Below are positions 1 to 44,198 of a stretch of 44,198 nt of DNA, in pieces. The DNA is taken from NCBI RefSeq assembly GCF_001194135.2, contig NC_068992.1, positions 59,247,281 to 59,291,478 of the forward strand. The letters run 5' to 3'. The notes beneath the pieces are model-generated. The model worked only from the letters and a program-made list of their open reading frames with translations, did not search any database and was not told where the DNA came from. This DNA comes from Octopus bimaculoides (lineage: Eukaryota). The position numbers and the translations under genes were made by a program. Within the stretch, counting starts at the first letter, position 1; the number at the start of each line of letters is the position of its first letter.

Positions 1-1011
1 TATATATATATATATTCAGTTTTATTTCAATATTTCTTGCCAATAGAGAAAGAGCCGGTTTCTAACCTAGATCCAAGGCTTCTTGGATGGATGGATGGAT
101 GGATGTGTTTGTGTGTCTGTGTGTGTGTGTGTGCGTGCGTTTGTGTTTATCCTCTACCATCGATTAATAACGAGTGTTAGTTTGTTTACATCCTCATAAT
201 ATAACTCTTCTGCTCGAAGAGACCAATGGAATAATATTAGACTTTAACTCAGTACTGGACTCCATTTGTTTCACAAAACTCCTCAGGGAAGTATTCCAGC
301 AGGACCACAGTCTATTGAGTGAAACAAGTAAAAGATGAAGGATCTAATTCGTTAGATATTTACCCTTGGAGTCGATACACTAAAATAAAGTACCGGTCAA
401 TACTGAAGTCGATATCAGTCACTAATTCTCTACCTACGAATTCTGGCCTTACGCAAACATTACAGGGGAGGTAACCTATAGATTTGTTAGAGTTACGCCG
501 CTTGATGAAGTAGTAGTTCATTGATTTATTGCTGCTAGGTTAGCGAACGTCAGCGTTGATTGTACAGAATAATAATCAGGGTTTTTATAGATTTATTATA
601 TTTGGGGTCACATTAGCGTATCGTGCCCTTTCTTTCTGTGATGGAATAAGTTCTTCGATCTGCAGAAATGACCGAGAAATTTGAGTAACTCCAAACGGGA
701 CAGTGTCTCTAGAAATGATTGGCTAATGTTTAGTGTCTCTCAAGTCACAGTTTTTTTTTCATTCTTTTGGTTCAATCATTAGACGGCGGCCATGCTGTAG
801 CACCGCCTTGAAGAATTTTAGTTGAATGAATCGACATCAATACTTTTTTATTTTTTTTATTTTTTATTTAAACCTGGTGGTAATGCTGTCGGCCCCTTTT
901 CCAGAACCGCTAAGTTACAGGTACATAAACACGCCAACATCAGTTGAGAAGCGGTGGTGGGGAACAAATAATATATATATATATATANNNNNNNNNNGCT
1001 TCTTTATTATG

Positions 1012-1056
<45 letters not shown>

Positions 1057-4000
1057 ATTACAAGCCTTCATACACGCACACATAGATTCATATTAGGTTG
1101 AAAAGAAACTCGTCCTGCATTTTTTTAAATGACCATTTTCAGTGTATCTTTTCAATACATACGATAAAATAAGCACTACATTGTACATTCTGTTACGGAA
1201 TTTTTCTTTCTTTCTTTACAGATCACTTTGTACCAGCCATGGGCAGTACATTGTCAAGGGCATGCCTATCAAAAAATTACCCCGAATGCATTTTTTTAGT
1301 AGTGCGGCCCGCCTGAAGATGAGCTATGCTTCATGCGATCCACCTCTCAAGACAGGTTGGCCCTCCCAGCTTTAAACTATAGTAGTTAAGTACGTGTCCA
1401 ATTTACCCTTTTAAAAATTTTAGATCAAATCCTGATTTATTTCGCATGAATAGCTTCCAAGTTATATATATAAATATATATATATTCAGCATACTGTATA
1501 CATTAAAAGAAAAGTTGGAGAGAAAAAAAATACGACGGTCTAAATGCAGGGGGAATAAATCATGAAATCGTATCAAATCTAAGGGAAATAACTGAAATCA
1601 GTAATGACTTCGTTTTTGTTTTTTGTTTCTTCGCTTCTTTTATTCATTTATTCCAGAAATAGGTGGCAGGCGGTGAATTTATCTGAGCCAATAAAACCTT
1701 CGATTAAATTAGTTGCGGTATTAATTCTTGTTCCTCTCGCTCTAAGTTTAACTTTCACTGGGATCCATTTTATATTTCATCCGTCTTAAGTTGGTCTACC
1801 ACTTTTTTTTTACTGTCTACATTGCGGTGTAAGAAGAGGTTGTGGAAAGTGAGTGAATCCTTTTTTCGAGTGAAGCAAACTCCTTTCATAGTATACTAAT
1901 ATGCAACGATGACTGACCAAGGACGAACAGACGTATTGTAAAACAAGAACGGAAACTGAGAAACGAGAATTTCCTTTACTCATCACCAATGTTCTATATA
2001 TTGTTAAATGCAACTTCCACCGACCGTATACCCTCTAATATAAGCGTATTAGGTTGGATTTTGGGGATGGAAAATACAGTATGATATTTTTCTTCGAGCT
2101 ATTTGACTAAAAAACTATATCACATGATTGTTATTTCCAGACCTTTTTAATTTCTACATTACTGAGACAGAGAGGGGGGGGCGGTGTTTATATTCTCTCT
2201 AGATCTGAAGAGTGACTATACTGCGTATGCCTGCCCTTTTCAAACGTATTCACAGTTTACCTTATATTGTTTGTTTATTCTCATACCATATGCAGATGTT
2301 ATTTTGGATTAGATATTCTTGCCTGTCAGATACTTACCATCAAGTACGCTATCTTAGCCATTACATCTATACTAAAAAGTTGATCAAACCCAATGATATT
2401 ATTATTATAGGCTTTTTTCTAATACAGCATCAAAAAAGTGCATAATGCGATAAAGCGTTTTAAGCCAGTGGATAAATTCGATATTCTCCAACAGATATTT
2501 CTGACCTAGATGTTTGTTTTCTTTTTATGAGTACACAGTTCTGTCATTTTAGGTTATTTTGTCACATAAAAAAATACAAAATTACAATTAAAGCAACAAA
2601 AGACACCTTGTGTGGTATTTTAATGAGGTACTGAGACCTCTAATTTATTTCACAGTGAAGATAAGAAAATTTGACCTTCCGATATTTTACAGAAATCAGA
2701 TGAAAAAAAAAGTTAAAAACGTATGTGGCACTTTGGTTTCAGTTTAGTTTAGTAATAAATAAATAAAAATTAAAAATTAAAACAAAGAAAATGTGTTTCA
2801 AAAGCCTCCTTAGCGGACTAAGAAGGCTTGGTGCTGAGTTCAGATTTTATTACATTTCATAAACGAGAAATATATTTACACCTCTGGATGGGTCGCTAGT
2901 CAACATCTGCTAATTTCACCAGACAATACCAACCAGCTATTCCTGCCCAAATGCTCAATAAAGTGTGCTACAGTGGATTCATAAACTTAAGACTTGTGAC
3001 GTGCTGATAGTCTAAATGCATTATCCACTATGCGTTTTAATTTTTATGTATAGATATATTTTTTTTTTTTTTTTTACATATATTTGCCTTGATATATGGA
3101 TGGAAAATGTCACGGATATTCTGCATGGAAACAAATCATAAAACACAGACATTGCATGAATAATTAACAGGTAATTTCATTTCTATTCTTTTTGGTGGTG
3201 AGTAGTGCCTTATAAAATACATCTGAGAGGGGAAACTACATTGCTGGAATAAGAGTCGACTGGATAAACCTCAAGAATTAACTCGCAACAGATCGTTCTC
3301 TTAAAAGTAATGAGATTATTATTATTATTATTGAGTGAGAGAGCAGCGCATGTCATTAAAGTGACCTGGGGCAAAATATATGAAGCCCAGTATACCCATC
3401 TGATAAGGGTAAACTAGGCACATGCATCACAATGATATATGCACAACATGGTGATCTCATATCAAGATAAACAGCATATGACCTTGCAGGTGAGGCCCAA
3501 TTAGAATATTCTTTAGGTCGAGTAGCCCATCCTGCTCAAAAGGTCCCTGAATAAGGTTTGTTTAAGGATGTTGAGCAAAACACCCATGATTCCAAAGGTG
3601 AATTATTCAAACCCCAAAGAATTCCTCTCAACACATGGCTATGATGCTCCCCCACTACTTCTGCTCATGATCAGGGATGCACATATCGTCAGCCACCAAG
3701 GGACATGCTCAACTGGTTAAGGTCAAGCAACTGACAAGCAGATCTGTGGTATTGCGCAGGATATTTGCTGTAAGCCCATCTTTTATTATTATTGCTACTA
3801 TTATTATTACTATTACTAGAGGGCGATGATGGAATCGACAGAGCAACAGACTAAATATCTAGTGGTGTTAATATTTTCCATCATAGATGCAAGGTCTAAA
3901 ATTTGGGGTTAATGACTGTAGATAATTGTCACCTTCTTCCACTCCAGTACTTGACTGCTACTTCTTTTTATCGACCCTAGGAGAAGAAAAGGCAATGTAG

Positions 4001-4246
4001 TAGTAGTAGTAGTTTCAAATTTTGGCACGTGGCCAGCAATTATAGGAATGGGATTTAAGTCGATTACATTGACTCTAATGTTCCACTGGTACTTATTTTA
4101 TCGACTCTAAGTGGATTGATGACAAAGTCGACTTCAGCAGCATTTGAACTTGGAACGCAAAGCTAGAAAAAATGCTGTTGAACATTTTTTTTTCCAGCAT
4201 TCTACCGATTCTGACAGCTCGCTACCTTAATAATAATTGGGAATTG

Positions 4247-4629
4247 TTGTTGTTGGCACTCCGTCGCTTACGACGTCGAGGGTTCCAGTTGATCCGATCA
4301 ACGGAACAGCCTGTTCGTGAAATTAACGTGCAAGTGGCTGAGCACTCCACAGACACGTGTACCCTTAATGTAGTTCTCGGGGATATTCAGCGTAACACAG
4401 AGTGTGACAAGGCTGACCCTTTGAATTACAGGCACAACAGAAACAGGAAGTAAGAGTGAGAGAAAGCTGTGGTGAAAGAGTACAGCAGGGTTCGCCACCA
4501 TCCCCTGCCGGAGCCTCGTGGAGCTTTAGGTGTTTTCGCTCAATAAACACTCACAACGCCCGGTCTGGGAATCGAAACCACGATCCTATGACCGCGAGTC
4601 CGCTGCCCACTGGGCCATTGCGCCTCCAC
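4247..4629 (-). mobile_element. Full-length tRNA-derived SINE (family A)
   Basis: Minus strand begins tggaggcgcaatggcccagtgg...ggtttcgattcc (A and B boxes) and ends in a (CAA)n tail. 12-bp TSD aattgggaattg at 4235-4246 and 4630-4641. Near-identical copy at 17653-18048. Confidence 0.9.
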
Positions 4630-4641
4630 AATTGGGAATTG

Positions 4642-4875
4642 TAATGCAAAGATATAGACAAATGGTTGAAGAAGATTTAAATAGAATGCCCCGTAGAGTT
4701 TCTACAGAAAGTTCGCCTCTTCTCTTAGGGACAGGAAAGATTATCAGGAAAGATTATCAGGAGGGTGTTAAGCACTGAAAAGACTACTGAAATATTGTGG
4801 ATACCTAAGGTTTCAGGTAGTAACCCGCTGTCCCCATGAATTCTACCAGGAATAATTACGAACCTGAGTCAATTC
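4642..4875 (+). mobile_element. R4/Dong LINE 3' fragment, same subfamily as 9888-10325
   Basis: gacaaatggttgaag...tagaatgccccgtagag...cttagggacag...gattatcaggagggt...tgtggatacctaaggtt...ctaccaggaataa aligns to the reverse complement of about 9900-10110. Confidence 0.75.
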
Positions 4876-5882
4876 AATGGTAATAATAATGGTTTCAAAT
4901 GTTGGCATACGGCCAGTAATTACGGGGAGAGGGTAGTTGATACCATAGACCCAGTATTTTACTGGTACATTAGTTTACGGATCCCAGAGTGATAAAAGGC
5001 AAAGTTGACAATGGCGGGGTTCGAACTTAGAATGTTTAAGAGTCAGAAGAAATAATACTTCAAAGGCATTTTGTCCAATAATGTAGTGATTCCGTCAAGT
5101 AATGTTTCTGACAGGTACAAGACCAGAAACTTGGTTGTGAACGGCGGGGAGGTGGGGGAAGCATAGGCACGAGGTTAGAAATTTAGGGGAAGGGATTACG
5201 TGATTAATTTGAACCTAGTATTACACAGGGATTTTATCAATCCTGGATCGATGAAAGGCAACGTAGTAGTGGTGGTGCTGGTGGTGGTGGTGGTGGAAGT
5301 TTCAAATTTTGGTACAAGTCGATTACATTGACTCCAGTGTTCAGCTACTACTTAATTTATCAGGCCACGAATGGATGAAAGCCAAAATTGACCTCAGTGG
5401 CATTTGAACACAGAATGAAAAGACGGGCGAAATCCTGTCGAGCATTTTGTGCAGCGTGCTAACGTTTCTGCCAGCTCGCTACCTTAAACAACAATAATAA
5501 TAATAATAATAATAATAATGCATTCTACTGTAGGCACAAGGCCTGAAATTTTGGCGGAAGGGACTGGGGGACTGGTTGTTGTCATCTACCCCAGTATTCG
5601 ACTGGTATTCATTTTTGTCGATTCCAGAGGAATGAAAGGCAAAGTTGACTTCGGCGGAATTCATGTATACATATACATATATATATATATATGTATAAAT
5701 GTATATACATATTCACATATATACATGTATACATATATATACACAAATACATCACATTCACATACACACATATAATACAAATAACAAAAAGCACATGTGA
5801 CTATTTTAGAATTAATGCATGTTCTCCACTGAAACCATTTGCATGAAGATGTCACACAAAGGACTGTGTGCATGTGTGTGCA

Positions 5883-5887
<5 letters not shown>

Positions 5888-5961
<74 letters not shown>

Positions 5962-5971
5962 NNNNNNNNNN

Positions 5972-6045
<74 letters not shown>

Positions 6046-6280
6046 GAGAAAGAGAGAGAGAGAGAGAGAGGGGAAATATTGATGCCAACACCAGTGACAT
6101 TGTGAAAGTCTGTGGGTCTGTGTGTGTGGTGGTAGATAGAAACAATGTTGATGTTTCAACTGTCACCTCATGGAATTAGTTAAAATTACGAAGACAAGTG
6201 AGGAGAGAGAGACAGAGCGACAGAGAGAGACAGAGAGAGACAGAGAGACAGAGAGAGACAGAGAGACAGAGAGAGACAGT
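5888..6280. repeat. (TA)n/(GA)n/(GAGACAGA)n compound microsatellite
   Basis: Directly visible; the flanks of the 10-N gap are near duplicates of each other. Confidence 0.9.
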
Positions 6281-7199
6281 GGCAGGCTGACATAGAGAAG
6301 TTCGATATCAAGAGCAAAGGTGGGGACATTTCATTTTAATTCAATTTTAAGTCTGAGAAGGGTTAAAAAAAAACCCAACAGTCTCCCAATGCCCCAGCTG
6401 GTCTTGTTTACACACATCTACATTTGATATATGTGTGTGTGTATTCATACATAAAAATACATACATCCATATAAATATATTATACATACATGTGTGCATG
6501 CATGCATACACACAAGCATGTGTACACAACGTACATTATATACACATACACACACACACATACATACATTATGTATGCATGCATATATGTATGCATATAT
6601 TTATGTATACACACCACACACGTTAGCAAATATCTACAAATACAAACATATGTATATGTACACAACACACACTATATATACACATACACACACATTATAT
6701 CTAAAAAAAAACTAGATTTTGTGTGTTTTTCTTGATTTTTTTTTTTTACCTTGAAATTTTTTTTTTAATTTTCTAATACCAGATCAATATTTCTAACTGA
6801 GAACAACACTATGTAAATGTTACGCGGAAATGAAATATTTTAGCCATTTATCTTCTGTAATCTTCATAACTCAACTTCTAACATACAACAACCCCATGTC
6901 TACTATCCTGCAATGTTGCATGTCCACACGTGCAGTGTTACACATCCACATGAGCATTGTCATACATCCCAATGTGCAATGTCACATGATCACGTATACT
7001 ATGTATGTATACCCACACATACAATATTATGCATACAGTGTCATACAGCTACATGTATGTATGTTTATCTGTCGGACGACTTTACCTTTCATTCTTTCAG
7101 GGATTTGATAAATTAAGTACCAGTGGAGTACTGGGGCCAATATAATTGACTTAACCCCTCCCCAAAAATTTCAGGCCGTGTGCCTACAGCAGAAAGGAC

Positions 7200-7292
7200 T
7201 GTTATTATTATTATTATTATTAATTTTTTTTGGCTTCTTAACCAATAAAGAAAGGATTATTATCATTGTTGCTATTATTGGTGTTATTTTCA

Positions 7293-7347
<55 letters not shown>

Positions 7348-7365
7348 CATTATTATTAATATGAT
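7200..7365. repeat. (TAT)n microsatellite just after the castor stop codon
   Basis: Long att/tat runs starting about 40 nt beyond the TAA, so probably in the 3'UTR. Confidence 0.85.
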
Positions 7366-7405
7366 CGTCATCATTGTTGTAGTTGTACAACTAAAATGTG
7401 ATTGT

Positions 7406-9622
7406 TTAATATAAGTTAGCTGATTCAGTGAGGTGTTTGACTTTGTGCGATGTCATCTGTGACAAACCAAGAACAGCAAAGTTGCAATCGTCTTGCATGC
7501 AGTGGTAGTGTGTTTGCTTCTTATATGAAGTACAGGACGGCACACTGCATCCTTCACTGCCGACAAACTTTTGGAACCCATGAGATGCTATTGTCTCCAT
7601 CTTAACATGATGCTTGCGGTGTGCCGTAACTTTGGTTGTGTCTGTGCAAACAAAGTCACATTTCAGACAATGGTAATGCGAAGATTTCGCATCATATTGG
7701 CACTTGTGGTACTGGCATGAGAGACTTGCTCGGAACTGCTTAAAATCTTCCCCAATAATGCTGTCGATCCGTTCATGTCGCAACTTGTGTTGAACGATCC
7801 GTGAACGATCACTAAAACCATAGCCACAATCCTGCCGTCGACAATGGAAGTGCGTTACCATGTGTTTGTATGTACACCGTTGATATTTACAGTCTTCATT
7901 ATATCTTATTCGAATGTAACCTTCTGGTACTCCTTCCGCTCGGTAAGTAGTAAGGGCACTGGTATTACAGGTTTCAGTTTCGGACGGCATCATGAGATGA
8001 GGCTGTTTCCTGTTCACTGTTACTTCGTCTTCAAATTCTTCACTTCCACTTGCTTTCCGTTTCCTGTGAGAACTGTCTAAATACAAGGAATTGTCATCAT
8101 TCTCTTGGTCAATTTCTGACCTCTCTGTTGGAATACTCTCACCAAAAGAATTCATTCCGGAACACATACTGGGAGATCTTCGATCCATGTGACAACCTGT
8201 TGTCAGCCTTGAATCCAAATCAGATGATATTTTCACAGGATTATTTAATCCAGTGGAGAAAGATGAGGCTTTTTCTTCATCCAAGGTTTCTGCTTCTTCA
8301 GTAAAGTTCTTCACATGTTTGGAATTAATACTGAAGTTGCTATTCCCATCGTCAGACAAGTCAGTTGGCAAATTCTCTAACAGTGGGGGTTTAACTACAT
8401 TAGAAAGGAACTTGAGCCCATGCCTGCTCAAGTGATACTGCAATCGGGCACACTCAGAAAATGCTTGGTTACACTGAAGACAATGGTAATGGTCTTTTTT
8501 CTTGAGCTTGCAGAAAGGACGGCCACAATTTTGATACACCGAAAAATGTATTTGGGTCCTGATGCTGTCCCAGTTTTGACATTGAGATGTACTTTCAATC
8601 TTCTTCTGCTGTAAGAGAAATGGTAAAGAAGGAACATCATTACAAGAAGAACTCCCAGATGTCTCAGCAGAACTGCAACTCAGAGAACTAATCTCACTGA
8701 TAAGAGGAATGCTGATATTTACTCTGGGATTAGTAAGGTTACTACTGTTTGACACCAAGGTCTGTGACGGAATGGTAACTGGATATGGCTGGCTGGTAGG
8801 AATTGTAGATAAAGGATAAAATATCCCAGATGATTTGATCACTGCTTTAGTTGAAGAAGGTTGAATGGCTACTTTTGAAACGGCTGGCATGATTGGAACG
8901 TAAGTGGTGAGTTTGGTATTAGTGCATGTGTTGTTGTAGTTGTTGTTGTTTTTGTTATCGTTGTTGTTCGAGGAGTGATTTTGGTGCTTCTTATCATGCT
9001 GAACCATAGTGCTGTGTCTAACAAAAGAATAATCACAATGTGGTCGAGTGCAATGGAAATGTTTGTTTGCTTTGTTATAATGACAGTGATTGTATCGGCA
9101 ATCTACATTGTGGTCGAAGAACTGAAAGCCCTCCAGTATGTTAACAAAACTGTGAAAATCCTTGATGTGCAAATTGAGGACATCCAATCGGTCTGTAGCA
9201 TGGTGACAGCGGGGTTTTGTACAGTGATAATGTTCCTTCATAAAATATAAACACAGTTTGTCAAGACAATTTTGCCCAGCCTTGTAAACCTTGTAACTGT
9301 CAGTTATCGATGATGATGTTGCTGTTGTTGTTGTTGTTGATGTTGTCAGGTTATTTTGAAGGCCACTCACAAAACCATTTTGTTCTTCGCTGAATATTTT
9401 GAAGTGTTCTGAATGCATGGGTTCAAATTTGGTAACAGGTGATATGTCAATGCGGGAATATTTGGGGGGCCGTCCCCGCCGGGGTCTCGTGGCATCGAGG
9501 TCATACTTCACTAAGGATAGCTTTAACTTACTGGCCGTCACTTGGGGGTTGTGTTGGAGCTGGTAATGTTCAAGTCTTGCAAAACTAGCATCAGAGTAAG
9601 ACGTGCTGAAGTTGCAGGCAGA
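7406..9622 (-). CDS. CASZ1: castor/CASZ1 terminal coding exon (end of finger 6, fingers 7-12, AT-hook, PxDLS motif, stop)
   Basis: Acceptor ttttctttcag|TCT, phase 0; 2217 nt = 738 codons plus TAA at 7408-7406. Six further C-x4-C...H[YF]HC...C...H...H castor fingers. The ORF-track start (MGEGTF...) is intronic. Confidence 0.96.
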   Translation of the reverse strand, partial: SACNFSTSYSDASFARLEHYQLQHNPQVTASKLKLSLVKYDLDATRPRRGRPPKYSRIDISPVTKFEPMHSEHFKIFSEEQNGFVSGLQNNLTTSTTTTTATSSSITDSYKVYKAGQNCLDKLCLYFMKEHYHCTKPRCHHATDRLDVLNLHIKDFHSFVNILEGFQFFDHNVDCRYNHCHYNKANKHFHCTRPHCDYSFVRHSTMVQHDKKHQNHSSNNNDNKNNNNYNNTCTNTKLTTYVPIMPAVSKVAIQPSSTKAVIKSSGIFYPLSTIPTSQPYPVTIPSQTLVSNSSNLTNPRVNISIPLISEISSLSCSSAETSGSSSCNDVPSLPFLLQQKKIESTSQCQNWDSIRTQIHFSVYQNCGRPFCKLKKKDHYHCLQCNQAFSECARLQYHLSRHGLKFLSNVVKPPLLENLPTDLSDDGNSNFSINSKHVKNFTEEAETLDEEKASSFSTGLNNPVKISSDLDSRLTTGCHMDRRSPSMCSGMNSFGESIPTERSEIDQENDDNSLYLDSSHRKRKASGSEEFEDEVTVNRKQPHLMMPSETETCNTSALTTYRAEGVPEGYIRIRYNEDCKYQRCTYKHMVTHFHCRRQDCGYGFSDRSRIVQHKLRHERIDSIIGEDFKQFRASLSCQYHKCQYDAKSSHYHCLKCDFVCTDTTKVTAHRKHHVKMETIASHGFQKFVGSEGCSVPSCTSYKKQTHYHCMQDDCNFAVLGLSQMTSHKVKHLTESANLY

Positions 9623-9887
9623 CTGAAAGAAAAAAACCCAAATATTTATGATATTAAACAAAAGAACAAGACAGAATATGATTATATTAAATGTCCCCTC
9701 ACCCAACCTTGTGCAAATAAAGAATTATTATAATTACTATTTGCATAATGTTCCTGACAAACACCCTACTTCATTTTATGCAACTTTTGTCTAATTCCTC
9801 AGAGTTTTGTAAGATCCCAGCCTTAACATTTAATATTTTGTATACATATATGATGGATCTAATTGTCTTCAGCAGACAAATGAAGAA

Positions 9888-10325
9888 ATTATTATTTGGT
9901 TTGCCTCAGGTTTGGTCTTATTCCTGGTAGGATTCATGTGGATAGCAGGTTACTATCTGTAACCTTAGGTATCCACAAATTTTCAGCAGTCTTTCAAGTT
10001 CTTAGAACCCTCCTGATAATCCTTGCTGTCCCTAAGAGACAAACTTACTGAAGGAGCTCTACCGGGTATTCTATTTCAATCTCCTTCAGCCATTTGTCTA
10101 CATTTTGGCTTACTGTTCCAAAGCACCAATTATTATAGGCACAACCTTTACTATCCACATGCTTCAAATTCTTCCTATTTCAAATTTTAAGGGCTTGTAT
10201 TTTCTTTGTTTTACTTTCTCTTTCTTTACAATCTTGGAACCAAATGGAAATGATGGGTCGATAAGCAAGCAACTTCACTTTTCCTCATCTATAATTGTTA
10301 TATTTGGTCTATTATTTTGTAACTT
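9888..10325 (-). mobile_element. Decayed R4/Dong-clade LINE 3' end (second subfamily)
   Basis: Minus strand translates NRPNITIIDEEK*SCLLIDPSFPFGSKIVKKEK...KYKPLKFEIGRI*SMWIVKVVPIIIGAL/GTVSQNVDKWLKEIEIEYPVELLQ*VCLLGTARIIRRVL with stops and a frameshift. Confidence 0.82.
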
Positions 10326-10422
10326 TTTGTCCGTTTGTTGTTAATGTTGTTGTTGCTGTATTATTATTATTTATTTATTTATTTATTTTTATTTTTATTT
10401 TTATTATTATTATTATTATTAT

Positions 10423-10875
10423 TAAGGCAGCAAAGTGGCAAAATCATTAGCATGCCTGACAAAATGCTTAGTGACATTTCATCTTTATGTTTTGAGTTCA
10501 AATTCCACTGCTGTCAACTTTGCCTTTCATCCTTTTTTTGGGGGATAAAATAAGTACCAGTTGAGCACTGGGGGTCAATGTAACCAACACTTAGCCCCTT
10601 CCCCGAAATTGCTGGCCTTGCGCCAAAAATTTAAAAACATTGTCTCATCATCATCATTATTAAGGCAGTGAGCTGGCAGAATCATTAGCAGGCCAGGCAA
10701 AATGCTTAGTGGCATTCCATCCGTCTTTATATTCTGAGTTCAAACACCGCTGAGGTCGACTTTGCTTTTCATCCTTTCGCGGTCAATAAATTAAGTATCA
10801 GTGAAACACTGCGGTCAATGTAATTGGCTAGTCCCTTCCCTCAAACTTTCAGGCCTTGTGCCTTTAGTAGAAAGG
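10423..10875 (+). mobile_element. Two tandem tRNA-type SINEs (family B)
   Basis: Units about 10423-10638 and 10662-10875 share ggcagaatcattagca...gagttcaaa...gtcgactttgcctttcatcc...taagtaccag...ggccttgtgcc and are separated by short (ATT/CAT)n runs. Confidence 0.8.
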
Positions 10876-10889
10876 ATTATTATTATTAT

Positions 10890-11429
10890 CATTCAGTAGC
10901 CTTATTTTAATAACGTGCTTTCACTTCACTACCGAGCACAGCTCTGCGTGCCTTGGGTATGTGCTGTGGTTTGCTGTGATGCTTTTATGGTTACTGTATT
11001 GAAAGTGTTTTGCGTAGGATGTGTGCAGTGCTCAGTAGTGCAATTTTCTGTATGTTATATATATATTTGTAAGTCCTGGTATTTTTCTTATGTATTTGTT
11101 TGACTATTTTTTTTATCATACCTAATGGTAGGAATTGTTTCTGTTTTTAGATTCCACATTCAAGTTACCTCTATTTCCAGGTCTTTGTATTTTGAAAGTT
11201 TTTCCATTTCTTTTAGGGAAACGGTGTCATCTGCTGGTATTGATACATCAATTAGAAAGCATTTTTTTCCTTCATGATCTTTGACAACTATATCTGGTCT
11301 ATTTGCCTTAATTTCTCTATCTCTGTGTATTGGCATATCCCATAGTATGGTTGCTTTCTCATTTTCTGTGACTTTTTCTGGCGTGTGCCTATACCATCTT
11401 TTTTTTACTGTTATTCCATAGTGTTGGCA
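10890..11429 (-). mobile_element. 5'-truncated R4/Dong-clade non-LTR retrotransposon (restriction-like endonuclease, C-terminus, 3'UTR)
   Basis: Minus strand translates CQHYGITVKKRWYRHTPEKVTENEKATILWDMPIHRDREIKANRPDIVVKDHEGKKCFLIDVSIP...KEMEKLSKYKDLEIEV*MWNLK, then IQKIALLSTAHILRKTLSIQ* (stop 10993-10991). PD-(D/E)xK REL motif present; (TAT)n on both flanks. Confidence 0.88.
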
Positions 11430-11885
11430 TTATTATTATTTTATTATTATTATGATTATTAAGGGGACTGAAGCCAAAATCACATGGTTGGGAAGCATGT
11501 CTCTAAATCACAGAAGTTATACCTTCAAATCAATTATTAATATAATAAATCGTTATAACTAATTATTTTAATTACTATTTTACTAATTATTCTAATTTCT
11601 ATATTACCACATTACTAGCTATTTAATAATTCACATCCTGTTAAGGTCATATTTGCATTTTTTCCCATTCCATGGATCACCATAATAAGTAATAGTCAAG
11701 TACAAGGGGTACCTATTCCAGCATCAGGAATAGGGACTTTGTACCAATACCCTCCACCAACACAACCACCACCTTAATACCTTGTCTGTCCATCACCACC
11801 ACCACCACTGCCATCACCAACACCACCATCACCACCACCATCATGAATATAATACAAATAGTCCACAAATATAAAAAAAACTTAC

Positions 11886-12003
11886 ATATTGGCAATGAAA
11901 GTGCTTCTCCTTCAAATTGAACTCGCACTTCTGTAGACATGGCTCATTAGATTTGTACAAGATGTAGCAGTTCGATGTGATATGGTCTTGGAGTTCATGG
12001 AAT
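11886..12003 (-). CDS. CASZ1: castor/CASZ1 internal exon (end of finger 5, first half of finger 6)
   Basis: Acceptor ctcttttag|A, donor TAT|gtaagt; 118 nt, phase 2/0. FHELQDHITSNCYILYKSNEPCLQKCEFNLKEKHFHCQY. Confidence 0.92.
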
Positions 12004-12674
12004 CTAAAAGAGAAATTCAGAATTAAGAAAAAGAAAAAGCCAAACATGGTGTCACCAGAGTGAGGAAGAGGAAGACAGAAGAAAGGACTGTAAAAGTTGA
12101 TCTCAGGATGCTGAATAGCTTTGAAGGAAATGGTAAAAGAATACAATAATAAATGATGAAGAGACCCCCCAACTAACCATGCAAGAATGGAAAAAAAAAC
12201 ACTTGCCAAAAGTGCCACACTGTGAGATTGAACCTGAGACCAATTGGTTGGGAAGCAAGCTTTTTAACCACACAGCCATGCCTGCACCTATTGCTTAGGT
12301 ACATGCATAGCTGTGCAGATAAGAAGTTTGCTTCTCAACCGCATTGTTCTGGGTTCCATCCCACTGTGTGGCAGCACTCTGGGTACATGTGTTGTACTAT
12401 GGCCTTGGGCCAAGAAAAGCCTGGTGAATGGACCTGGTAGATGGAAACTGAAAGAAGCCACTCACAATCACCAGAAACATTTATCAAACTTTTATAGATA
12501 TCAAAATTAGAAGACCATGAAATACGCTCAAGATATTGTTATGTCATCTACTTAATGTTATCAGCCAGAAAGACTCTATTTGCAAACTGATTACAATAAC
12601 CCACTTTCACCACACAAACACACACACAGCAAAGTAAAAACAGTTTCATAAATAAAAGGAAACCAAAAAGAGAC

Positions 12675-12797
12675 CTGGCATGTTCGCGTACTCCGTCTTT
12701 CGAGCGATACATCACTGTACAACCAAGCACTTGACAATGGTAATGGTCCTTGTAGAGATAGTCACAGCGTGGGTTACAGGGATCATTTGCAGTATAC
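12675..12797 (-). CDS. CASZ1: castor/CASZ1 internal exon (finger 5)
   Basis: Acceptor gtccag|G, donor GCC AG|gtctct (weak); 123 nt, phase 2/2. (R)YTANDPCNPRCDYLYKDHYHCQVLGCTVMYRSKDGVREHA(R); the finger's final His (RFH) lies in the next exon. Confidence 0.9.
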
Positions 12798-13342
12798 CTG
12801 GACGGATTACAGAACATAACAGATTAAATAACATACTAGCAAATACATACATACATATATATATATATATNNNNNNNNNNNNNNNNNNNNNNNNNNNNNN
12901 NNNNNNNNNNNNNNNNNNNNNNNNNNNNNNNNNNNNNNNNNNNNNNNNNNNNNNNNNNNNNNNNNNNNNNNNNNNNNNNNNNNNNNNNNNNNNNNNNNNN
13001 NNNNNNNNNNNNNNNNNNNNNNNNNNNNNNNNNNNNNNNNNNNNNNNNNNNNNNNNNNNNNNNNNNNNNNNNNNNNNNNNNNNNNNNNNNNNNNNNNNNN
13101 NNNNNNNNNNNNNNNNNNNNNNNNNNNNNNNNNNNNNNNNNNNNNNNNNNNNNNNNNNNNNNNNNNNNNNNNNNNNNNNNNNNNNNNNNNNNNNNNNNNN
13201 NNNNNNNNNNNNNNNNNNNNNNNNNNNNNNNNNNNNNNNNNNNNNNNNNNNNNNNNNNNNNNNNNNNNNNNNNNNNNNNNNNNNNNNNNNNNNNNNNNNN
13301 NNNNNNNNNNNNNNNNNNNNNNNNNNNNNNNNNNNNNNNNNN

Positions 13343-13379
<37 letters not shown>

Positions 13380-13382
13380 AGT

Positions 13383-13465
13383 AAAGCAACCATACTATGG
13401 TATATGCCAATACACACAGATAGAGAAATTAAGGCCACTAGGCTGGATATAGTTGTCAGAGATCA
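13383..13465 (+). mobile_element. R4/Dong LINE fragment (inverted copy of 11275-11357)
   Basis: Translates KATILWYMPIHTDREIKATRLDIVVRD; 75/83 identical to the reverse complement of 11275-11357. Confidence 0.8.
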
Positions 13466-13629
13466 AATGACTGAAACAAGTAAAAGAAAAGAAAAGAAAA
13501 CATATATATATATAAGCACATTGATCATGAAGGATTCGAGAGAAATATTTAGTTTAAATACATAGAGAACAAAGATGTGTTGATGATGTTTATTGTATAA
13601 GGTGTGACTGTGTCCTCTTAACTGTTTCA

Positions 13630-13942
13630 TGAAAGACAAAATTATTGTATTAAAAAAATGGTTGACAATGGTAGTGACGATAATGATGGTGGTGGTGATG
13701 GTGGTGTTGGGGATGAAAATGGTGATGATAAGATTGATGGCAATGATGATACTTATGATGATGATGATGCTAGCAACAATGATAATGGTAGCAATGACAA
13801 TAAAAAAAATTTGATGATAATGATGATAGTGATGACGATGATGACGAAGATGATGATGATGATGATGATGACAAAGACAATGATGACAAAGATGATAATG
13901 GCAACAATGATGAGAGTAACAGTGGTGATCATCATCATCATC
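13630..13942. repeat. (GAT)n-type degenerate trinucleotide tract
   Basis: gatgatgat/gataat/gacaat units. Confidence 0.85.
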
Positions 13943-14322
13943 GTTTAACGTCCGCTTTCCATGCTAGCATGGGTTGGACGATTTGACTGAGGACTGGTGA
14001 AACCGGATGGCAACACCAGGCTCCAGTCTGATTTGGCAGAGTTTCTACAGCTGGATGCCCTTCCTAACGCCAACCACTCAGAGAGTGTAGTGGGTGCTTT
14101 TACGTGTCACCCGCACGAAAACGGCCACGCTCGAAATGGTGTCTTTTATGTGCCACCCGCACAAGCCAGTCCAGGGGCACTGGCAACGATCTCGCTCGAA
14201 AATCCTACAGGAGCCAGTCAGGCGGTACTGGCAACGGCCACGCTCAAAATGGTGCATCTCATGTGCCACCCGCACAAGAACCAGTCCAGGGGCACTGGCA
14301 ACGATCTTACTTGGCTTGCCGG
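13943..14322 (-). mobile_element. RTE LINE 3'UTR fragment with internal tandem subrepeats and (GAT)n tail
   Basis: Reverse complement of the 3'UTR motif at 33590-33690 (ctggatgcccttcctaacgccaacc). Internal repeats gccacccgcacaag...ggcactggcaacgatct. Related copies at about 18160-18340, 19140-19270, 31870-32030, 42000-42420 and 42930-43085. Confidence 0.78.
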
Positions 14323-14401
14323 GTGATGGTGATGATAATGACAAAGACAATGATGATGATGTCAATGATGGTGGTGATGATGATGACAAACTATGCCTCA
14401 C

Positions 14402-14852
14402 CTTTTCAGATAGGTTTTCCAGTTTTCATCCTTGTCTCTCCTATCCCCAGCTCTCACCTGTCCAACATTAACAGAATTGCTGTTCATGTTGAGGACAAGA
14501 TGGCTGGTGTAAAGTTCCGACTTGGCACAGTTCACTGGAATCAGTAGGTTGAGAGAGTTGTTCAAAGAATCTCCACTGAGTTTGGAAGCCCTCATGGCCA
14601 GTGTTCCAGAAGGTTCTGCACAAGAAACCGCCATGTTGCAACCGGAATCATCGTCCTTGGGAGATGCAGAGTCTTGACGGAAAGACTGAAACTGAGGTGG
14701 ATGCCGTTTCTCATCCATATAACTGAAATCTTCTTCAATTTTGGCTTCTTTCTTTATACTTTTGATATTAGTCTCTAGAGATATGTTCGAAGAAGCAGTT
14801 TTAAGACACAAAGAATTTGATAAGATTGATTTGTCCAAGCTACTACCACTGC

Positions 14853-14913
<61 letters not shown>

Positions 14914-15045
14914 CATTGCAGTCAGCGAGGATTTTTGAGATGGTACCACAGAGGAGGATGAAGAAATACTTGGCGTGGTTGTCACATCTGTACTGGATTT
15001 GTCACTAGCTGCTTCTCCACCTCCTCCAAGACCTGTTTCAGCCTC
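14402..15045 (-). CDS. CASZ1: castor/CASZ1 large internal exon, 3' part (5' part in N-gap 15046-15609); low-complexity linker with poly-Asn
   Basis: Open frame EAETGLGGGG...DKDENWKTYLK ending AAA AG|gtgagg (phase 2). This joins G TAT of the next exon to give WKTYLKRYTAND, the usual lead-in to a castor finger. Confidence 0.88.
14854..14910 (-). repeat. Pure coding (AAT)19 microsatellite = Asn19
   Basis: att x19 uninterrupted on the plus strand, in frame within the castor exon. Confidence 0.95.
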
Positions 15046-15609
15046 NNNNNNNNNNNNNNNNNNNNNNNNNNNNNNNNNNNNNNNNNNNNNNNNNNNNNNN
15101 NNNNNNNNNNNNNNNNNNNNNNNNNNNNNNNNNNNNNNNNNNNNNNNNNNNNNNNNNNNNNNNNNNNNNNNNNNNNNNNNNNNNNNNNNNNNNNNNNNNN
15201 NNNNNNNNNNNNNNNNNNNNNNNNNNNNNNNNNNNNNNNNNNNNNNNNNNNNNNNNNNNNNNNNNNNNNNNNNNNNNNNNNNNNNNNNNNNNNNNNNNNN
15301 NNNNNNNNNNNNNNNNNNNNNNNNNNNNNNNNNNNNNNNNNNNNNNNNNNNNNNNNNNNNNNNNNNNNNNNNNNNNNNNNNNNNNNNNNNNNNNNNNNNN
15401 NNNNNNNNNNNNNNNNNNNNNNNNNNNNNNNNNNNNNNNNNNNNNNNNNNNNNNNNNNNNNNNNNNNNNNNNNNNNNNNNNNNNNNNNNNNNNNNNNNNN
15501 NNNNNNNNNNNNNNNNNNNNNNNNNNNNNNNNNNNNNNNNNNNNNNNNNNNNNNNNNNNNNNNNNNNNNNNNNNNNNNNNNNNNNNNNNNNNNNNNNNNN
15601 NNNNNNNNN
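15046..15609. other. Assembly gap predicted to contain castor coding sequence
   Basis: Exon 17333-17196 stops mid-finger (HIHCIRP G|) in phase 1 and the 15045-14402 frame runs into the gap with no acceptor visible. Confidence 0.8.
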
Positions 15610-15611
15610 AT

Positions 15612-15642
<31 letters not shown>

Positions 15643-16065
15643 ATACAAATAATAAATGAGTATATGCATATTTACGTACATGTATGTACATACTTACATC
15701 TACTTGTATGTATAGATGCATATCTGGGTACAGGACATTGTAAACAAAACGTAGACAAAATGATAAACGAGTACAGAAAACACACGGGCCACATAGAGAA
15801 AATCTCCTTCATCAGCTGCCCCCATTCTAACACAGGCGTTTCGAAGTGTAGGGCAGGACGCATCGTTAAAATGGCTCTTCCCTCCGACCACAAATTAAAT
15901 TTAAATTAAATTCAATTCAAATTAAATTTCTATCCTGGAGGAATGTAGTGGCGGACAGAAAACAAAACAGGAAAACGAAACAGTGAGAACAAACAAAAAA
16001 GGTTATACGGCCAGACGTGAAAAAAATATATGTGCTGGACGCTGTGAAGCAACGAACTGGAAAGG

Positions 16066-16929
16066 AGACGAGATCAATATGTATCTGGACTGTGGCCATA
16101 GTAACAAAGCTAAAGCAGGCAGAGTGAAGCCGTTTGGCAAAGATTGACCTTAAACTCTACTGTGCATGTGCACTAAGTTTTAACATTGTAGCTCACTTCT
16201 TCTGTTTACAGCAGTGCTTGGAAGGAACATGTGTAACATGTCGTTTACAGCAGTGCTTGGAAGGAACATGTGTAACATGTGATTGTCACATTGACAAAGA
16301 CAGAGAAAGTTGTCAAGGCGATACCAGCTCAGAGGCCTAAGCAAAGTTTCAGAAAGTGTATGGAGAGGAGTGTATGAGCCACACACAAGTGTACGGGTGG
16401 TTCAGATCTTTCCAAGATGGCCGAAAATATTGATATTGAGAAACGTTCTGGGAGACCTGGAACAAGCAGAACTGAGAAAAACATCATAGATGTGCATGTA
16501 GCTGTGAGAGGAAATCATTGAATCACCATCCATGAGTTATCAGAGAATGTGTAGATCAGTTATGGTTCAGTTCAGTCCATTATCACTGAAGATTTGGGTA
16601 TGAGATGCGTGTCTGCAAAGTTTATGCAAAAATTGCTTTCAGCTAACCAAAAACTCACTCAGGTTTCAGTTGTACAAGATCTCCTTGATTGTGTTAAGAA
16701 CGATGAAAACTTTTTGAAAACTTTGTGTTGGCCTCTGAGCAGGTATCACGAAGCTTTTGGCAAAATTTGATGCAGATTCTCTGCTCAACTTTCCCTGTCA
16801 TTGTCAATGGAACGATCACACACTACACACCTTCCTGTATTGAAGGTCAATCTGTGCCAAGCAGCTTCACTCTGTGTCCTTTAGTTTCGTTACTATAGCA
16901 ACAGTCTGGATACTTATTGATCAGACCAT
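16066..16929 (+). mobile_element. Internally deleted mariner (Tc1/mariner) element with about 80-bp inverted termini
   Basis: 16072-16151 and 16843-16922 are inverted repeats. The interior encodes a decayed mariner N-terminus: FQKVYGEECMSHTQVYGWFRSFQDGR/KRSGRP...ELSENV*ISYGSVQSIITEDLGMRCVSAKFMQKLL (WVPxxL-equivalent). No DD34D domain remains. Confidence 0.85.
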
Positions 16930-16931
16930 AG

Positions 16932-16969
<38 letters not shown>

Positions 16970-17142
16970 CCATTAGATTGGTTCTATGGATAAAGCAAAG
17001 CACAAACAATGGATGTAACAGAATAAAATTAACTTTTAAACAAACACATACACACACAGAAGCCCACACATAATGATATAGATAAAAACTTAACATATGC
17101 CACAGCCCATAGCCTATAACAGACATCGGTAGAACAGCGTGC

Positions 17143-17175
<33 letters not shown>

Positions 17176-17195
17176 GGTGTGTTAATATTACTGAC

Positions 17196-17333
17196 CAGGT
17201 CTGATACAGTGGATGTGATTGCTGACTTTAGAAAAACGACATTGAGAGAACTTGCAGTGTTCATACTTCATAAATTTCTTGAAACCATCCCGTCCCAGCA
17301 GTTCATCTTTCTGGTGGTAGCTCTTGTGTTTTT
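17196..17333 (-). CDS. CASZ1: castor/CASZ1 internal exon (end of finger 3, first half of finger 4)
   Basis: Acceptor ctttccag|AA, donor CCT G|gtcagt; 138 nt, phase 1/1. (E)[45 protein letters not shown]. Confidence 0.96.
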
Positions 17334-17652
17334 CTGGAAAGAAAAACAAAAGAATTAAATAAAAATATATATGTATGTATGATTTCTGACACCTTGTAAG
17401 ATAGGCATAGCACATAAAGAGAGCTATGTGTTGTAGTATGGTCAAGTGGTAGAATTGTAAGACCATGTGACAAACGCCATACAGAAATTCTTGTGGTTTT
17501 TTTTGCATTCTGAGTTCAAATCCTATCAAGGTCACATTGTGTCTGAATAAAATACACAGGAAGCTGTGTGGTTCTTGCTTCCAAACCATGTAAGATCAGG
17601 TTCCATCCCACTGTGTGACACTTTGGGTGTCTTCTACAATAGACCCAAGCTG

Positions 17653-18048
17653 CTGTTGCTGTTGGCACTCCGTCGCTTACGACGTCGAGGGTTCCAGTTG
17701 ATCCGATCAATGGAACAGCCTGCTCGTGAAATTAACGTGCAAGTGGCTGAGCACTCCACAGACACGTGTACCCTTAATGTAGTTCTCGGGGATATTCAGC
17801 GTGACGCAGTGTGACAAGGCTGACCCTTTGAATTACAGGCACAACAACAGAAACAGGAAGAAAGAGTGAGAGAAAGTTGTGGGGAAAGAGTACAGCAGGG
17901 TTCACCACCACCATCCCCTGCCGGAGCCTCGTGGAGCTTTAGGTGTTTTCACTCAATAAACACTCACAACGCCCGGCCTGGGAATTGAAACCGAGATCCT
18001 ATGACCGTGAGTCTGCTGCCCTAACCACTGGGCCATTGCGCCTCCACT
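17653..18048 (-). mobile_element. Full-length tRNA-derived SINE (family A) nested in a family C SINE
   Basis: Same sequence as 4247-4629. 11-bp TSD gacccaagctg at 17642-17652 and 18049-18059. Confidence 0.9.
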
Positions 18049-19370
18049 GACCCAAGCTGACAAATGCTTTATAAGCATGTATGTGTGTGTGTGTATAAGT
18101 GTATATAAATGTAAGTGTGTGTACACTTATCTTGGCGGTGTATGATGGCTCCAAATGACCATCACTGTCAAACAAGCAATGCCTATTCCCAGCTTTCCAT
18201 ATGAAATATCTAATCAAGGAGAAATATTACCTTGTTTGAAAATAGGCGAGGGTTGGTGAGAGGTGAAGCATCCAGCTGAAGAAAATCTGCTTTAACGAAT
18301 TCTGTCTCACCCACACAAGCATGGGAAAGTGGACATTAAACATTAATGGTGATAGTCGTGTCTGGATTATTTTTACTCAGTCAGGGCTGACCTGAGGCTA
18401 ACCAAAACTACTTGATTTCTCATGGCCCCGAAAAGATGAAAATGGCAAAAGTTGACCTTGGCAAGATTTGAAATCAGAACATTAAGAGAAATGGATAAAT
18501 ATGAAAAAAACTACCACTTCTGTTGCTAATCACCACTGCAACTGCCACCACCCCTACCCCACATACACACACATACACTCATTCACACACTCACACTCAT
18601 TCACACACACACACTCATTCACACACACACACACTCACACATGCATGCGTGCATGCACACACACATGCACACATGCACGCACACACACACACACACAAAG
18701 CACCCACCACACCAACCTAATTAGTACTAATAAATAAACGAGTAATTTAATCAACCACAGATTTTCCTTCTAACTAAGCGTTAACAGACGATAAACTCAT
18801 TACTTTGACATTAAAATCTTAATTCTGTTTTAAAAATATAATTCATTTAAAAATACTAAAATTAAATTAAGTTTAAAATGTAAAGAAAAACCAAAATAAA
18901 TGAAATAAATGCAAATCAGTTTTTTTTTTATTTTGTAAAAAAAACAGAACAATTTTATAAATGCAAGCATGGCTGTGTGGGAGGAAGCTTGCTTTCCAAC
19001 CACATGGTTCTGGGTTCAGTCTCACTGTGTGGCACCTTGGGCAAATGTTTTCTTCTAGAGATCTAGGTTAACCAAAGACTTGTGAGTGGGTTTGGCAGAT
19101 GGAAACTGAAAGAAACCAGTTGTGCCTACTCTGTAATGTGGTTGGCATCAGGAAGGGCATCCAGCTGTAAAACCCACACCCAAAATAGACAGGGGAGCTT
19201 GGTGAGACCCTCTCACTCACTAACTCGTGTGAAACAATCCAATTAATGCCAGCCTGGAAGACAGACGTTAAATGCTTATTTATTCACCGTTATTTTCAAT
19301 TAATCATACATCATCTCATTGTTCAGAGATTTCAATGGTCTCATTGTTTAGTTTTAGAATAACACTGTTG

Positions 19371-19633
19371 GTAATATACCGTGCTTGAGAAGACCTGTCA
19401 AGCCAAGTAAGATCGTAGTTGTGGTTGATACCGCTATTTCATAACTGGTATCCATGTTGGTGGCACGTAAAAAGCACCTTGGAGTGGTTGGCATTAGGAA
19501 GGGCATCCAGCTGTAGAAACCTTGCCAAATCTGACTGGAACCTGGTGCAGCTCCCCAGCTTATCAGTTTTCAGTCAAACCGTCCAACCCATGCCAGCATG
19601 GAAAACAGACATTAAATGATGATGATGATGATG
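19371..19633 (+). mobile_element. RTE 3' fragment inserted into a TTAA-type MITE
   Basis: 7-bp TSD actgttg at 19364-19370 and 19634-19640; (GAT)n tail. The flanks rejoin into a copy of the 23806-24025 MITE. Confidence 0.78.
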
Positions 19634-20094
19634 ACTGTTGAGTAGGTGTGAGAGGCTAAATCTGGCTGGTCTGAACATAGAACAGGTAGAATATTTAGAC
19701 CAAATATGGCTGGTTTAAAAGTTAACAGGTTAAGAGAAGTAATTTCAATAGCTCTCTGTTCATATGATAAATGGACATTGGATGCTAAAAGTAAAGAAAC
19801 AATTCATGGTTTTTTGAAATAGAAATGGTGCAAATGGATGCTCCTCATTCCATAATGGTACAGGAACACAAGTGTGGTTAAGATGTTTGCTTCATGAACA
19901 TGTGGTTTTAGGTTCAGTTACACCACACAGCACCTTGGACGAGTGTCTTCTACTGTAGTTCTGGATAGACCAATGCCATGTGAGTGGATTTGATAGACTA
20001 GAACTGTATGGAAGACTACCATGTGCATGTGCGCATGTCCATCTGTATGTGTGTAGGTATGCATGCATGCATGTGTGTGTGCATGCATACATGC

Positions 20095-20128
<34 letters not shown>

Positions 20129-20627
20129 ATGTGTGCCTTTGTGCTGGTCTCCCCACCACTTGACAGTGTTGTTTATTTAGTCCACATAACTTAGCAGTCA
20201 GCAAAAGAGACTGATAGAATATGACTCGATCAGACTCAAAAAATAAGCTCCGGGGTTGATTTGTTCAACTGAACTTTTCAAGGTGGTGCCCCAGCATGGC
20301 CACAGTCCAATGACTAAAAACAAGTAAAAACAAAAGAATTAAAGAATACAAAACATCTGAATAATAATGGATGTTAGGAAGTTAAGAAGGAAACTACTGG
20401 GAAGACTGCAAACCACAAAACTCGTTTGCTAATTGGTGAAAGACTAGAGAACTTCAATCTTTAATAATGCACAACAGGTATGCAGAGCAAAGTGAAAAAA
20501 AACCCAAAGTGTGTTGATCATGGATAGACATACAACTGCAGCTGTTTGTTGTCATAGTAACCAGTTCCCTTTCAAATAAAACCACCCTCACACCAAAGTC
20601 TAGGGAGCAATATCAGACCTCACTCAC

Positions 20628-20844
20628 CCATATCAGCTTTGTTTTTGAACGTGTATTTACAATCTGAACGCCGACAATGGAAGTGTGTTGTGCGTTGTCC
20701 GTAGAATGAACAGCTGGGAGTGCCGCAGTCCTCGGTGGCTCGGAATCGTTGGAAACCTTCCTGAATGATAGCAGAATCTTTTCGATGGTAGTTGGCGTGC
20801 ATCTGGACATCAGATGTACTAATGTAGACTTTATCACATGGTTG
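20628..20844 (-). CDS. CASZ1: castor/CASZ1 internal exon (fingers 2-3)
   Basis: Acceptor tttcag|CAA, donor ATG G|gtgagt; 217 nt, phase 0/1. [72 protein letters not shown] is the hallmark castor sequence ([24 protein letters not shown]). Confidence 0.97.
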
Positions 20845-21089
20845 CTGAAAGAAGAAATGCAAAAGCATTTGTTTTTAAAGACAATAAATACCCTTTACAA
20901 ATAAGGAAAAACCCTTTAAGCTGAATGAGACTAAAACTTCAAACGTGATGAAAATTTGAGTGATTAGACATGCTTTCCTACTAATGAATTCCTGATCAAT
21001 GAATGGCTGAATCAACACCTACGTGCGTGTGCACACACACACACACACACTGCTCAGTCAAGGCTCACCTGGGTCTAAGCAGCTTAAAA

Positions 21090-21352
21090 GAGCAACACAT
21101 TGGGTCCTTGAACAAGACACTTTATTTCACATTCTCTAGTCCACTCAGCTGGCAAAAATGAGTTGTACCTGTAATTCAAAGGGCCAGCCTTATCACACTC
21201 TGTGTCATGCTGAATCTCCCTGAGAACTTCATGAAGGGTATGCACGTCTGTGGAATACTCAGCCACTTGCACGTTAATTTCACAAGCAGGCTGTTCCATT
21301 CATTGATCAGATCAACTGGAACCCTCAGCATTGTAACCGACGGCATGCCAGT
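21090..21352 (+). mobile_element. Diverged SINE sharing the family A 3' half but with a different 5' part
   Basis: gttgtacctgtaattcaaagggccagcc...caactggaaccctc aligns to family A, while upstream ggtccttgaacaagacactttatttcaca does not. Confidence 0.65.
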
Positions 21353-22200
21353 GTCGTGTGTGTGTGGGGCGGGGGCATACATTTGGTAGAGTACAAATTT
21401 ATTATTCTTTAACAAGAATGTAAACATCAAAATTTGCAAGAGATTTGAATAAAAAAAGACTGCAAAAAGTAAATACTTCATATCATTTAACCTCATGTTC
21501 TGCAATCTGTGACATGACTCCAGCATTGACCAGTGTTGCTACAGTAGTTTTTTTCATTTTTGGTCTTTTTTTATTAGTAACTGATGCAGAGATGAGGTCA
21601 GGTTTTTTGCTTCTTTTCTTTCCTAACAAACAGACCAATGGAAGCACAAACAGCTGACACTCAGCCTTTCGATATTAAAAAAATCAAGGGGAAGACATGT
21701 TTGATGCATAAAATATTGACATTTAGCTTCAATAGTTTGTTTCCTCCTTTTTTCAAACAAAATCAGAGATTTTAAGTAAACAGATCAAAAGAAATTAACT
21801 CCTATATATAAATAATGGTGCTGCCATTATTAGAATGTCGGCTAGAATTGGCACAGGAATGGCTGTATGGTTAAAATATTTGCTTTCCAACCCACATGGT
21901 TTCAGGTTCAGGCCCACCACATGACAGGCTTCTTTCAATTTCTGTCTATCAAATCCATTCTCAAAGACTTTGGTTTGCCCAAGGCCATATAGAGGACACT
22001 TGCTCAGGGTGCCACACAGTGAGACTGAGCCCAATATCACATGGTTAGAAAGCAAGCTTTTCAATCACACAGCTAACCGTGCCAATGCCTGTATTGTTTT
22101 ACCCACATTCTTATATCCCAATACATTTGGAATAGTAGTGAAGAGACTGTAAGGTGGAGGATTCTTAGAGTCATTTGACCAAAAATAGGAAGCAAATTAC

Positions 22201-22365
22201 CTGCAAACAGTGGTAATGTGTTTGGCGTCGGTTGTGAGAACAATTTGGGTAGAGCGAACTACAATTATCCATGGGGCTGTAACGCATGAAACCATATTGA
22301 AGAGAATCATCTCTTTTCTTGTGCCATTTAAAGTGACGAACCATTTCTTCCTTTTTGGAAAACAC
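22201..22365 (-). CDS. CASZ1: castor/CASZ1 internal exon (end of finger 1, start of finger 2)
   Basis: Acceptor ttttacag|GTG, donor CAG|gtaatt; 165 nt, phase 0/0. VFSKKEEMVRHFKWHKKRDDSLQYGFMRYSPMDNCSSLYPNCSHNRRQTHYHCLQ matches the castor/CASZ1 KKRDxSLxxGFMR signature. Confidence 0.96.
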
Positions 22366-22584
22366 CTGTAAAACATACAGACACAATAAGAACAGACTGT
22401 AATGAAAGAAATATTTTTAAAACAACCCATAAGAAATATCATTACTTGTCATATCAGCATCAGATTTTTAAGCAGATTAGTATTTCTCAACTGGGGTCTA
22501 CATGACCTTTGGGGATCAACAAGGGGTTGTTGGAAAATTCCTGGCTCCAAGGGTATTATGAAAGGCCTGGTTAGAAGTCTGAAC

Positions 22585-22738
22585 TCCTGAGTTCTTTTAC
22601 AGGGCTTAGGAAAACTAAAGGACCACTGCAATAAGTGTGTGAATCTGAGAGGAGAGTGTGTTGAATATAATCGTAATTAACTGATCTTACTGTATTTTCT
22701 TTTACCCAAAGCCAGGAACTTTTCAGCACCCCCTCATA
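22585..22738 (+). mobile_element. Mariner 3' end (transposase C-terminus, right TIR, TA)
   Basis: LQGLGKLKDHCNKCVNLRGECVE resembles the mariner C-terminal GIxKLxxRWxKCxxxxGxYVE; the sequence ends ...cttttcagcaccccctca|ta. Confidence 0.65.
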
Positions 22739-23805
22739 CCTAAATATAGGGGCTGGGTATGAGAGGGTGCTGAAAAGGGTTAAACACGGCCTCTTTAATG
22801 CTCTGAGCTCAAACATATATATATATATATATATATAGACATATATCTATATCTATATATATATATATATATAATAAAGTAAAGTTGTGGAATACCGTAC
22901 GAGTGGAAATATATATGAAAGAAGGTTTGAAAATGCACTTATTTTTAAAAAATATTTATTTACTTAACCGGTTTCACTTTTTTAGAAAAAGATTATCAAA
23001 AGTCTTTGAGAATAATAAAAAATGTTAAAAAACAGTCTGAGTATTAAAATGCATATATACATTCTTTGATGATAAAATATATTTAAAGTATAAAGCTTTG
23101 TATGAACTTTGTAGTGTTACATACTGATTGTCATATTAAGGTGAAATTGTTAAAAACAGTGTATGAAAATACACATATGGAAAAATACATATACATATAC
23201 ATATTCTCATACATATTCTTTGACNNNNNNNNNNNNNNNNNNNNNNNNNNNNNNNNNNNNNNNNNNNNNNNNNNNNNNNNNNNNNNNNNNNNNNNNNNNN
23301 NNNNNNNNNNNNNNNNNNNNNNNNNNNNNNNNNNNNNNNNNNNNNNNNNNNNNNNNNNNNNNNNNNNNNNNNNNNNNNNNNNNNNNNNNNNNNNNNNNNN
23401 NNNNNNNNNNNNNNNNNNNNNNNNNNNNNNNNNNNNNNNNNNNNNNNNNNNNNNNNNNNNNNNNNNNNNNNNNNNNNNNNNNNNNNNNNNNNNNNNNNNN
23501 NNNNNNNNNNNNNNNNNNNNNNNNNNNNNNNNNNNNNNNNNTATATATATATTAACGGGCTTCCCCACAGTTTCTGTCAACTGATTTCACTCACAAAGCA
23601 TTGGCCAGCTCAGAGCTATTTCTAGTAAAGGAGGACATTTGCTGTGTAGTGGGACTGAACCTGAAACTACATGATTGTAAAGCAAACTTCTTAACTACAC
23701 AGCCACTCCTCCACCTATGCTATTTTATAGATCTGATCTTAAAAGATATGTCTAAGTTGACCTCAGAGAGATTTGAGCTCAGAACATTAAAGAGGCTGTG
23801 TTTAA

Positions 23806-24025
23806 CCCTTTAGCATTTAATCCAGTCGTATCTGGTCCAAATATTCTTCTTCTTTTTTGTTCAAACTGTCAACATTTGGCCTGTTACGCCTACCCTACAA
23901 TGTCATTCAAAAAATATACAATCACATCATTGCAATATCAAAGTCGCAAAATAATGCATGATGAATTCAAAACAATGAGAATAAAAAAGCATTACATTTG
24001 ACAGAGTCATCTGAATGCTAAATAG
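23806..24025 (+). mobile_element. 220-bp MITE with TTAA target duplication (piggyBac-like)
   Basis: ttaa|ccctttagcatt ... aatgctaaatag|ttaa (TTAA at 23802-23805 and 24026-24029). An inverted, interrupted second copy lies at about 19270-19738. Confidence 0.7.
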
Positions 24026-24105
24026 TTAAACACCACAAGGCACTGTAACAATTCTATCCCTCCACTGCCGTCGTGAGCATTGTCAAACAAGGCAGCAAGT
24101 CTTAC

Positions 24106-24193
24106 CTTATAATTGCAGTCAAAACAATGATAATGTTCACGGTAGTGCATGTCTTTGCAGTGGGACACACTGCATTCTGTGCTGCTACTGAAT
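24106..24193 (-). CDS. CASZ1: castor/CASZ1 internal exon, first half of castor finger 1 (not in the ORF track)
   Basis: Acceptor ttttgacag|A, donor AAG|gtaaga; 88 nt (phase 2 in, 0 out). Translates (R)FSSSTECSVSHCKDMHYREHYHCFDCNYK and joins in frame to VFSKKEEMVRHFKWH, completing a C-x4-C...HYHC-x2-C...H-x3-H castor finger. Confidence 0.93.
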
Positions 24194-24574
24194 CTGTCAA
24201 AATAAAAAGGACGAAAAACATTGTACTTCTTAAGTACTCAAAAATCATTAGCATTATTAATTTACATCCATTTATCATGCTAGCGTCGGTTGAAGGATGA
24301 AAGGAGAGAGATGAGCAATAGCAGAAGCGGACAAAGGCAAGAGTAGATGATGGCTAACAGTAGAAGGGATCAAAAAGTAAATATACATAACATTTCTGTT
24401 ATAATTCTTGATGGAATTGGTCTGACTCATGTTATTGCACAACGAACAGGATTTACCTCTTTCATGGGTGTTTTTGAGGATGCAGCGTTCAGAAACTCCA
24501 GTGGAGTTTTATTAGAGGTACTGGCCGAAAAATAAAATAGAGGTACTGGAAAAAGAATAAAATAGGCGAGGAGT

Positions 24575-24706
24575 CGCAACAGCGGCGCAATAGCCCAGTG
24601 GTTAAGGCAGCGGACTCGCGGTCATAGGATCGCNNNNNNNNNNAGCAGGCTGTTCCGTTGGTTGGATCAACTGGAACCCTCGATGTCGTAAGCAACAGAG
24701 TACCAA
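24575..24706 (+). mobile_element. Family A SINE, middle lost in a short N-gap
   Basis: Head ggcgcaatagcccagtggttaaggcagcggactcgcggtcatagg and tail gcaggctgttccgttg...ggaaccctcgatgtcgtaagc match family A. Confidence 0.8.
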
Positions 24707-24719
24707 CTAACTAACTGGC

Positions 24720-25052
24720 CAATATTTCCCTAGGCAGAATTTGAACTCAGAATGTAAAGACAGACAAAATGCTGCTAAGCATTTTGCCCAGCATGCTAAC
24801 GAGTCTGCCATCTCACCAACCTCAATAATAATAATTATCCTTTCTACTATAGGCACAAGGCCTGAAATCTGCGGGAGGGAGATAGTTGATTACATCGACT
24901 CCAGCGTTTCACTGGTACTTAATTTATCAACTCCGAAAGGATGAAAAGCAAAGTCGACCTCGGCGGAATTTGAACTCAGAACGTAGCAGCAAACCCAAAG
25001 TCTTCTAAGCATTTCAACCGTCATGCTAACAATTCTGCCAGCACACTACCTT
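24720..25052 (-). mobile_element. Tandem family B SINE copies
   Basis: gaatttgaactcagaatgtaaagacagac..., then a full copy aggcacaaggcctgaaat...aaagtcgacctcggcggaatttgaactcagaacg... Confidence 0.75.
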
Positions 25053-26484
25053 AATAATAATAATGATGACAATGGTGGTGGTGGNNNNNNNNNNNNNNNN
25101 NNNNNNNNNNNNNNNNNNNNNNNNNNNNNNNNNNNNNNNNNNNNNNNNNNNNNNNNNNNNNNNNNNNNNNNNNNNNNNNNNNNNNNNNNNNNNNNNNNNN
25201 NNNNNNNNNNNNNNNNNNNNNNNNNNNNNNNNNNNNNNNNNNNNNNNNNNNNNNNNNNNNNNNNNNNNNNNNNNNNNNNNNNNNNNNNNNNNNNNNNNNN
25301 NNNNNNNNNNNNNNNNNNNNNNNNNNNNNNNNNNNNNNNNNNNNNNNNNNNNNNNNNNNNNNNNNNNNNNNNNNNNNNNNNNNNNNNNNNNNNNNNNNNN
25401 NNNNNNNNNNNNNNNNNNNNNNNNNNNNNNNNNNNNNNNNNNNNNNNNNNNNNNNNNNNNNNNNNNNNNNNNNNNNNNNNNNNNNNNNNNNNNNNNNNNN
25501 NNNNNNNNNNNNNNNNNNNNNNNNNNNNNNNNNNNNNNNNNNNNNNNNNNNNNNNNNNNNNNNNNNNNNNNNNNNNNNNNNNNNNNNNNNNNNNNNNNNN
25601 NNNNNNNNNNNNNNNNNNNNNNNNNNNNNNNNNNNNNNNNNNNNNNNNNNNNNNNNNNNNNNNNNNNNNNNNNNNNNNNNNNNNNNNNNNNNNNNNNNNN
25701 NNNNNNNNNNNNNNNNNNNNNNNNNNNNNNNNNNNNNNNNNNNNNNNNNNNNNNNNNNNNNNNNNNNNNNNNNNNNNNNNNNNNNNNNNNNNNNNNNNNN
25801 NNNNNNNNNNNNNNNNNNNNNNNNNNNNNNNNNNNNNGTGAGAATGAAATGAAAGAAATATAGAAAAAAAGAAAACGAAGGGGGGGAAGAAGTAAATGAA
25901 GGAAAGAAAAATGGAATAAGAAAAGAGGAAGAGAGAGGAAAGGAGGAATGAAAAGAATGAAAGAAAGAAGGAAAAAAAACTGGATGGAATGAAAGAAAGA
26001 AAAAAAAAAAAAGGAAATAAAAAAAACAAACCAAAGAAACAATAAAAAAATTACATAACCACCACTATTACCATTCTCTCTCCCTCTCTCTCTCTCTGTC
26101 TCTCTACCTTTCTCTCTCTCCCTCTCTCTCTCTCCCTTTCTCTCTCTCTCTTTCTCTCTCACTCTCTCTCTCTCTCCATCAGTCAATCTTTTTTCTGTCC
26201 CTATCTATCCTTCCTTCCCTCTCTCCTTCTGCCCCTCTCTATCCTCGTCTTTCTCTCCTTTTCTTGTTCCTATCTATCTCTCTGCCCCTCTCTTTCTCTT
26301 TCCCTCTCCCCTGCTGCCTCTCTCCCTCTATATATATATCTCTCTCTTTTCCTGTCTCTCCATCTGTCTTTCTTATGTCTCTATCTATCCCTTCCTCTTT
26401 CACTCCCTCTCCCTATCCCTCCTCTGTGTCTATCCTTATCTTTCTCTCCTTTTCTTCTTTCTATCTATCTCACACTCCCTCCCA

Positions 26485-26520
<36 letters not shown>

Positions 26521-26565
26521 CTATATATATATATATATATATATATATCTTCCTATCTATCTGTG

Positions 26566-26601
<36 letters not shown>

Positions 26602-26998
26602 GTAATTAAATTTCCTTCGTAGACATAATGATGTTGTTAATGTCGTTAATGTTGTAAGCTCAGCAGCTGATTTGAACATAATCTAACAGATTTGTGTCCA
26701 AAGAGTTGTTCCAGTCATGACCACCTCCTCTTTTTTTATTTTTTACAGACATAGTCTATAGGACTTTCTGCCGGCGGCACTACCACCACCACCACCACCA
26801 CCATCCCATTAACCTCACCACCACTTCTATGGTTGCTTGATCTACTAGAAATAGCACTAAAAGCACCATATCATGTTTAGACAATGATAAGGACACACAC
26901 TCAGCAATGTAGTCCAAGTTACACTATGATTAGGAAAGAAAGAAAAAGCAAAAGGCAGAGCAGTCAGATGTGAATCTTAATCGTAGGTGTTGTCTCCA

Positions 26999-27128
26999 CA
27001 GCAACAGCAACAACAGCAACAAAAGCAGCAAAAAAAGCAACAGCAGCAGCAGCGGCAGCAACAATAACAACAAGTGACAGCAGCAGTAGCGACAACAGCA
27101 ATATCAAAAGCAAAAAAAGCAGCAGCAA

Positions 27129-27163
<35 letters not shown>

Positions 27164-27218
27164 ACAACAACAACAACAGCAATACCAAAAGCAACAAAAA
27201 CAGCAGCCACAATGGCAC

Positions 27219-27250
<32 letters not shown>

Positions 27251-27483
27251 ACAGCAGCAGCAACAATAAAAAGAACAAAAGCAACAACAACAACAACGGC
27301 GACAGCAGCAACAGCAGCAGCAGCAACACCACCAGCAGCAACAGCAGCAGCAGCAACAATAAAAAGAACAACAAAAACAACACCAAAAAAAAAACAACGG
27401 CGACAGCAGCAACAACAGCAACAATAAAAAGAACAACAAAAGCAACACCAACAACAGCAGCAACAACGGCGACAGCAGCAGCA
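26999..27483. repeat. Cryptic (CAG/CAA)n trinucleotide low-complexity tract
   Basis: About 480 nt of cagcaa/caacaa units with recurring aataaaaagaacaa blocks. Confidence 0.9.
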
Positions 27484-28068
27484 ATAATTCCTGTTATTGT
27501 TATCTCATTCCATTCCTCTTCCACCCCCACCCCCACCCTTATTCCCTATCCTCTTCCTCCTCTCTTCTACCATTACCGCTCCCATCATCTCCACTGACCT
27601 CTATCTGATGTGACCTTTAACCTTTAAACACTACATCTTTCCAAACGTGATCATCCAGCTGGTTCCTCTTATTTCAAGAGACAATCTTTTACACAAGAAC
27701 TGCTAATGATGATGATGATGATGATGATATCATTTCATTTCCCTGGGTTTTAATTGGATTCAGATTATTAAAAACACTGGTTAGTTCGTTAAGAAATACT
27801 TTAATTAGATCATTATTAGCAAATTAGATACAGCCAACATCGCCACCACAGATATCTGTGTACCTTTCTCTGTGTGTGTGTGTGTGAAATATGTGTATGT
27901 ATACATATATACACAATTATATATATATAAACACACACATACATGTAGGTACGTACATTGTGCATATGCATACACACCTCTCTCCTTCACACTCTCTTTC
28001 TTTTCTCTCTCTATATAATATATATATATATATACATATATACATACATACATATATGTACACAACTA

Positions 28069-28152
28069 TTGTTGTTGGCACTCCGTCGCTTACGACGTCG
28101 AGGATTCCAGTTGATCCGATCAACGGAACAGCCTGCTCGTGAAATTAACGTG
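28069..28152 (-). mobile_element. Family A SINE 3' fragment
   Basis: ttgttggcactccgtcgcttacgacgtcgagg...aaattaacgtgca matches the family A tail. Confidence 0.8.
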
Positions 28153-28248
28153 CATACACACACTTACACACATACATGCATACAGGCACACACACATATA
28201 TAGAAACACATATAGATTATAATGCTTGTAATGCAAATGTGGGTATCA

Positions 28249-28279
<31 letters not shown>

Positions 28280-28530
28280 TTGTGTGTATCACTTATTAAA
28301 CACAAGATTTAAATGTGAGCTGCTATAAGTTTCATGCTCAGGAAGTACAATAATTGGACATGCTTATATAGTGTGCCATGTACTATTCTATGATCATTCA
28401 TCCCATCTGATTACTGTATTATCCAACCATGAAACTTAGAGTAGTTCACTTATAAATACTGTGTTTCTTAAATGACACTTATTTCTCACTCGACGGAGTA
28501 ATTTTCCTGTTGATCCCAACAACAGAACAG

Positions 28531-28570
<40 letters not shown>

Positions 28571-29739
28571 CTAATGTTAATTTTTTATCCTTCATATGTT
28601 TTATATTTTTTTATCCATATTTAAAGTTCTTAGTTCAGTATGAAGAGTGATCTGTGCCTGAAAAACGTGTGTGGATTTCCAGACACGTGAACCTATTAGT
28701 AGTGCCCGAAGATATGTACTGTGGTCCTTAAACAGAAATGTTTGACTCTCACCAGATGGAGTGCACTCTTTGTTGAATTATGCCATGAACAAATATATAT
28801 ATATTGCTGNNNNNNNNNNNNNNNNNNNNNNNNNNNNNNNNNNNNNNNNNNNNNNNNNNNNNNNNNNNNNNNNNNNNNNNNNNNNNNNNNNNNNNNNNNN
28901 NNNNNNNNNNNNNNNNNNNNNNNNNNNNNNNNNNNNNNNNNNNNNNNNNNNNNNNNNNNNNNNNNNNNNNNNNNNNNNNNNNNNNNNNNNNNNNNNNNNN
29001 NNNNNNNNNNNNNNNNNNNNNNNNNNNNNNNNNNNNNNNNNNNNNNNNNNNNNNNNNNNNNNNNNNNNNNNNNNNNNNNNNNNNNNNNNNNNNNNNNNNN
29101 NNNNNNNNNNNNNNNNNNNNNNNNNNNNNNNNNNNNNNNNNNNNNNNNNNNNNNNNNNNNNNNNNNNNNNNNNNNNNNNNNNNNNNNNNNNNNNNNNNNN
29201 NNNNNNNNNNNNNNNNNNNNNNNNNNNNNNNNNNNNNNNNNNNNNNNNNNNNNNNNNNNNNNNNNNNNNNNNNNNNNNNNNNNNNNNNNNNNNNNNNNNN
29301 NNNNNNNNNNNNNNNNNNNNNNNNNNNNNNNNNNNNNNNNNNNNNNNNNNNNNNNNNNNNNNNNNNNNNNNNNNNNNNNNNNNNNNNNNNNNNNNNNNNN
29401 NNNNNNNNNNNNNNNNNNNNNNNNNNNNNNNNNNNNNNNNNNNNNNNNNNNNNNNNNNNNNNNNNNNNNNNNNNNNNNNNNNNNNNNNNNNNNNNNNNNN
29501 NNNNNNNNNNNNNNNNNNNNNNNNNNNNNNNNNNNNNNNNNNNNNNNNNNNNNNNNNNNNNNNNNNNNNNNNNNNNNNNNNNNNNNNNNNNNNNNNNNNN
29601 NNNNNNNNNNNNNNNNNNNNNNNNNNNNNNNNNNNNNNNNNNNNNNNNNNNNNNNNNNNNNNNNNNNNNNNNNNNNNNNNNNNNNNNNNNNNNNNNNNNN
29701 NNNNNNNNNNNNNNNNNNNNNNNNNNNNNNNNNNNNNNN

Positions 29740-29782
<43 letters not shown>

Positions 29783-30291
29783 TAGGGTTAGCAGTTGCAA
29801 TAACCATCTAAGGGATAAGAGTATCCATTATTACTACCAGTATAAATTACCTATGTTAACCCTGGGCATGGATATGCAAAGCACATTATGCTCATAGGAT
29901 ATAGGCAACAACAAAATAAACAAGAGTTTATCAGAAATCAAATTTAAAATATGCAGAAAAAGGAGAAAACTTTTGATCAATAAACAAATTGACCACCATC
30001 AGTTATTACATTTTATTTTTAATATAAAATTTTGACATTGCTTACAGCCGTTTCTGCTACCAATGTCAGTCAAGGCCGTGAAAGAAAATTATGAGAATAA
30101 TATCCGTCATCTTTTATAGCACATCCAATCTGGTACATAGAGCTTCATCAGAGTAAATACAAATGTGTAAAATAAAGGAAGAGAAGAGGGAAGAGGAAAG
30201 AACAGGGGTTCGAGATGGGGAAATAAGGCTTCATAAACTAGAATCATACCATTTTGCAGTGTAAAGCTTGAAGTCGATGAGCAAATGAATA

Positions 30292-30325
<34 letters not shown>

Positions 30326-30736
30326 NNNNNNNNNNNNNNNNNNNNNNNNNNNNNNNNNNNNNNNNNNNNNNNNNNNNNNNNNNNNNNNNNNNNNNNNNNN
30401 NNNNNNNNNNNNNNNNNNNNNNNNNNNNNNNNNNNNNNNNNNNNNNNNNNNNNNNNNNNNNNNNNNNNNNNNNNNNNNNNNNNNNNNNNNNNNNNNNNNN
30501 NNNNNNNNNNNNNNNNNNNNNNNNNNNNNNNNNNNNNNNNNNNNNNNNNNNNNNNNNNNNNNNNNNNNNNNNNNNNNNNNNNNNNNNNNNNNNNNNNNNN
30601 NNNNNNNNNNNNNNNNNNNNNNNNNNNNNNNNNNNNNNNNNNNNNNNNNNNNNNNNNNNNNNNNNNNNNNNNNNNNNNNNNNNNNNNNNNNNNNNNNTAT
30701 ATATATATATATTATAGCAGAGGCTCCAGCAAATAA

Positions 30737-30772
30737 GATCTGAAGAAGGAATTCTAATTCCGAAATATCATC
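30737..30772 (+). ncRNA. Minimal type-I hammerhead ribozyme motif, intact core
   Basis: gat-CTGAAGA-a-ggaat[tcta]attcc-GAAA-tat-c-atc. Stem II 5 bp, palindromic stem III AUAU, AUC triplet, 3-bp stem I. Confidence 0.72.
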
Positions 30773-32772
30773 GGACTATAGATAACCAAGTTACAACTGG
30801 TATAGAGTCCATTTTTTGTTCTATAGTGCATTGTTATACCTTTCTAAACTTTTTATTCTTTACAAACAATACACAATGCTTCAAGCGAACTACAATACTC
30901 TCTTATATATATTAATTTATGTATATATTAATATTATCTCAGTTGAAAAAACTTCGATAATGAAAATATGTTAATAATTACCAGGGTAGCAAAAATTACA
31001 CGAAAACTGGGATATCATACCCGGTTAATAGGTAGAAATACTACTGTTTTAGTATCCACTTGGACGGAGTTCAAGGAAGCAAATAATGCCCATCCTGTCA
31101 CCAACCCTCAGCTGTTTCTAAGCAAGGTAATATTTTTCTACAGCTAGGCATGTTTCCAGAAAAATTAGAAACAACTGCTTGTATGACTGTGATACTCATT
31201 TACAACTATTATATGATGTCAAAACAAGGAAACACAAATACACTCACACAAACACGCACATTCACACAAACACACGCACACATAAACAATGGGTACAGGC
31301 ATGGGAGTTTGATAAGAAGTGTGTTACCCACCCACATGGTCTTCAGTTCAGTACAACAGTGTGACACTTTGAGCAAGTGACTTCTTCTGTTGCACCAGCA
31401 AGACCAAAACCTTCTGAATGGATTTGGTACTCAAAACTGAATGAAGCCTGATGTATATCTATAAAAATATATTCATTTAGATTAATGAATATTTTATGCT
31501 ACATGTTATGTAAGACATATCGACTTTAGCTTGGAAACATACGTAGTTTTGATTCACCTTTCCTGTTCCTTACACGCTTTGATTTATATTTGTATAATCA
31601 GCAATTGTGTTGCTATAGCACGAGTTGCATCATGGCAGTCATCTTATTGAGATTTCCATCTGTTTCAAAAGTGTCGTTGTATAATCTGCTTTTGGTCATC
31701 TGTACAAACAGTGTACAGGCTTGATACTTACTACCAAGATCTTTTTGGACTGCACAAAGTTATGACTCTGTGTGCGTGTGTGTGTGTGTGTGCATCTACT
31801 TTTCTGGATATCACATGATTGTTATAAACAAGCACTGCCATCATATAGGCCATGTTCTTCGTTTGTTGTCTTACATAGAAAAACTATCTGGTGATGGACA
31901 AATATTACCTTGCTTGGATACAGGTGAGGGTTGATGACAGGAAGGGCATTTGGCCATAGAAAAATCTGCCTTGCCCAATTCCATTCAACCCATGCAAACA
32001 TAGAAAAGTGGATGTGGACATGATGATGATGACAATAATGATGGTGGAGGTGGTGGTGGTTGTAGTGGTGGTAGTGGTGGTGGTGGTAGTGGTGGTGGTG
32101 GTGGTAGTGGTGGTGGTGGTGGTTTCGGTGGTGGTGGTTTCGGTGGCGGTGTTTTTCACCATCATGACGTAAAACAAGAACAAACTAAATAAAGAATAAT
32201 AGGGTTAAAAAAAAAGAAAAAGAAAGTAAAAACGAAAGAAAAAAACATGAAGGAAACAGCAATAAAAAAGAAAAAAGATAACAGGAAGAGAATGACAGAA
32301 AGAAAAAGAAAAACAAGAGAAGAAATAAAGAAGAGAGAGAGAGAAAGAGACTAGATTACTGTAATTAATAATTGAAGTCAATAAATAACTTTATTTTTCC
32401 CCAATAATTTACAAACAGGTCATTTTAATATATTTCTTATTGGAGATTATTTTTATATATGACAGTTTTTATTGCTAGATTTTATTAGCTTTTTTACGTG
32501 GGCTGTTGATGTTGAGTTTTTGTTTTATTGCAGTTTTTATATAAGTTGTTTGTGTTGATATTTATTAAAGGTATTTTTGAAATTCTTTTTACAATATTTG
32601 TAATGAAAATGGTTTCATTTTATTGTTAATTCTTAATATTGTACTAGATTTTATTACACTTTTAAGTGTATTTACCCATTTATTTTGTTTATTTTTATTG
32701 TTTCATTCTTTTTTATTCTTTTACTTGTTTCAGCTATTTGACTGTGGCTATGCTGGAGCACTACATTGAAGA

Positions 32773-33690
32773 GTAGACAATTTCTGCTACCTAGGGGACT
32801 AAATTAGTAGTAGTGGAGGATGCACAGAGATTGTGATAGCTAGAATAAGAATAGGATGGAGGAAATTCAGAGACCTGTTACCTCTGTTGACCACAAGGCT
32901 TCTCTCTCCGAGTGAGAAGAAGATTGTATGATGCAAGTATACAGACAGCAATTCTACGTGGTAGTGGGATGTGGGCCCTGAATGCAAAAGACATGTGAAA
33001 TTTAGAAAGGAACGAAGCTAGTATGCTCCACTGGATGTGTATTGTAAGTGTACATGCTTGACAGAGTGCTAGTGTTTTGAGGGAGAAGTTAGGAATAAGA
33101 GGAATTAGTTGCTGTGTGCAATAGAGAAGACTGTGCTGGTTTGGTTATGTGATGTGGATGGACGTTGAGAGCTCCATGAAGAAGTGCCAATCTCACAAAG
33201 CAGATGAAACATGTGGAACCCAAAAAGACATGAGATGAAGTACTGAAGAACGACCTCAAGATGCTGAACCTTTCCAGGAAGATGATGAAGGACCGAGATA
33301 CCTGGTGCCTTGCTGTAACATGAGGAAGTGGGAAACATAGAAAGACATGAGATGAAGTTCTGAAGAACGACCACAGGATGCTGAAGTGTTGAAACTGGTC
33401 CCTCTGGCGTGAAGCACTCATGGTGATACCACATAAAAACACCCATGCAGTGCTACATAAAAAGTGCCCATGTGGTGTCACATAACCACCTGTGTAGTCC
33501 CATATAAATGCATCCATATAGCACCACGTAAAGAACCCATGCAGTTCTGTGTAAAAACATCCAGCATACTCTGTAAAGTGGCTGGTATTAGGAAGGGCAT
33601 TTAGCTGTAGAAATCATACCAAATCAGACCGAGGCCTGGTGCAGCTCCCCTGCTTGACATCTCTGGTCAAACCATCTAACCCATGCCAGT
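32773..33690 (+). mobile_element. Decayed RTE-clade LINE, 3' part of ORF plus 3'UTR
   Basis: VDNFCYLGD*ISSSGGCTEIVIARIRIGWRKFRDLLPLL...LERNEASMLHWMC...LREKLGIRGISCCVQ*RRLCWFGYVM, then 3'UTR motif ttaggaagggcat...ccatctaacccatgccag. Confidence 0.85.
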
Positions 33691-33816
33691 GATATATACA
33701 TACATGATTAATAAAATAAAATAAAAACAGAGAAATAAAGACAAAAAGAAAAAAAACAACGCAAGGACATGGTACATGCAAAGTATTAGAAGATGGTCAG
33801 GAAAGGAAAGAAAGGG

Positions 33817-33854
33817 TGTTTTACATTTCGAGCAAAGCCTCTTCTTCAGAAACA
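33817..33854 (-). ncRNA. Minimal type-I hammerhead ribozyme motif, intact core
   Basis: Minus strand reads tgttt-CTGAAGA-a-gag[gctttg]ctc-GAAA-tgt-a-aaaca. Stem I 5 bp, stem II 3 bp, stem III AUGU (one transition from ACGU), GUA triplet. Confidence 0.75.
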
Positions 33855-33924
33855 GGAAACAGAGGAAATTCCAAAAGAAAAGGAAAATGGAGGAAAATAT
33901 ATGTGTGTGTATATATATATATGT

Positions 33925-34335
33925 GTAATGGTTTCAAATTTTAGCACAAAGCCAACATTTTCAGGGGAAGGTATAGGGTGATCACATTAACCCCAGAGCT
34001 CATCTGGTACTTATTTTATCAACCCCGAGAGGATGAAAAGCAAAGTCAACTTCAGCAGAATTTGAACACAGAATGTTAAGACAAATGAAATGCCACTAAG
34101 CAGGTTGCCCAGCATGCTAATGATTCTTTTCTACTCTAGGCATAAGGCCTGAAATTTTGGGGGAGAGGCCAGTTGATTAGATCAACCCCAGTACACAGCT
34201 GGTACTTAATTTATCAACCCCCGAAAAGATGAAAGGCAAAGTCAACCTTGGCGGAATTTGAACTCAGAATGTAAAGACAGACGAAATAGCGCTAAGCATT
34301 TCGCCCGGCATGCTAACATTTCTGCCAGTTCGTCA
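33925..34335 (-). mobile_element. Tandem family B SINE copies
   Basis: Two head-to-tail copies of the same motif set (about 33925-34125 and 34126-34335). Confidence 0.78.
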
Positions 34336-34573
34336 CCTTTATATATTCCCTTTTACTCTCTATTTTTTTAATTATCATTACTATTATTATTATTATTATC
34401 ATTTCTATATTTATCCTACATTATATCAGCCCAGCTCAGTATGACCCCAAGAAACTGGTAGTGCCAGTTGGCATCATTAATCTGAGGCCAGCATGATAAA
34501 ATAGGAGCTTCTATACGCATATTCAAAATGTTTACCATAAACAAACTTAAAGGATATATATATATATATATAT

Positions 34574-34613
<40 letters not shown>

Positions 34614-34904
34614 CTGAAAAACTCAGATATACATCTACAATATATAAACAAATGGTCAACAAATTATTTGCCAGAGACCCCAAGTCAGTCTATCGCAACT
34701 TCGATGCAATTTCTATAACAGACACACACACACACACACACAAAACAAAGGAACAGGCTGAGGGTTACTGGAGATCTGTATGGGAAACAATGGATCAATA
34801 CAACAAACAAGCTGTATGGTGAAAAGAAGTGGAGCATGACTACTGCATGCATTATTTACATTATTTACATTTGATGGATATTTGTCCTCATCTTGTTTGT
34901 TGTT

Positions 34905-34950
34905 AACACGACGTTTTGGCTGATATACCCTCCAGCCTTCATCAGATGTC
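34905..34950 (-). ncRNA. Minimal type-I hammerhead ribozyme motif (inverted left arm; G12A core change)
   Basis: Minus strand reads gacat-CTGATGA-a-ggctg[gagggtatat]cagcc-AAAA-cgt-c-gtgtt. Stem III ACGU and the GUC cleavage triplet are intact, but G12 is A. Confidence 0.75.
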
Positions 34951-35186
34951 TTGGGGGAAATTTCGAACCTGAGTTCTCATTCCTAAGGTATTTTTTGATG
35001 TTATGCCTGTGAACATATGCCCACAGGCATATAGCTTAGTGGTTAAGAGCGCAGGCTACTAACCCCAAGATTCCGAGTTCAATGCTAAGCAGTGACCTGA
35101 ATAATAATAATAATAATAATAATATCAACAACAACAACATTGAGAAGTATCTTAGGAATGAGAACCCAGATTCAAAATTTCCCCAA

Positions 35187-35232
35187 GACACCTGATGAAG
35201 GCTGAAGGATATATCAGCCGAAACATTGTGTT
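35187..35232 (+). ncRNA. Minimal type-I hammerhead ribozyme motif (right arm of palindromic SINE-like element)
   Basis: gacac-CTGATGA-a-ggctga[aggatata]tcagcc-GAAA-cat-t-gtgtt. Core intact, 6-bp stem II, stem I gacac/gtgtt; the palindromic stem III ACGU has decayed to ACAU. Confidence 0.8.
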
Positions 35233-36160
35233 AACAACAAACAAGATGAGGACAAATATCCGTCAAATGTAAATAATGTAAATACTGTACATAATTCCTC
35301 ATCTCTTAAATATAGACCTGTACTGCATGCATGTTCAGCAAAAGCAGCATGAAACAGATGGTGACAACACTTCAATTCCTATCTGCTTGAGATTCTTCCT
35401 CATCTACCATGATCATGAGGCATATCTAACTCTGAAAATCAAGCAACATGGCAAAACAGTCCAAGACAACCCTCCCAAATCATACAAGTAACAGGACACG
35501 TCCCAGTTTTATGAGTAAGGTTTGGCTACAAAATCAGACAATGGAATCCAATAATTTTGCAGAGTGTCCTGTTACCAAAGGTGTCCAGGCAGCTCTTACA
35601 GGATTATTTCCCTTTATAGATGGCTCTGAGGATCACATCTCACTCACACATACATTTCATTTGGCCTGGTTATCTATGACAGGAAGCCGTTCCTAACACC
35701 AACCACTTTACAAGGTGTACTGGATGAATTTGGGACCTCAGCATGACAGACATGTTGGCAAGGCATGAACTAAGGGACTTTCTTTATACTAAATCATCTC
35801 AGTTCAACCAAGGTAGAGAATGGTGGGGAGGCTGATTAGATGAGTTTGGATGTAAACGGAAGAGGTTACACAGAGTAAATAGTTGAAGTAATGGAAGAGA
35901 GACAAAGATAGGCAGCTTCATGAGTGAATGTAGCAGTGTATTTGTGTGGATGTGTATATGTGTGTGTGTGTGTCTCAGTGTGAGCATGTGAATGCGTGTG
36001 TGTGCTTGAGTGTGAGCTTGTGAATGCACGTGTCTATGAGTGTGTGCCTATGGGATGAAGTCATGGAAGAGAGACAAAGATAGGCAGCTTCATGAGTGAA
36101 TGTCAGTATGTTTGTGTGGGTGTTTATATGTGCATATGTCTGAGTGTGTGCATGTATATA

Positions 36161-36211
<51 letters not shown>

Positions 36212-36279
36212 AAGCGTGCATGCATGCACGAAGTTTGTATTCCCTTTATTTTCTGCTAAGATGATTAAGACACCATGAC

Positions 36280-36700
36280 AAAACCACCACACCACCATCA
36301 GTACTAGCACCCACAGCTCCACCTCTGCCAGCACCCACAACCTCACCAGCATCCCACCACCACCACCACCACCACCAACAGACACCATCGACAGCACCAC
36401 TACTAGCACCCACACTACCACACTAACATCCACCTGACACCACCACTACTATCACCTACACCACTGCCATCACTAGCACCTACATCACCACCACCACTAA
36501 TACCCACATCACTAACACTAACATTCACACCACTACCACTACTAGGGCCCACACTACAATGAGCATAGCACCTACACCTCCATTTTTACCAATGTCCATG
36601 CCACCACCACCACCACCACCACCACCACAACTAACACTCACATACTATCACCCACAACCATTTTCACTAGCACCTATACCTCCACCACTAACAGCAACAC
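36280..36700. repeat. (CAC/CAT)n low-complexity tract
   Basis: caccaccac and cactagcacc units running into an N-gap. Confidence 0.85.
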
Positions 36701-37186
36701 CNNNNNNNNNNNNNNNNNNNNNNNNNNNNNNNNNNNNNNNNNNNNNNNNNNNNNNNNNNNNNNNNNNNNNNNNNNNNNNNNNNNNNNNNNNNNNNNNNNN
36801 NNNNNNNNNNNNNNNNNNNNNNNNNNNNNNNNNNNNNNNNNNNNNNNNNNNNNNNNNNNNNNNNNNNNNNNNNNNNNNNNNNNNNNNNNNNNNNNNNNNN
36901 NNNNNNNNNNNNNNNNNNNNNNNNNNNNNNNNNNNNNNNNNNNNNNNNNNNNNNNNNNNNNNNNNNNNNNNNNNNNNNNNNNNNNNNNNNNNNNNNNNNN
37001 NNNCGCTTCCACTGCTACCTTCACTCCTTGCCCTGAAATCTTTTTTTAAACATCCTTAAGTCCTTACCACAACCCCTGCCATGCACACACCATAAGAGAA
37101 AGCAGGACCACAAATGTACTATAGGTAAGTGAAGACAATCATTCATACATACATACACACACACACATATGCGCGTGCACACACAT

Positions 37187-37188
37187 AC

Positions 37189-37259
<71 letters not shown>

Positions 37260-37394
37260 TAAATAGACAGATAGATAAACAGAGACAGACAGATAGACAG
37301 ATAAACAGACAGACAGTCAGTCAGGCAGACATACAGGTAGATAGACAGACATGGATAGACACACAGACACAAAGACAGAGATAGACAGATAGAC

Positions 37395-37426
<32 letters not shown>

Positions 37427-37470
37427 TAGATAGGTAGATAGATAAGACAAATAGATAGACATATAGATAG
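37187..37470. repeat. (GATA/GACA)n tetranucleotide microsatellite
   Basis: Directly visible. Confidence 0.9.
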
Positions 37471-38873
37471 ATAAATTGAGAAAAAGAGACATAGTTTCTC
37501 TCTCTCCCTCTCTCTCTCACACACACACACATGCACACACACACACACACACACACCGAGATACACACAACACAACATTACTGCCACTTCAAGAACTCAA
37601 ATAACAATTGCAACAAGAACAACAATCCCGACCACCACCACCACCACCACCACCACCACTACTACCGTCCTGTTTTATGAACGGAAACCCTAAAATTAGC
37701 GTTTACAAGTGGCATTGGCTGACCTAGAGTTGGCAAAGGAATTCGAAAAGGTCACCTTTGTTAGACTTTCTTTTCTCAACCCCTCCACTATCANNNNNNN
37801 NNNNNNNNNNNNNNNNNNNNNNNNNNNNNNNNNNNNNNNNNNNNNNNNNNNNNNNNNNNNNNNNNNNNNNNNNNNNNNNNNNNNNNNNNNNNNNNNNNNN
37901 NNNNNNNNNNNNNNNNNNNNNNNNNNNNNNNNNNNNNNNNNNNNNNNNNNNNNNNNNNNNNNNNNNNNNNNNNNNNNNNNNNNNNNNNNNNNNNNNNNNN
38001 NNNNNNNNNNNNNNNNNNNNNNNNNNNNNNNNNNNNNNNNNNNNNNNNNNNNNNNNNNNNNNNNNNNNNNNNNNNNNNNNNNNNNNNNNNNNNNNNNNNN
38101 NNNNNNNNNNNNNNNNNNNNNNNNNNNNNNNNNNNNNNNNNNNNNNNNNNNNNNNNNNNNNNNNNNNNNNNNNNNNNNNNNNNNNNNNNNNNNNNNNNNN
38201 NNNNNNNNNNNNNNNNNNNNNNNNNNNNNNNNNNNNNNNNNNNNNNNNNNNNNNNNNNNNNNNNNNNNNNNNNNNNNNNNNNATATAAATATGTGTGCAT
38301 TTGTTTATGCATATATGTATATGTGCTTATATGTATATGTTCATATATGTAGGTATATTTTGTGCGTGTTTATATGCATGTGTGTATGTGTATTATGTGT
38401 ATGGGTTTGTAAAATCCACCTCAACAAATTCTATCCGACTTATGCTAGCATGGAAAAGTGGACATCAAATGATTACAATTATGATGATGATGTGATGATG
38501 TGATGATGTGATGATGTGATGATGATGTGTGTGTGTGTGTGTGTGTGAGTGTGTCGTGGTTGTCTACTCCTTGTGCAGAGTTTGACCACCCCCCCTCTAC
38601 CTACACCTAAGAACCCTCATGGCATCTGATGTGGCTTTTTAAACCAGACAATGTTCTGAAAAGACACCCAGATAGATTGCACCTCCGATGTCGACCACCA
38701 AGAGGTGCAGATAAGCTCTGCTCTTAAAATGTCTCTTGGGGCCTCCGTTGGATTTGGAAACCTGGCATACACTGCATTCAAAAGTGTGCACAGACATACA
38801 GGCAGAATATATACACATAGACACACACACATATATAAAATGTATGTGTATATATGTATAGTTATATATATAG

Positions 38874-39035
38874 GCACAGGAGTGGCTGTGTGGTAAGTAG
38901 CTTGCTTACCAACTACATGGTTCCAGGTTCAGTCCCACTGTGTGGCACCTTGGGCAAGTGTCTTCTACTATAGCCTCGGCCCGACCAAAGCCTTGTGAGT
39001 GGATTTGCTAGATGGAAACTAAAAGAAGCCTGTCA
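38874..39035 (+). mobile_element. tRNA-type SINE (family C) with (TA)n tail
   Basis: caggagtggctgtgtggtaag...ggttcagtcccactg...cttgggcaagtgtcttctactatagcc...gaaactaaaagaagcc. Other copies at about 12200-12465, 17560-17650, 18965-19125, 19868-20015, 21853-22075, 31295-31450 and 42740-42860. Confidence 0.85.
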
Positions 39036-40023
39036 TATATATATATATATATATATATNNNNNNNNNNNNNNNNNNNNNNNNNNNNNNNNNNNNNNNNNN
39101 NNNNNNNNNNNNNNNNNNNNNNNNNNNNNNNNNNNNNNNNNNNNNNNNNNNNNNNNNNNNNNNNNNNNNNNNNNNNNNNNNNNNNNNNNNNNNNNNNNNN
39201 NNNNNNNNNNNNNNNNNNNNNNNNNNNNNNNNNNNNNNNNNNNNNNNNNNNNNNNNNNNNNNNNNNNNNNNNNNNNNNNNNNNNNNNNNNNNNNNNNNNN
39301 NNNNNNNNNNNNNNNNNNNNNNNNNNNNNNNNNNNNNNNNNNNNNNNNNNNNNNNNNNNNNNNNNNNNNNNNNNNNNNNNNNNNNNNNNNNNNNNNNNNN
39401 NNNNNNNNNNNNNNNNNNNNNNNNNNNNNNNNNNNNNNNNNNNNNNNNNNNNNNNNNNNNNNNNNNNNNNNNNNNNNNNNNNNNNNNNNNNNNNNNNNNN
39501 NNNNNNNNNNNNNNNNNNNNNNNNNNNNNNNNNNNNNNNNNNNNNNNNNNNNNNNNNNNNNNNNNNNNNNNNNNNNNNNNNNNNNNNNNNNNNNNNNNNN
39601 NNNNNNNNNNNNNNNNNNNNNNNNNNNNNNNNNNNNNNNNNNNNNNNNNNNNNNNNNNNNNNNNNNNNNNNNNNNNNNNNNNNNNNNNNNNNNNNNNNNN
39701 NNNNNNNNNNNNNNNNNNNNNNNNNNNNNNNNNNNNNNNNNNNNNNNNNNNNNNNNNNNNNNNNNNNNNNNNNNNNNNNNNNNNNNNNNNNNNNNNNNNN
39801 NNNNNNNNNNNNNNNNNNNNNNNNNNNNNNNNNNNNNNNNNNNNNNNNNNNNNNNNNNNNNNNNNNNNNNNNNNNNNNNNNNNNNNNNNNNNNNNNNNNN
39901 NNNNNNNNNNNNNNNNNNNNNNNNNNNNNNNNNNNNNNNNNNNNNNNNNNNNNNNNNNNNNNNNNNNNNNNNNNNNNNNNNNNNNNNNNNNNNNNNATGC
40001 CTCTATATATATATATACATATA

Positions 40024-40186
40024 TACGACGGGCTTCTTTCAGTTTCCGTCTACCAAATCCACTCACAAGGCTTTGGTCGGCCCGAGGCTATAGTAGAAGA
40101 CACTTGCCCAAGGTGCCACATAGTGGGACTGAACCCGGAACCATGTGGTTGGTAAGCAAGCTACTTACCACACAGCCACTCCTGCG
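40024..40186 (-). mobile_element. Family C SINE, inverted relative to 38874-39035
   Basis: Reverse complement aligns to 38876-39035 with about 9 substitutions in about 160 nt (counted by eye). Confidence 0.85.
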
Positions 40187-40453
40187 TATTTTGCTCAAGA
40201 ATACAATGCATGAATCAGAATGTGCGTCTTTGTGTCTGTATTTGCCCCCACCCCCATCAGTTCTTGACAATTGGTGTTGGCATGTTTACATTCCTGTAAC
40301 TTAGCAGTTCAGCAAAAGAGACCAATAGTCTAAGAACTTTAGGAAATATATCATGAGGTCAATTTGTTTGACTAAAACCTTAAAAGGCAGTGCTCCAGCA
40401 TGGCCACAGTCAAATGACTGAAACAGGTAAAAGAATAGCAGAATATATATGTT

Positions 40454-40486
<33 letters not shown>

Positions 40487-41697
40487 GGAAAGATGGATAG
40501 ATAGATAGATAGATATACATACATATATATATATATATATATACATGTATGTATGTATGTATATATGTATCTTTTTCCTTCCTGTTCTTCAACGTAACTG
40601 TACCTACCTCCAGTGTATGAGCTATTTTGGATAAGCCATAATAGCATTACCACCACTACCACTAATACTACTACTACTACTAGTAGTAGTAGTAGTAGTA
40701 GTAGTAGCTTTAATTTTTTTTTTCCGATCCCCCAAACCATATAATTATCTTCGTGAAATCAAAATACCGAAATATTTCTGAAAAGGTTGTTTTGGGGGGA
40801 ACGGACTTCATTATGCATGTTGTCGGCATCGACACCAGCCCCCCCACCAACCACTACCACCACCCTTCCCCACCATATTTATACACTTTATTTATTTTTG
40901 TTTGGCTGTGTNNNNNNNNNNNNNNNNNNNNNNNNNNNNNNNNNNNNNNNNNNNNNNNNNNNNNNNNNNNNNNNNNNNNNNNNNNNNNNNNNNNNNNNNN
41001 NNNNNNNNNNNNNNNNNNNNNNNNNNNNNNNNNNNNNNNNNNNNNNNNNNNNNNNNNNNNNNNNNNNNNNNNNNNNNNNNNNNNNNNNNNNNNNNNNNNN
41101 NNNNNNNNNNNNNNNNNNNNNNNNNNNNNNNNNNNNNNNNNNNNNNNNNNNNNNNNNNNNNNNNNNNNNNNNNNNNNNNNNNNNNNNNNNNNNNNNNNNN
41201 NNNNNNNNNNNNNNNNNNNNNNNNNNNNNNNNNNNNNNNNNNNNNNNNNNNNNNNNNNNNNNNNNNNNNNNNNNNNNNNNNNNNNNNNNNNNNNNNNNNN
41301 NNNNNNNNNNNNNNNNNNNNNNNNNNNNNNNNNNNNNNNNNNNNNNNNNNNNNNNNNNNNNNNNNNNNNNNNNNNNNNNNNNNNNNNNNNNNNNNNNNNN
41401 NNNNNNNNNNNNNNNNNNNNNNNNNNNNNNNNNNNNNNNNNNNNNNNNNNNNNNNNNNNNNNNNNNNNNNNNNNNNNNNNNNNNNNNNNNNNNNNNNNNN
41501 NNNNNNNNNNNNNNNNNNNNNNNNNNNNNNNNNNNNNNNNNNNNNNNNNNNNNNNNNNNNNNNNNNNNNNNNNNNNNNNNNNNNNNNNNNNNNNNNNNNN
41601 NNNNNNNNNNNNNNNNNNNNNNNNNNNNNNNNNNNNNNNNNNNNNNNNNNNNNNNNNNNNNNNNNNNNNNNNNNNNNNNNNNNNNNNNNNTATATAT

Positions 41698-41862
41698 ATG
41701 ACAGGCTTCTTTCAGTTTCCGTCTACTAAATCCACTCAAAAGGCTTTGGTTGGCCCGAGGCTATAGTAGAAGACACTTGCCCAAAGTGCCACGCAGTGGG
41801 ACTGAACCCAGAGCCATGTGGTTGGTAAGCAAGGTACTTATCACACAGCCACTCCTGCGCCT
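41698..41862 (-). mobile_element. Family C SINE
   Basis: gacaggcttctttcagtttccgtctac...ctatagtagaagacacttgccc...cacacagccactcctgcgcc. Confidence 0.85.
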
Positions 41863-42426
41863 GTTTATATCCTTGTAACTTAACAGTTCAGTAAAAAGGG
41901 ACAAACAGAATAAGGACCAGATTTATTCAACAAAACCCTACAAGACAGTGCCCCAGCTGGCCACAGTCCAATGATTGAAACAAGTAAAAGATATCATCAT
42001 TTAACGTCCATTTCCCAAGCTGGTATGGGTTGGACAGTTTGACAGTAGATGGGAATGCCAGGGGCCACACCGGTCTCCATTGTATGCTCTGGCATGGTTT
42101 CCCTGACTGGATACCCTTCCTAATGCCACCCACTTCACAGAATGTGGTGAGTGCTTTTATATGGTATCAGCACCAGTCATAAATAATTGGCCCCTTGCAC
42201 TTTATATAGTCACCATCATCATCTAACATCCATTGTCCATGCTGGTGTGGGTTGGACGATTTGACCAGAGCTGGTAGGCTAGGGAGCTGCTCCAGTCACC
42301 AGTCTGATTCGGCATGGTTTCACTAATATATGTATACATACATACATACATATATATCATCATCATTATCATCGTCATTTAACATCCGCTTTCCATGGTG
42401 GCATGGGTCGGACGGTTTATACATAT

Positions 42427-42429
<3 letters not shown>

Positions 42430-42464
<35 letters not shown>

Positions 42465-42688
42465 NNNNNNNNNNNNNNNNNNNNNNNNNNNNNNNNNNNN
42501 NNNNNNNNNNNNNNNNNNNNNNNNNNATATATATACATATATATACATATACATATACATATACATATATATATGCATATACATATATATACATATATAT
42601 ATATACATATATATATACATATATATATATACATATATATACATATACATATGTATGCATACATATACATACACATACATATACATGC

Positions 42689-42719
<31 letters not shown>

Positions 42720-43342
42720 CACACACACATATATAATAGGCACAGGCTTAGCTATGTGATATGGAATTCATTTCCCAAACACATTTCCTAGGTTACCCCA
42801 TTGTGTGGAACCTTAGGCAAGTGTCTTCTACAATAGCCCAAAGTGGATCTGGAAAGAAACCCACAAATATATAGATGTGTGTGTGTGTGTGTGTGTGTGT
42901 TATAAACAATTGTGACTATCATGGAAGTGGTGGTCTCTGTTTCCAATCTGCCCTGAAAACATGTCTGGCCATGAAGGAATATTACCTTACATGGAAACAG
43001 GTGGGTGCTGGTGTTAGAAAGGGCATTCAGCTGTAGAAAATCTGCCTCAACAAATTCTGTCCAACCCATGCCAGCATGGGAAAGTGGACAACGAATTCAT
43101 AATGCTATGTATATATACACACACACACACATGTACAAACGAAAGAGAATGAGATGAAAGAGAAAAAAAGGTAGTATAAGATAAATAAGTATATGTGTGT
43201 TTAAGAAAATATTTCAATATATGACATCTATTAATCTATACATGTATACACATGCTAAAGTATACATTTTACTACCTGAAATTACACACACAAACACGTG
43301 TATGTGTATACATATATATACATAGATATATATATACATATA

Positions 43343-43410
<68 letters not shown>

Positions 43411-43680
43411 TATATATACTTATATACACATACATATATATATACTCACACATACACAAATATATACTTATATACATATATCTATATATACATACCCACA
43501 CATACATGGCAATGTGCTGTATGTAGTGTACAAACACATAAATTAAACACAACACAGTTGTGTATACATATGTGTGTATATATATAAATGTGTGTGTATA
43601 TATGTATATGTGTGTGTATGTGTGTGTGTATAAATAGACACACACGCATACACACATACTAATCTGAACATGTACATACA
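42430..43680. repeat. (TA)n/(TACA)n/(CA)n compound microsatellite region
   Basis: Directly visible; accounts for the YI/YT/HI-rich ORFs. Confidence 0.85.
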
Positions 43681-44198
43681 TGTTGAAAGCTAAAGGTTCT
43701 AAATATATTTAATTTATTTATATGAAATCGTTTACTCTGACTTCAATACTAATTAGTTGATTGGTATTTAGAAAGCAAATTTTACTTTCAAAGGTTTCAC
43801 TTGCTATATTTCTACCTCCTGTTTTTTTAGCTTGCTTTATATCCACATCATTTTCGGTTCAATCGCACTACAAGATGGTACCTTGGGCAACTACCTTCTA
43901 CTACAACCCTAGGTTGACCAAAGCCTTATGGGTATATTTGATAAAGAAAAGCTGTTTAGAAATCCATCATATATATGTGTGTGTGTGTGTGTGTGTGCGT
44001 GTGTGCGTGCATGCGTGCGTGCGTGCGTGCGTGCGTGTGTGTGTGTGTGTGATATAATATGTGAACAATTGTTTGGATATTTTGATTGCCTCAATAACTG
44101 AAGAGATGCCAGTTCAGGTTTCAGCCCCGACATGCGAAACTCGGAGTTTCATTATGGCAACTGAATAATTGTCACATATTATATTACAGATAAATACC

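What the first reader, a model, noticed from the sequence alone, without database searches (positions are those of the whole stretch)
34841..35332. Palindromic, hammerhead-bearing tRNA-SINE bounded by a 12-bp TSD: candidate ribozyme SINE mobilised by Penelope-type machinery
Seen in sequence: TSD tactgcatgcat on both sides; 150-bp inverted arms each carrying a minimal type-I hammerhead; between them a Pol III tRNA-like head (A box tagcttagtgg, B-box-like gagttcaatgc) and (AAT)n; a small hairpin atgcctgtg/cacaggcat at the inversion junction. The two arms carry different lesions (G12A on the left, ACGU to ACAU on the right), so their consensus gacac-CUGAUGA-a-ggcug..cagcc-GAAA-CGU-C-gugu is a complete ribozyme. 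Established: Penelope-like elements carry minimal type-I hammerheads with very short palindromic stem III that work as dimers, often integrate with an inverted terminal segment, and an extra A between A9 and G10.1 is tolerated (viroid CChMVd). Inference: a non-autonomous Pol III retroelement whose 3' end is made by self-cleavage and which borrows a Penelope RT. This differs from the usual LINE-tailed SINE design.
Basis: partly seen in the sequence, partly recalled or inferred. Interest (0 to 1): 0.9.

Follow-up and report, generated by a model that had tools for sequence, protein, structure and literature searches.

The report
Octopus SINE with Penelope-type hammerhead tail
This is a real 468-bp retrotransposon insertion in an octopus-like genome: a short Pol III-promoter-bearing element whose 3' part is the hammerhead-ribozyme module of Penelope-like elements, and it bears the marks of Penelope-type rather than LINE-type integration.

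Summary
There is an exact 12-bp TSD. Two inverted ~150-bp arms are 90% identical. Each arm carries a minimal type-I hammerhead with a different single lesion. An A-box/B-box pair, (AAT)8 and a junction palindrome lie between the arms.

- The right copy has a 36-nt "tail" (35285-35320) that the left copy lacks.
- The left copy keeps a mirror image of the first 15 nt of the head leader.
- A related, abundant family ("family B") in another mollusc shows the same plan many times: Pol III-like head, body, hammerhead module, then two alternative 3' ends ~35 nt apart. It also forms inverted dimers with the tail on the direct copy only, has 9-13-bp TSDs, and includes a 54-unit tandem array inside one TSD.

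An inverted 5'-truncated copy plus a one-sided 30-40-bp tail is the published signature of Penelope-like element (PLE) integration.

The "PLE-mobilised ribozyme SINE" reading is largely supported. The "3' end made by self-cleavage" reading is not: the copies run 57 and 93 nt past the cleavage site, which fits internal RT initiation.

Weak points:
- No tRNA cloverleaf and no Rfam hit.
- No significant covariation.
- Only one other octopus copy was seen.
- No autonomous partner was found.

Hammerhead SINE-like elements (SMalpha) and PLE-dependent retrozymes are already known, so this is a new variant of a known kind.

The parts
34841..34852 (.). Left target-site duplication, TACTGCATGCAT
   Evidence: An exact 12-mer found only here and at 35321-35332. 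No occurrences are expected by chance.
34853..35002 (-). Inverted copy of the 3' module, without the tail. Its sense strand is the minus strand.
   Evidence: 90% identical to 35136-35284 in reverse complement. It starts directly after the TSD and lacks the 36-nt tail.
34905..34950 (-). Minimal type-I hammerhead, left copy. It carries G12A (AAAA for GAAA). ACGU-C is intact.
   Evidence: Read directly from the sequence and found by the descriptor scan.
35003..35016 (-). Inverted copy of the first 14-15 nt of the head leader. It forms the left half of the junction palindrome.
   Evidence: 35002-35016 mirrors 35017-35031 at 13 of 15 positions, exactly about 35016|35017 (I12).
35017..35099 (+). 5' leader plus Pol III-promoter-like head. 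A box TAGCTTAGTGG is at 35032-35042 and B-box-like GTTCAATGC at 35077-35085.
   Evidence: The A+B pattern is unique in the window and occurred in 0 of 500 shuffles. ARAGORN and Rfam find no tRNA.
35100..35137 (+). Internal microsatellites: (AAT)8, AT, (CAA)4
   Evidence: Read from the sequence. This stretch is absent from the left copy.
35136..35284 (+). Direct copy of the 3' module, running from the body through the hammerhead to the upstream (no-tail) end point
   Evidence: Homologous to the left arm. It is 72-84% identical over 68-107 nt to family-B copies in L011-L014.
35187..35232 (+). Minimal type-I hammerhead, right copy. The core is intact. Helix III ACGU has become ACAU. The predicted cleavage site is after 35227.
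   Evidence: Its features match the PLE min-HHR consensus in PMC4209133.
35285..35320 (+). 36-nt "tail", present at this end only: CTGTACATAATTCCTCATCTCTTAAATATAGACCTG
   Evidence: It is absent from the left copy. It is similar to the family-B tail (TCATCTCTTAAATATAGAC vs TCGTCTCAGAAATTTAGAC, 16/19, shuffle p=0.007). A one-sided 30-40-bp tail is the PLE hallmark.
35321..35332 (.). Right target-site duplication, TACTGCATGCAT

Best explanation
The 468 bp between the TSDs is one insertion of a non-autonomous, SINE-like retroelement.

The unit (35017-35320, + strand) has four parts:
- a 5' leader and a head with Pol III A and B boxes;
- an internal microsatellite;
- a ~150-nt 3' module that carries a Penelope-type minimal hammerhead;
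- a 36-nt tail.

I infer that a Penelope-like element's RT and GIY-YIG endonuclease inserted it. Both strands of a staggered cut (12-bp TSD) primed reverse transcription at one of two adjacent internal sites of the template RNA. The direct copy started at the downstream site, so it has the tail. The inverted copy started at the upstream site, so it has none. The two cDNAs met at the RNA's 5' end (35016|35017). The left copy either skipped or later lost 104 nt of head and microsatellite.

Because PLE RT starts inside the RNA, the element needs neither a poly(A) tail, nor a LINE tail, nor a Pol III terminator of its own.

The hammerhead does not make the 3' end. It is part of the module the RT recognises. 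In tandem arrays of the module it could cut multimers as dimers, as in retrozymes.

Shown: the anatomy, the scars and the recurrence in a related family. Inferred: Pol III transcription, the PLE partner and ribozyme activity.
For: - TSD, arms, tail asymmetry and mirrored leader.
- Published PLE signature: an inverted 5'-truncated copy plus a 30-40-bp tail at one end only (PMC8557442). The tail is the stretch between two internal RT start sites, both DNA strands are cut and extended, and the HHR is dispensable for insertion (PMC11167929).
- Related family B:
  - There are hundreds of ORF-called copies with a conserved body, HHR and tail.
  - About 71 ORFs end with the tail and about 24 stop ~35 nt earlier.
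  - Of 7 loci, 4 are inverted dimers. In each, the inverted copy lacks the tail, the direct copy has it, and the TSD is 9-13 bp.
  - The unit starts with an A-box-like TRGCRTAACGG and a perfect B box GGTTCAATCC.
  - One locus has an inverted copy, a direct copy and 53 further 129-nt modules inside a single 11-bp TSD.
- The window module is 72-84% identical to family B over 68-107 nt, and the tails are similar.
- One compensatory change in helix II: U-A in the window, C-G in family B.
- The A+B box pattern is unique in the window.
- The element has no T4 run on its sense strand.
- A second octopus copy exists in XP_052830334.1 of O. bimaculoides.
- O. vulgaris has recently active Penelope families and about 900 unclassified SINE families (PMC13282606).
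Against: - Head-to-module linkage in octopus rests on this one copy. The left copy lacks the head.
- A 5-bp AACAT flanks 35017-35135, and the (AAT)n/(CAA)n looks like a SINE tail. Nesting of an unrelated SINE is therefore not fully excluded.
- Head similarity to family B is only marginal (p = 0.004-0.09).
- No tRNA cloverleaf or Rfam tRNA hit.
- No Rfam hammerhead hit. The clear family-B arrays also get none.
- Covariation is not significant against shuffles, and helix I is only 3 bp in family B.
- Both window hammerheads carry a lesion.
- No autonomous PLE with this module was found.
- No cleavage, transcription or mobilisation data exist.
Confidence: 0.7

Rival explanations
1. Chance nesting. 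An inverted pair of 5'-truncated PLE or retrozyme 3' fragments (a "dual min-HHR on opposite strands") was later hit at its centre by an unrelated small tRNA-type SINE with an (AAT)n/(CAA)n tail.
For: - AACAT is present at 35012-35016 and 35136-35140, flanking the 119-nt head and microsatellite.
- The left copy lacks the head.
- Simple-repeat tails are common in SINEs (own knowledge).
- No other head-bearing octopus copy was seen.
- Head similarity to family B is weak.
Against: - The left side carries a mirror image (13/15) of the first 15 nt of the supposed insert, exactly about the junction (I12). By my binomial estimate, not a tool result, the chance of this is about 1e-6. A later insertion does not explain it.
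- The head lies in the same orientation as the tail-bearing copy and at its 5' end.
- Family B has a Pol III-like head at the 5' end of the same kind of module in independent copies.
Confidence: 0.15
2. The hammerhead-like motif is not a working ribozyme in this family. It is only the folded RNA element that the PLE protein binds, or it is a decaying relic. The element spreads without any cleavage.
For: - HHR mutants of a PLE insert normally in vitro, and no reads end at the cleavage site in vivo (PMC11167929).
- min-HHRs cleave poorly in vitro (PMC4209133).
- No significant covariation, and helix I is only 3 bp in family B.
- The copies extend past the cleavage site.
Against: - Core positions are kept in 28-31 of 31 distinct sequences across two families.
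- Helix II is 92% paired, with one compensatory change.
- The 129-nt tandem arrays are the arrangement in which dimeric min-HHRs can act (PMC7229834).
Confidence: 0.3
3. A MITE-like DNA transposon: terminal inverted repeats of ~150 bp with a TSD. The hammerhead and the A/B boxes would be fortuitous.
For: Long inverted arms flanked by a direct repeat.
Against: - The ends are not symmetric. There are 36 extra nt on one side only.
- Relatives occur as monomers, as variably 5'-truncated copies and as head-to-tail arrays.
- The hammerhead and A/B motifs are each far above chance.
- The 12-bp TSD is long for a cut-and-paste element (own knowledge).
Confidence: 0.03

Closest known systems
Minimal type-I hammerheads in pseudo-LTRs of Penelope-like elements, and their dispersed solo or dual copies (Cervera & de la Pena 2014, PMC4209133; Lunse et al. 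2017)
   Same: - The motif architecture matches in every listed feature.
- The paper already notes dual min-HHRs 100-700 bp apart on opposite strands.
- It also notes thousands of dispersed copies "probably related to truncated PLEs".
   Different: - Here the carrier is not a truncated PLE. It has a Pol III-promoter-like head at its 5' end and no RT-coding sequence.
- The module is shared with a large head-bearing family in another mollusc.
PLE integration products: inverted 5'-truncated copy, pLTR tandems and a one-sided 30-40-bp tail (Craig et al. 2021, PMC8557442; Frangieh et al. 2024, PMC11167929)
   Same: - An inverted copy adjoins the direct copy.
- A 36-nt tail lies at one end only.
- Relatives show two discrete 3' ends ~35 nt apart.
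- The ends lie downstream of the hammerhead (57 and 93 nt past the predicted cut here). In the Anolis PLE the RT start region likewise lies downstream of the HHR cut site, which is 26 bp into the ORF, with RT starting 111-118 bp into the ORF.
   Different: - There is no ORF.
- The whole element is under 350 nt.
- A PLE enzyme acting in trans is inferred, not shown.
SMalpha / Sjalpha SINE-like retroposons of schistosomes, which carry a hammerhead (Ferbeyre et al. 1998; Laha et al. 2000; cited in PMC8490949)
   Same: - They are short, dispersed and tandem non-autonomous repeats that combine SINE-like features with a type-I hammerhead. From my own recollection of the original descriptions, they also have Pol III A/B boxes.
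   Different: - SMalpha has a canonical hammerhead with loop-loop contacts and a helix III.
- The element here has the loop-less PLE-type minimal form.
- It also shows explicit PLE insertion scars and is found in cephalopods.
Metazoan non-LTR retrozymes (Cervera & de la Pena 2020, PMC7229834; Li et al. 2026, bioRxiv 10.64898/2026.07.22.740005)
   Same: - They are non-autonomous hammerhead repeats proposed to use PLE machinery.
- Family B has a 54-unit, 129-nt tandem array of the same module.
   Different: - The window copy is not tandem and could not release a circle.
- Retrozymes are not described with a Pol III head.
- Classical retrozymes carry canonical rather than minimal hammerheads.
Canonical tRNA-derived SINEs (LINE-dependent)
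   Same: - A 5' A/B box head, a few hundred nt in length, TSDs and 5' truncation.
   Different: - The 3' part is not LINE-derived and has no poly(A) or LINE-type terminal repeat.
- The integration scars are PLE-type.
- No tRNA cloverleaf is recognisable.

Membership tests
PLE-type minimal type-I hammerhead (min-HHR) | Catalytic core C3 U4 G5 A6 N7 G8 A9 ... G12 A13 A14 | tested here: met
   The right copy's core is intact. The left copy has G12A. The core is kept in 28-31 of 31 related sequences.
PLE-type minimal type-I hammerhead (min-HHR) | [quoted passage not shown] | tested here: met
   There is an extra A, helix II is GGCUGA/UCAGCC (6 bp), and helix I is GACAC/GUGUU (5 bp, one G-U). The criteria come from PMC4209133.
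PLE-type minimal type-I hammerhead (min-HHR) | No loop 3; a palindromic 15.2-16.2 pair, so that helix III forms only in a dimer | tested here: met
   The left copy has ACGU and the right copy has ACAU (one transition at a CpG). Family B has ACGU in 25 of 31 sequences.
PLE-type minimal type-I hammerhead (min-HHR) | Helices supported by covariation | tested here: inconclusive
   Helix II is 92% paired, with one U-A/C-G compensatory change between families. No measure exceeds the shuffles.
PLE-type minimal type-I hammerhead (min-HHR) | Match to Rfam hammerhead models | tested here: inconclusive
   No hit at E<=10 in the window. The obvious family-B copies and array also get none, so in these three regions the models detected no loop-less hammerhead.
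PLE-type minimal type-I hammerhead (min-HHR) | Self-cleavage at H17, as a dimer | not testable with these tools
   This needs transcription and cleavage assays.
Insertion made by Penelope-like element machinery | An inverted 5'-truncated copy next to the direct copy | tested here: met
   34853-35016 against 35017-35284. The same is seen in 4 of 7 family-B loci.
Insertion made by Penelope-like element machinery | A 30-40-bp tail at one end only, reflecting two adjacent 3' end points | tested here: met
   A 36-nt tail at 35285-35320, on the right only. In family B about 71 ORFs carry the tail and about 24 do not.
Insertion made by Penelope-like element machinery | An autonomous PLE in the same genome that shares the 3' module | not tested
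   No octopus genome could be searched. No long RT-type protein appeared among the hits to the module's reading frame.
tRNA-derived SINE | Internal Pol III promoter: A and B boxes with correct spacing at the 5' end | tested here: met
   TAGCTTAGTGG at 35032 and GTTCAATGC at 35077, 45 nt start to start. The pattern is unique in the window and occurred in 0 of 500 shuffles.
tRNA-derived SINE | Recognisable tRNA homology or cloverleaf | tested here: not met
   ARAGORN finds nothing, even at -ps80. Rfam gives no tRNA hit at E<=10.
tRNA-derived SINE | A LINE-derived 3' tail or poly(A), implying LINE dependence | tested here: not met
   The 3' part is the hammerhead module plus the PLE-type tail. 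There is no A-run.
tRNA-derived SINE | Many dispersed copies with head and body linked | tested here: inconclusive
   Met for family B. For the octopus family only one further, module-only copy was seen.
Non-LTR retrozyme | Head-to-tail tandem hammerhead units able to release unit-length circular RNA | tested here: not met
   The window has one inverted pair and no tandem. Family B locus L016 does have 54 tandem units.
MITE / cut-and-paste transposon | Symmetric terminal inverted repeats reaching both TSDs | tested here: not met
   The right end has 36 nt with no counterpart on the left.

The most novel reading that the evidence does not exclude
Cephalopod genomes hold a class of Pol III-headed SINEs that depend on Penelope-like elements rather than LINEs. 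A ~130-nt module recruits the PLE RT to start inside the RNA, so no defined 3' end is needed. The module consists of a minimal hammerhead, an RT start region and a tail. The same module, once tandem, behaves as a retrozyme and can be laid down as multi-kb arrays within a single insertion event. This would link SINEs, retrozymes and the thousands of "orphan" dispersed min-HHRs of animal genomes. As far as I could search, it has not been described.
Probability: 0.45. Interest if true: 0.7.

Novelty: new variant of a known kind. Interest (0 to 1): 0.6.

Why it matters
SINEs are defined as LINE dependants. [quoted passage not shown]

A family that joins a Pol III head to the PLE hammerhead module, and that shows the PLE-specific scars, would give three things:
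- a concrete case of PLE enzymes acting in trans on a Pol III transcript;
- an explanation for some of the very numerous unclassified octopus SINEs and for orphan min-HHRs;
- a short natural template (about 130 nt) for dissecting what PLE RT recognises and what the hammerhead is for.

The long inverted dimers would also fold into perfect dsRNA hairpins if transcribed (-244 kcal/mol). That is relevant in animals with heavy RNA editing.

Tried and rejected
- **Rfam.** Gathering thresholds on the whole window and E<=10 on 34700-35450 gave no hammerhead and no tRNA, only chance hits. The same held on family-B copies. The negative result is therefore uninformative for loop-less hammerheads.
- **ARAGORN.** Default and lowered thresholds found no cloverleaf.
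- **Self-BLAST of the window.** No other copy of arm or head; only microsatellite hits.
- **Pattern scans.** The viral-contig scan gave nothing. The single metagenome scan gave 10 hits, all unrelated hammerheads (phage/bacterial-looking hammerheads with a helix III hairpin, and three other min-HHRs).
- **Protein-space search with the antisense frame of the arm.** No candidates.
- **Sense-frame searches.** These worked.
- **Failed look-ups of genomic DNA.** P0012, the O. bimaculoides sulfotransferase and the window's 766-aa ORF are not on record. No further octopus copy could be read.
- **Covariation test.** Not significant.
- **Head homology between the window and family B.** Marginal only. 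The same applies to a second SINE head in L015.
- **Pfam on large ORFs of the window and loci.** No RT and no GIY-YIG domain, so no partner was found.
- **MFE folding of the 46-nt motif.** It prefers an alternative pairing of UGAU with the 3' side rather than the hammerhead fold. This is not informative for a dimer-dependent, protein-assisted ribozyme.
- **Bacterial promoter/terminator scan.** Irrelevant here.
- **Rejected readings.** MITE, and 3'-end formation by self-cleavage.
Full report
**1. What is in the sequence**

The 12-mer TACTGCATGCAT occurs only at 34841-34852 and 35321-35332 in the 44-kb window. No occurrences are expected by chance. The 468 bp between the two copies form a near-palindrome.

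- The left arm, 34853-35002, is the reverse complement of 35136-35284. The two differ by 134 matches, 15 mismatches and 1 indel. All 15 mismatches are transitions, and several sit at CpG sites.
- The middle holds a 15-nt mirror (35002-35016 against 35017-35031, 13 of 15 positions) centred on 35016|35017.
- Next comes a head with A box TAGCTTAGTGG (35032) and B-box-like GTTCAATGC (35077).
- (AAT)8 and (CAA)4 follow the head.
- The A+B pattern TRGCNNAGTGG-N25-50-GWTCRANNC is unique in the window and never arose in 500 shuffles.

**2. The hammerhead**

Each arm reads helix I (5 bp), CUGAUGA, one unpaired A, helix II (6 bp, G10.1-C11.1 first, 8-nt loop), GAAA, C-G, U, H17, helix I.

- The right copy (35187-35232) has an intact core, but ACGU has become ACAU.
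- The left copy (34905-34950, minus strand) has G12A, but ACGU-C is intact.
- A descriptor that allows these lesions finds only these two sites in the window, against 0.003 expected.
[quoted passage not shown] Those hammerheads are expected to act as dimers (PMC4209133).
- That paper also reports dual min-HHRs 100-700 bp apart on opposite strands.
- Rfam gives no hammerhead hit at E<=10. It also gives none on clear relatives, including a 54-unit array. The negative result therefore says little.

**3.

- The left copy abuts its TSD directly. The right copy has 36 more nt (35285-35320) before its TSD.
- PLE insertions are described as often having an inverted 5'-truncated copy next to the element and a 30-40-bp "tail" at one end only (PMC8557442).
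- The tail corresponds to the stretch between two adjacent internal RT start sites. The enzyme cuts and extends both DNA strands. Hammerhead mutants still insert (PMC11167929).
- The window element has all of these scars.
- The predicted cleavage site (after 35227) lies 57 nt before the no-tail end and 93 nt before the tail end. [quoted passage not shown]
- The element has no T4 run on its sense strand. The first lies 187 nt downstream. A Pol III transcript would run into the flank, which does not matter if RT starts internally.

**3a. Head and module in one transcript**

- The left copy contains a mirror image of the first 15 nt of the leader, then jumps to the module. It lacks 104 nt of head and microsatellite.
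- A later, unrelated SINE insertion at the centre would not create that mirror.
- The jump could be an RT skip or a later deletion. I cannot tell which.

**4. Relatives**

No octopus genome could be searched directly, so I searched the translated arm in protein space.

- The antisense frame gave nothing.
- The sense frame found XP_052830334.1 of Octopus bimaculoides (84% over 25 aa). Its start codon is the AUG inside the CUGAUGA box of another copy.
- The same search found an abundant related family, called family B here. A profile search gave 762 ORFs.
- I fetched seven loci. Six come from ENA assembly ERZ21867824 and one from GCA_041192925.1.
- The host is a mollusc. A neighbouring sulfotransferase gene is 57% identical to the O. 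bimaculoides protein and at most 48% identical to those of named gastropods and bivalves. I infer that the host is probably a non-octopod cephalopod.

**4a. Family-B unit**

The unit is about 345 nt and reads, in order:

- a leader;
- an A-box-like TRGCRTAACGG;
- a perfect B box GGTTCAATCC;
- a body;
- AAACAC CUGAAGA A GGCCGG...CGGCC GAAACGUU GUGG;
- ...CCTTAATGA;
- an optional tail TAAAAATCAnCAAGCTTCGTCTCAGAAATTTAGACAAC.

**4b. Family-B copies**

- Among about 124 ORFs, roughly 71 run through the tail and about 24 diverge ~35 nt earlier.
- Four of the seven loci are inverted dimers. In each, the inverted copy lacks the tail, the direct copy has it, and the TSD is 9-13 bp.
- L016 is a single insertion bounded by AAATCCTCTTT. 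It consists of an inverted copy, a direct copy and 53 more 129-nt modules.

**4c. Similarity to the window element**

- The window module is 72-84% identical to family B over 68-107 nt.
- The tails resemble each other at the same distance from the end (16 of 19 positions, p = 0.007).
- Head similarity is only marginal.

**5. Structure statistics**

I aligned 31 distinct hammerheads (A4).

- Helix II is 92% paired. It shows one compensatory change: U-A in the window against C-G in family B.
- Helix I is 61% paired. It is 3 bp in family B.
- Helix III positions are 94% paired.
- No measure exceeds the column shuffles. Covariation does not prove the fold. The case rests on the match to a known motif and on context.

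**6. Literature and novelty**

- SMalpha/Sjalpha are SINE-like retroposons that carry a hammerhead (cited in PMC8490949).
- Non-LTR retrozymes are proposed PLE dependants (PMC7229834; bioRxiv 10.64898/2026.07.22.740005).
- A curation guide says retrozymes may be seen as a new type of SINE (PMC8969392).
- A 2026 O. vulgaris repeat annotation lists active Penelope families and about 900 unclassified SINE families, and does not mention ribozymes (PMC13282606).
- None of the papers I could search describes a Pol III-headed element with a PLE hammerhead module and PLE scars. Repbase and Dfam could not be checked.

**7. Verdict**

- It is wrong that self-cleavage makes the 3' end.
- It is not yet proven that the head is tRNA-derived, or that head and module travel together in octopus.
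- I rate it a new variant of a known kind, with interest 0.6.

Noticed in passing
L016:2281-9570: One family-B insertion is bounded by a single 11-bp TSD (AAATCCTCTTT). It contains an inverted tail-less copy, a direct copy and 53 further 129-nt hammerhead modules (7.3 kb, units 92% alike). This could be rolling-circle or repeated template reuse in one event, or later array expansion.
   Followed up: partly
window 34853-35002 vs 35136-35284: All 15 substitutions between the two arms are transitions and none are transversions. At least five sit at CpG sites, including both hammerhead lesions. There is a cluster of A/G differences at the inner end of the arms (35136-35150).
   Followed up: partly
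P0012 = XP_052830334.1 (Octopus bimaculoides LOC128249831 isoform X2): A predicted octopus protein starts at the AUG inside the CUGAUGA box of another copy of this module. It appears to leave the module at AT|GTAAAT, a splice-donor-like site. This would be exonisation of the SINE as a first exon.
   Followed up: partly
L013:10384-10486 (-): A variant subfamily of the module has a different loop 2 and helix I UCAC/GUGA (H17 = A). It lies tail-to-tail about 230 nt from a family-B copy.
   Followed up: no
L015:600-753: A second SINE-like head with A/B-box-like motifs sits next to a tail-less family-B copy. It weakly resembles the window head (p = 0.017).
   Followed up: partly
window 34652-34822 and 35327-35491: The element sits in what looks like a decayed reading frame that continues across the joined flanks (…YNKQAVW*KEVEHDYCMHVQQKQ…). 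This may be an old retrotransposon fragment. An (AC)n run lies ~100 bp upstream.
   Followed up: partly
window 7406-9706 (-): A 766-aa open reading frame has repeated HYHC-type Cys/His motifs and no Pfam match. It is probably a large exon of a zinc-finger gene. A second coding-looking stretch at 14398-14900 (-) is interrupted by an N gap.
   Followed up: partly
window, many sites (e.g. 12900-13300, 23200-23500, 25100-25800, 28800-29750, 39050-40000, 40900-41700): Frequent runs of N flanked by (TA)n/(TATG)n microsatellites. This is a draft scaffold with gaps at simple repeats.
   Followed up: no
P0001 (657 aa, representative library): An ORF runs through ~150-nt tandem repeats, each encoding …PPEHLMRSV…. 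That is another tandem hammerhead-like (CUGAUGAG…) repeat family from an unidentified organism.
   Followed up: no
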